Both the position numbers and the translations under genes were made by a program. A DNA stretch of 64,000 nt, from contig CAXXYH010000004.1 of the NCBI GenBank assembly GCA_963677925.2, positions 640,001-704,000 on the forward strand, in the 5' to 3' direction. Every line of letters starts with the position of its first letter. The stretch's first letter is position 1. This document shows positions 1 through 64,000 of this stretch, piece by piece. The notes under the pieces were generated by a model. The model saw only the letters and a list, made by a program, of their open reading frames with translations. It made no database searches and was not told where the DNA came from. Source of the stretch: Spirochaetia bacterium (GTDB taxonomy: Bacteria > Spirochaetota > Spirochaetia > UBA9216).

Positions 1-2
1 CT

Positions 3-674
3 GATCTAAAACCCGGTACCGAAGTTATTTACAGCTGTACCGGTTATATTCTTCTTGCGCAGGTGCTGCGCAAAATTTCAGGGATGTCGCTGGCGGAGGT
101 TTTTCATAAACTTATACTAGAGCCTTTAGGAATTACAGATTTGATGTTCAAGCCTGCCGGGGGTGATAAACTGCGCTGTGCGTCTACCGAGTTCTGCAGC
201 TGGAGATGCCGGCAGCTTAAGGGTGAAGTACATGATGAAAACTCCTGGTGTCTTGGGGGCGAGGGCGGAAATGCAGGACTCTTCGGAACAGCAGAGGCAG
301 TAACCTCAATTGCCGATCTCTTCATTCATGACGGAGTCTTAAACGGAAGGCAGATTCTGAAACCGGAGTCCGTACGAAAAATGACCTCAACCCAATCCGG
401 AGGTCTTCAGCCTTCGAGAGCCCTGGGTTTCCTCACACAGTCGGCCGAGTCCTTTGCCGGTCCTGGATTCAGTTCGGCATCCTTCGGCCATACCGGTTTT
501 ACAGGCACAAGCCTCTGGATAGATCCCGTAATGGGACTTAAGGTTACTGCTTTGACAAACCGTGTTAATTTTGGAAGGGATAATACCGCCGATAAAATTA
601 AAGTATTCAGACTTGAACTGCACAGCCGGATAAGACAGCTTTTTAGTGAGCTTCCTGCAAATTTCAATAATTAA
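3..674 (+). CDS. Serine hydrolase, beta-lactamase/class C family (AmiE-like), 5' truncated by the window edge
   Basis: Frame is open from base 3 (DLKPGTEVIYSCTGYILLAQV...). Contains GEVHDEN, GNAGLF and FGHTGFTGTSLWIDP motifs. Lies beside peptidoglycan-recycling genes. Confidence 0.85.
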   Translation, partial: DLKPGTEVIYSCTGYILLAQVLRKISGMSLAEVFHKLILEPLGITDLMFKPAGGDKLRCASTEFCSWRCRQLKGEVHDENSWCLGGEGGNAGLFGTAEAVTSIADLFIHDGVLNGRQILKPESVRKMTSTQSGGLQPSRALGFLTQSAESFAGPGFSSASFGHTGFTGTSLWIDPVMGLKVTALTNRVNFGRDNTADKIKVFRLELHSRIRQLFSELPANFNN

Positions 675-1872
675 AAAAATTATCCCATTGCCGGTCAAGG
701 ATTGAAAGCGAATCCTTCAGCGGTTTAACAGTGTATCTTCTTTCAGAGTCTTCATTCAGGAGTTTCAGAGCCTTAAGTTTTGCCAGTGCATCATCGCACT
801 CGAAGTCCATTACGCAGCCGTGTTTCTCTTGCATCCATTTTTCAATACGGCTGTCGAGCTCACCTTCAGTCAGCGGATTTTCAGCTGTGTGCAGGAAGTA
901 GTAGGCGAGATAGGTTTCCTTGCATTCCTCTTCTTCGGCCGAATCTATCAGCGAATAAAATACTCCTGCATTGTTTACCATATTTCTGAAATAAAGATTG
1001 TCGCTGAGTTCTTTCTGAAAAAGGAACTTTTTAGTTTTATATTTACTCCACTGTTTAAAGAGAAAGCCGCCCAGGGCTCCAAGAGCTGAAAATACTGCAA
1101 TAGCCTGCTTTAGCTGATTTTCTTCAACTGTCCCCTTTATCCCAAGATATGCGCTGATGATTACGAAGGCGACTATAAGTGCGGGAACAACCTTTGTTAC
1201 CATAAGCGGTATTCCGGCTGCAACCGCAGGTACTGCCAGCATCAGCTTGTCCTTCAGGCTCATTATTACCCTTGAGTTCGGAAAAAGAATCTCAAGGTCT
1301 TCAAGAGGGACATCCTTGAACATCTTTATAAAGGTAATCCCCTCCTGTTCATCCGTCTTCTTGAGACGTGCAAAGAGAACTACCCTCTCAAGTATTTCAT
1401 GCTCATGCTCGGTAGTTTTAAACCCGAACAGGCGTTTTACTGTAAATTTATCCTTTCTTCTGCCGCGGGCGTAAATCCTTGCGTAATCATAATCGTTGAA
1501 ATCGATTTTAACACTGAAGTTGACTAGGGCGTTATCGTTGAATGCGCTTTCAATTTCCTCCTTGGGGATTACATTGAAGTTGGCATCATTCAATATCTTC
1601 TGCAGCGTAAGGTCCAGTTTCCGGTTGGAGTCTTCGATCTCTGCTGCGGATGGTGCCGCAGCCTTTTTAAGGTCGGGGTTTATCGGAAAGTAAGCGTCCT
1701 TCAGCTCTTCAAGATCTTTATGAAAGCTGAAATGAAAAATACTTTCAATGATTTCGCAGATAAGACCGAACTCTTTGCTGTCTTCCTCTGATTTAAATTT
1801 CTGTTCATCAAGAATCATGCCGATGATATCCCTCTTGCGGAAGGGGATATACCGTTCTTTCTGTGTTGCCAT
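664..1872 (-). CDS. DUF3754 / TMEM143-family membrane protein
   Basis: N-terminal ERYIPF, then LKDAYFPINPD, KMFKDVPLEDLEILFP, two TM helices, LYFRNMVNNAGV, DSAEEEECKE and DFECDDALAKL, recognised as TMEM143/DUF3754 motifs. Confidence 0.75.
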   Translation of the reverse strand: MATQKERYIPFRKRDIIGMILDEQKFKSEEDSKEFGLICEIIESIFHFSFHKDLEELKDAYFPINPDLKKAAAPSAAEIEDSNRKLDLTLQKILNDANFNVIPKEEIESAFNDNALVNFSVKIDFNDYDYARIYARGRRKDKFTVKRLFGFKTTEHEHEILERVVLFARLKKTDEQEGITFIKMFKDVPLEDLEILFPNSRVIMSLKDKLMLAVPAVAAGIPLMVTKVVPALIVAFVIISAYLGIKGTVEENQLKQAIAVFSALGALGGFLFKQWSKYKTKKFLFQKELSDNLYFRNMVNNAGVFYSLIDSAEEEECKETYLAYYFLHTAENPLTEGELDSRIEKWMQEKHGCVMDFECDDALAKLKALKLLNEDSERRYTVKPLKDSLSILDRQWDNFFNY

Positions 1873-1889
1873 CTTGGTCTCCTGCGGGT

Positions 1890-2756
1890 TCAGGAACGTT
1901 CGTGAAGTCTCTTCAGTCCTTTTACCGCCCCGGTAAGTTCAAGATAATTCTTGATTTCGGGATAGTCCTCGGAAGCTATTCCTGTGAACAGTATATCAAT
2001 AATATTCAGCTGGGCAATACGTGATGAGCTTGCGGCAGACCGCATACTGGTTTCCGGAGAAGATATATGAAGATTGATATCAGCTTTTTCACTGAGGGTG
2101 CTGCTCCCGTATCTGGTGATAGCAATCGTAACTGCACCTGCGGCTTTCGCTATATCCATCAGTTCAACAACATCCCTTGTTTCTCCGGAATACGATATGA
2201 AAACAGCAGCATCTCCTGGAGTAAGCAGTGTTGCTGATGTTGCCTGCAGGTGGGTGTCTGCGTAGGCGTTTGCGAAGCGGTTGATCCGCATAAACTTCTG
2301 CTGGGCGTCAAGGGCTACAAGACCCGAAGCTCCTGTTCCGTAGAAGTCAATTCTTCCGGCTCTTCGGAGGGCTTCGATAGCTTTTTCCACTTCGTTTTTA
2401 TCAAGCACCTTTATGGTGTCCTCTATTGCCTGTTTATTGTTATGAGAAATATTTCTGATAATTGTTTCAAGATCATCACCGGCCTTAATGTCTGTATACT
2501 GTTTGTCAGCGGAGTTTTCCCTGGATAATGCAATATCGGTGGCCATTTTCAGGGCGAACTCCCTGTATCCCTCAAAGCCGAGGGTCTTGCAGAAACGGAT
2601 TATTGCCGCCTTTGAGGCTCCGCTTAGATCTGCAAGTTCGCCAATTGAAAGTCCTACTGAATTATCAGGATTGTGCATTACATAGGATGCAACTTTCCGC
2701 TCCGAGGGGGTGAGCCCGGAATAGGATTCTTTTATTTTTAACAGGCAACCGTTCAT
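1890..2756 (-). CDS. MurR/RpiR-family transcriptional regulator (HTH + SIS)
   Basis: LTPSERKVASY...SIGELA...SKAAIIRFCKTLGFEGY HTH. SIS motifs GTGAS, ISYSGET and SSRIAQL. Confidence 0.93.
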   Translation of the reverse strand: MNGCLLKIKESYSGLTPSERKVASYVMHNPDNSVGLSIGELADLSGASKAAIIRFCKTLGFEGYREFALKMATDIALSRENSADKQYTDIKAGDDLETIIRNISHNNKQAIEDTIKVLDKNEVEKAIEALRRAGRIDFYGTGASGLVALDAQQKFMRINRFANAYADTHLQATSATLLTPGDAAVFISYSGETRDVVELMDIAKAAGAVTIAITRYGSSTLSEKADINLHISSPETSMRSAASSSRIAQLNIIDILFTGIASEDYPEIKNYLELTGAVKGLKRLHERS

Positions 2757-2757
2757 A

Positions 2758-4254
2758 TCAGACCTCTTTTTTTCCGCTCAAAAAACTGATCACTGCTTTC
2801 TGCTGATCGGGGGTATAGCCGAATGAACACCAGGCATTTCTTATTCCGGTGATATCGGCATCCCATGGATTCCGGAGGGCTATCATATAAAATTCTTTTG
2901 AAGCCTCCGCAAGTGCTGTGATTAGATTAGATATATTATCATCAAGATAAGCATTTTCGGTAAAAATCAGATTAATTTTTTCTCCGGCTGCAATTAAAAG
3001 CCTCTTTTTTGTCTCTTCTGTTGTTGATTCGCTGTTTATTTCAAGAAGAGGACACTCAGCAAGTTCTGCAGCCTTGACCGCTGCGTAGAACAGTCCCTGA
3101 CCTTCCTCTTCAACCAGGACAAGTCTCTGACGTTTCATGGAAAAAATGTTTTGCACTGATGAAAGAGGGGGAAGGGGTGCTTCTTTTTTTATACATTCTA
3201 TGGACTTCACAGCGAGTCTTGCCGCTGTTGCTGCACTTTCGGCGTTTTTTATTTTCCCTGTACCCTGTTTCAGTATACCCTCACAGGGAGATAGGATTCT
3301 GTTGATTCTCTCCAGTGATTCAAGATAACGGCGGTAAAGATACTCATCTTTCCGGACAGTATCGTCAAGCGCTTTAAATGCATTAATCTGATTTTTTGTT
3401 CCCTCGCAGATGGAAAGGATGTCCATTCCGGCGCGAAATGTGTTTATGACCAGTTCTTCAGTTGAGCTGCTGTTTGCCACTCCGCCCATGTTCAGATCAT
3501 CGGCAAGCAGCAGTCCGTCAAACCCCAGCTCCTTTCGGACTATTCCGGTAAGCACTTCAGATGAAACAGTCACGGCCTCTTTCCTGTTTTGAATTGAAGG
3601 AATGTAGATGTGGGTAGGCATCCAGCAGGGGCAGTCAATTTCAATGAAGGGCTGAAGATCGGTATCAAAAAGCTCTTCACGGCTGATATCAAGAACGGGA
3701 AGATCTATGTGCGGGTCTACAGATGCTCCACCCAGTCCGGGAAAGTGTTTAAGGCAGGAGAGAACCCCTGCATCACTGAGCCCTTTAACAAATGCCCGCG
3801 CACAGCTGATTACTTCTTCTTTCCGGGTCCCGAAGCTTCGTATTCCAATACCCCGGTTCATCGGATTCCGGTTGATATCAACAACCGGGGCCAGATCCCA
3901 GTCGATTCCAACCGCCATCATTTCTGTTCCCAGAATAAAAGCTGCCTCATAGGCTGCGGTTTCTCCGCCGGCCCGGGCGAGGGCCATAGGTCCCGGCATC
4001 ACGGTGAAGCCTTCAGTCAGCCTTGTTACAATGCCGCCTTCCTGGTCAATTGCAAAAACGGGCTTTCTGCCCATGAAGGATGTTATGTCTGAAATAAGCC
4101 CGGCAAGCTGCTGCGGATTGACAATGTTGCGGCCGAAAAAAATAATCGACAAAGGGTCAACAGTTTCAAGAAGTACTTTTGTTTCATTATCTAGTTCAGG
4201 ACCCGGTATACCGAGCATGAACAATCTTCCTGTGTTTATCTCTGCAGTGTTCAT
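2758..4254 (-). CDS. nagZ: GH3 beta-N-acetylglucosaminidase
   Basis: IDQEGGIVTR, APVVDI, RSFG, KHFPGLG...VDPH (Asp-x-His dyad) and DDLNM nucleophile motif. Confidence 0.9.
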   Translation of the reverse strand: MNTAEINTGRLFMLGIPGPELDNETKVLLETVDPLSIIFFGRNIVNPQQLAGLISDITSFMGRKPVFAIDQEGGIVTRLTEGFTVMPGPMALARAGGETAAYEAAFILGTEMMAVGIDWDLAPVVDINRNPMNRGIGIRSFGTRKEEVISCARAFVKGLSDAGVLSCLKHFPGLGGASVDPHIDLPVLDISREELFDTDLQPFIEIDCPCWMPTHIYIPSIQNRKEAVTVSSEVLTGIVRKELGFDGLLLADDLNMGGVANSSSTEELVINTFRAGMDILSICEGTKNQINAFKALDDTVRKDEYLYRRYLESLERINRILSPCEGILKQGTGKIKNAESAATAARLAVKSIECIKKEAPLPPLSSVQNIFSMKRQRLVLVEEEGQGLFYAAVKAAELAECPLLEINSESTTEETKKRLLIAAGEKINLIFTENAYLDDNISNLITALAEASKEFYMIALRNPWDADITGIRNAWCSFGYTPDQQKAVISFLSGKKEV

Positions 4255-5315
4255 ATGTTAAGGCCTATTCCCGGATTTTGGGAAAAGTATATGTCCGCGC
4301 CGCGGTATTCTACCCCGCCATCTTCTGTTTTTGTTTTACAGAGCAGGGGAACATCAAGATCGGCATATTTTACGTTTCTTACCGCGGTTGCAAAGTGGGC
4401 TGCTGCGGAAACTCCGGCATGACTTTCCATCATGCATCCTGTCATACAGAAGACTCCTGCGGCTTCGGCCAGGTTTGCAATTTTAACTGCTTCTGCAATG
4501 CCTCCGCACTTTGCGAGTTTGATATTTATTCCGTCTGCGGCTTCAGCTTCTATCAGCCTGAAGGCGTCGGTAAGAGAGAATACACTTTCATCAGCTACAA
4601 GGGGAATACCGATATTTTCGCGTACATATCGCATTCCCCTGATGTCGGCAGCCGCTACAGGCTGTTCGGCAAAATCGAGGCCTGCTCCGGCCTTCTGCGA
4701 TTCATTTATCACTTTAACCGCATCACGCGCGCTCCATCCCTGATTTGCATCAATCCTTATTACAGCTTCAGGTCCCAGGGCTTTCCGGACGGCAAGAATC
4801 CGCTCTATGTCATCCATCGGATCTTTTCCTACCTTAAGTTTGAACTCACGAAAACCCTCGTTAAAATACTCAAGAGCGTCGGAAGCCATATCGGCAGGAG
4901 AGTTCAGGCTGATTGTAAGATCGGTGCGGATGCACTCTCCTCTCCCTCCGAGGTATCGGTAAAGCGGCAGTCCGCAGGATTTTGTAAAAAGGTCGTGGAG
5001 GGCAATGTCCAGCGCGGATTTGGCGGAGGTGTTTCCGGCCATTGATTTACCGATGGAATAAAGCAGGGGCTCCAGCGATGAACAGTCTTCACCGGTAATC
5101 AGCCTTGAAATGTGTTCAAGGGCTCCCTTCAGAGAGGCTTCGGTTTCTCCGGTAATAGCAGCGGTAGGAGCGCATCCCCCTGTCCCCTTAAGCCCGGTAT
5201 CGGTAATTACTTCAACCTGAATAACCTCGAGCAGGTTCAGTGTTCTTAAAGATGTTATAAAAGGCTTTTTCAGCTCACAGCTGATATTCTTCCAGCGGAC
5301 ACTTTCTATCTTCAT
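4251..5315 (-). CDS. L-Ala-D/L-Glu dipeptide epimerase (enolase superfamily)
   Basis: ITGET, KLKVG, DANQGW, EQP, ADES, NIKLAKCGG, GCMMES and DLD motifs. Confidence 0.9.
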   Translation of the reverse strand: MKIESVRWKNISCELKKPFITSLRTLNLLEVIQVEVITDTGLKGTGGCAPTAAITGETEASLKGALEHISRLITGEDCSSLEPLLYSIGKSMAGNTSAKSALDIALHDLFTKSCGLPLYRYLGGRGECIRTDLTISLNSPADMASDALEYFNEGFREFKLKVGKDPMDDIERILAVRKALGPEAVIRIDANQGWSARDAVKVINESQKAGAGLDFAEQPVAAADIRGMRYVRENIGIPLVADESVFSLTDAFRLIEAEAADGINIKLAKCGGIAEAVKIANLAEAAGVFCMTGCMMESHAGVSAAAHFATAVRNVKYADLDVPLLCKTKTEDGGVEYRGADIYFSQNPGIGLNI

Positions 5316-5439
5316 AAAATCAGATTAACACTATTATCAGGATCTTGCCAATGAATATAAAACTTTTTATCATTAAATAGATGTTATTGTGAAAATTAGT
5401 TGTATGATATCCAGCATTTTTAATGTATTATTAATATGT

Positions 5440-6621
5440 ATGAAAAATATCATTTTATATAATGCTACGATTTTTACCGGTTTTACAGAGATTGAAAGAG
5501 GCGCAGTTGTGCTTGAAGACGGCCGTATTACCGATGTTTTCAGCGGAAAACGGTTTGAACAAAAATCGTTCGGCAGCGACTTTGAGCTGTGGGATCTGCA
5601 GGGAGCATATCTTGTTCCCGGACTGATAGATACCCATATTCACGGTCTTCACGGATACGGTACGGATGATCTGTCCACGGACTCCATACTCGGAATGAGC
5701 AGCGCAATGGCGGAATACGGTGTAACCGCCTTCTGTCCGACCCTGTATCCTCAGAATGATGAAAACTTCATGAAATCAATTGAGGCTACCGCGGCAGCAA
5801 TAGGCAAAGAGGATGGCGCCAGAATTCTGGGTCTGCACCTTGAGGGGCCGTTTATAAACCCTGAAAAGAAGGGTTCGCTTCTTGAAGAAGGCATCAGAGC
5901 GGTAAGCCTTGATTTAATGGATAAATACTATACTGCAGCCGGCGGCCGAATAACAAATATGACAGTTGCTCCTGAACTGAAGAATATGCGCGAGCTGGCC
6001 CTTTACTGCAATAAAAAGGGAATAACGCTTCAGGCCGGACACTCCAACGCCAGTTATGATCAGATGCGGGAGGGGATGGAAGCCGGAATTACCCACGCCA
6101 CCCACTTCTTCAATGCGATGAGAAGTATCCACCACCGTGATCCCGGGATTGTAGGGGCCATCCTGATTCATCCGGAGCTGACCTGCGAGCTTATCGCTGA
6201 TGGAGAGCATGTGCATCCTGCAATAGTACAGATGCTGATAAAGGAGAAGGCTGCTGACAAGATCTGCCTGGTAACCGATGCCGTTAAACCGACCTGCGTA
6301 AGATCCGGGAAGCTGATCGCAAACCGGGATGAAGTGTATCTGGGCGATGATCATGTGTTTCACCGGGTTGAAGATGATGTGATTGCAGGCTCCGCCCTGA
6401 CTATGAACAGGGCTGTAAAAAATATGGTCGGATTCGGCAGTACACCGCAGGAAGCCTTTCTTATGGCCAGTTATACACCGGCTTCTGTACTGGGTCTGTC
6501 AAAAAAAATGGGAATGCTTCTGCCGGGCAGCAACGCGAACCTGGCTGTCTATGACAAGGAATATAACTGTCTTGCTACAATTGTGGACGGAGTATTTAAA
6601 AAGAATGAGATGCGCGGTTAA
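5440..6621 (+). CDS. nagA: N-acetylglucosamine-6-phosphate deacetylase
   Basis: PGLIDTHIHG, HLEGPF, GHSNA, THFFNAM, ADGEHVHP, VTDA and IAGS. ATG 5440 preferred over upstream GTG 5389. Confidence 0.93.
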   Translation: MKNIILYNATIFTGFTEIERGAVVLEDGRITDVFSGKRFEQKSFGSDFELWDLQGAYLVPGLIDTHIHGLHGYGTDDLSTDSILGMSSAMAEYGVTAFCPTLYPQNDENFMKSIEATAAAIGKEDGARILGLHLEGPFINPEKKGSLLEEGIRAVSLDLMDKYYTAAGGRITNMTVAPELKNMRELALYCNKKGITLQAGHSNASYDQMREGMEAGITHATHFFNAMRSIHHRDPGIVGAILIHPELTCELIADGEHVHPAIVQMLIKEKAADKICLVTDAVKPTCVRSGKLIANRDEVYLGDDHVFHRVEDDVIAGSALTMNRAVKNMVGFGSTPQEAFLMASYTPASVLGLSKKMGMLLPGSNANLAVYDKEYNCLATIVDGVFKKNEMRG

Positions 6622-6631
6622 GGAGAAATAA

Positions 6632-7429
6632 TTGAGACTTATAATTCATCAGGACTATGAGGGCGTTAGTCGATGGTCAGCGGCTTATATTGCAAACAGG
6701 ATAAATGAGTTTAAGCCTTCAAAAGAAAGGCCCTTTGTATTAGGGCTCCCAACCGGATCGACACCGCTGGGGATTTACAGGGAGCTTATAAGACTCTACT
6801 CCGAGGGGAGCCTTAGTTTTAAGAATGTAGTCACTTTTAATATGGATGAATACGTCGGACTGGGACCGGAAGACGAACAGAGCTACCATCACTTTATGCA
6901 GAAGTCTCTTTTTTCTCATATTGATATACCCGAAGAGAATATTAATATCCTTGACGGCATGGCTTCCGATCCGGAAGCCGAATGCCGCAGGTATGAAGAT
7001 AAAATAAAATCCCTGGGCGGAATTGACCTCTTTCTTGGCGGTGTAGGCGCCGACGGTCACATTGCTTTCAACGAGCCCGGAAGCAGCCTGAGTTCGCGCA
7101 CGCGCCTTAAGCGGCTGACCCATGATACAAAGGTGATGAACTCAAGATTTTTCAATGATGATATCAGTCTCGTTCCCGAGATGGCATTAACTGTTGGGGT
7201 TGGTACTATTATGGATGCTGATGAGGTTCTGCTGGCGGCAAGCGGACTCAGCAAGGCGCGTGCACTTGAGAAAGCCGTTCAGCAGGGGGTAAACCACATG
7301 TGGACTGTAAGCTGTATGCAGCTGCATCCCAAGGCAATTATTGTCTGTGATGAGGACGCTACGGTGGAATTGAAGGTCGGAACTGTTAATTACTTCAAGG
7401 CGATAGAATCGCAGAGATCTCCATCCTGA
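6632..7429 (+). CDS. nagB: Glucosamine-6-phosphate deaminase
   Basis: [20 protein letters not shown] and [25 protein letters not shown] precedes the TTG start. Confidence 0.96.
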
Positions 7430-7985
7430 GCTGATCTGAAATCATTTCTTTAAGTGTCAGATCCTCTGTATCCTTGATCCACCAAATCGTATAGAGCATC
7501 AGAACTGCTACCAGTCTTTTTGACAGCATTTCCGGAGAGATTGAATCAGGAATGCTTTTGCTCTGCTGTCCGCTTTTGATTATTTTTGTCAGCAGCGGTC
7601 TAATCGGCAGCAGATTTTCAATAATGGAGTCGCCGCTCTGCGGTACTATATCATTTTTGATCAGCTGAGCGACAATCGCCTTTCCCTTCCTCTCATAGTA
7701 ATCAAGCTGGAATGACATTAGTTTTTCAAGCTGTTCTGCAGTTGAGTCGGTCTCAATTTCCTGATAGTAATTGGATAAATCCTCACCCTCAATTTTCAGG
7801 ATCTCATTAATAATATCGTTTATCGAATGAAAATAATGATAAAAGGTCCCCTGAGCTACATTGGAAACGCTGCAGACTTCAACAAGAGTTGTGTTTTCAA
7901 TTCCTTTTTCTTTGATCAGGTTTATTGCCGACGTAATTATCCTGTTTTTTGTTTTTGTGCCTTTGGGGGTCTTTCCTGCTTTCAT
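7395..7985 (-). CDS. TetR/AcrR-family transcriptional regulator
   Basis: N-terminal [30 protein letters not shown]...GTFYHYF. ATG 7985 lies 6 nt after TTGAAA-17-TACTTT. Confidence 0.9.
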
Positions 7986-8038
7986 TAAAAAAAAGTAACA
8001 GAAGCGCACTCATCTTTCAAGGAGTTAGTTGGAAAAAT

Positions 8039-8107
8039 CGAGAAATCCCGAAAATAATTGACATTTTACTGTATCAAGTTTAACATGAATAAAACCGAGA
8101 ATTCTCG
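8039..8107 (+). promoter_or_regulatory. Sigma70 promoter (TTGACA-17-TAACAT) flanked by two related palindromes, putative TetR operators
   Basis: -35 at 8058-8063, -10 at 8081-8086. Perfect palindrome CGAGAATTCTCG at 8096-8107 and variant CGAGAAATCCCG at 8039-8050. Confidence 0.7.
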
Positions 8108-8123
8108 AAAAAAAGGTGTGTTT

Positions 8124-9755
8124 ATGGACGGGGAAAATTATGTAATAGTCAGCAGGGCTCCGGCTATGGATTACAAAACCGATTATGTAGTCCTGCCGAA
8201 AAATTACGGAAGCCGGCAGTATTATCAGAGGAAGGATGTAAGTGCAATAATTGAAACTGTTGAATCAAACCTGAATTCGCTCAATGAGAAAACCGATTTT
8301 GTAAAAAAAATTCAGGGTCGAAGGGTCATTATCAAACCCAATTTTGTCGGTGTCTTTCACAAGGTCGGACTGAAGGTTGACGATGTTCCGCAGTCAACAG
8401 ATCCGCGGGTTATAGATGCGGTTGTAAAATACCTTAAAAAATATACTGACGATATTATTATAATAGAAGGTTCCGGAGCTCCCGTTTCGCGTCTGATGGC
8501 TAAAATAAACGGTACGGACAGAATTGTTAAACGCTATGGTATAGAGTTTCAGGCTGTTGAAGAGCTTCCTGTTGATAAGTACCTCCTTCCGAAGGCTCAG
8601 GTAATGAAGGAAGTTTTCATTCCAAGAACCTTCAGTGAGATTGTCAGAGGGGAGGCTTTCTACATCTCTCTGCCCAAGATGAAAACAAATGCCTATACCG
8701 GCGTGACTCTCGGGTTTAAAAACGCCATGGGCTGTCTTTCTCCGCATATGCGATACAGAAACCATAATTACAATATTGATAAAAAGCTTGTTGATCTCCT
8801 CTGGCTTTTTAAACCGGACCTGACAATCATTGACGGTATTATCGGTGCCGAGGGGAATGTTCCCGGACCGGTAGATCCTGTGGATGCCCGTCTGATAATA
8901 AGCGGCACAAACAGCGTTGAAACCGACAGGGTTGCTACAAGAATAATGGGACATGACCCGTCAAAGATCAGACTGATGCAGGAGGCTGACAAACTCGGGT
9001 TTAATGATCCTGACACTGTTGTTATCGGTGAGCCGGAACCCATTCCCTGGAGGCATGCTGATACAAGTCTTGTTTCAGGCAGGATTGCGGAGAAATTTCC
9101 TAATGTCAGGTTTCTTGTAGGTGCGGTAAAGAATACCGCACCCGAAATTGACAGTACCGATGTTGATATTGAAACTGTGAAGGCTATGGAACAGGCCTGC
9201 CCCGGAGGATGTCTACCTTCGGTGATTTATAATATGGAGAACTTTCTCTATTACCGCAATCTCAATCCGGAAGATGTAAGGATGACTGTTGTAATCGGAG
9301 CCGGTGCCCTTGTCGACGGCCGCAGGTTCTATTTTGATAAAGACTGCCGGGCGTACTCCGATGAGGATATAAAAGCCCTGGATGAGCCAGTAGTAGCTGT
9401 GGGTTCATGTACATGCCGCCTGAATGGAGCTGCAGATTACCAGGTTGAAGGATGCACCGCAAAGGTCTCAAGAGTTACTGAGGTATTCAATAAAGCAGCA
9501 GGCCTGCCGAATCCGATAACAAGAAGTCTGCTGTCAAATCCGCTAAATATCCCGGTGATTCTTAAGTCTCAGCGAAACCGGAAGAAACTGGCCCTGGCCG
9601 GGCATCCCATGGATGTTGAACTGTGTATTGAGGACAAGATTTTTGAAGGACGGGCTCTTACTGACGATGAAAAAAAGATGGATTATATCCGCTGTGAAAT
9701 AGAGCCGCTTACAAAAGAACAGATTAAAAAGCAGTTAAGCTATATAAAAATATAG
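8124..9755 (+). CDS. DUF362 domain Fe-S protein with Cys-rich C-terminal extension
   Basis: VIIKPN, TDPRVIDAV, ISLPKMKT, VTLGFKNAMG, IIDGIIGAEGNVP, ETD. C-terminal ACPGGC, GSCT and GCT. ATG 8124 follows AAGGTG. Confidence 0.8.
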   Translation: MDGENYVIVSRAPAMDYKTDYVVLPKNYGSRQYYQRKDVSAIIETVESNLNSLNEKTDFVKKIQGRRVIIKPNFVGVFHKVGLKVDDVPQSTDPRVIDAVVKYLKKYTDDIIIIEGSGAPVSRLMAKINGTDRIVKRYGIEFQAVEELPVDKYLLPKAQVMKEVFIPRTFSEIVRGEAFYISLPKMKTNAYTGVTLGFKNAMGCLSPHMRYRNHNYNIDKKLVDLLWLFKPDLTIIDGIIGAEGNVPGPVDPVDARLIISGTNSVETDRVATRIMGHDPSKIRLMQEADKLGFNDPDTVVIGEPEPIPWRHADTSLVSGRIAEKFPNVRFLVGAVKNTAPEIDSTDVDIETVKAMEQACPGGCLPSVIYNMENFLYYRNLNPEDVRMTVVIGAGALVDGRRFYFDKDCRAYSDEDIKALDEPVVAVGSCTCRLNGAADYQVEGCTAKVSRVTEVFNKAAGLPNPITRSLLSNPLNIPVILKSQRNRKKLALAGHPMDVELCIEDKIFEGRALTDDEKKMDYIRCEIEPLTKEQIKKQLSYIKI

Positions 9756-9768
9756 AAGAGGGTGTAAT

Positions 9769-10041
9769 ATGAAGAATCAGGCAGTAAGATATATATTTGT
9801 AATCCTTATCTGGGCGGCAGCTCTGCTTTTATGGATTATCAAAGGATGGTGGTTTATAGCCGCAGCCTTGTTTCTGCTTCATTTTTTTGAAACAATGTTT
9901 ACAGGAATCAGGACCGGAAAAGAACATGGTCTGAGCCGGGGGTATTCGATTATTATGTCAATGGCCTTCGGTATTGTCTGGTGGAAACCTCTAAATGATG
10001 AGTATAAAGAGAAAAACATTCCGGAGGACTGCGAAGAGTGA
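9769..10041 (+). CDS. Small membrane protein (about 3 TM), unknown function
   Basis: Hydrophobic 90 aa with LHFFE and FGIVWWKP. SD GAGGG. Overlaps the aor start (GTGA). Confidence 0.7.
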   Translation: MKNQAVRYIFVILIWAAALLLWIIKGWWFIAAALFLLHFFETMFTGIRTGKEHGLSRGYSIIMSMAFGIVWWKPLNDEYKEKNIPEDCEE

Positions 10042-12038
10042 AAGGTTATATAGGAAAAATTCTGGTTGCTGATCTAGGATCAGGAAGATGTGAAATTGAG
10101 GCTGTTCCCGAGAAGGTATATGAAGAGGTTCTCTCGGGAGTAGGCCTTGGTGCCTGGTACCTCTGCAGGAATATTCCGGCCGGTGCAGATCCGCTTGGTC
10201 CGGAAAATATTCTAGGATTTACATCCGGTCTTCTTACGGGAACAGGCTCTGTCATGACCGGCCGGTGGATGGCCGTCTGCAAATCACCGCTTACCGGCGG
10301 CTGGGGAGATTCAAATTGCGGCGGAAATCTCGCTCCTGCAATCAAGCAGTGCGGCGTTGATGCAATATTTATCAAAGGTCAGTCGGCAGAACCCGTATAC
10401 CTCTATATGGACAACCGGGGCGCGGAGATCCGCCCGGCTGCAGATTACTGGGGGCTTGATGCAATCGAAGCCGAAGAGCGGCTGATAAAGGAAAACTGGA
10501 AAAAGAAGAAGCCGGCTGCTGCAGTAATCGGACCCTCTGCTGAAAAGCTGTCGCTGATATCCGGCATATCCAATGACCTGGGTCGGTATGCCGCACGTTC
10601 AGGCGTCGGTGCTGTAATGGGCTCAAAGAAGCTCAAGGCTGTGGTTCTTGCCGGGACAAAGCAGGTTAAGGCAGATAATCCGGAAAAGATTAAGGAACTG
10701 AGTAAGGAGTATTCCCGGAAGGTAAGAAAGATGAACGCGCCCGGCGTATTCACCGGGGCCCTGCTTCCTGTGCTTGGAAAGGTAATGGGAAGTCTGAAAA
10801 GTGTTGCTCCTCTGGATGGAATGCTAACCGCAATGCTTCTCAGAAAATGGGGTACGGTGATGAATAATACACTGGCCGTCATGAACGGTGATGCCCCGAT
10901 AAAGAACTGGTCCGGTTCAGAAAAAGATTATAATTTTAAATACTACAGACAGATCAATCCCGATAAGTTCATTGCCCGTGAGCAGACCAAATATCACTGC
11001 TATTCCTGCATAATCGGCTGCGGGGGAATGTGTTCAATAAAAGATATCAGGGATGGAAAATATTCCCACACACATAAACCCGAGTATGAAACGGCAATGA
11101 TGTTCGGCGGTCTTCTGATGAATAAGGACCGTGATGCAATCTTTTATGCAAACGAACTCTGCAACCGCTATGGTCTTGATACTATATCAGCCGGAAGTGT
11201 AATAGCATTTGCAATTGAATGTTACGAGAACGGGATTCTCACAGATGAGGATACATACGGTCTGAAACTTAACTGGGGCAGCAGCGATGCCGTCATAAAT
11301 CTTCTTGAGAAAATTGCAAACCGCGAGCCGGGTCTTGGTGATATCCTTGCTGACGGAGTGAAAGCCGCGGCTGAAAAGATAGGTAAGGGCTCTGAAAAAT
11401 ATGCTGTCCATGCCGGCGGCCAGGAGATTCCGGCGCATGACCCGAAAATTGATCCGATGCTGGCCCAGACCTATGGAATTGATCCGACTCCGGGCCGTCA
11501 TACTACAAGCAGCGGCTTGTACTATACTTCCTCATTTCTGTGGCAGCACGTTTCATGGCTTCCCTCATTCAGGCTGTATTCGAAGAGCAGGGAATACATA
11601 CCTTCTATGGAAGAAACAATGAAAAATGTGGCTTATACAGCGTTTAAGATGCTGATCGACGGAACCGGCAGCTGCTATTACGCTATGCTGATGGGTGTCA
11701 GGTATTTCAGAATTTTTGATTTCCTGAATGCTGCAACCGGATGGAACAAGACTCCTGATGAATATATGGAAATAGGAAAGCGGATGCAGAACCTGCGTCA
11801 GCTGTTCAATGCAATACATTCCGTAGATGTAAACAGCTTTAAGCCCCATGCAAGAGTTTACGGGGCGGAGCCTCTTGTAAGCGGACATAATAAAAATATT
11901 ACGGTTGATATTGACGGGATGATTGAACTGTATAAGGAAGCCTGGGGCTGGGATGCTGAAAGCGGATACCCCACTGAAGAAACCGTTAACAAATACGGAC
12001 TTGAACAGCTGCTTGATAAGGAGAACCTGTATGCCTGA
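10038..12038 (+). CDS. aor: Aldehyde:ferredoxin oxidoreductase family (tungstopterin) enzyme
   Basis: GKILVADL, KSPLTGGWGDSNCGG, AARSGVGAVMGSKKLKAV, CYSCIIGC, EYET, GLDTIS and GWDAESGYPT. Confidence 0.92.
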   Translation: MKGYIGKILVADLGSGRCEIEAVPEKVYEEVLSGVGLGAWYLCRNIPAGADPLGPENILGFTSGLLTGTGSVMTGRWMAVCKSPLTGGWGDSNCGGNLAPAIKQCGVDAIFIKGQSAEPVYLYMDNRGAEIRPAADYWGLDAIEAEERLIKENWKKKKPAAAVIGPSAEKLSLISGISNDLGRYAARSGVGAVMGSKKLKAVVLAGTKQVKADNPEKIKELSKEYSRKVRKMNAPGVFTGALLPVLGKVMGSLKSVAPLDGMLTAMLLRKWGTVMNNTLAVMNGDAPIKNWSGSEKDYNFKYYRQINPDKFIAREQTKYHCYSCIIGCGGMCSIKDIRDGKYSHTHKPEYETAMMFGGLLMNKDRDAIFYANELCNRYGLDTISAGSVIAFAIECYENGILTDEDTYGLKLNWGSSDAVINLLEKIANREPGLGDILADGVKAAAEKIGKGSEKYAVHAGGQEIPAHDPKIDPMLAQTYGIDPTPGRHTTSSGLYYTSSFLWQHVSWLPSFRLYSKSREYIPSMEETMKNVAYTAFKMLIDGTGSCYYAMLMGVRYFRIFDFLNAATGWNKTPDEYMEIGKRMQNLRQLFNAIHSVDVNSFKPHARVYGAEPLVSGHNKNITVDIDGMIELYKEAWGWDAESGYPTEETVNKYGLEQLLDKENLYA

Positions 12039-12243
12039 AAAAAAAATCCCGGAAGTCGACTATAAACACTGCATGGCCTGCCGGGTCTGTATTATAGCCT
12101 GCCCTTTCAGCTGCCTTGATGCGGTTAAAACCGATAATCCGGGAAAGAAGGGTTTTCCGGAACTTGTAAAAGCTGAAAGCTGTACAGGCTGCGGAATATG
12201 CGCGCAGGCCTGTCCTGTTGAAGTAATAAGGATGGTTTCCTGA
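12031..12243 (+). CDS. 2[4Fe-4S] ferredoxin
   Basis: CMACRVCIIACP and CTGCGICAQACP. SD AAGGAG precedes ATG 12031. Confidence 0.9.
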   Translation: MPEKKIPEVDYKHCMACRVCIIACPFSCLDAVKTDNPGKKGFPELVKAESCTGCGICAQACPVEVIRMVS

Positions 12244-12246
12244 GAA

Positions 12247-12480
12247 GTGAAGGTTCGAATTACTGCTCCGGCATTCTGCGACTACAGCCGGATCGACGAT
12301 TCCGGCTGTATAGAACTGCCTGAAAAATCCCGGCTTAACAAGTTGTATTCAATGCTTAAAATACCTCTTCCGGTAAGGCCTCTTTTAATTACAATGGTGA
12401 ATTTTGAAAAAGCCCGGCCGGCTAAGATTCTCTCCGAAGGAGACGATGTAAGCATTCTCTGGTTTATGTCCGGAGGCTGA
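12247..12480 (+). CDS. MoaD/ThiS-family sulfur carrier
   Basis: 77 aa ubiquitin-like, VN...LSEGDDVSILWFMSGG with C-terminal GG. Follows aor. Confidence 0.85.
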   Translation: MKVRITAPAFCDYSRIDDSGCIELPEKSRLNKLYSMLKIPLPVRPLLITMVNFEKARPAKILSEGDDVSILWFMSGG

Positions 12481-12542
12481 TCGTCTCTGCATTGACTCTT
12501 TTGCTGTATTAATTCATTCTTATACCAGAATAAAAAGTATCA

Positions 12543-12564
12543 GAGGCTGAATCGGTTCAGCCTC
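12543..12564. other. Perfect 9-bp hairpin GAGGCTGAA-TCGG-TTCAGCCTC upstream of a small Cys-rich gene
   Basis: Inverted repeat read directly. No adjacent U-tract on the + strand. SD AAGGAG follows 5 nt later. Confidence 0.5.
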
Positions 12565-12583
12565 GCACAAAGGAGTCTCTTCA

Positions 12584-12826
12584 ATGGCAAAAATAATCGA
12601 GTTTAAAAAACCTGAACAGGAAAAGGGCAAATCATGTTCGTGGTGTAAAAACCGGGGAACACATCCGCTTGATCCTCCCTGCGACAGATGCAGGTGGTAT
12701 GACCGCGATGAAGTCTTTGACCTTGAAGTTGCCGGTGAAGGCGTTGTTAAAGTCAGAAAAGAGGTAGACCCCGAAACCTTCGAAATTCGCTTCATCCCCG
12801 CGGAAGAAACTGATATAGATATCTGA
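12584..12826 (+). CDS. Small hypothetical protein with two CxxC motifs (possible Zn ribbon)
   Basis: CSWC...CDRC, acidic tail, SD AAGGAG. Confidence 0.7.
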   Translation: MAKIIEFKKPEQEKGKSCSWCKNRGTHPLDPPCDRCRWYDRDEVFDLEVAGEGVVKVRKEVDPETFEIRFIPAEETDIDI

Positions 12827-12918
12827 GCTTCTTACAAAACTTTCATAGTTTTGAAATTGCCTTATCTGATTAAACTCTCCGGTTGACTGCCGGATCCTCA
12901 GGCGGGTATACTTACGAA

Positions 12919-13548
12919 ATGATAGATATTTTTCTGAAAGGCGGCGTACTGATGTGGCCGCTTCTTGTAATTTCAGTTATAGCGCTTGCTGTAATTCTTG
13001 AGCGTGAATATTTCTTTTTTAAAAACCGGGTCAGTGAATCGCAGCTTACATCCATAAAAAATCTGCTTCTTGAGGGCCGGGCTGATGAGGCTGAAACTGA
13101 AACCGGACGATCAGGACGTGTGCTTCTTGTTTTTCTTAACTCAGTAATTTCAAACCGCAGAAATCCTGTTGAGATAGCCGAAAGGGAAATTTCGCTGTCC
13201 GGGGAAAAGATGCTTTTTCAGGCTTCAAGCTTTATTCACGTACTTGAGCTTATAGGCAGTATTTCTCCCATGATAGGACTTTCCGGTACTGTTGTGGGAA
13301 TGGTAAGAGCTTTCCAGCAAATCGGTATTAATACCGGCTCCCAGATTGATCCGTCTCTTCTTGCCGACGGAATATGGGTAGCCATGATAACAACTGTGGC
13401 AGGACTGTTTGTTGCAATTCCCAGTTTCATCTTTGCCCATATAAATAACAGGCGTCTTAGAAAACTTGAGTTCAATATGAAGATATACGGTGAAGAGTTT
13501 CATTCGATCCTTCGGGTAGAAGAAAAGAGGGCCTTATTAAATGATTGA
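12919..13548 (+). CDS. exbB: MotA/TolQ/ExbB proton-channel protein
   Basis: GGVLMWPL, SPMIGLSGTVVGMVRAF and GIWVAMITTVAGLFVAIP. ATG 12919 follows TTGACT-18-TATACT. Confidence 0.9.
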   Translation: MIDIFLKGGVLMWPLLVISVIALAVILEREYFFFKNRVSESQLTSIKNLLLEGRADEAETETGRSGRVLLVFLNSVISNRRNPVEIAEREISLSGEKMLFQASSFIHVLELIGSISPMIGLSGTVVGMVRAFQQIGINTGSQIDPSLLADGIWVAMITTVAGLFVAIPSFIFAHINNRRLRKLEFNMKIYGEEFHSILRVEEKRALLND

Positions 13549-13957
13549 ATTCAGGGAGTTTGATGAATCATGGAAGTCCCGTACAAGATTCGAGATGACC
13601 CCGATGATCGATATGATCTTTCTTCTGCTGATATTTTTTCTCCTGACATCAACTCTCACCAACCCTGTAATTACTGTTGAACTTCCTGAATCTGAAATTG
13701 TCGATACCAGAATAGAGCAGGATATCGTCATCACCGTTGACAGTAAAGGCAGGCTTTTTCTGGATGAGCAGGAGTACAGTAAAGAAGCACTCGCCGCTGA
13801 AATCAGCTCAATCTATCTTGACCGGGATTCATCGGATATTTTTATTCAGGCTGATGAAAATGTTGACTTCGGCATTATTGTTGACGTAATGGATATATGC
13901 AGAAAGAACGGTGCCTTCGATCTTGCTTTCATTGTAGAAGGAAAGGTTTCTCCCTGA
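13541..13957 (+). CDS. exbD: ExbD/TolR biopolymer transport protein
   Basis: MTPMIDMIFLLLIFFLLT, V-x-LP and IQADENVDFGIIVDVMD. Confidence 0.92.
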   Translation: MIEFREFDESWKSRTRFEMTPMIDMIFLLLIFFLLTSTLTNPVITVELPESEIVDTRIEQDIVITVDSKGRLFLDEQEYSKEALAAEISSIYLDRDSSDIFIQADENVDFGIIVDVMDICRKNGAFDLAFIVEGKVSP

Positions 13958-13961
13958 AGAA

Positions 13962-14675
13962 ATGAAATCTTCCAGAATTATTTTATTATTTGCAGCAGTC
14001 TCAATTGTAATCCACGGACTGGTTTTTCTGGTAAAAATACCCCCCTCTGAAAGTTCTCCTTTAATAGAAACCGAACATATGATCCCGGTTGAACTTGCCT
14101 TTCTGGACCTCCAATCCCGGCAACCGGAGGCGTCTGTCCAGGCCCCGCCTCCGGCGTCATCAGCTGAACAAAAAACGGCAGAACTTCCGGCAGTTTTAGA
14201 GAAAACAGTGCCGAATGAGCCTGTACAGGAACTCCCTCAGCCGGAACCTGTTAAACAGGCAGCTTCTGAAGCCGAACCGGTACCTGAGCCGGAACAGGAA
14301 CAGGCTGCGCCGGAATCTGCATCTCCGCAGCAGGTCAGTCATGGTGCTTTTCAAAATTCTGCAGAAAGTTCCGGTTCAGCTCCGGAGGTTAAGGCAAACC
14401 CCTTCGATGATCTGATGCAGCGTGTTGAAATAAATAAAAGCGGAAGCTATCCTCTTCGTGCCCGTAAACGGGGACAGCAGGGTACCGTGATGGTTCTTCT
14501 GACTCTGGATAAAGACGGTAACATGCTTAATGTTGAAATAATAGGTAAATCCAGACACTCCGCACTGAACACCGCAGCAATTGAGCTTGTTGAAAAGATT
14601 ATGGAACAGCCTTATCCGCATGGTCTTGATAAAACTGTAAATTTTAAATTTCCAATTACATTCAGACTCGATTAG
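13962..14675 (+). CDS. tonB: Energy transducer TonB
   Basis: N-terminal TM with SxxxH (SIVIHG), Pro/Glu-rich linker, TonB_C YPLRARKRGQQGTV...SRHSALNTAA. Confidence 0.88.
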   Translation: MKSSRIILLFAAVSIVIHGLVFLVKIPPSESSPLIETEHMIPVELAFLDLQSRQPEASVQAPPPASSAEQKTAELPAVLEKTVPNEPVQELPQPEPVKQAASEAEPVPEPEQEQAAPESASPQQVSHGAFQNSAESSGSAPEVKANPFDDLMQRVEINKSGSYPLRARKRGQQGTVMVLLTLDKDGNMLNVEIIGKSRHSALNTAAIELVEKIMEQPYPHGLDKTVNFKFPITFRLD

Positions 14676-16393
14676 TTTAAAAGGGGGAATTTAATATTGA
14701 AGGATGTTCCTGAATTACCCGAATGTTCTATTTCTCCACTGAGGCTGATAACTGTTTCCCGGATAATTTTCATCCCCAGACTTGAGCCGGTCTCAATATT
14801 AAAATTTTCGTTTAAACCTATTCCTGTGTCTGAGACTTTAATAAAACCGTAATTATTTTCTTCAAACACCCTGATTGATATTTCACCTGAGCCCCTGTCG
14901 GGGAAGGCATATTTAAAAATATTTAAAATCAGCTCATTCAGGATAAGACCGCAGGCTGTTATCTGCTTTGAGGATAAAGACAATCGTGAAAATTCAGTAC
15001 TCAGCTTAATACGATCCTTGTCGGGATTCATGCTGTCGTTCAGCTGCCGCAGAAGTTCTTCAAAGTAGTTTGAAGCCATTATTTCCGAAAACTCAGGCTG
15101 TTCCGAAAGGGTTTCATGGATAAGGCTGAGAGTGTCTATACGAAGGCTGATATCTGTCAGACTTTCTATTACCTTCTGGTTTTCTTCATCCATTATCTGC
15201 ATCGAACAGAGGCCGCTTAAGATTAGGAGGTTATTCTTGATTCTGTGATTCATCTCCTGCATCAGTAAATGTTTTTCTTCTATAAGAGAATTAAGTTTCT
15301 GATTGTTTCTGTTCAGCATCCTGTTAAGCTTGTTCAGTCTGAAGAGGAGGGTGATAGTTGTTCCAAGCGAAAAGAAAATAATTATTAAAATGACAATTAT
15401 GGTTTCCAACTTATCTTTCAGGAATGTAAAAATGGTGTTTATATAAACTGTTCCCTGAGGAACATCCCGGATCGATATTGAATTCCGCCACATGGCAACA
15501 GCATCCATCATTGTGACAAGTGAGCTCGGGTCTGAATCTGCACAGCCCTGTTCAAGTAATTTTAATGTTGAGCAGAATAGAGCCTTTCCCCGGCTTGCCC
15601 CGTCAACCAGTTTCCCTCCTACTGCACCTGAACCCATCAGGCTGCTCCAGAATACATAAACAGGAGCATTGGCACGGTCGCACAGCTGTGTTAAAAATTC
15701 TTTTGGAATATACGAATTACCTGCGGCATCTGATCTTACAAGTGTGTAAAATATAATTGAGTTTGCCGGAAGGCTGCTTAACGTTTTAAATAATTCATTT
15801 GTATGAAAATCCTGATACACTATTGGTTTATATCCGTGTTCTTCTGCGGTTATAAGAAGTTTTTCAAGATATGCTTCTGTAGTCTTAACCTTACCGTCTA
15901 CTATATAGATATTTTCTGTCTTCGGTTTCTGCTTCAAGGCCATTTCGAATGTCCCGACAACAGAATAAAGGTCATTGTTGGGCAGCAGAATTATATCTTC
16001 ATTCATCTTGATCTTTTCACCGGGATCAATAAGTAATTTCGGAATCCCGGGAAAGTAATCACCGATCTTATAAAAAATTTCAGTTGCCGGATCTGCATCG
16101 ATTATTATTGCATTAATTTCTGCATTTCTGTATTTAATGCTCAGATACCAGTCCCATTCATCAATACTAAGGCTGTCTGACAGCCTCATATCATCCAGGT
16201 ATTCATTGTACAGTACAACCGGTTTGCCGTAAGCGGTGATTTCTTCGCTAATGCCCTCCTGAACCGAGGCGCTCCATGGAAGTTCTGCTGCGTATGATGA
16301 TAAAAAAAGTATATTTAAATTATTATTCGAAGCAAAAAGAGGCTGAAAAACAATGAAGCTTAAAATCAATGCAAACAGGAATTTTCTGGGCAT
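14672..16393 (-). CDS. Sensor histidine kinase (HisKA_2/HWE type) with periplasmic binding-protein-like sensor
   Basis: Signal peptide, TM, EMNHRIKNNL, LILNELILNIFKYAF, DTGIG and SLGMKII. Confidence 0.88.
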   Translation of the reverse strand: MPRKFLFALILSFIVFQPLFASNNNLNILFLSSYAAELPWSASVQEGISEEITAYGKPVVLYNEYLDDMRLSDSLSIDEWDWYLSIKYRNAEINAIIIDADPATEIFYKIGDYFPGIPKLLIDPGEKIKMNEDIILLPNNDLYSVVGTFEMALKQKPKTENIYIVDGKVKTTEAYLEKLLITAEEHGYKPIVYQDFHTNELFKTLSSLPANSIIFYTLVRSDAAGNSYIPKEFLTQLCDRANAPVYVFWSSLMGSGAVGGKLVDGASRGKALFCSTLKLLEQGCADSDPSSLVTMMDAVAMWRNSISIRDVPQGTVYINTIFTFLKDKLETIIVILIIIFFSLGTTITLLFRLNKLNRMLNRNNQKLNSLIEEKHLLMQEMNHRIKNNLLILSGLCSMQIMDEENQKVIESLTDISLRIDTLSLIHETLSEQPEFSEIMASNYFEELLRQLNDSMNPDKDRIKLSTEFSRLSLSSKQITACGLILNELILNIFKYAFPDRGSGEISIRVFEENNYGFIKVSDTGIGLNENFNIETGSSLGMKIIRETVISLSGEIEHSGNSGTSFNIKFPLLN

Positions 16394-16513
16394 TGAAGTA
16401 TTATATTACGAATATATAGAAACACAAAATTATATTTGTGTTTTTGTAATATACACACCAAAAAATTTGACTTGCGATTTTAAAGATCCTATTAATTCAA
16501 TAGGAGTAAATGC

Positions 16514-18439
16514 ATGATAATATCAAGGCTTAAGATAGGCCAGAAAATCAGTATAATAATGTCGATTACGGTAGTTCTTTCACTTTCTGTTTTTTATATA
16601 TACATAAGAAGTACAACATTAAGGCTTGCAAATAATGACGCAGGAGTAATCGCCAATGAATATGCGGAACATTACGGACAGACTGTTCAGGAAATTTTCT
16701 CTACGGTATTAAGTGAGACCTCCGCAGCTGCAGATGCCATGCTTGCATTGATTGAATCGGGGGAACCTTCAAGAGAAACTGCAACCGCAATCCTTAAGCA
16801 GTGGTATGAAAGAGGCCGGGTAGAAAGCCGGATTTATGATACCTGGATAACCTTTGAACCGGGCGCTTTTGACGGCAGAGACAGCGAATACATGGGCACA
16901 GAACGATACGGGGAAGGCGGACAGTACAGTGCCTGGGTACTTGGCGAAGAAGTTTATGTGAATGTCCCTTCAGGAGATCCGGAGATGGATATATGGTACA
17001 CAGGGGCAAGAGACAGAGGACGGATAACGGTTTCGGATTTTTTTGAGTTTGAATATCCTGACGGCATGCAGACAGTTGTTGCAATTTCCAAACCGATAAT
17101 TGATTCAAAAGGAAAACATCTTGGTGTTATCGGCTGTGATTTTGAGGTGGGATCCATTCATAAGGAAATTAGTCTGGTAAGAATTTATGAAAATGGATTT
17201 TTGACTCTGGTATCCGAAGGCGGGGGAATAATTTCAACAATGAATGAGAACTCCCTCGGAAAGGATCTCGCTTCTTTCACCTGGATGAGCGCTGAGCTTG
17301 AAGATAAGATAAAAAGCGGAGAGTCATTTAATTTTGATTATTATTCAGATTTCCTGCAGGAGGATATTTTTGCAGCTGTTGTACCTGTCGAATTCGGTCA
17401 TAGCGGAAATATCTGGTACATGATGGTTAATATTCCAAAATCAGAAATTAATGCGGAATCAATAAAAATAATGAGAAATATTCTGATTCTTGCCGTCATC
17501 ATGATACTCCTTCTTATCTTTATCCTGACTTTAGTCTCACGGAGCATCACTATTCCGTTAAAGAAAGCGGTTAATTTTGCTAACGAAATATCAGAAGGCA
17601 ATTTACACGCACACCTTGATTATAATCATAAGGATGAAATTGGAAGTCTGACGGATGCCCTGAATGACATGAAGGCTAATCTTGTCAGAATTATTACAAG
17701 CATAAAAGACAGTACGGAACAGTTTATCGCCGGAAGTTCACAGCTGAACGAATCTGCTCTGCAGATAGCGGACGGTGCAAATCAGCAGGCTGCCGGTGTT
17801 GAAGAAATTTCTGCAAGTATGGAAGAACTCAGTGCCAATATTCAGCAGAATGCTGATAACGCAGCCCATTCCAGCCGTCTTGCCGACGATGTCATAGTAT
17901 CCGCAGATAAGGGGGGTGAGGCTGTTCTTGAAACGGTTTCGGCAATCAAGGAGATAGCCGAAAAAATTGCAGTTATAGAAGAGATTGCCAGAAATACAAA
18001 TCTGCTGGCTCTTAATGCTGCGATTGAGGCTGCCAGGGCCGGAGAGTCGGGGAAGGGGTTTGCCGTTGTGGCAAATGAAGTTAAGAAGCTTGCTGAAAAT
18101 AGTGCCGCTGCGGCAGCAGAGATAACCGGAATTACAGGTGTTAACGTTGCTAAGGCCGAGCATGCCGGAAAGATCATAAAGGAAATGGTTCCGCAGATAG
18201 GAAAGACTGCCGAGCTGATTCAGGAGATCTCTTCTGCAAGTCACGAACAGAGCTCCGGCTCAGGGCAGGTGAACGAATCCATACTTCAGATGAATAATGT
18301 CGTTCAGGGAAATGTCAGTGTTTCTGAAAAAATGGCGTCAATGGCTGAGGAACTTGATTCTCAGGCGCGCACTTTACTTGAGCTTGTTTCCTTTTTTCAG
18401 CTTGAAGAAAAACGGCGGACACAAAAGCTTCTTGAATAG
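16514..18439 (+). CDS. Methyl-accepting chemotaxis protein (dCache, HAMP)
   Basis: Two TMs, dCache (WYTGARD), HAMP (DEIGSL) and [29 protein letters not shown]. Confidence 0.95.
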
Positions 18440-18456
18440 TTGAAAAATCCTGTAGC

Positions 18457-19689
18457 TTACTTGTTTACTATTCTGTCCTGCCCCTTGTTTGAGAGCAGTA
18501 AAAATCCGGCAAGGGCTGCGGCAGAGACAAATCCTGAAATATACCAGAGAAGGTTCGGGTTATAATTATCCATTATCAGACCGGCAAGGTATGGGCCAAG
18601 CATGGAGGGGATGGACCATGAAAGGTTGTATATTCCCATATACCGCCCACGCATATGTTCAGGAGACAGTTTTGCTACAACAGTCTGGCCCACAGGAATG
18701 ATTACCATTTCACCGAAGGTTATTAAAAGTACAGCAGCCACGAAAAACGCATAGCCATGAATAAATCCGAAAAGCGTATATCCGACCAGAAAGCATGCAG
18801 TGCCAAGGGCCATCATTTTCATTGGATTTTTTTTCTCAAGCCATGCTGACACTCTGAACTGAAATATAACCACAAAAAGGGCGTTTATGCTCATTAGAAG
18901 GCCGTAATGCCGGGCCGATATACTGTGAACATCACGAAGGTAAACTGAAAAAGAGCTGTAGAGCTGCTGATAAACCAGAAGCATAAGCACCGAGATCAAT
19001 ATGTAGGCCATATAGAATTGATCTGAAAAAACTTTACTGTATCCCTTGATAGTTTTAAGCAGGTTTTCATGCTGCCTGTCCTGTTCGTCAGTTTCGGGTT
19101 TTGTTTCCGGAATTTTGATATAAACAATAACAGCCGTAATTATGCTTGTCACAGCGTCAGCCAGAAAAATAAAGAAGTACGACTTCAGCGATAGAAGGCC
19201 GCCGATTGACGGGCCAACTATCCAGGCAAGGTTTCCGGCGACACGCATCGTTCCATATCCTGAAGCCCGCTTTTCTTCAGGCAGCAGATCAGCCACCATA
19301 ACCATGCGGGCCGGACCGGCAATATCTCCAAGCAGACCGGAAACAACAGCAAGCACGAAAAATAATTCAAGGGTGGGGCAGAGCCCCATAGCTATACTGC
19401 TTAAACCGCTGGTGACAAGACCGGTAATAAGAATAACCTTCCTGCCGAAGCGGTCACAGAGGGCCCCGCCGATAAAGCCTCCTGCCATGCCGGCCATAGC
19501 AAATACCGCTAGAAGAAGTCCGGCCTCTGTCATTCCTACATTAAATCTTTTTGTTACATACAGAGTGAAAAAGGGGTACAGCATGGTACCGCCCAGCCTG
19601 TCGATAAAAGTCGACCCGCTGAGCACCCAGAAATTGCCGGGGTAGAGATTATAGGTTTCGGTTATCCGCTGTTTTAATTTTTTTACCAT
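18457..19689 (-). CDS. MFS transporter (MdtH-like)
   Basis: About 12 TMs, motif A GALCDRFGRK, and PEHMRGRYMG. Confidence 0.9.
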   Translation of the reverse strand: MVKKLKQRITETYNLYPGNFWVLSGSTFIDRLGGTMLYPFFTLYVTKRFNVGMTEAGLLLAVFAMAGMAGGFIGGALCDRFGRKVILITGLVTSGLSSIAMGLCPTLELFFVLAVVSGLLGDIAGPARMVMVADLLPEEKRASGYGTMRVAGNLAWIVGPSIGGLLSLKSYFFIFLADAVTSIITAVIVYIKIPETKPETDEQDRQHENLLKTIKGYSKVFSDQFYMAYILISVLMLLVYQQLYSSFSVYLRDVHSISARHYGLLMSINALFVVIFQFRVSAWLEKKNPMKMMALGTACFLVGYTLFGFIHGYAFFVAAVLLITFGEMVIIPVGQTVVAKLSPEHMRGRYMGIYNLSWSIPSMLGPYLAGLIMDNYNPNLLWYISGFVSAAALAGFLLLSNKGQDRIVNK

Positions 19690-19700
19690 TTTGTGAGAAT

Positions 19701-21701
19701 CTAAATATTCCTTTCTTCTTTCATATCCGGAATTTTTACAGGAATTATCAAAGTAAATATTGAGCCTTTATTGAGTTCTGAAGATACAGAGATGCTTCCT
19801 CCCAGCTTTTCGGCTAAGGAGTTTGAAATTGAAAGCCCTAATCCGGTTCCATGATGATTTTTTGTATAGGATGACTCCGCCTGCTGAAACTCTTCAAAAA
19901 TATGCTTTAAATCAGCTTCCTGTATTCCGCACCCTGTATCACTGATTGAGATGACGATTTGATTCGGTTCAGCCCTATCTGTATATGCAGATATTTTGAT
20001 GGTTCCGGAATCTGTAAACTTGACTGCGTTATTGATTAAGTTTCTAAGAATCTGTTCGATTCTCCGGCGATCGGAAATTATCCAGTCCGGAAAGTTTTCG
20101 GCAACATCAAGTATTAATGCAAGATTTTTAGCGTCTGCCATTTGCCTGTAAAGGTTTAGTGTATTTTCCAAACTCTCGAGAATGCTGTAAGGTTCATTTA
20201 TTATTGAAATTTTCTCAGTCGCGATTTTCTCAAAATCAATAATATCATTTATAAGAGACAGCAGAGAATGAGTTGTTGTAAGGCAGAGCTCCAGATTTCT
20301 TTTAATATCTCCGGAAGGATTCAGCATAAGCGACATTTCGGTAAGTCCGATTATTCCTGTAATCGGGGTTCTGATTTCATGGCTCATTTTTGCAAGAAAT
20401 ATTCCTTTGTCCTTAGTTGCCTGCTCTGCTTTTTCCTTTTCAATTTTCAGTTTCTCAGCTTGAGAAATTCTTTCGGTTTTATATTTTTGAAAAAGGTTTA
20501 TAGCATTGGCCAGCTTTCCGATTTCATCATTCCGATTTGTATATTTTATATTTAGAATAGTCTTGCTCTCGGGTATAAGACTCATTGTATTTGTTAATAC
20601 GAGTAAAGGTTTGATAATTTTTCTGGAAATGAAAAGTATAAGTATTGTTACAAGCATTATCAGTAAAAATGCAGAAATAGAGAATGCTGCGAAATTTTTA
20701 ACGGCTTCCTGTTTCTGATTATTGCTTATTTCAGTTGTATAAGATTTGGCTGCGTTAAGAATTCCTGCAATCCCCTCCAGGGCTTCTTCTACTTTAGATA
20801 TAAGCATTTCCTGTGGAATTTCCTGAACATTTTCCGGATCTGCCATATTCAGTGAGACAATATCAAATAAATTTCTAAGCTCTGAAAAGTATAAATTTTC
20901 AACATTTTGAACTGCATCGTGCAGTTCTTCAGAAGCCACATAAGGTTCAAGTCTCTTTATTTCATTCCAGTGATGGTCGGTCAGCGTTCTTAATTCCTGT
21001 ATGGAATGAAGTTGCCGGGCAGTAAGAGCCTTTCCGGTGGCATTTGCTGAGATCATTCGTGAGCCTTCCGGTCCTGCGGTGTTCCGTAAAGAAAGCGCCT
21101 CCAGTTTAATTCTGAAACCTATATCATTTTCAGGGGAGATGGATGTAATGTAGATATGAATCTGAAAAAGCAGGTTTTCAATTTCTTTAATTATTCCGGT
21201 CATCGCGGGAAACCATTCTGCGGTCAGCTCTGCATTCCGTTCGGTAAAATCAAGATCCATATTCTGTTCAGCCGATATGCGTAAATCTTCAATGTATGAA
21301 TGCTTTGAAACTATTTTATTTTTTATATTTTCAAATTCTTCCATATCGATTCCGGAAAGAAGACTCAGGGCCTGCTTATAGTTTTCATCGGCGATAGTTC
21401 TTTGCTCTATAATAAACTTCCGGTTTGATTCCATGTCCTGAACCGGTCCGGAATAGGTTAATACTACATTCACCCGGCCCCGTTCAAAGCCGTAATGTCT
21501 GACTGCCTGAAAAAGTTTATCTGAAAGCTCAATCAGTTCATAGGTTTTTGATGCATTGATATATGCTGTATACGTTCTGTAAAAATCAGGAACAGCACTT
21601 ATTATTAACAGAATAATGAGCAGTATAAGTGAAAATGCAAGAAGTTTTCCCGAGCTTCGAAAAAGAGGTGCTGATGTTTTATTATTTTGTGTTTTCTCCA
21701 T
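19701..21701 (-). CDS. Sensor histidine kinase (helical, possibly NIT-like sensor; HAMP, HisKA, HATPase)
   Basis: MSHEIRTP, NLINNAVKFT, DTGCGI and GTGLGL. No receiver domain. Confidence 0.9.
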   Translation of the reverse strand: MEKTQNNKTSAPLFRSSGKLLAFSLILLIILLIISAVPDFYRTYTAYINASKTYELIELSDKLFQAVRHYGFERGRVNVVLTYSGPVQDMESNRKFIIEQRTIADENYKQALSLLSGIDMEEFENIKNKIVSKHSYIEDLRISAEQNMDLDFTERNAELTAEWFPAMTGIIKEIENLLFQIHIYITSISPENDIGFRIKLEALSLRNTAGPEGSRMISANATGKALTARQLHSIQELRTLTDHHWNEIKRLEPYVASEELHDAVQNVENLYFSELRNLFDIVSLNMADPENVQEIPQEMLISKVEEALEGIAGILNAAKSYTTEISNNQKQEAVKNFAAFSISAFLLIMLVTILILFISRKIIKPLLVLTNTMSLIPESKTILNIKYTNRNDEIGKLANAINLFQKYKTERISQAEKLKIEKEKAEQATKDKGIFLAKMSHEIRTPITGIIGLTEMSLMLNPSGDIKRNLELCLTTTHSLLSLINDIIDFEKIATEKISIINEPYSILESLENTLNLYRQMADAKNLALILDVAENFPDWIISDRRRIEQILRNLINNAVKFTDSGTIKISAYTDRAEPNQIVISISDTGCGIQEADLKHIFEEFQQAESSYTKNHHGTGLGLSISNSLAEKLGGSISVSSELNKGSIFTLIIPVKIPDMKEERNI

Positions 21702-21828
21702 ATTAAATCCGAATCAATTATACAATGAATTAATCAGTTTATCTTAAAAACATTTAAGTTAATCTGCTGATAAATTATCTTCAATTATTTGATAATCGCC
21801 TTCCGGTTATCTATACTTCAAGTACAGA

Positions 21829-23613
21829 ATGAAAATCTATAATTTGCTGTATTCTGATCCTTCCGATTTGATTCCCGTTAAAGAAAAGGTATTAAAACTG
21901 CCTCCCGAAAATGTTTTGATTCAGGTTTTTATGGGAACCCCGGAATCTTCGATTGCAGAAAAGGTTCTGGAAGAGCTGAAGTCGGCCTTTCCCGGATATC
22001 CGGTTATCGGAACAAGTACTTCCGGTGAAATACTAAACGGAACAGTTTTAAATCATACAACTGTCATCAGTTTCAGCCTCTTTGATTCTACAATTGTCAG
22101 ATCTGTTCTGATTGGTCAGAATGATGATATTGCATCTGCCGGTGGAGAAATAGCAGGGGTGCTGCGGAATTCTGAACTGAAATCAGTTATAGTTTTCGCC
22201 TGCGGAATGAAAGACAATGTTTATGTAGATCAGTCCTCCATTCTTACGAGCCTTGAGTCCGAGCTTGGTTCCGTCCCGGTATCCGGAGGCCTGTCAGGCG
22301 GTATTTTTAAAAAACAGGAATCATTTTTTGTTTTTACAGAAAAAGGCTTTTCATTTGGAGGTTTTGCCGCCGCAGGTTTGTCAGGAAAAGAGCTCAGGGT
22401 CCTCTGTGATTACAATGTCAGCTGGATACCAATCGGAAAACAGATGATGATAACAAAATCCGAGAATAAAAGGGTTTTCAGTATAGATGACAAGAACGTA
22501 AAAGACCTGTATCAGCATTATCTGGGTATCGATCTATCCGGAGCTTCTTCTACCTTCATGGATAATTTTCCGCTGATGATAAGACGACACAGCCGTTACA
22601 TTCCCAACCCTGTGTCCAGGGTGCTTGATGACGGATCGGTTGAGTTTATCCATCAGATGCATCCCGGTGAAGCTGTCCAGTTCAGTATATGTGATGTTCA
22701 TCTTCTTGAATACGGCGCCGTAAGCCTGAAAAATACTCTTAAAGAGTTTAAATCCGAAGCAGTTTTTGTGTTTTCATGTGAATCAAGAAAAAGCATTCTT
22801 GGAGATGATATCTACATCGATATGAAGACTCTCAACGGTTCTCCGGCATCAATAGGATTTTTCACCTACGGAGAATTTCTGAAACCGCCGGGCGAGCCTC
22901 CGCAGTTTTTTCAGCAGACAATGACGGTACTTGCTCTTTCTGAGAAATCGAAGGACGCACCTTCTGAATACTCAGATTTGTATGATCTTATAGAACCTGA
23001 GGTTCAGGAATCAGACAGGTTTAAGCTTCAGAAAGTGCTTATTCGGCTTGTAAAATGCATAACCGGTGAGCTTGAAGAACGTAACCAGCAGCTTGATAAA
23101 ATGGCTAATTCAGATACGCTTACAGGACTGGGTAACCGCAGAAACTTTGATATGATTTTAAATCATGTAATAAAAACCTATTCCAGGTCAAATGACTGTT
23201 TCAGCCTTATTATTTTTGATGTTGATTATTTCAAACTCTTCAATGATCATTACGGACATGTCGAGGGAGATGATGCTCTAAGGGGAATTGGCGCTGTGAT
23301 GAAGAATATGCTTAAACGAAGCGGTGATAAGGCGTTCCGCTACGGAGGGGAGGAATTTGCCTGCATTCTTGTATCAACAGATTCTGAAGGAGCCGCTTTA
23401 ATGGCTGAGAAGATTAGAAAGAGTATTACCGGCCTCGGAATTCCTCATCAGCGGTCGGATGTTTCCGATTTTTTATCTGTCAGTCTGGGAGTGCTTACTG
23501 TTCATCCTGATAAAAACACAGAGGAGGATTCAATAATCAAGCAGTGTGACCAGCTTCTGTACAAGGCAAAAGAACAGGGCCGCAACCGTTTTGTTTCAGG
23601 ATGTGCTGAGTGA
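21829..23613 (+). CDS. FIST-domain diguanylate cyclase
   Basis: FIST_N (IGTSTSGEI), FIST_C (FSCESR, GFFTYGEF), then DTLTGLGNRR, RSGD I-site and GGEEF. Confidence 0.88.
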   Translation: MKIYNLLYSDPSDLIPVKEKVLKLPPENVLIQVFMGTPESSIAEKVLEELKSAFPGYPVIGTSTSGEILNGTVLNHTTVISFSLFDSTIVRSVLIGQNDDIASAGGEIAGVLRNSELKSVIVFACGMKDNVYVDQSSILTSLESELGSVPVSGGLSGGIFKKQESFFVFTEKGFSFGGFAAAGLSGKELRVLCDYNVSWIPIGKQMMITKSENKRVFSIDDKNVKDLYQHYLGIDLSGASSTFMDNFPLMIRRHSRYIPNPVSRVLDDGSVEFIHQMHPGEAVQFSICDVHLLEYGAVSLKNTLKEFKSEAVFVFSCESRKSILGDDIYIDMKTLNGSPASIGFFTYGEFLKPPGEPPQFFQQTMTVLALSEKSKDAPSEYSDLYDLIEPEVQESDRFKLQKVLIRLVKCITGELEERNQQLDKMANSDTLTGLGNRRNFDMILNHVIKTYSRSNDCFSLIIFDVDYFKLFNDHYGHVEGDDALRGIGAVMKNMLKRSGDKAFRYGGEEFACILVSTDSEGAALMAEKIRKSITGLGIPHQRSDVSDFLSVSLGVLTVHPDKNTEEDSIIKQCDQLLYKAKEQGRNRFVSGCAE

Positions 23614-23638
23614 TTGAATTTTCATTCCAATATTTACA

Positions 23639-24487
23639 CTATCCGCCTATTCCGATCAGGGCTGCGCCGGCTATTGAAAGAATCAGTCCGAGAATCCTCA
23701 ACGGCGGAAGCTTCTCCTTTAAAAACATCTTCTGCAGAACTACTGTAGGTGCGGGATATAAAGAAGAAAGAATTACTGCTATTATAAGATATCCGGTCCT
23801 GCCTGCGAGCAGGTAAAGTACATTTGCGGCCATATCAAGAAAACCGCTTATAAATGTAACTTTACGGGTTCCCTTTGCCAGATTCACTTTTTTTTCCCGA
23901 ATTATGGCATATATAAGGAAAACCGGTACTGTAACCGCTCTCGCCGCTGCAAGAGGCCATATTCCGGATTGTTCTGAAGTTTTCGAAACCAGAATGATAA
24001 AGAAGCCGGCAAAAAAAGTCCCTGATATTAATCCGTGCCGGATAGATTTTGAAATATGTTCGGGCCTGCCGTTTTTCTCCCATGATAAGAATAATATTGC
24101 AGGAAGTGATACAGCCACACCAAGCCAGGTAAGAAAAGGCGGTCTTTCTCCGGTGAGCAGTCCGAAAATTACCGGAATAACGGCTCCGCATAAGGCCGCT
24201 GTTGGAGATACTATTGCGGCTATCCCTGAGGCAAGGCCTCTGTAAAGAAACAGGATTCCAAGTCCGCCTGACAGTCCGCCGACCATTCCCCAGAGAAGAT
24301 CTGCAGCGCTTATCTCTGTCTTTCCTATAAATGGAGCTGCTATCAACACCGTGATAAGTCCAATCATCTGTGACCATGCAACAGTCAGTGCCGCTGAATT
24401 TTTCCTGGTGGAAAAGCCTCCGAGAAAATCAGCGGTTCCGTAGGCAAATGCAGACATTAAAGCGTAAAAAACTACCATGACAAGCAA
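23639..24487 (-). CDS. DMT/EamA-family transporter
   Basis: YGTADFLGG, about 10 TMs, SSLYPAPTVVL...LKEKL. The start may be ATG 24478. Confidence 0.88.
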   Translation of the reverse strand: MLVMVVFYALMSAFAYGTADFLGGFSTRKNSAALTVAWSQMIGLITVLIAAPFIGKTEISAADLLWGMVGGLSGGLGILFLYRGLASGIAAIVSPTAALCGAVIPVIFGLLTGERPPFLTWLGVAVSLPAILFLSWEKNGRPEHISKSIRHGLISGTFFAGFFIILVSKTSEQSGIWPLAAARAVTVPVFLIYAIIREKKVNLAKGTRKVTFISGFLDMAANVLYLLAGRTGYLIIAVILSSLYPAPTVVLQKMFLKEKLPPLRILGLILSIAGAALIGIGG

Positions 24488-24561
24488 TAATAACAGATCG
24501 TTTGGATTTTGTTTTGGAATTAGATATAATATAATAGTACTGTCTGTCCGGAGGATAGTTT

Positions 24562-26367
24562 TTGAAATATTTGATTGCAGCTTTGCCTGTTCTTTTTATT
24601 TTTACCGTATTTATGCCTGCTCAGGACGTTGATGTAACCGGCTCCGGTTACAGAACTTATCTGGATGGTATCTGGAGTGTTCAGTACGGCGATGCTGTTG
24701 AAGAAGATAGCTGGGAAGACATTGTCTTTCCGGACCTGAAATTTGCTTTTCCGGATGATTCAAATCTAATCTGGTTCATGCGGACCTTTTCTGTTGATGC
24801 TTCCATACAGGATGAGCCCCTCGGGTTGTTTCTGGGAAAGCTGCCGGATTCCAGTGAAATCTATTTAAACGGTTCTCTTCTTCTCCGCAGCGGGAGACAG
24901 GCTCCCGAAGAATATTTTCCCGAAACATTTACTGCCTTCAGTACAATTCTTCCTTCTGGACTGATCAAATATGATGAAAGTAATGTTCTGCTTCTAAAGG
25001 TTTACAGTGAAAGACACACTGGTGCTCTCCCCTCGATGTTTATTTCAACACCTGGTGATGCTAAAACGAAAACTATAAAAATTAATACCCTGAATTCCTA
25101 TCTTGGCCTGGCCACAACAGTTATAACTCTGCTGACAGCCTTGTATTTCGGTGTTATGTTTGTTATGGACAGAAAAACCATCGGATATCTGTATATGGTG
25201 ATCGGTTCTTTGGGGTTCTCTGTAAATTCAGGCATTCTGTATATAACCGGCAGTCCGTTTTCATACCTGACCATGTTTAAGATTTACATCATCGCGCTCT
25301 ACTGGGGAATTGCCGGTATTCAGCTGTTTGTTATGTATCTGGGTGAATTTGATCTAAAGCTGAGATCCAGAATTTTTATACTGGCTGTAACCGCGGCAAT
25401 TTCAATTGCCGCCGTTCTGATACCGGATCTGAGGAGCACTCTCTTTTACAATGATAATGTAATCTATCTGATTTGGGTAATTCCGATGCTTATGATGCTT
25501 CTTTATGTTACCATCCGGGGCATCCGGGAAAAAGTAAAGTTCATGTACTTCATTCTCGGGGGGGCTATTGTAGCTATACTGAGCGGAGGAAGAGACATTC
25601 TGCTTCTGCAGCTCAATATTGCTCCTGATTTTTATTCAAATCTCATTGGACTTACTGCGCTTATCGTCAGTGTTTTCATAACATATGCTGCACAGTTCAA
25701 CTATAATGAGAGGCTCTTACGGATACAGGCCCATAAACTTGCGCAGATGACAGAGAATCTGGAAGGTCTTGTAAAGGAACGGACGAAGGAACTTGAGAAT
25801 GCATATCAGGAGCTTTCCCATCAGGCGGTTACCGATATGCTTACCGGAACATTCAACCGTCTTGAATACAGCCGGGTACTTGAGAGTGAGAATGCACAGT
25901 TCAAGCGGACAGGCCAGAATTACGCGGTTATTTATATCGACCTTGATAATTTTAAATATATCAACGATACCTACGGCCATGCTTCCGGTGATTTTGTCCT
26001 GCTTGAAATATCAAAACTGCTTAAAGATTGCAAAAGAAGCTCTGATTTTTTATTCAGGATGGGCGGTGATGAATTCCTGATACTTATGACCAATACCAGC
26101 TCCGGAAAGGATGCGATTAATCTTGTCGATCGAATCTATCAGCAAATCGAGAAAAAAGAATACTTAAGACCTGCCTTATCGAAGTTTACCGGCGAAGAGA
26201 TAGTTTACCCTGAAGATAAAAAACTCTCACTTACAATAGGTATCAGCTCTACAGATATCTCAAATGTAACATCGCTTCATGATCTGCTCTTCCAGGCTGA
26301 TATGGCCCTTCTTGATGCAAAAGTTTCGGGTAAAAACCGGTATGCTTTTTATGAGAAGTCATTATAA
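24562..26367 (+). CDS. Diguanylate cyclase with periplasmic jelly-roll sugar-binding-like domain and 7TM region
   Basis: LDGIW...WFMRTF...EIYLNG (GH2-N-like beta sandwich), multiple TMs, DMLTG, DLDNFKYINDTYGH, RSSD and GGDEF. Confidence 0.85.
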   Translation: MKYLIAALPVLFIFTVFMPAQDVDVTGSGYRTYLDGIWSVQYGDAVEEDSWEDIVFPDLKFAFPDDSNLIWFMRTFSVDASIQDEPLGLFLGKLPDSSEIYLNGSLLLRSGRQAPEEYFPETFTAFSTILPSGLIKYDESNVLLLKVYSERHTGALPSMFISTPGDAKTKTIKINTLNSYLGLATTVITLLTALYFGVMFVMDRKTIGYLYMVIGSLGFSVNSGILYITGSPFSYLTMFKIYIIALYWGIAGIQLFVMYLGEFDLKLRSRIFILAVTAAISIAAVLIPDLRSTLFYNDNVIYLIWVIPMLMMLLYVTIRGIREKVKFMYFILGGAIVAILSGGRDILLLQLNIAPDFYSNLIGLTALIVSVFITYAAQFNYNERLLRIQAHKLAQMTENLEGLVKERTKELENAYQELSHQAVTDMLTGTFNRLEYSRVLESENAQFKRTGQNYAVIYIDLDNFKYINDTYGHASGDFVLLEISKLLKDCKRSSDFLFRMGGDEFLILMTNTSSGKDAINLVDRIYQQIEKKEYLRPALSKFTGEEIVYPEDKKLSLTIGISSTDISNVTSLHDLLFQADMALLDAKVSGKNRYAFYEKSL

Positions 26368-26377
26368 ATAAATTGAC

Positions 26378-26406
26378 TTGACAATAGTATCAACGGAAAA
26401 TATTAT
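26378..26406 (+). promoter_or_regulatory. Sigma70 promoter TTGACA-17-TATTAT
   Basis: -35 at 26378-26383 and -10 at 26401-26406. The predicted TSS near 26413 coincides with the riboswitch 5' end. Confidence 0.8.
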
Positions 26407-26413
26407 GATTCAT

Positions 26414-26511
26414 AACTCCGAACCTTTATCTCCTAAAATCCGGAAGGATCATGGGTTGAGGTCGATGGGTTCAGCGGGAAACTGTTGTGCCTTCCGTGTT
26501 TGAAAAGGAGA
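26414..26511 (+). ncRNA. Moco/Tuco riboswitch (Moco RNA motif), apparently the P3-less variant
   Basis: P1 CTCC(26416-19)/GGAG(26507-10). CCTAA...ATGG tetraloop-receptor-like element capped by ATCC-GGAA-GGAT. P4 CAGCGG-GAAA-CTGTTG. 3' GCCTTCCGTGTTTGAAAAGGAG matches the recalled Moco RNA consensus. The downstream gene is WtpA-like. Confidence 0.85.
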
Positions 26512-26677
26512 AAATAAAAAACTGATCATGGCTTTAATGACCTGAAAAAAGTTTCTTATTAAATTACCCGAATCAGGATTAAGAAAGTACTCAGATCCTT
26601 CGGGCAATTCACACCTCTTATACAGATTCAGGAAGACAGGACCGTACTCCCCTTAATTTTACTAGACGGAGGCTTTA

Positions 26678-28000
26678 ATGTCTGAATACCTCGAATATCT
26701 GCCTGAATTGAAAAGCACCACACTCTTTCAGGGAATAGACGACTCTGAATTAATATCTCTTCTTGATGCCATGAGCCCTGAAATTGTCTGCAGGAAGGCC
26801 GGCACGGCGGGTGTGCCGCAGATAGACTTTGATGAAGGGCTATTCTGTGTTGTGCTCAGGGGGAAGCCATTGGACCAGCTTGAACCCCGGCCTGATGTTT
26901 ACAACATGCCTAAAATAACAGAACCGGGAATGATGATGGGAGAAATTCCCTGTCTGTCTGAGATGCTGAAAAGCCGGGCTCCAAAAATCAGATTCAGAGG
27001 CGGCGGGCATTCGGGACCCAGACATGACGACTTCGATCTTTATATGCTCCGAATGAGCGGAGAAATGGTTACCCGCTTTTACGGCATAGAGCATAGTCGT
27101 GCACAGGGACAGATGCTGCGGAATTTTCTCGGTATCCTGGCTCAGAAGGTGACTGATGTTCGAAAAGAGAAAGTCCAGCTGAGCTCTGATTATGATAAGG
27201 AGCTGTCTCCATACCGCCTGAATATTCTCTGTGCCGGTGTCTCACTCAAGCTGGTTAAGCAAACAGCTGAGATGTGGAATAAGATGCATCCTGAGCTTCC
27301 GGCAGTTGTTACCCCTGGCGGTTCTGTAGATATTATACGTGACTGTATAAGCGGTTATCCCTGCGACCTTCTTATTTCAGCAGATGATTCCATTATTGAG
27401 TCGATGCTGATGCCTGATTATGTTTCCGGTTACCGAATCTGGGGCGGGAATAAAATGGTTATCTGCGGAGAAGGTATATCTCTTGACAACTGGATTAACA
27501 GACTTTCAGCTTCCGACGCTTCATTTAAGCACAAGGATCCATACGGAGATCCCGGCGGGTACAGGGCTGTTATGGCAATGCTGCTTGCCGATAAGGTTGA
27601 ACCGGGCCTCTCGGACAGGTTAATGAATCATCCAGGTCATATCGGCATGGAGAAAAATCCCGGTCCTTTTGGAAATATGAAGCCTGCGGATTATTCGTTT
27701 ACCTATCTTAGTGCAGCTGTTTCGATGGGTGTTGATTATACAGAACTGCCCGCAGTTATGGATCTTTCTGATCCTGATCTGGCTTCGGAGTATGCAGATG
27801 TTAGTTTTGCTGTTGATAAAGATAACACTATTACAGCAACACCCATTGCCCATGCACTGGCCATTCCTAAAAGTTCACTGCATCTTTCTGCCGCCGCGGA
27901 ATTTGCTGAACTCTTTCTTAATATCGATAAATCTGAACACGGTTTTCTGCCCAGGGAGGGAATAGCCGGAACCGATCCTCTGACATTAAAAAACAGATAA
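26678..28000 (+). CDS. Fusion of a degenerate CRP/cNMP-binding-like N-terminal domain and a WtpA/ModA-like tungstate/molybdate-binding domain; no signal peptide
   Basis: N-term LFQGIDDSELISLL, PGMMMGE and MLRNFLGILAQKV (CRP-like, no HTH). C-term CAG, GGSVDIIR, DLLISADD, DPYGDPGGYRAVM and DYSFTYLS. SD GGAGG. Confidence 0.7.
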   Translation: MSEYLEYLPELKSTTLFQGIDDSELISLLDAMSPEIVCRKAGTAGVPQIDFDEGLFCVVLRGKPLDQLEPRPDVYNMPKITEPGMMMGEIPCLSEMLKSRAPKIRFRGGGHSGPRHDDFDLYMLRMSGEMVTRFYGIEHSRAQGQMLRNFLGILAQKVTDVRKEKVQLSSDYDKELSPYRLNILCAGVSLKLVKQTAEMWNKMHPELPAVVTPGGSVDIIRDCISGYPCDLLISADDSIIESMLMPDYVSGYRIWGGNKMVICGEGISLDNWINRLSASDASFKHKDPYGDPGGYRAVMAMLLADKVEPGLSDRLMNHPGHIGMEKNPGPFGNMKPADYSFTYLSAAVSMGVDYTELPAVMDLSDPDLASEYADVSFAVDKDNTITATPIAHALAIPKSSLHLSAAAEFAELFLNIDKSEHGFLPREGIAGTDPLTLKNR

Positions 28001-28038
28001 TGTACTCATAAAAGTACTGATTATAAAAGGAGAAACTA

Positions 28039-29130
28039 ATGAATAACTTGAAAAAAATTGTTTTAACGATTCTTGTCGGTATATGCATTACAGCATATCT
28101 TCCGGCGGACAGCAGAGTTGTAACCGTTACCGACATGAGCGGGGATTCGGTTACTGTGAAAGGTGAGGTTCGTAAGATAATTAATCTATGGCCTGCCGGA
28201 ACCTCTTCATTCTTCGTTATGGGTGCCGGTGATCTGATTGTCGGGCTGGCTGTAAACAGCCCGGCTACAATGAACTCCTGGACAAGGCTTTTTTACCCTG
28301 AATGTCAGAGTATTCCGGCTCTCGGTGGAATAACGCCTTCTATAGAGGAGCTGATAAAACTTGATCCGGACCTTGTCATCATTCATCCTTCCAGTGCAAA
28401 GGCGGGGTTTGCTCAGCAGATTCGTGATGTCGGTATTCCCGCAATTAATATTAATTTCAGCGATTATAAAACAATGGTTAAGGCATATACAGTACTTGGG
28501 GAAGTGCTTGGAGGCAAATACCAGCAGCGGTTGAGCAAATGGTGTTCTGAAGTGGAATCAAAGCTTTCAAATGTACGGTCCCTTACCTCAGGCCTCACAG
28601 ACTCAGAACGTCCTGTAGTTTACTATGTTGCCGGCCAGACAGATTCACTGACAAAAACAATGCGTTCAGGCAGTATTATCAATGACTGGGTTGAGTCTGC
28701 TGGAGGTGTATATGCTTCCGACAGGATGGACGTTCCCGGTTCTGATGTTACTCCTGAGGCTGTATTCGCGCTTGATCCTGATGTTATCATCTGCGGCGGT
28801 GTATATCAGCACATAGAAAAAGAACAGATTTCTGTTTCTGAAGGCTGGAATGATCTTCGGGCTGCTGTTGATGAGCGCGTATATACGAACCCTTACGGCT
28901 GTTTCAACTGGGATCGCTTCGGTCTGGAGAGTCAGCTTCAGATTAACTATGCACTCTTAAGGATCCAGCCGAAAATAGCTGCTGCTAACGGTATATCTGA
29001 AGAGTCAGTAATTGAAGAAATTATTGATTTTTACAGTACATATACAGGATTTAATCTGAGCCGTGCACAGGCTGAGAATATGTTTAATGGTTTGACCGCT
29101 GACGGGTCACCGGAAATGTCTGCAAGGTAA
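28039..29130 (+). CDS. Class III (FepB/BtuF/MolA-type) ABC substrate-binding protein
   Basis: Signal peptide, VTVTDMSGDSVTV, PSIEELIKLDPDLVI, EAVFALDPDVII and WNDLRAAVDERVY. Confidence 0.9.
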   Translation: MNNLKKIVLTILVGICITAYLPADSRVVTVTDMSGDSVTVKGEVRKIINLWPAGTSSFFVMGAGDLIVGLAVNSPATMNSWTRLFYPECQSIPALGGITPSIEELIKLDPDLVIIHPSSAKAGFAQQIRDVGIPAININFSDYKTMVKAYTVLGEVLGGKYQQRLSKWCSEVESKLSNVRSLTSGLTDSERPVVYYVAGQTDSLTKTMRSGSIINDWVESAGGVYASDRMDVPGSDVTPEAVFALDPDVIICGGVYQHIEKEQISVSEGWNDLRAAVDERVYTNPYGCFNWDRFGLESQLQINYALLRIQPKIAAANGISEESVIEEIIDFYSTYTGFNLSRAQAENMFNGLTADGSPEMSAR

Positions 29131-29137
29131 GGCTGCG

Positions 29138-30202
29138 TTGACAGATTTAAATATTAAGAATGAAACTGATCACTCTGCTCCGGGCAGAGTGATCAGTTTT
29201 CCTTTTCCATGGATTTTTTTACTTTCCCTTCTTGTCCTTTTCATGATGTTTACATTTTCCCTGGCTGTCGGCCGCTACAGTATTCCGGTTGATTATACCT
29301 TGCGTATTCTTTTTTCAAAAATAATGGATGTAAACAGGATATGGACAGATATTCAGGAGGCGGTTGTACTTAATCTTAGACTTCCCAGAACTGTTGCCGC
29401 CGTAGTAATCGGTGCGGCATTATCACTCTCCGGTGCAGCCTACCAGAGTATTTTTAAAAACCCTATGGTCTCACCCGATCTCCTGGGGGTTTCTTCCGGT
29501 GCCTGTGTAGGAGCCGCACTTGCCATTCTGTTAAATGCCGGGAATGCAGTTATTCAGCTCAGTGCCTTTACCGGGGGTTTAATTGCTGTAGGAATTACAG
29601 TTTCTATTCCAGCACTTATCCGGAGTAATTCAACCACGATTCTGGTTCTTTCCGGTATTGTTATCAGCAGCCTGATGTCTTCAATCATGAGCATAATAAA
29701 ATTTGTAGCTGATACAGATACCCAGCTTGCAGAGATAACCTACTGGCTGATGGGCTCCTTTGCGTCTATAAAATTTAAACAGATGCTGCCAGTTCTTCCT
29801 ACAATTATTATACCTGCAGCGGTTGTTCTGCTGATGCGGTACAGGCTGAATGTTCTTTCTCTAGGTGATAAGGAAGCGAAATCTCTTGGTGTAAATCTTG
29901 GTCTTACAAGGGGAATATTCATCCTGTGCTCAACTCTTTTAACGGCCGGCTGCGTATGCTTGTCGGGTACTATAGGCTGGGTCGGTCTTGTGATTCCGCA
30001 CACAGCAAGAATGATCATCGGATCCGATAACAAGAAAATGCTGCCTGTAGCAATGACCTGCGGAGCTGTTTTTATGCTGGCAATTGATATTCTCTGCAGA
30101 ACTATTACTACGGCGGAATTAAGGCTTGGAATTTTAACAGGAATAATCGGCGCTCCGTTTTTTATTTTTATATTGTTTAAACAGAAGGACCGGGTAAAAT
30201 GA
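29138..30202 (+). CDS. FecCD/BtuC-type ABC permease
   Basis: LRLPRTVAA, GAAYQSIFKNPMVSPDLLGVSSGA, EAKSLGVN, GWVGLVIPH and GAPFF. Confidence 0.93.
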   Translation: MTDLNIKNETDHSAPGRVISFPFPWIFLLSLLVLFMMFTFSLAVGRYSIPVDYTLRILFSKIMDVNRIWTDIQEAVVLNLRLPRTVAAVVIGAALSLSGAAYQSIFKNPMVSPDLLGVSSGACVGAALAILLNAGNAVIQLSAFTGGLIAVGITVSIPALIRSNSTTILVLSGIVISSLMSSIMSIIKFVADTDTQLAEITYWLMGSFASIKFKQMLPVLPTIIIPAAVVLLMRYRLNVLSLGDKEAKSLGVNLGLTRGIFILCSTLLTAGCVCLSGTIGWVGLVIPHTARMIIGSDNKKMLPVAMTCGAVFMLAIDILCRTITTAELRLGILTGIIGAPFFIFILFKQKDRVK

Positions 30203-30969
30203 TTCTTGAAGTAGATAATCTAAGTTACTGCTATCATAACAGCAGTAACATTTTTAATGGTGTAAGCTTCTCGCTTGATAAGGGAGAGGTTCTTTCGATC
30301 CTCGGAGTAAACGGCGCAGGTAAATCCACTCTGCTTAATTGTATAGCAAACCTTTTTAAACCAGAGGCGGGTGAGATCAGATTAAACGGAAAAATTATGT
30401 CTTCGATGCATACAAGAGATATAGCCCGTGTTATTGGTTATGTCCCGCAGAGCCATACTCCGGTATATGGATACAGCGTTAGAGAGTACGTTGTTATGGG
30501 AAGGACTCCGTTTATAGGAGCTTTTGCTGTTCCGGGAAGAGATGATTACAGGATTGCGGATGAAGCGCTTGAAAAGATGGAAATAAAACATCTGGGGAAA
30601 AAACTGTATACAGAAATATCCGGAGGTGAAAGGCAGCAGGTTATGATTGCAAGAATTTTCGCTCAGCAGCCTCAGCTTATACTTCTTGATGAACCTACAG
30701 CCCATCTGGATTACGGAAACCAGCACCGCGTTGTCGAAATGATCCGTAGTCTTGCCGGAGAAGGCTACGCAATGATAATGACCACCCACAATCCTGAGCA
30801 TGCATTTATCCTGGATGGGAAGGTCGCTATTCTGAACAGATCCGGTGTTCTTTGCGTTGGTGATTCCGGAGAAACTCTTACCGCCGAAACTCTTTCAAAT
30901 CTTTATTCGCTTCCGATAAAAACCAAGTATGATGAAGATGCAAAAAGAAATATCTGTGTTGTATGCTAA
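30199..30969 (+). CDS. ABC ATPase (FecE/BtuD type)
   Basis: GVNGAGKST, YVPQ, ISGGERQ, LLDEPTAHLD and TTH. Confidence 0.95.
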   Translation: MILEVDNLSYCYHNSSNIFNGVSFSLDKGEVLSILGVNGAGKSTLLNCIANLFKPEAGEIRLNGKIMSSMHTRDIARVIGYVPQSHTPVYGYSVREYVVMGRTPFIGAFAVPGRDDYRIADEALEKMEIKHLGKKLYTEISGGERQQVMIARIFAQQPQLILLDEPTAHLDYGNQHRVVEMIRSLAGEGYAMIMTTHNPEHAFILDGKVAILNRSGVLCVGDSGETLTAETLSNLYSLPIKTKYDEDAKRNICVVC

Positions 30970-31035
30970 AACGCGATGCCCTTATATTATCATATTCCCC
31001 TTGAAGCATCAGATTGTAATTGTTAATCTTATCCA

Positions 31036-31941
31036 ATGCCTTTTAAAGAAATCGCTATTTTTAATATTCCTATCGTATACATTTATCCGCTGCTGATTCT
31101 GATAATATTCAGCACCGTTCTTTTTGTCGTTTTAAAGAATCTAAAAAAAGCGACAATCCGAAGGGAAGAACGCTTCATAAAGAAAGAACATGATAAAGCA
31201 CTGTCAAAGCCGACTAAAACCATGCGCAGAAGCAACGCAAGGAAGCGGAAGTCCGGTCTTGAAAGTATTGAAAAACAATTTACAATAACAAGAAAAATAC
31301 TTATACCCTCTATTCTGCTCCTTGCTCTTATCATTGCCGTAATACCATTTCTGAATCAGGTTCCTGCCGCTATTCTTTCTCTGTTCATCGCGGGATTTTC
31401 ACTGATTCTGGGTATTGCAGTTAAACCGCTGCTGGAAAATGTTTTTGCCGGACTTGTTATCTCCTATTCTAAATCTCTTAATATCGGAGATACTGTAGTT
31501 GTTGATGATAAGTACGGTACTGTTGAAGATATAACCATGTCCTATACAACTATAAAAACCTGGGACTGGAAGCGCTATATACTTCCTAATTCAAAGATGA
31601 TTCAGCAGGAATTTCTAAACCTGACTCTTGTCGAAAAATATCAGTGGGCATATGTAGAGTTTTATGTTGCATATGATACTGATATTGAGAAAGTTAAGGA
31701 GATTGCTCTGAAATGTGCTTCAGAGAATAAACATACTGTTGTTGATAATGTACCCTATTTCTGGGTTATGGATATGAAGGAAGAAAGCTATGTCTGCTGG
31801 ATCGCCTCCTGGACTGAAGATCCCGCGACTGCATGGTCATTTAAAAACGACATCAGAACTGATATGATCATTGAATTTCAGAAAGCCGGTATTAAATCCT
31901 ACTCAATAAAATATTTTATGAATGAAAATCCCCCAGTATAG
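31036..31941 (+). CDS. MscS-family mechanosensitive channel
   Basis: LENVFAGLVI, IGDTVVV...GTVEDI, LPNS and VAYDTD. Confidence 0.88.
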   Translation: MPFKEIAIFNIPIVYIYPLLILIIFSTVLFVVLKNLKKATIRREERFIKKEHDKALSKPTKTMRRSNARKRKSGLESIEKQFTITRKILIPSILLLALIIAVIPFLNQVPAAILSLFIAGFSLILGIAVKPLLENVFAGLVISYSKSLNIGDTVVVDDKYGTVEDITMSYTTIKTWDWKRYILPNSKMIQQEFLNLTLVEKYQWAYVEFYVAYDTDIEKVKEIALKCASENKHTVVDNVPYFWVMDMKEESYVCWIASWTEDPATAWSFKNDIRTDMIIEFQKAGIKSYSIKYFMNENPPV

Positions 31942-32020
31942 AAGATATTTCTTGCTGAAAAGACATAAATCGCTTTATAATTATATTTAAATAATAATTA
32001 AGATATATTATGGAGTTCTT

Positions 32021-33544
32021 ATGGCACTTTTGAAGGTTCAGACAGAAGGCGGGCTGGTAGAAGGATTACCGGCAAATAATCAGGTGATTTCAGTTTTTAA
32101 GGGAATCCCGTTTGCAAAACCTCCGGTTGGTGATTTGCGGTGGAGGGCTCCGGAACCGGTTGAACCCTGGGAAGGCAACTACGAGGCTTTCAGGTTCAGG
32201 AATATATGTACTCAGCCGCGATTTGCATCAGAAGGCGGAAATACGCTGGCAGCTACAGAGTTTTATGTAGTGGAATTCCCAATGAGTGAAGATTGTCTCT
32301 ATTTGAATGTCTGGACGCCGGCTGAAAGTGATACGGAAAAACTGCCGGTTGCGGTTTACATTCATGGTGGCGGTTACGAAACCGGCTTCAGTTATCTTAA
32401 TGCTTATGATGGCGAGGGCTTCGCCAAAAGAGGTGTTGTCTTTGTAAGTATTGCATACAGGCTGAATTTCTTCGGTTTTCTTGCTCATCCTGAACTTGCT
32501 GCCGAAGATCCTAACGGAAGTACCGGAAATTACGGTGAAATGGATCAGCTTGCCGCACTTGAATGGGTAAAACGGAATATCGGGGCCTTCGGCGGAGATC
32601 CGGAGACTGTCACAATTTTCGGACAGTCGGCAGGAGCATCAAGTGTCCAGAATATATGCGCCAGTCCTCTTTCTAAAGGGCTTTTTAAGAGAGCTATTAT
32701 GCAGAGCGGCGGCGGTTTATGCCGGAATGGTGTTCTTGAGCCCCTGGATCAGGATACGGCTTACGCCATGGCAAAAGATTTTATGGAATTTGCAGGCTAT
32801 AAAAGCATTGAGGAAGCCCGGAAAGCTGCAGATCTAGAAATGCTGGAAAAATATCAGGCGTTCACAAAAGCACGCGGACTGTTTATGCCTGTTTTTGCAC
32901 CTTCAGTAGATGGTTATGTCCTGCCCGATAAGGCATATAAGGCTTTCAGGGCCGGAAAGCATCCTGATATCGATTATATGGTAGGTTCGACTGCAGATGA
33001 AATGAGGAATAAAAATGCCGTGGCTCCGCCTTTCGAAAATATAAAGAAAGCAGCGGAACAGCGGTATGGAGAGTTAGCAGAAGCTTACCTGACTGCAATT
33101 GATGCTTCAGATCCTGAAAAATGCAGACCGTATTTTGAAGATTTTTTTGCTGATGAGACTCTTGCCGGAAGTCTCGGCTGGTGTGAGAATCAGCTGCTTC
33201 TGGGGCGGCGTCCAAGCTACATGTACCATTTCTCCTATGTTCCGCCCGGAGCAGAGGAGGTCGGAGCTCATCATTCGGTAGAACATCATTATGTTTTCCA
33301 GACTCTGGTTCGTTCTTTCCGTCCCTATACGGGGTTTGATTTTGACCTGTCCGAAGAGCTGGCAGGTTACTGGGCAAATTTTGTGAAGACCGGAAATCCG
33401 AACGGTGAAGGACCGGAAACATGGTCTCCGTATACAAAAGATTCACCGAAGGCTCTCCTGATCGACAGGAAGCGGGAAATGGTTAAAATGCAGCCGAGCC
33501 GAAAAGTCTGCTTTATGCGGGATTTTTCTCTTGTGAAGTTTTAG
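32021..33544 (+). CDS. Type B carboxylesterase (pnbA-like)
   Basis: FKGIPFAKPPVGDLRW, SEDCLYLNVW, HGGG, GQSAG nucleophile and WANFVKTGNPN. Confidence 0.93.
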   Translation: MALLKVQTEGGLVEGLPANNQVISVFKGIPFAKPPVGDLRWRAPEPVEPWEGNYEAFRFRNICTQPRFASEGGNTLAATEFYVVEFPMSEDCLYLNVWTPAESDTEKLPVAVYIHGGGYETGFSYLNAYDGEGFAKRGVVFVSIAYRLNFFGFLAHPELAAEDPNGSTGNYGEMDQLAALEWVKRNIGAFGGDPETVTIFGQSAGASSVQNICASPLSKGLFKRAIMQSGGGLCRNGVLEPLDQDTAYAMAKDFMEFAGYKSIEEARKAADLEMLEKYQAFTKARGLFMPVFAPSVDGYVLPDKAYKAFRAGKHPDIDYMVGSTADEMRNKNAVAPPFENIKKAAEQRYGELAEAYLTAIDASDPEKCRPYFEDFFADETLAGSLGWCENQLLLGRRPSYMYHFSYVPPGAEEVGAHHSVEHHYVFQTLVRSFRPYTGFDFDLSEELAGYWANFVKTGNPNGEGPETWSPYTKDSPKALLIDRKREMVKMQPSRKVCFMRDFSLVKF

Positions 33545-33572
33545 CCCTTGCATTCTTTATTAAAATAGAAAT

Positions 33573-33614
33573 TTAAAAAGGCTGATCGGAAAGGTTTCCG
33601 GTCAGCCTTTTTAA
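33573..33614. terminator. Bidirectional intrinsic terminator between convergent genes
   Basis: TTAAAAAGGCTGATCGGAA-AGGT-TTCCGGTCAGCCTTTTTAA hairpin with A/T tracts on both sides. Confidence 0.88.
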
Positions 33615-33633
33615 TTTGCATTGAAAAGTTTAA

Positions 33634-35922
33634 TCAGTTTATAGAGTAGAGAACTTCAGTTTTGATGATATCCAGAAGCTCAAGGACCGAGCTGTCTGTC
33701 TCTGTTCTTTTTAAATTTTCAACAACCCTGTTCAGTACAGTTTTATCTGTGCTCTCTGACAGAGAAACAATAAATTCTGTGAGCTCCGGGTTCCTGCCTT
33801 CCAGAAGCATTCCTTCATAACCTTCTTCAGTTCCTGTCAGATAAAACGCATAGGTCAGCCGTCTCTGGCTGGAAATGTCCGTGAGTATGCTGCCCAGTTC
33901 AATGCCCTTTGAAATAAAATCTGATGACCGGAGTTCTCCCAGTATTTCACAGATGAGCAGGGCGATTGAAGAGTTTTTCTTAAGGTCCATTTTCTCAAGA
34001 GTATCTGCAAGCTGACTTATTCTTTCCGGATCTGAGAGACCTATTCTGAGCAGTGTCTGAATTGCCTCTTCCCTTATGGCAGAATCTCTTTCCCTGGAAG
34101 CAAGACTTATCAGTTTTTCTATCGATTCATCACTCAGGTTCTTCATCTGTCCAAGTGACCTTACAGCGTAAAATCTCAGTTGAGCATATTTCTCATCCCT
34201 CATTGTTGCGGCTGTTATTAGAGTCAATTCGACGTTGATGCTGGGGTTATCATACCCGCAGGCGCCCAGAGCCCTTACAGCATTAACCCTTACATCAAGG
34301 GGTTCGGTTTCGTTGGAGACCATTTTATTGAGTGCTGTTGTAATAAGCGCATTATTTTCTGGTCTTATTCTGTAAAGAGCCTGAGTTGCGTATCTTTTTA
34401 CCTCGGCGTCTTCGGAAGCCAGCATTTTGAGGAGGGTCGCGATAGCCGAGCTGTCTGGCAGTTCTGAAAAAAGCCTGGCCGCCTGACGCTGAAACTCCGG
34501 ATCAGTGTTTGTTGCTGAAAATCTTGCAAGACTTCCAATAAGGGAAGTGGAGTCGGTTTTGTAAATGGCCTTTGCTGCCATGTATGCCGCATTTTTAATT
34601 TCGGTATCTGCAGAAGAAAGGGCATCGAGTACTCCATTGATCCCTTTTGAACCTTCGGGGTGTACCCCTATGGTTTCAAGGCAGCTGATTTTCAATTCTG
34701 TTGATGTCTGCGGGCTTTGCAGGAGGGCAATTATTGACGGAACGATTGCCGGATTATTTATATTCTTTGATTTTTCTACGAGGGTGAGCAGGACTGTTTC
34801 GGAACGTTCGGTTTTGAACAGCCTTACAAGAGAGCCTACTGTAGCCTGGTCACTGAAAGATGAAAGACCGCTGATTGCGGTGATTCTTAACGCCGGATCG
34901 GCGGAGTTCAGGTATTCTGAAAGCGCAGTTGAGATTCTGCGGTCGGCTGTCCCGTATGCTGCTATTTTTCCCAGAGATTCAAGTGCCGCTTTCAGCACTG
35001 CCGGAGGTAATTCTTCTTCCTTCAGAATATTGAAAAGCGGAATGAGGCTTTCCTTTGCTCCCATCGAGCCAAGGGCTCTGATAATTTCTACCTTAAGCGG
35101 TTCTTCAGGATTTTCGTCCAGTTTTGTCAGCAGCAGATCCATAGCTTCAAGGTTTCCGATAGCGCCCAGACTTCTGATACTTTCAATGGCATAAGTGCTA
35201 TCGGAGGTCATCGGCATTATATATGGGATGGCTCTGCTGGAGCGCAGCAGTCCAAGGGTATAGAGCGCTGTGTTGATAGCTTCCTGATCGGCCTGTTCCC
35301 GCAGCAGACTGTTTATAAGTGTTGACTCAAGGATTTCCTTTTCCTTTCCCGTCATCGGTTCAGGAACGGGATAGCCTTTTTCAAGCATATCGTACAGTTT
35401 GCCTTTGGCAGTTTTAAACTCCGTTTCAGCCCCGCTTCCTTCTCTCTTATAGGCACTGTCCATTACGGCTAGATAGGAAGACATTTCATCCATGGCTTTC
35501 CTGCGCGCTGAATTAGGCAGATAAAGACCGTAATCACCCATTGCAATCCGCTTTTCTATGAGCTGACTTATTGCTGCGCCGTAGTTCAGTCCTATTAGCT
35601 CATTGATTGTGCCTTCGGGACTTTCCAGGGCATCTCTGACTTCTTCAAGTGTTCTTACCGGGAAATACCTGTAGTTTTTTCTGATAAATTCAAGTGTTTC
35701 CTGAACCTGAATCTGATCATCCTGAACAAGATAGTCTGATATCTGCTCATCCATATCATCAAGCCGATCCATGGAGCCGTTTTTGTTCAAATCAATATAG
35801 CCGTTTCTGAGTTCAGGAAAGATCGAACGAAGCTGGTTTCCCAGAGGGGTAGAGACAATATCAGAAAACAGGGGATTAATGATTATTATGCCAGTAATTA
35901 GAAGAAGGAGTTTTCGTTTCAT
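33634..35922 (-). CDS. Exported HEAT-repeat protein with N-terminal EF-hand-like loop
   Basis: Signal peptide, DLNKNGSMD, and repeated helical units (IRSLGAIG, IRALGSMG, VRVNAVRALG, RFYAVRSLG). Confidence 0.75.
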   Translation of the reverse strand: MKRKLLLLITGIIIINPLFSDIVSTPLGNQLRSIFPELRNGYIDLNKNGSMDRLDDMDEQISDYLVQDDQIQVQETLEFIRKNYRYFPVRTLEEVRDALESPEGTINELIGLNYGAAISQLIEKRIAMGDYGLYLPNSARRKAMDEMSSYLAVMDSAYKREGSGAETEFKTAKGKLYDMLEKGYPVPEPMTGKEKEILESTLINSLLREQADQEAINTALYTLGLLRSSRAIPYIMPMTSDSTYAIESIRSLGAIGNLEAMDLLLTKLDENPEEPLKVEIIRALGSMGAKESLIPLFNILKEEELPPAVLKAALESLGKIAAYGTADRRISTALSEYLNSADPALRITAISGLSSFSDQATVGSLVRLFKTERSETVLLTLVEKSKNINNPAIVPSIIALLQSPQTSTELKISCLETIGVHPEGSKGINGVLDALSSADTEIKNAAYMAAKAIYKTDSTSLIGSLARFSATNTDPEFQRQAARLFSELPDSSAIATLLKMLASEDAEVKRYATQALYRIRPENNALITTALNKMVSNETEPLDVRVNAVRALGACGYDNPSINVELTLITAATMRDEKYAQLRFYAVRSLGQMKNLSDESIEKLISLASRERDSAIREEAIQTLLRIGLSDPERISQLADTLEKMDLKKNSSIALLICEILGELRSSDFISKGIELGSILTDISSQRRLTYAFYLTGTEEGYEGMLLEGRNPELTEFIVSLSESTDKTVLNRVVENLKRTETDSSVLELLDIIKTEVLYSIN

Positions 35923-36064
35923 TGCATCATCCTAAAGAAAGAAATGATTCTTGGCAACTCAAAAAAAAGTATTGGAAAAATTATCATGATTGAATAACTT
36001 GGATAATCATTATAGACTGTGCCTCTGCGTTTAAATCTGCGTAAAACAAAATTAAGAGGAAGAT

Positions 36065-38197
36065 ATGAGCTTAAAACAAACTGTAGACTTTAAAAAAAGT
36101 TCTTTCTCAATTCCGTTGATCATTACAATTATGGGTGTTCTGGTTATTTCATTCTTACTTCAGTATCTGCTTATTTCATCAAGGATAGCTGATGAAGTAA
36201 AGAAAACTCAGTCGGTGAATTTCCGTACAATCACCATGTCTCTAAGCGAAATTCTGGAGCTGCAGCTCAATTACAATGAAAAACTGGCTTCGTCCTTTGC
36301 GGATAGTATAAGCCGATACCTGACGGCTGAAGATGAAGAATTATCAAACAAAGGGGAAGTTTTCGAACTCATTTCGGAACTTAAAGCTGTAAATGGAAAC
36401 TTTGAATCTGTATTTATTCTTGATAATTATGGAATAGTCAAATCTTCAACATATTCCGACAGCCTCCTGGGGTCTGACCTGTCTCACCGTGAGTATTATG
36501 TAAAGATTTTAAGCAACATGGGAAATTCGTTCACTTCAAGCGGGGCACTGCAGTCTGCGGCAACTGGAAATCCAACTATAGTACATGCCGCACCGCTTTT
36601 CAAAAATGGGGAATTTGTCGGAGTTCTGGGTATTTCACTGGATTTAACGGCCCTTGGAAAAGAATTTATTACATCCAAGAAAATCGGGGAAACCGGTTAT
36701 CCATATGTACTGGATAAGCGGGGGCTTGTATTGATTCACCCTTCAGATGATATTGTTTTTACTTCGGCTCAGGAGATCGACCCGTTCTTTCAGGATGTTG
36801 TTGACAGCCGGGAAGACATTCAGGAGATAAACTATATACTCGGCGGATCTGCAAAACAGGGAGTGTTTGTAAAGATGCCTGAAACAGGATGGATAGTCTG
36901 CCTTGCAATTAATGAAAGTGAATCATACAGCTCAATATATATTTTAAGAATTCTTCTGATTATATCCGGAATTGTTATGCTTGTTTCCATAAGTCTGATT
37001 CTGCTGTTTTACATAAGGAAGAACCTTGTAAAGAAACTTTCTGATGTTGAAAAAATTATTTTTAAGGCTTCTGGGGGAGATATTTCAGGACGCGGAATAG
37101 TCCGCGGAAGAGATGAGATTGCAAGTATGACTTCATTTTTTAATAATTTTATGGAATCACTGACTGGATTTTTCACCCGCCTCAACGATAACCTTGGAGA
37201 GCTTGATGATGCTGGAAAGGAGCTTTCTGTTAATATGGAAGAAACTGCAGCTGCCGTTTATCAGATAAGTACAAACGTCTCCAATTCCCGAAAGCAGATA
37301 TCCATGCAGGAAAACTATGTCCGGGAAACAGATCTGGCAGGCCGTGAGATTACGGACAGCATTAATGCTCTGGTACAGATAATTGAAAAACAGCAGATGG
37401 ACCTTCAGCAGGGGGCAAGTGCTATTGAAGAAATGATTGCGCAGATAAGAAACATATCAGCTTCTACTGATGATTCTGCAGAGATTATGAATGAACTGAA
37501 ACTTTCTTCCAGTGCCGGAAAAGATAACATAGATAAGGTGAGCGAACTTGTCGGTACTATTGCTGCGCAGTCAGCGAAACTCGAAGAAGCAAATACAATC
37601 ATTGCCGGAATAGCCTCGCAGACCAACCTGCTTGCCATGAATGCTGCTATCGAGGCTGCTCATGCAGGTGATGCAGGCCGCGGTTTTGCTGTTGTTGCTG
37701 ATGAGATAAGGAAGCTTGCCGAGCAGTCCACCCTCCAGTCAGGTGAAGTAAAGCAGAGCATATCTGAGATCAGTTCGACTATAACCGAAGTAGTAAAGAG
37801 CTCTGACATCTCAAATAATTCATTTCAGGATATTCTTGGAAGAATTAATTCCATTGACAGGCTTACCGGTGAAATCAAGTCTTCGGTGCAGGAGCAGGTC
37901 TCAGGCGGAACGCAGGTTCTACAGTCTCTTGAAGAGATGAAAACATCGGGCATGGAAGTGGGTGCAGGTTCAAAAAAAATGATGAAAAACAATACAAAGA
38001 TTCTTGAGTCAATTAAATCACTGATTAGAATTTCAGATGAGGTCTCCATGGCCATTGCCGAGATTGGCAGCGGAATGGATGAAATAAATCAGTCTGTTGT
38101 AAATGTGAAGGAGCTTGCCTCAACGAATATGAAGAGTGTTAATGATGTCAGGCGTAACGCTCTTTTTTACAGGACTGATCCGGACTCTCTCAATTAA
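36065..38197 (+). CDS. Methyl-accepting chemotaxis protein (dCache, long spirochaete-type signalling domain)
   Basis: DLSHREYY and [12 protein letters not shown] Cache motifs. [35 protein letters not shown]. Confidence 0.95.
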
Positions 38198-38228
38198 GCA
38201 GAGATTATCAACTTGAAAAACTTGTTAT

Positions 38229-39962
38229 CTATGACAATGAATATAGGGTAATTGGTTTTGATTTCCCTCTTACAGTGACCGGTTCATTTTTTACAGCTGC
38301 TATCTGCCTTATGTATTCATTCGAAAGATGCGAATAGGTTGATTCACTGATTAAAATATCGGTCTCGTAAACCTTTGTCTGACTCTCGATCCTTGATGCT
38401 ACGTTAACGGTGTCCCCGATTACCGTATATTCTTTCCGGTCTTCCGAGCCGACATTTCCTGCGATAAGTGTTCCGGTGTGAACTCCGATTCCATGCCTGA
38501 TTGGCGGATATTTCCCTGCACTATTGAACATATCAAGGGCTTCCCGCATTTCAAGGGCGGCAGTAACCGCCGATTCTGCGTGGGATTCGAGACCGAATAC
38601 CGGAGAAAATACAGCCATAATACAGTCACCTATAAACTTATTGACGACTCCGTGGTTGTCTGAGATTGGTTTTACCATATAAGAGAAATAATCATTTAAA
38701 AAATCAATAAGTTCCCGGGGAGTGTAGCCTTCACTGATAGATGTAAAACTTCTGATGTCGGCGAACATAACAGTAGTTTCAATCTCCTCTCCGGCCAGAT
38801 CAATACCGCTGGTGTCTATAAGCTTTTTTGCTATTTCTATCGAGACAAATTTTCCGAATGTATCACGCAGTTTTTCTCTTTCCTCAAGGCCCTCGACCAT
38901 CATGTTGAAATGCCCCTTAAGCTTTCCGATTTCATCGGCCGAAAGAACTGAGGACCTTGTTGTAAAATCACCCTTTGCAACGGTCTGCATTCTTTCAATA
39001 AGGATGTTGATAGGTCCCTGAATATTCCTGCGGAAAGTGAATATTGAAAAGAACTGTGCTGTAATGAAGAACAGGTTAACAAGAAATATAATGATAATCG
39101 GACCGAATATCTGTCCTGTTACTACGAGGTCTGGCTGAGAGCCTTCAGCGATGGCTTTAAACATCCATGAATTAAATACAACCGGTATGTAAATGCTTAA
39201 TACAAGGGGTATTATTCCAAGCGATACTATCAGCAGCAGAACCCTTGCTGTGAGGTTAAGTGTAAATCCCTTTTTCAGTGAATACAGTTTGCTGTTTCTG
39301 AAAACCTGTGCGGCAATACCCCTGTTAATGTATCTGGTTGTGTGCCAGGAGTTGATGAACCCGGCAAGACTTCCATACATTATGGCAGAGGCTATGAAGT
39401 TTGAAATTACCTTTCCGGTAATTTCCATGCCGTCAATATCTCTAATAATCAGCTTGATAATCAGGTTCCAGATTGCACCAATCCAGGGAAGAACAAACAT
39501 AAGTACAGGCAGGTTAAGTACTCTTTTTACTGTTTTTTCATCAGGTTCACCATCTTCTTTGAAATTATACCGGTATACAGGAATCAGGTAGATTATTATA
39601 AAAAGAAACATAAATCCGACAGGGTTTCTGGTTCTGTAAAAGAAATATTCTTCTGAAAGACGCTCGTTCACACTCCGATCATCTTCGACTCCGAATTCAT
39701 TTCTGAGCGATTTCTCAAGTTTAATATCGGACTCTGTTCTTGTTTCAAAATCAGGATTTTCCTTATGTTCATTCATTACTTCCAGAATCTGGTCAGAATT
39801 GTTTTTGACATATTTTGCCATTTCTTCAAAGGGCATATTTGAGTAGAATTCAAAAAAGCCTGAAAGAATGGAACTGAGTATTATTGAAATTAAAAAAAGC
39901 AGGTAAAGGGGGATAAACAGTTTTTTAAGAAACAACCTTAAATTCATTGGTATTTCCTTCAT
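38229..39962 (-). CDS. Membrane-bound class III adenylate cyclase with HAMP
   Basis: MFADIRSFT, KFIGDCIMA, GIGVHTG and EYTVIGDTVNVASRIES (Lys/Thr ATP-specifying pattern). Confidence 0.92.
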   Translation of the reverse strand: MKEIPMNLRLFLKKLFIPLYLLFLISIILSSILSGFFEFYSNMPFEEMAKYVKNNSDQILEVMNEHKENPDFETRTESDIKLEKSLRNEFGVEDDRSVNERLSEEYFFYRTRNPVGFMFLFIIIYLIPVYRYNFKEDGEPDEKTVKRVLNLPVLMFVLPWIGAIWNLIIKLIIRDIDGMEITGKVISNFIASAIMYGSLAGFINSWHTTRYINRGIAAQVFRNSKLYSLKKGFTLNLTARVLLLIVSLGIIPLVLSIYIPVVFNSWMFKAIAEGSQPDLVVTGQIFGPIIIIFLVNLFFITAQFFSIFTFRRNIQGPINILIERMQTVAKGDFTTRSSVLSADEIGKLKGHFNMMVEGLEEREKLRDTFGKFVSIEIAKKLIDTSGIDLAGEEIETTVMFADIRSFTSISEGYTPRELIDFLNDYFSYMVKPISDNHGVVNKFIGDCIMAVFSPVFGLESHAESAVTAALEMREALDMFNSAGKYPPIRHGIGVHTGTLIAGNVGSEDRKEYTVIGDTVNVASRIESQTKVYETDILISESTYSHLSNEYIRQIAAVKNEPVTVRGKSKPITLYSLS

Positions 39963-40013
39963 TATCTAATTATTATTAGTATAATTATATAGTATTGTAA
40001 TCGGAGGGACTGT

Positions 40014-40988
40014 TTGAAAAGTATAAAAAAAACTGAAACAGTGTTTATTATCAGTGTAATCATAAGTGCAGTTATAGTTCTGATAACCTGGCTTCTAGGC
40101 TGGCGGCTTGAGGCTGTTCCTCATTTACCCGATAAGGGAGCGTCATGGTATTACTGGCAGCTGGCAAAGCCTGAAACCGCCGCCAGACTGAGTGCCTGGA
40201 TTGGTTACGGGCTGCATCAGCTTTTCATATGGATTGTTTTTTATAAGGCCAGAAATGAAAAACCTCATCCCGATACTGTAAGCAAATTCAACGCCGCTCT
40301 CCTTATCATAAACCTTCTGTTTATTTTTCTTCATCTTATTCAGACCCATGTCTGGTATGACGGACTTGCACAGGATGTTCCAATCTGGACTTCCCAGGGC
40401 TCAGTAATTGTAATGCTTGTTCTGATGCTCGTAATGCTAACGCCAAGACGCGGCTTTTTTCTCGGGATCAAAATCGGACTTCCTGCAAAGGGTGTAAAAT
40501 TTCTAAACGCCGTTCACGGCGTCTTTATTTCATGGGCACTGGTGTATACATTCTGGTTTCATCCCATGGAAGGAACCTATGGTCTGCTTTCCGGCTTCTT
40601 TTACATGTATCTGCTTTTTACCCAGCTGAGTATGTTCAATACCAGGATACATTTCAACATGAAGTGGCTTGTACTTCTTGAATCAATGGTTGCCGTGCAC
40701 GGAACACTTATAACACTTCAAAAGGAAAATCCTATCTGGCCGATGTTTTTTTCGGGTTTTCTTTTCATGATTGCATTTACCTACGTTTATGGTCTTACTA
40801 AAAAGCGGGTATTAAGAATAGGTACCCTTGTTCTTTATGTTATTGCAGTAGCTGTCATGTATTATTTCCGGGGATACGATCACCTTTATGAGGTCAGTTT
40901 TATTCCGGTTGCTCTGTACGGCGGAGGGCTTGCTCTGATAATTCTGATGAAGCTTGCTGGAAAAATTTTGGAAAGGAGAGCCGGTTAA
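40014..40988 (+). CDS. Polytopic membrane protein of unknown function with several intramembrane His
   Basis: About 10 TMs with LHQ, LHLIQTH, HG, FHPME and VHG. SD GGAGGG, TTG start. Confidence 0.75.
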   Translation: MKSIKKTETVFIISVIISAVIVLITWLLGWRLEAVPHLPDKGASWYYWQLAKPETAARLSAWIGYGLHQLFIWIVFYKARNEKPHPDTVSKFNAALLIINLLFIFLHLIQTHVWYDGLAQDVPIWTSQGSVIVMLVLMLVMLTPRRGFFLGIKIGLPAKGVKFLNAVHGVFISWALVYTFWFHPMEGTYGLLSGFFYMYLLFTQLSMFNTRIHFNMKWLVLLESMVAVHGTLITLQKENPIWPMFFSGFLFMIAFTYVYGLTKKRVLRIGTLVLYVIAVAVMYYFRGYDHLYEVSFIPVALYGGGLALIILMKLAGKILERRAG

Positions 40989-40994
40989 CATATT

Positions 40995-42569
40995 ATGCCG
41001 ATTATTGAACGTAAAACTCTGGACAGGGTAAATACTGAAGATGTTCTTTATCTGGATGCCGGAAACCTGATGAAAGCCGGCCAGAAGGTAGGTGAAAAGA
41101 TCTCAAGCCTGGCAAAATACAATGTTTCGCATATAACTGTAATTGCTCCGACGAGGGAGGAAAGAGCCGCTCTCAATGATGATAAACTGAAAGAGCATAT
41201 CAGCAATTACATTGAAATCGGAAAAAGAAAATCTCATGATGATTTGAGATTTAATCTCAAGAATACACTGCTTAATTTTCATGAACTTTACTCGGAAAAA
41301 GACAGAATTTTTTCAATACCCGGAAAACGATCATATCTTGAAACAGGCGATCTGCTGTCAGCAAAGATTGAATCTTTGAACTACAATCATGTGCAGGCTG
41401 GAAGTTTCCGTCTGATTGATAAATATAAATTAAAGTATATAGGTGAAATAATCACCAAGTATCAGTCCTTCTATGATAAGTTAAAGCCAATCGAAAAAGG
41501 TGAAAAGGAATCTAAGGGTGCTGTTAACAGAATACATATGAATTCGATCCGGCTTAACAGTATGTATGATGATTCAAAACTTGCATCACTTGGTGATTCT
41601 CTTGTTAATCAATCTATAGACATTGCGCTCCTGTTTCTGCATACCTTCATTAATATTAATAAAAAGCGGATTATTGAGGGCCGTCCGTTATCTGAGTCCC
41701 GATGGGATCCCTCTCAGAAGAAGTCAAATCAGGGGATATATCAGTATAAGCCTGAATTGATTTTTGAGGCTGTTATCGGGGCACTTCTTCATAATGTAGG
41801 TGAGGCACACAGTCTGGTTCATCAGATAATTTCCGGGAAGCCGTATTTTTCAGATCAGAGCAAAAATGATCAGATGAAAATAAAGCAGATTCAGAAATCA
41901 ACCAATGTATTGAAACACCTATTGGACAGGGATGACATTTCATCGATAACCAGGATGATAGCAGTGATGCAGAAGGATTATCCTGACGGCACAGGATATC
42001 CTTCACCTAACGAAAACCGGTATTTATTTGAGTTTGTTCGTTTATTTCAAATCATCGAATTCTATGACCATATGACAAATCCGGTATTATCAAAAACCGT
42101 TTTCAGCCGCATGGATGTTATAAATTATATAAAGGAGAATTCAGGAGTATATAATTATTCCGGAGATAAATTTGTTCCGCAGAAAAAGTTTGATTCCATG
42201 CTTGTAGATGAATTTCTGGACATTCTTGCTCCTTATGAGATAAATGAAAAGGTTTATCTTTATGAAAAGAAAAAAAGAAACCACCCTATGTACGTAGGGA
42301 AGGTTGTCTCATATCCTGATTCATATTTCCCGATGGTTGCAATTCTCAAGGACGAGAAGAATAACAGGGCGTATCGGGACGGAACTGTTTTTATGCATAT
42401 TCCTTCTTCCACCCTTTTCATTAAATCAAAAGACGGGAAAATAGAAAAGAAGAAAAATACCTGGATATCAAACCTTGAGATATTTGATAAGAACCTGAAT
42501 GCCGGAGATATTCTTGAGTACAGGGATATGATTTTCGGTTCGGAAAGGCCGCTGAGCAAACATCTGTAA
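40995..42569 (+). CDS. Degenerate HD-GYP-like protein
   Basis: GALLHNVG (HD changed to HN), QKDYPDGTGYP (HHE lost) and QIIEFYDHMT. Confidence 0.6.
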   Translation: MPIIERKTLDRVNTEDVLYLDAGNLMKAGQKVGEKISSLAKYNVSHITVIAPTREERAALNDDKLKEHISNYIEIGKRKSHDDLRFNLKNTLLNFHELYSEKDRIFSIPGKRSYLETGDLLSAKIESLNYNHVQAGSFRLIDKYKLKYIGEIITKYQSFYDKLKPIEKGEKESKGAVNRIHMNSIRLNSMYDDSKLASLGDSLVNQSIDIALLFLHTFININKKRIIEGRPLSESRWDPSQKKSNQGIYQYKPELIFEAVIGALLHNVGEAHSLVHQIISGKPYFSDQSKNDQMKIKQIQKSTNVLKHLLDRDDISSITRMIAVMQKDYPDGTGYPSPNENRYLFEFVRLFQIIEFYDHMTNPVLSKTVFSRMDVINYIKENSGVYNYSGDKFVPQKKFDSMLVDEFLDILAPYEINEKVYLYEKKKRNHPMYVGKVVSYPDSYFPMVAILKDEKNNRAYRDGTVFMHIPSSTLFIKSKDGKIEKKKNTWISNLEIFDKNLNAGDILEYRDMIFGSERPLSKHL

Positions 42570-42581
42570 AAGAAGTAATAA

Positions 42582-43325
42582 TTAAAATCCAAGCTCTTCG
42601 GCAATCATTATCACATGGAAGTCCGAGTCTGTGGGCCGCCTGTGAATGATATTTGTAATGTTGCAGTAGCGCACTTCTGAGCGGCAGTCCAGACATCTGC
42701 CGCTTTTGTTGCAGGCAAGTTCATTATGGTATTTGATGTTGTTCATCTGCGCGGCAGTATCGTGTATCCTGTCCATGCCTGTGTTCAAATCCTTAACAAG
42801 TTTGTTGGCTCCGGCTACTATAATAATGCGGTCGGAACCGTAGCAGCTTCCTGCAACTCTGTTGCCGCTTCCATCTATGTTTATAATCTGTCCGTCCATT
42901 GTGACGGCGTTAGCTCCCAGTATAAAAACATTTGAGACCAGGTAATTCATCAGGATCTCTCTTGTTTCCTGCTCGTTCCCGATTATTTTGAAACCGGGAG
43001 TTTTATTGTCGAATGCCGGTTTATTTACAGCGCAGGTATGAGGTATAGCAACACAGTTTTTCTTTTCCAAATCGTCATCAAGTTCAAGGGAGAAAATTGT
43101 ATGAGAATCTCCAAATCCGACTGTGCTGTTTTCCGGTATCAGACTTAGAAGAAGTTCTTTTGCATCAGCTGCTGATTCGCAGAAGTGAGCTTCAAAATTA
43201 TTCTTTGACAGATTCTTCACTGCAATACGGCATTGCTGCTTCAAATAATCAGATCTGATTTTTTCTCTGCTGCAATCCTCTTCTTTAAGCTTTGGAAATT
43301 TCAGTTTTCGTAAATCAAGCATCAT
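42582..43325 (-). CDS. LUD-domain (lactate utilization / YkgG-like) protein
   Basis: VGFGDSHT, GANAVTMDGQIINIDGSGNRVA, AGANKLV and C..SGRCLDC....RYC. Confidence 0.85.
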   Translation of the reverse strand: MMLDLRKLKFPKLKEEDCSREKIRSDYLKQQCRIAVKNLSKNNFEAHFCESAADAKELLLSLIPENSTVGFGDSHTIFSLELDDDLEKKNCVAIPHTCAVNKPAFDNKTPGFKIIGNEQETREILMNYLVSNVFILGANAVTMDGQIINIDGSGNRVAGSCYGSDRIIIVAGANKLVKDLNTGMDRIHDTAAQMNNIKYHNELACNKSGRCLDCRSEVRYCNITNIIHRRPTDSDFHVIMIAEELGF

Positions 43326-43386
43326 AGCCTCCCGATGATGCTATTCTAACTTAAATTTCGATTTATACAAAATATATTGGTTCTAT

Positions 43387-45006
43387 TTATAAATCATCAC
43401 AGTCCTCATCATCAGGCTCGGCACAGCCTCTCTGTCCCGGAGCCGGCAGAGCTTTCGTCTTTCTGTTTTTTACATGACAGGATTTAAGGTTGAAGAAATT
43501 TATCTGCTCTTCAATGTCCTTGACCTGATCTGCCAGAGTTGTCGCTGTTGCGGACATTTCCTCAGCACCGGCAGCATTCTGCTGAATGATATTGTCCAGC
43601 TGCATGATAGCAGAGTTGATCTGATCCACTCCGCTGCTCTGCTCAGCACTTGCCTGACTGATTTCCCGGATCAGGGCTGATGTCTTTTGAATATCAGGAA
43701 CAAGCTTTCCAAGCCTGTCTCCTGCATCGGTTGAAAGTTTTACTGTTTCTATTGAAAGCTGACTTATCTCTGCTGCTGATATCTGACTTCGCTCAGCAAG
43801 TTTTCTGACTTCAGAGGCGACTACTGCAAAGCCCTTTCCGTGGTCGCCTGCTCTGGCCGCCTCAATAGCTGCATTCAATGCCAGAAGATTTGTCTGTCGT
43901 GCTATTTCCTCAATAATGACTATTTTCTCAGCAATCTGCCTCATTGAATCAACAGCCATCACCACTACTTTACCGCTTTCTTCGGCATCAGCGGCTACAT
44001 TAGCTGCAATTTTCTCGGTTTCTTTCGAGTTGTCGGCGTTCTGTCGGATACTGGAGTTCATTTCTTCCATAGACGCAGAGACTTCTTCAACAGCAGAGGC
44101 CTGGTTTGATGCTCCGGAGGAGATTTCATCAGCAGCCAGCAGAAACTGCTCACTGCTTATTGAGATCTGTTCTGAGGTTTCTCCTATTCCGCCTATAATG
44201 TCGCAGAGTGAAAAAATCATTGAGTCGATGGCCCGGGCCAGATCTCCGGTTTCATCCTTCATTTTCATATTCTTTTCAGGAACATCAATTTCAAGATTTC
44301 CCTGTGAAATTTCCTGAGTGAGCCTTACCCCGCTAACAATCGGTGAGGCAATTTTTTTACTTATTATCCATGCTGCAATAATTCCGGCCACTGAAAGGAT
44401 GATTGTCAGTACCATAAGCAGCAGGATGATATTTCTTGCCAGCCTGTCGGCCAGGTCAGTTATGTCGTCATTCGGAATACCAACATAGAGGATTCCTATT
44501 ATTTCACCTGCTGAATCATGCAGGGGATTGTAGGCTGTTAAATAGTTTTTGCCCAGGATATTTGCCGAACCCAGAAACCTTGTGTCGGCCATAATAGGGG
44601 CATATGCTGCACTTGCTTTACCGAGAAAGGTTCCAACCGCACGTGAACCGTCATCCTTTTTTATATTGGTTATAATTCTTATAAAATCATCCCCTTCCTT
44701 TTTGAACACTGTTGCGGTGATATCCAGTCTGCTTCCAAAATCGTCAATGAAATCAAAATCATCGACCGGTGAGCCTGATTCATCATACATAATTTTGTCC
44801 TGAATATATGCTGAACCGAATCTTTTATCAAAGGCAATTATTAGTGATTCTATATCACCCTTCACCTTCATATTCAGAGCAGCAGTTGAGATGTCTGTAC
44901 TCAGTTTTTTCATGCCCATGTAGGCGACAGAGAGGCCGCCTAGTGTTATGACAAGAACAATTATTACAATAAACAGTATTATCTTATTGGTAATGGATAC
45001 CCGCAT
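43387..45006 (-). CDS. Methyl-accepting chemotaxis protein (Cache_3/Cache_2 sensor)
   Basis: ATVF...FIRIITN...GSRAVGT...YLTAYNP...IIGILYVG, then [36 protein letters not shown]. Confidence 0.95.
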
Positions 45007-45158
45007 CAGCAGCTCCTGAAAAAATTATTAGAGTTTCTAATATATATGTTAGTGTCCGGAGATATGGTAATCAAGTTATTAAGATTAATAACGGCTTTAT
45101 GATTAGCAGCTGAAGATGAAACAAATGCAATTATTTTCCGATTATTTTAAATTAATCT

Positions 45159-45206
45159 AAAAAATAAAAAGAGTACCGGGGCAATCCATGCTGCTTCGGT
45201 ACTCTT
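45159..45206 (-). terminator. Intrinsic terminator of the hydrogenase operon
   Basis: Minus strand AAGAGTACCG...CGGTACTCTTTTTATTTTTT, about 30 nt after the hydA stop. Confidence 0.8.
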
Positions 45207-45234
45207 GAGTTATACATGCTTTAATAATGAATTG

Positions 45235-47040
45235 TTAAATTATCTTCTCAGTTGTTATTTCTTCCCAAATTTCTTTAATGCTGTGTTTTACCTTTCTTTT
45301 TCTGTCGGAATATGTGGTGTGCAGAAGTCTGTGGGATTTATGGGAAAGCGGTTCACCAAGAAAATCATCGTATATTTTTTTTATCATAGGATTTCGGTGA
45401 GACTGGCGAACGGGCAGAGATTTATCCAGGATATACAATCCCTTCTGTCTTAGAGTTTTTCGTGTCTGGTAGGCTCCTTTGATTCTCGGCTGTCCTCCTC
45501 CGGATATACATCCTCCGGGACAGGCCATCACTTCAATGAAAAGATGATCAGCTTTTCCGGCTTTTATTTTCTCAAGTACTTCTCTTGCAGCTTTCAAGCC
45601 TGTAGCAATTCCTACTTTAACCTTTCCGTATTCTCCGCCGAGGTCTATTTCTGCCTCCCTGAAACCTTCAAGGCCCCTGACTTCTCTGATGTCTACTTTT
45701 TCAAGATCTTTCCCGTTTACAATTGAGTAAACAGTTCGAAGAGCCGCCTCCATGACACCTCCGCTTGCACCGAATATTACCGCGGCTCCGGAGTAGTCAC
45801 CCATCCAGCCGTTGTCGTATTCAGAATCAGGCAGATCTGCAAGCCAGACACCTTCACGTTTAAGCAGCCTGCTGAACTCTCTGGTTGTAAGGACTACGTC
45901 CACATCAGGCTTTCCGTTTGTGCTCATCTCCGGTCTTTTTGCTTCTTCTTTTTTCGCGGTGCAGGGCATTATTGATATTACCTTCATGAATTTAGGGTCT
46001 ATTCCAAGTTTTTCGGCAAGATAAGATTTTGATACTGCTCCGAACATCTGCTGAGGTGATTTTGCAGTTGAAAGATGGGGAAGCAGTTCAGGATAATTTT
46101 TTTCAACAAAGTTAATCCAGCCTGGCGAGCATGATGTGAGCATGGGGAATTTTCCGCCTGTTTTTATCCGTTCAAGAAGTTCAGACCCTTCTTCCATGAT
46201 GGTCAGATCAGCGGTGAAATTCGTATCAAGGACTACATCACCCCCTATTTTTTTGATGGCCGAAATAATCTTACCCTCTACCGATTCTCCGGAAGTCATA
46301 TGGAACTCTTCACCCAGTGCTACACGTACCGCCGGTGCAACCTGAAATACGGTAAATACTCCGGGTGTATACAGGTAGTCTACTACTTCTTCGGTATCAT
46401 CACGTGCTGCAAGTGCTCCGACAGGACACACAAGGGTACACTGTCCACAGCTGACACAGTTTGAGCTTCCAAGAGCAAGACTGTCTTTTATACCGATTTC
46501 TGTTGTAAGTCCCTTGTCGGTGAAGACTAAAACATCAGTTTTTTGAATCTCCCTGCAGACTTCCACGCATCGCAGGCAGCGTATACATTTACTCATGTCG
46601 CGGACAATTGCTGCGGAAGAAATTTCCCTGGTCCTTCCCCTGTAGAAATGCGGATAATTGTAATGGGTGTGTTCGAGTCCGACAAACTGAGCAACCTCCT
46701 GCAGTTCGCAGTCACCGTGCCGTATGCATGAAGCGCAGTCCTGGTTGTGGTCTGCCAGCAGCAGTTCAACCTGAAGACGCTGGCGCTCTCTGACAAGTCT
46801 GGTTCTTGTAAGCACTTCCATTCCTTCTTCCATCGGTGTATCGCAGCTTGTAACAATCTGGTGCTCACTGGAACTTTTTCTTTTGATGTCAACAAGACAA
46901 ACCCTGCAGGTTCCCGGTGTATGATTCAGGCAGGTCATAGCGCAGAGAGTAGGAATGAATTGACCATATTTTAAAGCAGTTTCAAGAATTGTTTCATTCT
47001 GACTAAATTCGACTTCTTTTCCGTTGATATATGCTTTCAT
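45235..47040 (-). CDS. hydA: [FeFe]-hydrogenase catalytic subunit, group A (2Fe-2S, His-ligated 4Fe-4S, 2x4Fe-4S, H-cluster)
   Basis: IPTLC...CRVC...SC, HNQDCASC...C, two CxxCxxC...CP. H-cluster motifs TSCSPGW, MPCTAKKEE and EVMACPGGCISGGGQP. Confidence 0.96.
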   Translation of the reverse strand: MKAYINGKEVEFSQNETILETALKYGQFIPTLCAMTCLNHTPGTCRVCLVDIKRKSSSEHQIVTSCDTPMEEGMEVLTRTRLVRERQRLQVELLLADHNQDCASCIRHGDCELQEVAQFVGLEHTHYNYPHFYRGRTREISSAAIVRDMSKCIRCLRCVEVCREIQKTDVLVFTDKGLTTEIGIKDSLALGSSNCVSCGQCTLVCPVGALAARDDTEEVVDYLYTPGVFTVFQVAPAVRVALGEEFHMTSGESVEGKIISAIKKIGGDVVLDTNFTADLTIMEEGSELLERIKTGGKFPMLTSCSPGWINFVEKNYPELLPHLSTAKSPQQMFGAVSKSYLAEKLGIDPKFMKVISIMPCTAKKEEAKRPEMSTNGKPDVDVVLTTREFSRLLKREGVWLADLPDSEYDNGWMGDYSGAAVIFGASGGVMEAALRTVYSIVNGKDLEKVDIREVRGLEGFREAEIDLGGEYGKVKVGIATGLKAAREVLEKIKAGKADHLFIEVMACPGGCISGGGQPRIKGAYQTRKTLRQKGLYILDKSLPVRQSHRNPMIKKIYDDFLGEPLSHKSHRLLHTTYSDRKRKVKHSIKEIWEEITTEKII

Positions 47041-47049
47041 GCTGTTCTC

Positions 47050-49032
47050 CTATCTCTCTGTAATTACCATCGATACTCTATAGCATTTCAGGCAGCGGTT
47101 TGCTTCCTTATATGCCTGTTCAACAGTGATGTTTTTTTCCACTTCCTCAAAAATCTTTTTTCTTACAACCGGATCTATTTCGTCTGCTATGATCCGGTTT
47201 GTAGCTTTGACAGGTACAGCAAGATAGTCTTTATCATTTTTTGATATTTCTTTAATCATACTGCTCATCCGCTCCGCAGGATCAAAGAGAACTCTTCCAT
47301 GTGTCAGATAATCGTTGATAGATTTTGCCGCTCTCATGCCGAGTGTCATCGCCTCAATAAGTGTCGCCGGTCCTGTTGTACAGTCGCCTCCGGCGAAAAC
47401 ACCTTTTTGTGTTGTTTCTAGTGTCATTGGATTGGTCTCGATCATTCCCCACTTATTGAGTTCAATCTCATCTTTCGGTGAGAGGAATGAGTGGTCAACC
47501 TTTTGGCCAATCGCAGGGACAACCATGTCGCAGTTCATTACAAACTCAGAGCCGTCTTCCGGTGAAACGCTGCGTCTGCCTCCTGCGTCGGGTTCGCCGA
47601 GTTTCATCTTGATTAATTTAAGTCCTGTCACATGATTATCTTCTGAAAGTATCTGAATCGGGTGAGTCAGAAAGTGAAAAATGACGCCTTCTTTTTCCGC
47701 GGCTTCAATTTCTTCATGATCTGCGGGCATTTCATCTCTTGAGCGGCGGTAGACCAGATGTACCTCATCCGTTCCCATTCTCAGCGCAGAACGGGCGCAG
47801 TCCATTGCTACGTTTCCGCCGCCGACTACGATAGTTTTTTTACCAAGTTCGACATCTATTCCGATATTTAGATAGTAGTGATTAATGTAAAGCAGAAAAC
47901 TGATGCCGGATTTATATCCTCCCATTGAACGGTGTTCTCCGGGGATTCCAATCATCTTTCCGGAGTGAGCCCCTATTCCCAGAAAAAAGGCCTTGTATCC
48001 CCTTTTTTTAAGATCTTCAAGTGTGAAATTGGTTCCCATTCTCTGGTTGTAATGAATTTTCCCTCCAAGGGTTTCAATAATTCCTATCTCCTTCTGCAGA
48101 ACTTCAGACGGAAGCCGGTAATTAGGGATTCCCACTGAAGCCATTCCTCCCGGTTCCGAATGAGCTTCAAAGATATCTACAGTGTAGCCCATAAGCAGCA
48201 GGTGATAAGCGGCATTGATGCCCGCCGGTCCGGTTCCTATTATTGCAACCTTTAAATCATCTGGTTTTCGTTCGGATATCAGGTTTTGATCAAACCACTT
48301 TTCTGATATGTATTTCTCACGTTCAGCAACAAACCGTTTAAGCAGTTTTATGCCGACAGGCTGATCAACCATATTTCTGCGGCATGCAAATTCACAAAAT
48401 CTTACACAGACTCTTCCGCAGGTCTCGGCCATCGGGTATTTTTGCAGAATAACGCTTACCGAATGCGTCAGTTTTCCATCCTTGATATAATTGATATATC
48501 TAGGCACTTCGACCTTGGCCGGGCATGCCTCTATGCAGGGTGCTGTTATATAGGTATAAGCTGCCTGTTTTCTATATTTGTCAATGTTTTTGATCTCCGA
48601 CTCCAGCTCATGTCTGAAATAGGTTAATATCTTCTGCAGTGCGACCGTAGCAGTCTGACCAAGTCCGCAGAGACTTGTTGTTCTGATGTGTTCAGAAAGA
48701 AGTTCGAGTTCATCAAGTGTTTCAATACCGGCTTTACCATTTATGATGTCCTCAAGTTTTTGTTTAATTATATTTGTTCCAACTCTGCACGGGGTGCATG
48801 CTCCGCAGCTTTCTTTTGCCGCACGGCTTATATACGTCATTGCTGCATCAAGCAGATTAACGCCCTCGTCAAATATGAAGAATCCTTTCCATCCAAAGAA
48901 AGCTTTTACCGGGTTTCCTGGATTAAATTCTACAAAATTTGAAAATCTTCTGCTGTCTTCAATTTCAAACAGCCGCTTCCTCCGGTTGTCAACTATTTCA
49001 TTATCCCAGACACCGAATATTACTTTGCTCAT
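47050..49032 (-). CDS. SfrB/GltD-like FAD/NAD(P)H oxidoreductase with NuoF-type 4Fe-4S N-terminal domain (hydrogenase partner subunit)
   Basis: VIFGVWDNEIVDNR...AFFGWKG, ESCGACTPCRVG, SLCGLGQ, APCIEACP, CGRVC..FCE..CRR, GTGPAG, GGGNVAMDCAR, YRR, FAGGD and EANRCLKC. Confidence 0.88.
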   Translation of the reverse strand: MSKVIFGVWDNEIVDNRRKRLFEIEDSRRFSNFVEFNPGNPVKAFFGWKGFFIFDEGVNLLDAAMTYISRAAKESCGACTPCRVGTNIIKQKLEDIINGKAGIETLDELELLSEHIRTTSLCGLGQTATVALQKILTYFRHELESEIKNIDKYRKQAAYTYITAPCIEACPAKVEVPRYINYIKDGKLTHSVSVILQKYPMAETCGRVCVRFCEFACRRNMVDQPVGIKLLKRFVAEREKYISEKWFDQNLISERKPDDLKVAIIGTGPAGINAAYHLLLMGYTVDIFEAHSEPGGMASVGIPNYRLPSEVLQKEIGIIETLGGKIHYNQRMGTNFTLEDLKKRGYKAFFLGIGAHSGKMIGIPGEHRSMGGYKSGISFLLYINHYYLNIGIDVELGKKTIVVGGGNVAMDCARSALRMGTDEVHLVYRRSRDEMPADHEEIEAAEKEGVIFHFLTHPIQILSEDNHVTGLKLIKMKLGEPDAGGRRSVSPEDGSEFVMNCDMVVPAIGQKVDHSFLSPKDEIELNKWGMIETNPMTLETTQKGVFAGGDCTTGPATLIEAMTLGMRAAKSINDYLTHGRVLFDPAERMSSMIKEISKNDKDYLAVPVKATNRIIADEIDPVVRKKIFEEVEKNITVEQAYKEANRCLKCYRVSMVITER

Positions 49033-49040
49033 AAATGCTC

Positions 49041-49487
49041 CTAAAAATAGAGAACTTCGGGTGTTTTTCCCGCTCTTCGCAGAGAGTCAATGAATCCTTC
49101 AAAAATCTTTGTTTTATTTATACCGTTTTTGGGATTTATGGCCGTACCGCGATAAATTTTTGTAAGATCACATCTGTTTATGATCTCTTTCAATACTCCC
49201 GCTGCATTGTCGGGGCAGACATTTTTATTGTAAATTTCAGAGAAAGCTTTAAGAGTCACTGAACCTTCACATACCAGCATTCCGTCAAGGTATCCATAAG
49301 GCGGTATTTTACGGCTCATAGTTTCAAGATGAATTATTGCTTTTTTTTCTATATATCTTTCGAAGATCGAACAGATCGTTCCTCCGAGTATTACTTTCTC
49401 TGCCTTTTCCGTCATAAAACAATCAAAAGCTTTTCTGTCAAGCCCCGGTGATGACGGAGGGCCGATGAAAAGAACCAGTTTCTTCAT
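49041..49487 (-). CDS. Stand-alone C-terminal domain of the hydrogenase-associated SpoIIE-like phosphatase (HfsC-like)
   Basis: LFIGPP...D, KVILGGT, IPPYG, EGSVTL, NAA..L and GTAINP, recalled as the C-terminal domain of HydS-associated phosphatases. No PP2C catalytic domain. Confidence 0.6.
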   Translation of the reverse strand: MKKLVLFIGPPSSPGLDRKAFDCFMTEKAEKVILGGTICSIFERYIEKKAIIHLETMSRKIPPYGYLDGMLVCEGSVTLKAFSEIYNKNVCPDNAAGVLKEIINRCDLTKIYRGTAINPKNGINKTKIFEGFIDSLRRAGKTPEVLYF

Positions 49488-49736
49488 TCACCCCTCAGCT
49501 TTTAATACATTCTGCAGGAAAAAAGTCTCTGCTTCATCGGGTACGGTTTCGAATACCTCATCATTGATTCTTACTAGTACATTTTTTTCTGAGCATTTAC
49601 CCAGGCAGAATGAGCCCTTGAGATTGATGGAATTTTCAAGTTTATTTTTTGATATCATCTTCTTAAAAATCCTGATCACTTTCTCCGACCCCCTTAAATG
49701 ACAGGATGTTCCTATACAGACTGTCAGTTCGACCAT
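49488..49736 (-). CDS. Thioredoxin-like [2Fe-2S] ferredoxin (NuoE/HfsA-like)
   Basis: TVCIGTSCHLRGS...GSFCLGKC. SD AGGAGG precedes ATG 49736. Confidence 0.88.
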   Translation of the reverse strand: MVELTVCIGTSCHLRGSEKVIRIFKKMISKNKLENSINLKGSFCLGKCSEKNVLVRINDEVFETVPDEAETFFLQNVLKAEG

Positions 49737-49973
49737 AAAACCTCCTTTTGATTCTGGTTGAGTGATTATATTCGAAAATTTGTCTGTGATGGTCGACAAA
49801 TGTCTGATTAATCAATGTCAGGACAATGTCTTGGCGGTATCTTTTTTAGGGTATTTTATGATTTAGCTCTAATTTGATTTTTCAGATTATCCGGCAGATC
49901 GGCTGTCCTGTTCGCGGATCTCAGCTGCAGGGTTGTTGTAGATAAGTTTTTATTTAAAAACTATAATAGCCCC

Positions 49974-50339
49974 ATGGGATTATACTGGAAAGATCTTGAA
50001 ATACTGCCTGGAATGCTTTTAGAGGTTGAGCTTGTTCGGCCGGATGCCTTTGATGAAGAGGGCCGGCCCCTCAGGCTTACATGGCAGATACTGGACTTCG
50101 GAATAAGGCTGCCGGATGATGCCTACCTGCTTTATAAAACAGGTAAGAAATTTCCGCTTAAAAAAGTTGTTAAAAGCAGAAGGCTTCAGTCACTGATTGA
50201 AAAGGGGCAGCTTCTGCAGCTTCCTGCCGGTACGGATTATATGGTTGTAGAAGAAGGACATAACGGCACTTCTGCCGGAAAGAAATGCTGCAACCTTGAT
50301 ATGCTGGCTGCTGTCAGGAGTATTCGGGTACTGGTGTGA
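49974..50339 (+). CDS. Hypothetical protein
   Basis: 121-aa ORF, ATG 6 nt after TATAAT. No family recognised. Confidence 0.6.
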   Translation: MGLYWKDLEILPGMLLEVELVRPDAFDEEGRPLRLTWQILDFGIRLPDDAYLLYKTGKKFPLKKVVKSRRLQSLIEKGQLLQLPAGTDYMVVEEGHNGTSAGKKCCNLDMLAAVRSIRVLV

Positions 50340-50976
50340 GAATTCTGCTTATCAGCTTTCGCATAAACGGAAGCATCTTCCTGGCTATCCCTCCTACCAG
50401 AAACACTGCAACCAGAGTTCCTTCTCTTACTCCATGTATTGTGTCGAAAAAATAAATTGAGAAAATACAGCTTAGTGTAACTACCGCGGCATCAAAGCCG
50501 ATTTTTATCTTTCCGAATTCAACTTTTGCAACTTCGGCTATTGCATTAGTTGCACCCTCAGGCGGCAGGACTATAACATCAGCAGCAAGCTCCATACTTA
50601 CCCCGACAGCGGCAAGTACGCAGCTTATAAGCATCACAATAAACCGATAATGGTATACTGCCGGCGTCAGCCATGATGTGATATAGATTGAAAAGTCTAC
50701 AAGGTAGCCGAAGAGGAAGGCTACCGGCAGCTGAATAAGGTGTATCGGCTTAAAACGCTTTCGAAGCAGAATAATCTGAAGCATTACCATTGCAAAATGA
50801 AATACAATAGTGAATTGTCCAATTGTAAGTTTTTCGGTAAGGCTCAGTACAAATGGGAGTGTAGAGATCGTCGATATCCCGAGATTTGCCTTTACAGAGA
50901 GGGCTGAGCCCAGAGAGAGCAGCCAGATCCCCAGTATAAAAAATGTGTAGCGTGTAAATATTTCTTTGAATTTCAT
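50314..50976 (-). CDS. YczE/YitT-like membrane protein
   Basis: ANLGIS...PFV, TIGQ, PPEG, KIGFD and GVREGT. Confidence 0.82.
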   Translation of the reverse strand: MKFKEIFTRYTFFILGIWLLSLGSALSVKANLGISTISTLPFVLSLTEKLTIGQFTIVFHFAMVMLQIILLRKRFKPIHLIQLPVAFLFGYLVDFSIYITSWLTPAVYHYRFIVMLISCVLAAVGVSMELAADVIVLPPEGATNAIAEVAKVEFGKIKIGFDAAVVTLSCIFSIYFFDTIHGVREGTLVAVFLVGGIARKMLPFMRKLISRILTPVPEYS

Positions 50977-50985
50977 GTTCTATCT

Positions 50986-51177
50986 TTACAGTATCTTCTG
51001 GACCCGGCCAATCTGACCGTCTTCAAGTCTGACTTTTATCCCGTGCGGGTGGTTGGGTGATTTAGTAAGAAGATCGGCAACCACTCCTTCGGTAAGTTTT
51101 CCGGTACGCTGGTCCTTTTTTAAAACAATCGCAACCTTGATCCCGGGTTTTATATTTGCTCTGACTTTTCCGTCCAT
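50986..51177 (-). CDS. ywbE: YwbE family (DUF2196) protein
   Basis: IVLKKDQRTGKLTEGVVADLLTKSPNHPHGIKVRLEDGQIGRVQ. Confidence 0.9.
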   Translation of the reverse strand: MDGKVRANIKPGIKVAIVLKKDQRTGKLTEGVVADLLTKSPNHPHGIKVRLEDGQIGRVQKIL

Positions 51178-51187
51178 ATGTTTGTTC

Positions 51188-51817
51188 CTATGTATTTAAT
51201 ATCACAGATGAATTAATAATTTTAATTCCATCTGATTCCATCTTTGAGAACGCAGATTTTACTCCGTCAGGTGTGACTCCGGCGCATGCGTCCCTGATGA
51301 CGAAAACCGGCCCGGCTGCATTGAGCTGCATTGCATCTGCTGCAGTGTTCAGGACGCAGACATCGGTGGCTATTCCGCAGATGTAAATTTCAAGCTGTTC
51401 ATCTGAAGAAAATTTGCTTTTAAGAAATCCGAAAAGTCCTGTATTGTTTTTCTTTTCGTTGTCAAAGAATGCAGAATATGAATCAATATCCGGGTTTGTT
51501 CCCTTTCTGATTATGCAGTCGACAGGATTCAGGTTAACAGAGGGTCTGAATTCCGCACCGCGTGTCCCCTGTTCACAGTGATCCGGCCATACAATCTGTC
51601 CTGCTTTGTCGTTCATTTCATATGGTTCGGTTCCGTAGGTGCTTGCAAATGACACATGATCTGCAGGATGCCAGTCCTGAGTCGCAACGACGCAGTCAAA
51701 TATTCCGCTGGTTGACAGTTTGTTAATAACAGGAATAATCTTGTCACCGTCAGAAACAGCGAGACTTCCCCCCGGGCAGAAGTCATTCTGGACATCTACA
51801 ATAATCAATGTTTTCAT
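51188..51817 (-). CDS. pncA: Nicotinamidase/pyrazinamidase
   Basis: VDVQNDFCPGGSL, TQDWHP..H, WPDHC, KG...DSYSAF and GIATDVCV. Confidence 0.95.
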   Translation of the reverse strand: MKTLIIVDVQNDFCPGGSLAVSDGDKIIPVINKLSTSGIFDCVVATQDWHPADHVSFASTYGTEPYEMNDKAGQIVWPDHCEQGTRGAEFRPSVNLNPVDCIIRKGTNPDIDSYSAFFDNEKKNNTGLFGFLKSKFSSDEQLEIYICGIATDVCVLNTAADAMQLNAAGPVFVIRDACAGVTPDGVKSAFSKMESDGIKIINSSVILNT

Positions 51818-51898
51818 CCCAGCATATTATGCCTGATCGCGTGCGAGGGTCAATATTTCTGTTTACTGTATAGTGAGATTATAATTATAATATTTACC

Positions 51899-53338
51899 AT
51901 GAACAGCAATGATATTTCGAATCAGGATGCAAAAAGAGTCTTCCACTTACCGGAAAAGCTTGAAAATTCACTACTTTATCAGATTATTGAAAATTCGCAT
52001 GACGGAATTATTGTAACCGATAATACCGGGCGGGTTCTTCTTGCAAATCCTCCGGCTGCAAATTTCATGAATCGTACTGTCGAGGATCTTCTAGGGTATA
52101 ATGTCAGGCTTCTGGTTGAAAAGGGATTTTACAGTCAGTCTACCATTCTTGAGACAATACAAACAGGACAGCCGGTAACAAAACTTATAACAATACCAAG
52201 CGGGAAAAAGGTTCTTTCCACAAGCATTCCTGTTCTCAATGATGATAATACCGTTAACCTGATTGTTACTACTACGATAAATCAGGATCTGGTTGATACT
52301 TATGTAGATGCGATTGAACAGGAAAAGACAAAATCAGAAAAATATAAAAGTGCCGCCAATTATCTTGATGGTCTTGAATCAAGGGCCAATGAGGTTGTCT
52401 TTAAAAGCGAAAAGATGAAACGGATAATTGATGAGGCGGGGATGATTGCCCGAACGGACAGTACTGTACTGATAACTGGAGAATCAGGAACGGGAAAGGA
52501 AGTGATTGCAAGATTTATTCACAGAAACAGCTTTCGATCCAGGGAACCCTTTATTCCGGTTAACTGTGCTGCAATACCCGAAGAATTGATGGAATCTGAA
52601 TTTTTCGGGTATGACAAAGGGGCTTTTTCCGGAGCAAATTCAAGAGGTAAGCTGGGATTTTTTGAAATGGCTGATAAAGGAACTCTGTTTCTTGATGAAA
52701 TCGGAGAGCTGTCTTTAAACCTGCAGTCCAAACTGCTGAGGGTCCTTGAGACAGGAGAGTTTCAGCGGGTAGGCGGCGTTACGATAAAAAAATCGGATGT
52801 CAGGCTTGTCTCGGCAACAAATAAAGATCTTGCATCAATGGTCACCCGCGGGGTTTTCAGGGAGGATTTGTATTACAGGCTTAATGTGATCCCCATTTCC
52901 ATACCGCCGCTGAGGGAGAGGCCTGAAGATATTCTGAAGCTTTCTGATAAGTTTTTAAAGGAATTCAACGCGAAATTCGGGACTGATAAGGCTTTTTCAA
53001 AGAACCTTCTTGTTAATTTTATGAACTACAGCTGGCCGGGTAATGCGAGAGAACTAAGGAACCTGATAGAAAGACTTGTTATTATTTCCAGCGGAAAAGA
53101 ACTGAACTATGATTTTAAGGGTGATTATTGCTCGGAAAAAGATACTGTTGAGTCAAGGCTTGATAAAAAAGGAACTGAATTTGTTCCTCTTAAGGATGCC
53201 GTTAAGACGTATGAGCAGACTTACATAAAAGCTGCAGTAGATTCCTGTAACGGTAAAATTTCAGCGGCGGCAAATCTGCTTGGAATTCACCGGACAATGA
53301 TATATCGAAAGCTTGAATCTTTTTCTTTAGATGATTAG
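51899..53338 (+). CDS. PAS-domain sigma54-dependent activator (bEBP)
   Basis: PAS, GESGTGKE, NCAAIP, GAFSGA, LFLDEIGE, FREDLYYRLNV, WPGNAREL and Fis-type HTH. Confidence 0.95.
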   Translation: MNSNDISNQDAKRVFHLPEKLENSLLYQIIENSHDGIIVTDNTGRVLLANPPAANFMNRTVEDLLGYNVRLLVEKGFYSQSTILETIQTGQPVTKLITIPSGKKVLSTSIPVLNDDNTVNLIVTTTINQDLVDTYVDAIEQEKTKSEKYKSAANYLDGLESRANEVVFKSEKMKRIIDEAGMIARTDSTVLITGESGTGKEVIARFIHRNSFRSREPFIPVNCAAIPEELMESEFFGYDKGAFSGANSRGKLGFFEMADKGTLFLDEIGELSLNLQSKLLRVLETGEFQRVGGVTIKKSDVRLVSATNKDLASMVTRGVFREDLYYRLNVIPISIPPLRERPEDILKLSDKFLKEFNAKFGTDKAFSKNLLVNFMNYSWPGNARELRNLIERLVIISSGKELNYDFKGDYCSEKDTVESRLDKKGTEFVPLKDAVKTYEQTYIKAAVDSCNGKISAAANLLGIHRTMIYRKLESFSLDD

Positions 53339-53342
53339 GTTT

Positions 53343-53403
53343 TGTAGTATAATCACTACATATGTAGCAAATATGCTACAATAGATGTTGCAAAATTGCT
53401 ACA
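53343..53403. promoter_or_regulatory. Three tandem TGT-N12-ACA palindromes (bEBP upstream activating sequences)
   Basis: TGTAGTATAATCACTACA 53343-60, TGTAGCAAATATGCTACA 53363-80 and TGTTGCAAAATTGCTACA 53386-403. Confidence 0.85.
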
Positions 53404-53527
53404 TGTAAAAATCATAATAAAATAAACTCAGTGTAATAAAGTCTGAAATTTAATAAATACCAGCTATTTTTCCAATTTTTCTCTCCTAATCAACGGTTTC
53501 TATAATTAATTCAAATAAAAAATTGAT

Positions 53528-53545
53528 TTGGTATGTAACTTGCAT
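53528..53545 (+). promoter_or_regulatory. Sigma54 -24/-12 promoter
   Basis: TTGGTATGTAACTTGCAT with GG(53530-31)-N10-GC(53542-43), about 125 bp downstream of the UAS across an AT-rich spacer. Confidence 0.88.
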
Positions 53546-53587
53546 TTATGACTTCGAAAATATCATTTAGATAAGGAGAAGAATTAA

Positions 53588-54889
53588 ATGAGTATTGTTT
53601 TGAGTGGACTGGGAATCCTGTTCGGATTTCTGCTGCTGATGGTCGGCGCCTGGAAGAAGATTAACCTTCTTGTTGTAACGCTGGCAGCAACCGCAGTAAT
53701 TGCAATTTTTAACGGATTGAATATCGCCGAAGTCTGGGCCGGAACCTATATGGAGGGGTTCACTAGTTTTGCAGGCAAGTATCTGCTTCTTTTCTGTTTT
53801 GGTTCGCTGTTCGGTAAAATCATTGAAGACAGCGGAGCCGGCTGGAGAATTGCTAATACAATTGCCTCAAAAACCGGTCATAAAAAAGCCCTGGGTGCTC
53901 TTACCCTTGTAACTGCCCTCCTGCTTTACGGCGGTGTAAGTATATTTGTAATTGTATTTTTCATTCTGCCAATCGGAAAGAGCCTGTTTAAGAAGATCGG
54001 TATTCCCTGGTATCTCTTCCCTGGAATCGCAATGATCGGAACAATTCCTGCAGTCGGAATGCTTCCCGGAACTCTGCAGATCCTGAATATTATTCCTACA
54101 AACTTCCTTGGTACTACTCTGACGGCCGGAGCCGGCGTCGGTCTTGTTGCAACTGTTGTATATTTTCTGATGGCTTATTTTTATACAAGACGTGTCATTA
54201 GAACCAATGCCGGTAACTTTAATCTTGCAGATTTCAATACAGGGCATGATGTAGAATTAAATGAGGAAGAGCTGAATTCAAGAGCTCCGAATGTTATCTT
54301 TTCTCTTATTCCCATTGCTGTTGCGCTTATCCTGATAAATGTATTCAAGATAAATATTATTATCGGAATGCTTCTTGCCAGCGTTGTCGGTATTGCCCTG
54401 TTCTGGAAATCTCTCGGAGGTTCAAAGTTCTGGTCTACAATAAATACTGGCATCGCAAACGGTATTGCTCCGGTTATTTATGTTTCTGTTGTAGTCGGTG
54501 TCGCCCGAACCGTAGCTGCAGTTCCCTTCTTTGATGTAATGAAAGATGCACTTCTTAATCTGCAGGCTAACGGTCTTATAAAAGTGATTGCAACCACATC
54601 TGTTCTTTCCGCAATGACCGGATCTTCATCCGGAAGTATGACGATGATCCTTGATCTTTTCAGCCAGGATTTTCTGTCCTGGGGATACGCACCTGGCCTT
54701 CTGCACAGATTGATCTCTGTTGCCGCTCTGGGGTTTGATTCTCTGCCATGGAATTCTGTAGTTGTTGTCTTCTTTACCTTAAGCGGGGTTTCATATGCAA
54801 AGGGATATAAGCATGTTTTTGCCTATACCGTAGTTATGCCTTTAATATGTGCATTCCTTATTATTGCCATATCACCAATATTTTATTAA
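53588..54889 (+). CDS. GntP-family / IT-superfamily organic acid permease
   Basis: LFGKIIEDSGAG..IA, LLYGGVSIFV, LPGTLQILNIIP, MTGSSSG and DSLPWN. Confidence 0.85.
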   Translation: MSIVLSGLGILFGFLLLMVGAWKKINLLVVTLAATAVIAIFNGLNIAEVWAGTYMEGFTSFAGKYLLLFCFGSLFGKIIEDSGAGWRIANTIASKTGHKKALGALTLVTALLLYGGVSIFVIVFFILPIGKSLFKKIGIPWYLFPGIAMIGTIPAVGMLPGTLQILNIIPTNFLGTTLTAGAGVGLVATVVYFLMAYFYTRRVIRTNAGNFNLADFNTGHDVELNEEELNSRAPNVIFSLIPIAVALILINVFKINIIIGMLLASVVGIALFWKSLGGSKFWSTINTGIANGIAPVIYVSVVVGVARTVAAVPFFDVMKDALLNLQANGLIKVIATTSVLSAMTGSSSGSMTMILDLFSQDFLSWGYAPGLLHRLISVAALGFDSLPWNSVVVVFFTLSGVSYAKGYKHVFAYTVVMPLICAFLIIAISPIFY

Positions 54890-54901
54890 ACAGGAGTTTT
54901 A

Positions 54902-55342
54902 ATGAGTAATTCAGAAACAAAGAAATATCTGATCCAGGAACTTCATGATCCAAATATGGGATCACCTGAGTTTCAGGAGATGTATAAAAAGTTTTCAAAC
55001 AGGATATTGTGGATAGATTCAAAGGTAGTACCCGGAGCCTTCCAGATGAATACTGCATGGTATTATGCAGTACCTGAGAAAAATCCCGTCTTTGAAGAAC
55101 ATGTTCACGATTATGACGAGATGATAGGATTTTTCGGATCCAATCCTGATGAGCCGTATAATCTGAACGCGGAAATCGTCGCCGGAATTGATGGCGAGAT
55201 GCATACAATCACCAGGTCCTCACTGATATTTATTCCGGCAGGTATGCCTCATATGCCCCTGTCGCTTAACAGGGTTGATAGACCTATCTTTCATTTTTCA
55301 GTAGTAATGAACCCCGAATACTCCGACGGGGCTTATAAATAG
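54902..55342 (+). CDS. Cupin-fold metalloprotein of unknown function
   Basis: HVHDYDE motif 1 and FIPAGMPH motif 2. SD AGGAG. Confidence 0.75.
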   Translation: MSNSETKKYLIQELHDPNMGSPEFQEMYKKFSNRILWIDSKVVPGAFQMNTAWYYAVPEKNPVFEEHVHDYDEMIGFFGSNPDEPYNLNAEIVAGIDGEMHTITRSSLIFIPAGMPHMPLSLNRVDRPIFHFSVVMNPEYSDGAYK

Positions 55343-55368
55343 AAGAAAAGTTGTAATTTCGTTGCTTA

Positions 55369-55402
55369 CATTACAGGTAATATACTAATATTACCTGTAA
55401 TG
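55369..55402. promoter_or_regulatory. Perfect 14-bp inverted repeat covering a -10 element and the start codon
   Basis: CATTACAGGTAATA-TACTAA-TATTACCTGTAATG. The final ATG is the start at 55400. Confidence 0.6.
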
Positions 55403-56215
55403 ACTAATAAAACACTGCAGTCCTTTCTGCCCCGCAAGGGAATAACAATTATCAGCGGTTACACCGATGCAGATATGCTTGTCTATGTAGCAGCCTATGA
55501 ACTTGATAAAGATAACAGTATCGAGATCAGTTTTCCGAAGGGCCATCGGTTTAAAGATGGTCAGTTTGTGACTCTGCATCTTGATAACAGATCCGGAGTT
55601 GAAGAATACGATTCAGATTTACGGGTTTACCGGACATCCTACCGGGGAATTGTTTCAAATATTAAGGGAAATTATATAAAAGTCCTGCCGAAAGAATTCA
55701 TGTGTTACTATTCCAATGATTGTGTCATAAAGTATGTGTCGCCTGATTTTGAATATGATTTGGTAAATGAAATAAATCCCCTGCCGGAATCCGGAATAAA
55801 ACATTCCGAACTTCGCTGGACCGGAAGAGAGTACGAGAATAAGCTGGGAGTTTTAATTACACGGCTGAAAGAGTATCCTCACTCTTCTTTAATGGCTTTT
55901 CTTTCCACTGAATGTGATGACATTTTTCTGATTACCCTGAAGAGTCTGTTTAAGTCTTCGGTAATTCACCGGGATAACAGATGCTGTTTTGCGATTGACC
56001 ATAGATCGGATTTCGTTTTTGAAAAAGCCTATGACTGGAATTACACAATTTTGGAGGCAGATGCATACACCGTGTCTGACAGTAATCCTGTCTTTGAAGA
56101 GATTCAGTCGAGGTTTGTTGATAAGAACCCGTGGGAAGCTTCATTTTTTCTCAGTCCTGAAGTTGAAATGTTTCATCTGAAACCGACTAAAATACTGATG
56201 CCCGATACAATATAG
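55400..56215 (+). CDS. PNPOx-like (split-barrel) domain protein
   Basis: C-terminal LGVLIT...YPHSSLMAF...IFLIT....KS..I.RDNRCCFAID resembles the FMN-binding split barrel. Confidence 0.6.
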   Translation: MTNKTLQSFLPRKGITIISGYTDADMLVYVAAYELDKDNSIEISFPKGHRFKDGQFVTLHLDNRSGVEEYDSDLRVYRTSYRGIVSNIKGNYIKVLPKEFMCYYSNDCVIKYVSPDFEYDLVNEINPLPESGIKHSELRWTGREYENKLGVLITRLKEYPHSSLMAFLSTECDDIFLITLKSLFKSSVIHRDNRCCFAIDHRSDFVFEKAYDWNYTILEADAYTVSDSNPVFEEIQSRFVDKNPWEASFFLSPEVEMFHLKPTKILMPDTI

Positions 56216-56223
56216 GAGATCTT

Positions 56224-57408
56224 ATGCAACTTTCACTTAAGGAATATTTTATTTCTCTTTCCTCACTTCTGGATTTTCTGGAGGTGGAAATGCATTCCAG
56301 ACCTACAAATCACTGTAAACGGGTCGCTCTTTTTGCGCTGAAGCTGGGCAGTGAAATTGGGCTGGATGAAAATGACAGGTTTAGTCTTGGCGCCCTTGCC
56401 CTCCTGCATGATCTTGGTGCGTCGATGGCTGTGCTGATCCAGAAAATGGAAAAGCAGAAAAATCCTGATATTGAAGTTTTTCCTGATCACTGCAAAGCCG
56501 GGGCTGATCTTGTATCCGGCATTCCGTTTCTGGCAGATCAATCAGATGTGATTTTGTATCACCACGAACGATATGACGGCAAAGGCTATTACGGCGTAGA
56601 TACCGTTCCGCTGTTTTCGAGTATAATAACCATAAGCGACAGGATTGATATGGAGCTGTTTAATAAGGCTACAGGAATGGAAGCAACCAGAAAGCTGCTT
56701 GAAAAAGAAAAGGGCAGGATTTTTTCTCCGGAAATTGCGGAAGCCGGACTTCATTCATTAAGCAGCTGCAATATGTTTCAAACTCTGGACGATGCAAATG
56801 TTCTGTCCGGAATCAACGCGGAACTGCCGGAAAAGATGATCTCCGCATCAGGAGAAGAGATTCTTGAAATGACTCAGCCTTTTTCAAATATTGTTGATGC
56901 AAAATCACCCTTTACCAGGAATCATTCCTCTCAGCTCACTGATAAAGTTTCTGCGATGTGTGCATATTATAAGTTTGACAGAGAAAAAACTATTAAGATG
57001 CTTATTGCAGCTAATCTTCATGATATAGGGAAACTGGCGGTACCGAACAGGATTCTTGAAAAGAACGGAAAGCTGACTCCGGAAGAATTTGATGTTATTA
57101 AAACACATACTTATTACACCAGAATTGCCCTTCAGCAGATCACCGGCTGGGAGGATATCACCGACTGGGCTTCTGATCATCATGAAAAGTTGAACGGAAA
57201 AGGATATCCGATAGGCAAATCTGCAGATCAACTGTCATTTGAAGCAAGGCTTATGGCATGTCTGGATATCTATCAGGCGCTATCTGAAGACAGGCCTTAT
57301 AAGCAGGGGTTCTCAAATGAGAAGTCTTTCGGGATCCTTGATGAATGTGTTGCCAGAAATGAGATCGACGGTTCTATCGTTGAGGATATGAAAAAGGTTT
57401 TTGTTTAA
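56224..57408 (+). CDS. Tandem HD/HD-GYP phosphodiesterase
   Basis: HCKRV, LLHDLG and HHERYDGKGY. Second domain has HS, LHDIGK, HHEKLNGKGYP and DIYQALSEDRPYK. Confidence 0.92.
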   Translation: MQLSLKEYFISLSSLLDFLEVEMHSRPTNHCKRVALFALKLGSEIGLDENDRFSLGALALLHDLGASMAVLIQKMEKQKNPDIEVFPDHCKAGADLVSGIPFLADQSDVILYHHERYDGKGYYGVDTVPLFSSIITISDRIDMELFNKATGMEATRKLLEKEKGRIFSPEIAEAGLHSLSSCNMFQTLDDANVLSGINAELPEKMISASGEEILEMTQPFSNIVDAKSPFTRNHSSQLTDKVSAMCAYYKFDREKTIKMLIAANLHDIGKLAVPNRILEKNGKLTPEEFDVIKTHTYYTRIALQQITGWEDITDWASDHHEKLNGKGYPIGKSADQLSFEARLMACLDIYQALSEDRPYKQGFSNEKSFGILDECVARNEIDGSIVEDMKKVFV

Positions 57409-57501
57409 ATCATGGCTGTTTTGAATATCTCTTAGACGGAATCTTATTCAAATCAGCGATGGAAATTCCGGGTTGAAAAAGCTAACATTCTTCCTGTTAT
57501 T

Positions 57502-58842
57502 ATGCAGGATATATTTAAAGAAGGTGTTCACCTCAAACCATTCTACAGATTTATTTTCCCGTCCATTATCCAGATGGTTTTCATGTCCATCAATTATATC
57601 ATTGACGGTATTCTCATTGCCAATTTCCTGGGGATAAACGCCTTTGCCGCTTTGAACCTCTGCTACCCGGTGGAGTCGCTGATATGGGGCCTGTCCGTGA
57701 TGCCTGCAGCCGGAGCCGCCGCTCTAATTGCAATTCTTCTCGGCGAAGGAAAAACAGAAAAGGCCAATAGCCGCTTTACTCTGATATGTCTTGTTGCTCT
57801 GGGCATCGGCCTGCTGTATACACTGGTTGTCTATGTGTTTATGGAGCAGATTCTGAATCTCCTCGGGGCAACCGGACTGCTGCGTGAAAACAGCAGAACC
57901 TATCTGATGATAGCAAATATCGGAACACCCTTTGCATTTCTGGGAGTAATCCTCGGCTTTTTTATCAGGGTTGACGGCAGCCCCAGATTTACGCTTCTGC
58001 AGAATGCGGCAGGAGGGGTTGCCCTTGTCGGTCTTGATTTCCTGCTGATGGGTAAGCTCGGCTGGGGGATAGAAGCTCCGGCAATTGCAACACTTGCCTG
58101 GCTTGTTGTGAAAGCTGTTTTAGGTTTCTGGTATTTTCTGCGTCATAACAAGACTCTTAAATTTGTTAAACCGCAGTGGGACGGTAAATTTGTCAGGGAT
58201 TCTCTGGTTAACGGGTCCTCCGAGCTGGTCTCGGAAAGTTCTGCCGGGCTGGTTGCTTTTGTATTCAATCTGCTTGCTCTTCATTATGTAGGAGAAGCTG
58301 GAGTTGCTGCAATCGGTATAATCATGACAGTAAATTTTCTTCTCATCTCTCTTTACTTCGGTTATATCTCCGGAGCAAGTCCGCTTATCAGCTACTACTA
58401 CGGAGCCTCGGAATTCAAGATAGTAAATACAATTCACAGATGGTCAAAAAATCTGCTGCTTGTCAGTTCCGTTGTAATTGCAGGTTTAACATTTATCTTT
58501 GCCGAAAATCTTGTTTCAATTTATGAATCGAATGAGAGCGAGGTTTTCCGGATTGCAGTAACCGGGATGCGTTTTCTGGCCGCAGGACTTCTTTTCGGCG
58601 GTGTGAACATTTATGCCTCGGGATTTTTTACCGCATATGGAAACGGCTTGATTTCTTCGATTATTTCGTTTTCGCATTCAATTGTTTTTACCCTGCTCTT
58701 CGGTCTTGTGTTCACCGCGGTAATGGGATTTGACGGAATATGGTTATCGATCTGTACCGCGGAGTTTTTGACGCTGATTATTTCACTTGTATGTTTTTAT
58801 ATTTTCAGAAACAAGTATAGATATTCATTTTTTAAGAGCTGA
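57502..58842 (+). CDS. MATE-family efflux transporter
   Basis: PSIIQM...IIDGILIANFLGINAFAALNL, RVDGSP, about 12 TMs and GFDGIWLS..AE. Confidence 0.92.
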   Translation: MQDIFKEGVHLKPFYRFIFPSIIQMVFMSINYIIDGILIANFLGINAFAALNLCYPVESLIWGLSVMPAAGAAALIAILLGEGKTEKANSRFTLICLVALGIGLLYTLVVYVFMEQILNLLGATGLLRENSRTYLMIANIGTPFAFLGVILGFFIRVDGSPRFTLLQNAAGGVALVGLDFLLMGKLGWGIEAPAIATLAWLVVKAVLGFWYFLRHNKTLKFVKPQWDGKFVRDSLVNGSSELVSESSAGLVAFVFNLLALHYVGEAGVAAIGIIMTVNFLLISLYFGYISGASPLISYYYGASEFKIVNTIHRWSKNLLLVSSVVIAGLTFIFAENLVSIYESNESEVFRIAVTGMRFLAAGLLFGGVNIYASGFFTAYGNGLISSIISFSHSIVFTLLFGLVFTAVMGFDGIWLSICTAEFLTLIISLVCFYIFRNKYRYSFFKS

Positions 58843-58896
58843 TTATAAAAGTATCAATTCTGTGATATTCTTGATCCGCAGGACTGCGGAACAGAT

Positions 58897-59853
58897 ATGA
58901 TTAAAGAAGAGGAAATAGAATATCCGGAAGGGAGTCCGCTTTCATTCAGGATATATTCTGTTGAACATTATCATGTACATTTTCACTCCGACTCGCTTGA
59001 GCTGATACTCTGCCTTGAAGGTTCGGTCTTTATTCAGAACTGTTCCGAGACCAGAAAGCTAACTGCCGGACAAATTTATAGCATTGATATGCCGGACATT
59101 CATCACCTTTACTCAGAAGAGCCAAATGTTATTGTTTCTTTCTACATCAGGCTCAGTCCGTTTTATTCCCGCTGGCCTGAGCTCAGGCACATATGGTTTG
59201 CCTGCAACCCTTCCAATCTCAGTCCTGTAAAAAGGAAGGCGCTTGAGAGAATTGAAGAACTGGTACTTTTTACTGTATACAGGACAGTTTCCGGCGAAAC
59301 TCAGGCCGTGACAGAAGCTGAAAAATCAGCCCTTGAGATTCTGCAGCTGCTGATAGATTATTTTAACTACTATTATTTTAATAAGGATGCAGTCAGTCAT
59401 AATCCGGATACAATCAGGCGTTTCAACAGGATAATATCCTACTGTCAGGAAAATTACCGGAATAAGATTACACTGTCCGATATTGCTGAAAATGAAAATC
59501 TGAATAAATTCTACATATCGCAGCTGCTTCGCAACAGCAGCTTCGACGGTTTCAGCAGGGTTTTGGGATATATCAGATGTCTGCATGCTGTGCACCTTCT
59601 TCTTACAACTGAAGATTCAATTGAACAGATTTCCGGGGAATGCGGCTTCTCGGATCTAAAGTACTTTTACAGGCAGTTCCGTGAATGGTGGAAATGTACC
59701 CCGAATGAATTCCGGATAAGGCACGAAGAATACCTGAATGAGCCGGAAATTTTCAGCGATGTCAATGAAGCCGAAGTAAAAACTCTTCTTGGTAATTATA
59801 TTCTTTCCAGGATGATGATCAGGTGGTCACCATCCGGTACTATTCAACCATGA
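58897..59853 (+). CDS. AraC-family transcriptional regulator
   Basis: Cupin HFH...ELI. C-terminal ITLSDIA...LLLTTEDSIEQISGECGFSDLKYFYRQF....TPNEFR. Confidence 0.92.
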   Translation: MIKEEEIEYPEGSPLSFRIYSVEHYHVHFHSDSLELILCLEGSVFIQNCSETRKLTAGQIYSIDMPDIHHLYSEEPNVIVSFYIRLSPFYSRWPELRHIWFACNPSNLSPVKRKALERIEELVLFTVYRTVSGETQAVTEAEKSALEILQLLIDYFNYYYFNKDAVSHNPDTIRRFNRIISYCQENYRNKITLSDIAENENLNKFYISQLLRNSSFDGFSRVLGYIRCLHAVHLLLTTEDSIEQISGECGFSDLKYFYRQFREWWKCTPNEFRIRHEEYLNEPEIFSDVNEAEVKTLLGNYILSRMMIRWSPSGTIQP

Positions 59854-61189
59854 ACTGACCCATCATCCCTGAGTCCTCATGTTCAAGCAGATGGCAGTGA
59901 TACATGTACAGGCCGGTATAATCCCTGAAGCTTACACCAATTACAGCCGTATCTCCCGCGTTAAGAAGGATTGTGTCTTTGGGGCCGGCGTAAAGCGGAT
60001 CCGGTTTTCTGCCGTTGAAAGACAGCACCGTAAACTGAGTATCATGAACATGGAACGAGTGGGGTATGTTCATCATTCCCATCCCTATGTTGCGTACTGT
60101 CCAAATTTCTTCCGAATCAGCCGGTACTGTGAGGTTGATTTTACTCATATCCATCTGCTGTCCGTTTATAGTGAATACTCCCATTCCGCGTGTTTCCATA
60201 TTGAATGTCCGTTCTTCAAGCGATTTGTCTGTATAATCCGGATGGCGGTATATGAATGTTTCGGGGTGATCAAAGAATCTGCCGGTCTCCCTGCTGCTGT
60301 TTACCGTTAATGCCTCGAAACTTCCTCCGCCGCTTATTTCAACGATCAGTTCTTTTGATTCTTTTTTTGAAAAGTCTGCGAGTATTTCATAGCGTTCGCC
60401 CGGAGACATTATCAGAGATTTTGTTTTTACCGATTCAGGCAGGAAGCCGCCGTCAGAGGCAATCACTGTAAAATTTGACCTGTCTGAGAATGAGATTCTG
60501 TAGATCGAAGAATTGGAACCGTTAAGTATTCTGAACCGGTAAGTGCCTTTTTTGACATCCAGGACAGGCTCATATGAACCGTTAACCAGGACTGCATTTC
60601 CGATGTATCCGTGCATCAAATCGGATCTGTACGGCTGATAATCGAAGCTGCCGTCGCGATTGAATCTTCTGTCCTGCAGAATCAGCGGAATATCGTTTAT
60701 TCCGTATTCTTTCGGGATATCCAGACTGTCGGAATATTCGTCATCAATTATAAACATTCCTGCAAGTCCCCGGTAGACATGCTCGGCGGTTTTTCCCATG
60801 AGGTGCGGATGGTACCAGAGCGTAGCAGCCTGCTGTTTTATTGTGAATACCGGGTTGAAGCTTTCACCTGCTTTTATAATCTGGTGGGGGCCGCCGTCAA
60901 ACTCCGCCGGAATATGCATTCCGTGCCAGTGCACCGTTGTGTTCTCATCAATGTTATTGTTGATGCTTATGTCAGCGAGTTCGCCGTTTCTGTAGCGGAT
61001 TGTCGGTCCCAGATAATTACCGTTGAACCCGAGTGTTTCGCTGGTTCCGAAGGGCAGAGCAAGCTTTCCCTGCCGAATATTAAGTTCGATTTCCGTTCCG
61101 GAAAGTATCGGAGGGATTGGGAGCTCTTCTGCTGATACGGTAAAAACCGCTATCAGCAGAACAGATAATGCCAAAAGAAGCTTTTTCAT
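59840..61189 (-). CDS. Multicopper oxidase (CueO-like)
   Basis: VHWHG, WYHPH, HSFHVH and HCHLLEHEDSGMM. Sec-type signal peptide. Confidence 0.93.
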   Translation of the reverse strand: MKKLLLALSVLLIAVFTVSAEELPIPPILSGTEIELNIRQGKLALPFGTSETLGFNGNYLGPTIRYRNGELADISINNNIDENTTVHWHGMHIPAEFDGGPHQIIKAGESFNPVFTIKQQAATLWYHPHLMGKTAEHVYRGLAGMFIIDDEYSDSLDIPKEYGINDIPLILQDRRFNRDGSFDYQPYRSDLMHGYIGNAVLVNGSYEPVLDVKKGTYRFRILNGSNSSIYRISFSDRSNFTVIASDGGFLPESVKTKSLIMSPGERYEILADFSKKESKELIVEISGGGSFEALTVNSSRETGRFFDHPETFIYRHPDYTDKSLEERTFNMETRGMGVFTINGQQMDMSKINLTVPADSEEIWTVRNIGMGMMNIPHSFHVHDTQFTVLSFNGRKPDPLYAGPKDTILLNAGDTAVIGVSFRDYTGLYMYHCHLLEHEDSGMMGQFMVE

Positions 61190-61219
61190 CTTCGGCCTCC
61201 AAAAAATTACTTGAAATAA

Positions 61220-61477
61220 TTATCTTGATTCCAGAATCTGTTTCTTCTCGAGAAACTCATCCTTGTCAATTTCACCGTTCACGAATCTGCGCTGCAGAGT
61301 TTCAAGCGGTGTTTCTTCACCCTTTTCAGAGAATGTAGTTCCGCTCTTTTTAAGTATAAGAAATAAAATCACTAAAAAAAGAGCGGCACCGATAATCATC
61401 ATAATAATTCCTCCGTAATTGAATCTTCCAAACCCGGACAGTCCGCTGCAGGTCTGCCAGAAACCGTTTCCGAACAT
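61220..61477 (-). CDS. SHOCT-domain small membrane protein
   Basis: One TM, then PLETLQRRFVNGEIDKDEFLEKKQIL. Confidence 0.85.
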   Translation of the reverse strand: MFGNGFWQTCSGLSGFGRFNYGGIIMMIIGAALFLVILFLILKKSGTTFSEKGEETPLETLQRRFVNGEIDKDEFLEKKQILESR

Positions 61478-61489
61478 CTAAACCTCCTT

Positions 61490-63928
61490 TCAGACCGGGT
61501 TGTAGCCGGCCTGCTTGACTGCATCCTTTACAGCCTCTGTCAGGGCTGCATTTTCTGCCGCAGCCTTAAATGCAAGTTCTTTCTTTTCAAGATCTACTTC
61601 CGCAGATTCTACTCCGCTGACAGACATTGCCGCTTTTTCAACCGCCATTTTACAGTGGTTGCATGTCATTCCATCTACTGTAATTTTTTCAGTCATTTGA
61701 TCCTCCCTGGATTCATTTGTTTTTACTGGTGTTATTTTTTTCAGTTTGAATTTCTTCAGACTGAGTGAATTTGATACTACTGATACCGAGCTGAACGCCA
61801 TTGCGGCACCGGCAATTATCGGGTTGAGAAATCCGAGTGCGGCAAAGGGAATTCCTATCGAGTTATAGAAAAATGCCCAGAACAGATTCTGCCGGATCTT
61901 CGCCATCGTTTTACGTGAAAGCAGTATTGCCGCTGATATTTCCCTCAGGTCTCCTCTCATAAGAGTTATGTCTGAGGATTCCATGGCTATGTCCGAGCCG
62001 GATCCCATTGCGATACCTATGTCGGCAGTGGCCAGCGCCGGGGCATCATTTATTCCGTCTCCGACCATGGCGACGATTTTCCTGCTGTTCTGAAGTTTTT
62101 TAACTTCGTCGGCCTTCTGTTCCGGCAGGACTTCTGCAAGTATATTTGTAATTCCGGCCTGTTCCGCGATCGCTGCAGCAGTGATTCGGTTGTCTCCGGT
62201 TATCATGTATACTTCTATACCCAGCTCTTTCAGGCGTGCTATCCCTTCCCTGGAATCCGGTTTTATACTGTCCGCAATTGCAAGCAGACCGGATGGATTT
62301 CCGTTTTCTGACATCACTATTACAGTATTGCCCTTTGATTCAAGTTCTGTTTTCCTGGACAGAAATGTTTCAGTGCTGATTCCTTTTTCCTGCATAAAGG
62401 AGGTCGTTCCTATCAGGTATTCTGCACCGTTTAATTTTCCGCTGATTCCCTTTCCCGGAACTGCATTAAAGTCTGAGACCTGCAGCAGAGCAAGGTTTTT
62501 GCTGTCCGCGGCATCAACTACAGCCAAAGCAAGCGGGTGTTCTGAATTCTTTTCCAGAGATGCGGCTGCGGTCAGAAGTGAATCTTCATCCGCCCCGGCA
62601 GTGAGCGGGACAATCTTCTGAAGCGCAGGTTTGCCCATGGTAATGGTTCCGGTTTTATCCAATACAACTGATGTTATTTTTCCGGCGTTCTGAAGTACTT
62701 CTCCGTTTTTAAGTAGTATTCCCCGCTGAGCACCTATCCCGGTTCCCACCATAATTGCTGTTGGGGTAGCAAGGCCGAGAGCACAGGGACATGCTATTAC
62801 AAGAACCGCCACCGCGGGTACTATCGCTGAAAAAACTGATCCGCTTATTACCCACCACAATATGAAGGTAAGAACCGCTATTCCGAGCACTATCGGAACA
62901 AAAACTGCCGCAACCTTGTCTGCCAGTTTCTGGATAGGAGCCTTTGAGCCCTGTGCTTCCTCTACTATCGATATGATTCGGGAAAGAACTGAATCACTGC
63001 CTACATGCTCCGCTTCGAATTTTACTGAACCGTAGCCGTTGATAGATCCGCTTACGACCCTGTCCCCGGCCTGTTTCTCAACCGGCATGCTTTCGCCTGT
63101 TATTACGCTCTCATCGGCGGTTGTGTTTCCGTCAGTGATTATTCCGTCTACCGGAAAACGTTCGCCGGGTTTGACCAGAACGACATCACCTGGAATAACA
63201 TCCTCGATGGGGACCTCTATCTGCTCTCCATTGCGTTCAATATGTGCGGTTTTAGGCTGGAGCCCCATCAGTTTTTTTATCGCCTCGGAGGTTTTTCCTT
63301 TTGCTTTCATTTCAAGGTATCTGCCCAGAAGCACCAGAGTGATAATTATGGCCGAGGCTTCAAAATACAGGCCGGCAGATTCAAAACCGATCCGGGACGC
63401 TATAAAACCGTTGAAGATACTGAATAAATATGCGGTTGAAGTTCCAAGCACTACAAGTACATCCATACCCGGGCTTCCGGATTTTACGGTCTTCCATGCT
63501 ACTTTGTAGAATTCTCTTCCTATCCAGAACTGAACGGGAGTTGCAAGAACCAGCTGAATAAGCGGGTTATGCAGAAACATCAGCGCTTCAATTTTAAGTA
63601 TAGAAGCAAACATAGCTATAAGAAGCGGAATGCTGAGTATTACCGAAATAATGGTTTTTCTTTTAAGAGAATTCAGCTCTTTCTGTTTTACATTTTCTTC
63701 TTTGTCGCTTCCCGGGTCGGGAAGGGCAGCGGCATATCCTGCATCTGATACAGACCTTATTATGTCCTCTATATTAGTTTTATCAGGATCATAGCTGACT
63801 GTTGCTTTTTCTGTGGCAAGATTAACCGAAGCCAGCTCAATACCTGAGCCGCTTTTTATTCCTTTTTCTACATGGGCTACGCATGACGCACAGGTCATAC
63901 CCTGAATATTAAGTTGTACAATTTCCAT
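61490..63928 (-). CDS. copA: Cu(I)-exporting P1B-ATPase with N- and C-terminal HMA domains
   Basis: GMTCASC, TGES, CPC, DKTGT, SEHP, GDGINDAP, YN, MAFSS and C-terminal GMTCNHC. Confidence 0.96.
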   Translation of the reverse strand: MEIVQLNIQGMTCASCVAHVEKGIKSGSGIELASVNLATEKATVSYDPDKTNIEDIIRSVSDAGYAAALPDPGSDKEENVKQKELNSLKRKTIISVILSIPLLIAMFASILKIEALMFLHNPLIQLVLATPVQFWIGREFYKVAWKTVKSGSPGMDVLVVLGTSTAYLFSIFNGFIASRIGFESAGLYFEASAIIITLVLLGRYLEMKAKGKTSEAIKKLMGLQPKTAHIERNGEQIEVPIEDVIPGDVVLVKPGERFPVDGIITDGNTTADESVITGESMPVEKQAGDRVVSGSINGYGSVKFEAEHVGSDSVLSRIISIVEEAQGSKAPIQKLADKVAAVFVPIVLGIAVLTFILWWVISGSVFSAIVPAVAVLVIACPCALGLATPTAIMVGTGIGAQRGILLKNGEVLQNAGKITSVVLDKTGTITMGKPALQKIVPLTAGADEDSLLTAAASLEKNSEHPLALAVVDAADSKNLALLQVSDFNAVPGKGISGKLNGAEYLIGTTSFMQEKGISTETFLSRKTELESKGNTVIVMSENGNPSGLLAIADSIKPDSREGIARLKELGIEVYMITGDNRITAAAIAEQAGITNILAEVLPEQKADEVKKLQNSRKIVAMVGDGINDAPALATADIGIAMGSGSDIAMESSDITLMRGDLREISAAILLSRKTMAKIRQNLFWAFFYNSIGIPFAALGFLNPIIAGAAMAFSSVSVVSNSLSLKKFKLKKITPVKTNESREDQMTEKITVDGMTCNHCKMAVEKAAMSVSGVESAEVDLEKKELAFKAAAENAALTEAVKDAVKQAGYNPV

Positions 63929-63937
63929 AATGACTCC

Positions 63938-64000
63938 CTATTTTGTCATTTTCCGGACAGTAGCTAAAAGCTCATCAATAACTTCATCGCTGCCTTCGCG
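63938..64000 (-). CDS. csoR: 3' end of a CsoR/RcnR-family copper-sensing repressor (partial)
   Basis: Minus-strand frame REGSDEVIDELLATVRKMTK* directly upstream of copA. Only 21 codons are visible. Confidence 0.6.
   Translation of the reverse strand, partial: REGSDEVIDELLATVRKMTK

Follow-up and report, generated by a model that had tools for sequence, protein, structure and literature searches.

What does an Fe/B12-type ABC importer carry when its operon is headed by a riboswitch for the molybdenum or tungsten cofactor? The question is raised by a locus in a 64,000-nt stretch of DNA from a Spirochaetia bacterium (GCA_963677925.2, contig CAXXYH010000004.1, positions 640,001 to 704,000 of the forward strand; hereafter 'the window'), for which a preliminary description had proposed an undescribed uptake system for tungsten, molybdenum or the pterin cofactor itself. 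The features of the locus are as follows:

26378..26406, + strand: sigma-70-type promoter, TTGACA-17-TATTAT (11/12 consensus matches)
26404..26526, + strand: Moco/Tuco riboswitch aptamer, P3-less subtype (RF01055 covariance model)
26527..26677, + strand: 151-nt leader, aptamer to first start codon; predicted expression platform
26678..28000, + strand: cytoplasmic two-domain protein, 440 aa (SBP_bac_11; WtpA TIGR03730, 109.5 bits)
28039..29130, + strand: class III substrate-binding protein (Peripla_BP_2, PF01497, 49.9 bits)
29138..30202, + strand: FecCD/BtuC-type permease (FecCD, PF01032, 288.7 bits)
29162..29200, + strand: hairpin with a 17-18-bp perfect stem, then a T-rich run, directly 3' of the binding-protein gene
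30199..30969, + strand: ABC ATPase, 256 aa (ABC_tran, PF00005, 121.2 bits)

The riboswitch heads four close-packed genes on the + strand, and both the gene set and the gaps of 38, 7 and -4 nt are as originally claimed. The consensus promoter of the preliminary description is also present: the 3' end of its -10 element lies about 10 nt ahead of the aptamer P1 stem, and the position of TTGACA is kept in 4/4 aligned spirochaete leaders. The promoter scan alone is not significant, since it returned 8 promoter-like sites with 11.0 expected from shuffles. As judged by the covariance model, the Moco RNA motif is a genuine Moco/Tuco-type riboswitch: the RF01055 match scores 70.9 bits (gathering score 36; E 4.2e-15) and spans model positions 1-135 of 135. 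The 123-nt aptamer has the columns of the P3 hairpin deleted in the cmscan alignment; its P4 bears a GAAA tetraloop and its P2 a CCUAA receptor-like element. Regulski et al. 2008 (PMC2408646) set RF01055 RNAs without P3 apart as a candidate 'Tuco' class. The P3-less subtype alone does not tell the metal, as P3-bearing RNAs precede orthologous operons of other phyla. In an Rfam scan of the 64-kb window the aptamer was the sole match, with no second regulatory RNA. A terminator scan of the leader found none, and neither a terminator nor a sequestor was definable there; the leader folds no better than shuffles (z -0.56), and in the alignment of spirochaete leaders its sequence conservation stops at the nearest relative. 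By eye, the row of one locus (L019) in the same alignment shows a hairpin with a T run behind it at the corresponding place.

The operon encodes a complete type II ABC importer set (BtuCD/FecCD class), namely a FecCD permease, a Peripla_BP_2 protein and an ATPase; in line with the preliminary description, Pfam finds no BPD_transp_1 (ModB/WtpB/TupB-type) permease among its genes. The TTG start of the permease ORF is uncertain, with conserved homology beginning at about residue 43, and the ATPase is without a C-terminal regulatory domain. The hairpin at 29162..29200 falls within the first codons of the predicted permease ORF. A strong hairpin of differing sequence (-19.7 to -32.7 kcal/mol) is found at the equivalent place in 7/7 loci examined, and the element probably tunes expression of the upstream genes relative to the membrane-component genes.

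The product of the first gene had been described as a 'WtpA-like fusion'. The WtpA/ModA-fold C-terminal domain of that description holds, and its implied role as a transporter binding protein does not: the 440-aa protein has no signal peptide, and its N-terminus is a folded domain in the predicted structure (pLDDT 83-98), which together place it in the cytoplasm and led us to reject it as the binding protein of the importer. The N-domain (residues 1 to ~135-175) is followed by a 43-residue helix (137-179) and by the WtpA/ModA-fold domain (180-440). The N-domain is a new domain, matching no Pfam family even at E up to 10, PF00027 (cNMP-binding) included; a weak cNMP-binding-like signal (language-model neighbourhood 0.90, 150 shared features) is a lead only. 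The best sequence matches of the C-domain are tungstate-bound structures of archaeal WtpA/ModA (3cfz, 4.7e-22), and in a Foldseek search the top 10 matches are all WtpA/ModA (2onr, E 2.9e-21). With WtpA and archaeal ModA (3cfz, 3cij, 2onr) the domain shares the fold, the GGS and DPxGYR motifs and the Tyr of YxFxY; S216, D291 and Y343 are invariant or nearly so, and D291, P292, G294 and Y295 are invariant across 121 sequences. By AfModA numbering, too, we take the Asp of DPxGYR to be matched to a metal ligand. This Asp is a metal ligand in WtpA/ModA proteins (PMC11350598).

Unlike WtpA/ModA, the 440-aa protein is fused to the N-domain and lacks both secretion and a WtpB/WtpC-type I permease partner; its TIGR03730 score is below the cut-off of 242.75, and its WtpA-like domain is ~25-35 residues shorter than 3cfz and 3cij between two aligned blocks. 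The first oxyanion-binding Ser of WtpA is replaced by V188. Counted by eye, most of the 29 alignment rows have Glu or Asp at E325, the putative counterpart of the second carboxylate. A set of Cys and His residues particular to the family (C229, H285, H318, H321, H392), invariant or nearly so, could point to a different ligand.

The product of the second gene starts with a signal or lipoprotein-like peptide and is predicted to be secreted. The preliminary description had called for its comparison with MolA and BtuF, and the protein falls in the MolA/YiuA/CeuE class III structural clade: in a profile search MolA scores 188 bits (rank 4) and BtuF ~69 bits, the profile A7 matches 3psa at 1.8e-54 (positions 37-339 against 2-323), and Foldseek gives E 1.9e-18 and TM 0.72/0.80 for the same structure. 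The single-sequence match to MolA is weak (1.7e-5). Members of the clade carry diverse ligands or labels: Mo/W for MolA, Ni-His for CeuE, iron with a catecholate fragment for YiuA, and an annotation as putative Fe(III) ABC transporter protein for TM0189. The MolA ligands are Y114, K221, R264 and Y301 (bioRxiv 10.64898/2026.10.15.759412). By hand-mapping these are replaced by an insertion/H116, S212, V255/Y256 and R293, so that the clade assignment stands and the known Mo/W site is not kept. The orthologue group conserves T55, S57, H116, Q257, H258 and F294 instead, R293 is part of a WDR motif conserved across the wider alignment, and public annotation of the orthologues, the sole source of the iron-siderophore label, reads 'iron complex transport system'.

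Is the association of these genes conserved? In 26/30 loci with a full-length 440-aa-type protein, the genes for the binding protein, FecCD permease and ATPase adjoin it, with the fusion first in 17 and last in nine. Co-travel of the cytoplasmic WtpA-like protein and the FecCD-type transporter to this extent makes the tie of the system to W/Mo metabolism strong. The linked loci span Spirochaetia, Clostridia, Dehalococcoidales, Atribacterota, Peptococcaceae, Christensenella and others; the four genes are one unit, conserved across phyla. The co-occurrence with Moco RNAs, which the preliminary description had wanted surveyed, is frequent: such an RNA lies immediately upstream in 16 of the 26 linked loci, and of the ten operons where none was detected, five are in genomes without any RF01055 match and two are not assessable. 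The deltaproteobacterial versions include a TonB-dependent receptor (present at L059 and L062) with ExbB/TonB.

The contexts in which parts of the 440-aa protein occur elsewhere likewise speak for Mo/W and not for iron. One stand-alone WtpA-like domain closes a series in which a Moco RNA is followed by genes for a ModA-like protein, ModB, ModC and DUF364 (L043); another is divergent from a Moco RNA-modABC-moaA operon (L044; ModA 87.3 bits, cut-off 62.5); a third adjoins TupA-like and TupB genes (L050). At one locus (L057) a stand-alone N-domain lies directly 5' of moeA. In other relatives the fusion partner is a SAM-dependent methyltransferase (L046, L052, L053, L054), in Clostridia genes for a methyltransferase and a CoaC-like flavoprotein accompany the WtpA-like domain, and in Mangrovibacter the WtpA-like gene comes after pstSCAB-phoU.

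The host genome has five RF01055 matches including the present aptamer, and the other four head a TupA-like/moeA/moaA/moaC/mog operon, an AOR gene, an aldehyde dehydrogenase gene and an ABC operon that includes a molybdopterin-oxidoreductase-domain protein; a MoeA-PBP_like fusion is encoded as well. The AOR reported upstream of the operon is borne out by an AFOR_N match at window positions 10053-10658, within the ORF 10038-12038. Tungsten use is heavy in the five good genomes that have the operon (2-16 AFOR_N matches per genome); MoaC and a TupA-like protein are present in all five, and our host also has ModA. A further W/Mo importer is, on this count, not obviously needed.

Two published systems limit the claim that the transporter is undescribed, which we retain in part. 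MolBC-A of Haemophilus influenzae (HI1470/71/72) is a known type II ABC importer of molybdate/tungstate. It shares with the present operon a class III binding protein, a FecCD/BtuC-type permease and an ATPase, with binding proteins of one structural clade, and differs in its MolA ligand residues as hand-mapped; the cytoplasmic WtpA-like partner and Moco-riboswitch control are stated of the present operon only. In Eubacterium limosum, Tuco riboswitches are described ahead of two 'Fe ABC-type' transporters, FetABC1 and FetABC2, which the authors read as iron uptake (PMC11725836). Going by that published description, the E. limosum operons and ours have in common a P3-less RF01055 RNA directly before an Fe/B12-type importer operon in a tungsten-using anaerobe; they differ in that rows RS06870-06910 and RS20375-20400 of Dataset S6 of that paper list no WtpA-like gene beside them. 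FetABC1 is stated to rise under W limitation, by 1.32-, 2.15- and 1.80-fold in the SI, with p < 0.05 for only one of its three genes, and the paper also says that the two Fe transporters were not significantly changed by W limitation (PMC11725836). A rise of this kind is the behaviour expected of a W importer under an OFF switch. As a putative intracellular oxyanion binder between transporter and cofactor synthesis, the 440-aa protein resembles PBP_like (PF12727)-MoeA fusions and TOBE/Mop/Tub storage proteins, and differs from them in fold or subfamily (WtpA-type PBP vs PF12727 or TOBE); we know of no cytoplasmic Mo/W binder linked to a type II importer. Tub is a cytoplasmic Mo/W binder, and the 2025 paper that describes it limits the ABC importers of tungstate or molybdate to three, Mod, Wtp and Tup (PMC11980592).

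We read the operon as a system that acquires tungsten or molybdenum, includes a cytoplasmic acceptor and is turned off by the cofactor, and give this reading a probability of roughly 55%. The cargo is probably tungsten or molybdenum rather than iron, because riboswitch control goes together with a co-travelling protein of the tungstate-binding type. When Tuco or Moco is scarce, the leader would let RNA polymerase or the ribosome pass, the secreted class III protein would capture an extracellular W/Mo species, and the FecCD/ATPase importer would carry it inward, where the abundant cytoplasmic protein – N-domain plus WtpA-like domain – may bind tungstate or molybdate and either buffer the metal or hand it to cofactor synthesis (MoeA). 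Accumulated cofactor would then bind the aptamer, and expression would drop. The W/Mo import proposed in the preliminary description gains from the riboswitch, the cross-phylum unit and the WtpA-like co-traveller, and loses from the replaced MolA ligand residues.

An importer of Fe-chelates, co-regulated with the tungsten cofactor and supplying iron to iron-sulfur-rich tungstoenzymes, is an unlikely alternative that the E. limosum assignment to iron uptake would favour, as would the 12-fold higher cell iron content of that organism on lactate (PMC11725836). YiuA and TM0189 in the binding-protein clade, the public annotation, and the TonB-dependent receptor with ExbB/TonB, as in siderophore systems, agree with iron too. 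However, a switch turned off by cofactor would stop the iron supply just as the tungstoenzymes fill, and neither the WtpA-fold protein beside the transporter nor its stand-alone copies in ModABC- and TupAB-type operons would be explained; the window holds no other regulatory RNA in the Rfam scan, and the 38-nt and 7-nt gaps are, judged by their length, mostly too tight for an iron-responsive promoter.

Salvage of the pterin cofactor or a precursor (Moco/Tuco, molybdopterin or cPMP), parallel to BtuFCD/B12 under the cobalamin riboswitch and with the cytoplasmic protein handling the import, appears rather improbable. Large, cofactor-like molecules are the usual cargo of type II importers and TonB-dependent receptors, as would fit the receptor at two of our loci. 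The ligand of RF01055-type riboswitches is the cofactor itself (PMC2408646), and in one predicted TUCO regulon of E. limosum FetABC2 is followed by a Moco-insertion factor of the XdhC/CoxI family (PMC11725836, Dataset S6). Yet MoaC in all five good genomes and the host's own full moeA/moaA/moaC/mog operon mean that salvage is not required, and with the TupA-like protein kept in the same five genomes obligate salvage is unlikely; the metallopterin salvage suggested in the preliminary description finds no specific support. In fold and motifs the conserved cytoplasmic partner is like an oxyanion binder and unlike a pterin binder, and in the solved structures closest to the binding protein the ligands are small metal species. 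Moco is, moreover, very oxygen-labile. Least probable is another small anion or metal unrelated to W/Mo, with a drifted WtpA-like domain and regulatory cross-talk behind the riboswitch link: the Cys/His set, the sub-cut-off WtpA score, the methyltransferase fusions and the Mangrovibacter neighbourhood would suit it, but the associations with Moco RNA, ModABC, TupAB and moeA recur in independent contexts and phyla.

Within W/Mo acquisition, we slightly favour a chelator-carried complex over the free oxyanion as the form of the cargo, because diderm versions have a TonB-dependent receptor and the same genomes already hold TupABC-like systems. More speculatively, anaerobes may import W or Mo on a small organic carrier, a tungstophore or molybdophore, with this operon as the core of the pathway; we regard this as tentative. 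The complex would pass from the TonB-dependent receptor (in diderms) to the MolA/YiuA-clade binding protein and on to the FecCD-type pump, the WtpA-fold protein would strip the oxyanion off the carrier and feed MoeA, and the methyltransferase and the CoaC-like flavoprotein of Clostridia would act on the carrier. If so, gut bacteria would import tungsten through their Tuco-controlled 'iron' transporters.

If the system does carry W/Mo, many 'iron complex transport' genes of tungsten-using anaerobes, gut Clostridia included, are mislabelled, and the assignment of the Tuco-regulated E. limosum transporters to iron, as published, needs re-testing. A cytoplasmic WtpA-fold protein would also take its place between import and assembly of the cofactor, as a new step inside the cell.

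Among the individual loci, one in Eubacteriaceae (L039) encodes a FecCD permease and an ATPase 40-44% identical to those of the present operon together with a divergent binding protein, and one metagenome locus has the same cluster as the present operon.

Every item observed in the preliminary description of this operon proved correct: a promoter, a Moco RNA and four genes separated by gaps of 38, 7 and -4 nt, with no ModB/TupB-type permease found in the operon by domain search. The covariance-model search with RF01055 (the Rfam Moco RNA motif) proposed there returned a significant match, and RF01055 is the sole Rfam family in the 64-kb window. The host genome (5.04 Mb, 99.6% complete, four contigs), in which the window corresponds to G000:C4:640001-704000, has a Spirochaetia MAG as its closest public relative. 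The features are listed in window coordinates, the operon lying on the plus strand:

10038-12038: AOR gene
26378-26406: promoter TTGACA-17-TATTAT, ending at the start of the aptamer
26404-26526 (+): Moco RNA motif RF01055, 70.9 bits (gathering score 36), whole model, P3 hairpin deleted
26678-28000: gene 1 (fusion gene), ORF of 440 aa
28039-29130: Peripla_BP_2 binding-protein ORF
29138-30202: FecCD permease ORF, 288.7 bits
30199-30969: ABC ATPase ORF

A promoter scan of the window was not enriched (8 sites vs 11 expected); the TTGACA element is in register in 4/4 aligned spirochaete leaders. A scan of the operon leader defined neither a terminator nor a sequestor, and folding of 26490-26700 (z -0.56) gave none either. 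A strong hairpin (29162-29200) is located 3' of the binding-protein gene, before the conserved part of the permease. Hairpins of -19.7 to -32.7 kcal/mol occupy this place in 7/7 loci (the window, L010, L011, L014, L015, L019 and L022) and are unrelated in sequence, making this a structurally conserved intercistronic element. Its position after the binding-protein gene in all seven suggests higher expression of the first two genes than of those for the membrane components, a ratio that would suit a binding protein plus an abundant cytoplasmic buffer. An MscS-family small-conductance mechanosensitive channel gene (30970-31941) follows 66 nt after the ATPase gene on the same strand; no terminator was seen between the two, and they may be co-transcribed.

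The product of gene 1, described earlier as a WtpA-like fusion, does possess a WtpA/ModA fold, but it lacks a signal peptide and is not a transporter binding protein. Its AlphaFold model, built from 121 sequences (pLDDT 93.7), has an N-terminal domain joined by a 43-residue helix (137-179) to a two-lobe C-terminal one. The best matches of the C-terminal domain are archaeal WtpA/ModA structures by sequence (3cfz, 4.7e-22) and 2onr by fold (2.9e-21), with WtpA/ModA accounting for all of the top ten. S216, an invariant D291-P-x-G-Y motif and Y343 are retained. The protein nevertheless differs from WtpA: it falls below the NCBIfam WtpA cut-off (109.5 vs 242.75), carries Val where WtpA's first oxyanion-binding Ser aligns, is ~25-35 residues shorter between aligned blocks, and belongs to a family with its own conserved C229, H285, H318, H321 and H392. 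Searched alone against Pfam, the N-domain matches no family up to E 10; a language-model comparison puts the domain close to cNMP-binding domains (0.90), a result that the tool itself grades as a lead only. The predicted complex of the gene 1 protein with the ATPase scored 0.00, uninformative either way on binding. We rejected identity with Tub, the E. limosum tungsten storage protein, since Tub is a TOBE protein (PMC11980592).

In a comparative scan, each species being represented by a single genome, 79 loci were recovered, 30 of which encode the full-length fusion. Genes for the binding protein, FecCD permease and ATPase adjoin the fusion gene in 26 of these 30, the fusion coming first in 17 and last in 9; the loci without adjacent ABC genes are L020, L028, L031 and L033. 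The last of these, in the enterobacterium Mangrovibacter yixingensis (L033:2083-8323), has the fusion gene (465-aa ORF) alone, directly after pstSCAB-phoU, and its neighbourhood lacks FecCD genes. The hosts belong to Spirochaetia, several families of Clostridia, Dehalococcoidales, Atribacterota, Peptococcaceae and Christensenella. Within Spirochaetia the fusion gene was found in 4 of 201 genomes searched, all from one family; the window's protein is no less similar to Clostridia/Dehalococcoidales MAG proteins (~68-71%) than to those of the sister genus (68-69%). Judged on these sequences, the whole operon looks like a lateral acquisition. A metagenome scan with a single protein query, limited by its use of exact peptides, recovered just one locus, L089, which has the full cluster. 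Its upstream region contains no Moco RNA; a group II intron domain (RF00029, L089:758-830, 43.3 bits vs gathering 40) lies where the riboswitch would be expected.

The proposed survey of co-occurrence with Moco RNAs found one immediately upstream of 16 of the 26 operons. Eight of the 16 reach the Rfam gathering score, with 69.8-80.3 bits for L010, L014, L015, L019 and L042 and 36.0-36.4 bits for L016, L021 and L027. The other eight were detected only with R2, our own model of a divergent Moco-RNA variant; six of them are its training rows, and the matches outside these rows are L013 (112.4 bits) and L024 (105.8 bits). Counted among the 10 operons without a Moco RNA are L030 and L032, the sequences of which begin inside the operon; L034-36, L038 and L040, with no RF01055 match anywhere in their genomes; and L018, L023 and L041, with none upstream of the operon by Rfam or R2.

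In MAGs of Clostridia, Atribacterota and Syntrophomonadaceae, the divergent variant stands at the head of the orthologous operon, at these loci:

L011:537-650
L012:4103-4217
L013:4009-4122
L016:198-311
L017:843-958
L021:6807-6922
L022:6804-6915
L024:265-377
L025:6791-6902
L026:14-124
L027:6797-6907

It has a P3 hairpin, a short P2 without receptor and a conserved TTAGCC loop (not GAAA) in P4, and scores 36 bits with Rfam or falls under the threshold. In an alignment of 9 of the 11 sequences, both sides changed in 10/34 pairs, as high a count being reached in 0/500 shuffles; the structure tested was derived from the same alignment. P3-bearing RNAs precede orthologous operons at the variant loci and at L014 (L014:2866-3014), and P3-less ones in the window and at L010, L015, L019 and L042. 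According to the rule of Regulski et al. 2008 (PMC2408646), P3-less RNAs are Tuco and P3-bearing ones Moco; here, the rule does not track the regulated gene. In the host genome, a P3-bearing RNA heads a TupA-like-moeA-moaA-moaC-mog operon (the TupA-like protein being of tungstate type), and P3-less RNAs head the window operon, an AOR, an aldehyde dehydrogenase and a second ABC operon. The aldehyde dehydrogenase RNA (L007:1161-1286, G000:C4:793660-793785) stands directly ahead of ORF 1184-2725, which encodes an NAD-type enzyme (PF00171, 569.7 bits) with its start codon a few bases past the aptamer's GGAG; the enzyme may serve as a back-up for tungsten AORs at low cofactor. The second ABC-type operon (L006:4022-9017, minus strand; RNA at G000:C4:1096894-1097016) encodes an SBP_bac_8 binding protein, a 464-aa Oxidored_molyb-domain protein and a 669-aa two-domain BPD_transp_1 permease.

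Homology ties the WtpA-fold domain to Mo/W, and so, independently, do its ModABC, TupAB and Moco RNA contexts. At L043, a Moco RNA is followed by a ModA-like protein (62.2 bits vs cut-off 62.5), ModB, ModC, DUF364 and a stand-alone WtpA-like domain. At L044, a Moco RNA-modA (87.3 bits)-modB-modC/DUF364-moaA operon has a stand-alone WtpA-like gene oriented divergently from it, and another Moco RNA leads a Peripla_BP_2-FecCD-ATPase-DUF364 operon. FecCD-type operons led by Moco RNAs have a stand-alone WtpA-like domain beside or within them at L047 and L039, and at L050 such a domain adjoins TupA-like and TupB genes. The N-domain adds one moeA context to this link, a lone copy directly 5' of moeA at L057. 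DUF364/DUF4213 proteins ('putative heavy-metal chelation'), one of them fused to ModC, occur within Moco-RNA-controlled operons of both Mod and FecCD type (L043:6175-6927; L044:3527-4990 and 8432-9247).

Termite-gut MAGs of Deltaproteobacteria/Adiutrix encode the N-domain and the WtpA-like domain in two distinct genes of a full TonB system that also encodes FecCD, ATPase and Peripla_BP_2 proteins; RF01055 has no match in these genomes:

L059:605-8218, with TonB-dependent receptor and ExbB
L062:4466-12616, with TonB-dependent receptor and ExbB
L064:16-6289, with TonB

The binding protein (model pLDDT 94.4) has orthologues (55-97% identity) that public annotation names only 'iron complex' or generically. 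Its best structural neighbours are 4ovk, 4pag and 4hn9 (structural genomics), YiuA, MolA, TM0189 and the Ni-His binder CeuE, with heme, siderophore and B12 binders ranking behind. MolA (3psa) aligns with E 1.9e-18 and TM 0.72/0.80, and a 135-sequence profile gives MolA 188 bits over its full length and BtuF ~69 bits. The MolA ligand residues Y114, K221, R264 and Y301 (bioRxiv 10.64898/2026.10.15.759412) correspond, by hand-mapping on the alignment, to an insertion/H116, S212, V255/Y256 and R293. The protein thus belongs to MolA's clade but does not keep its ligand site; among its orthologues, a different set of polar residues is conserved (N49, T55, S57, H116, D216, Q257, H258 and S298).

As a FecCD-type importer accompanies the WtpA-fold domain in different phyla and in either of two gene orders, it most likely serves W/Mo, going by this genomic association. 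The W/Mo import proposed earlier is thus partly supported, by domain contexts and cross-phylum linkage, with W/Mo as the putative cargo. An OFF switch by finished cofactor fits a metal-acquisition operon and is a poor fit to the alternative that the importer supplies iron to cofactor-bearing enzymes. The five good genomes with the operon encode 2-16 AFOR_N matches each. MoaC is present in 5/5, which rejects cofactor salvage as a requirement. A TupA-like protein in 5/5 and ModA above cut-off in 3/5 likewise reject the operon as sole W importer; these hosts thus have other means of W/Mo import, and salvage through the operon is not obligatory. For the W/Mo importer that we favour, the coexistence of TupABC-like systems in the same genomes and the TonB-dependent receptor in diderms suggest possible uptake of the metal in complexed form and not as the free oxyanion.

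The claim of an undescribed system holds for the conserved cytoplasmic WtpA-fold partner, which is the new feature, but not for the type II Mo/W importer or the Tuco-controlled 'Fe' ABC operon, both already known kinds. Literature searches, with subscription journals outside their scope, found no paper combining 'Moco riboswitch' and 'FecCD' and no W/Mo transport assigned to a riboswitch-controlled FecCD-type system; PMC11980592 lists no W/Mo ABC transporters besides Tup, Wtp and Mod. In E. limosum, two of five P3-less RF01055 riboswitches precede the 'Fe ABC-type' FetABC1 and FetABC2, read by the authors as iron uptake (PMC11725836). W limitation raised FetABC1 and FocA according to the text of that paper (fold values for FetABC1 in its SI: 1.32, 2.15 and 1.80, p < 0.05 for the second only), and another sentence reports no significant change of Fe transporters. 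An XdhC/CoxI gene follows FetABC2, and methyltransferase and flavoprotein genes precede FetABC1 (Dataset S6, PMC11725836). A like pair stands beside the WtpA-like domain in our loci, where a CoaC-like flavoprotein (PF02441) lies near the WtpA-like fusion in L052 and L053 and class I SAM-dependent methyltransferases are fused to or flank the domain:

L046:2142-3791, fused
L052:1217-2893, fused
L053:6947-8614, fused
L054:6992-8635, fused
L039:7750-8667, L050 and L051, further loci, fused or flanking
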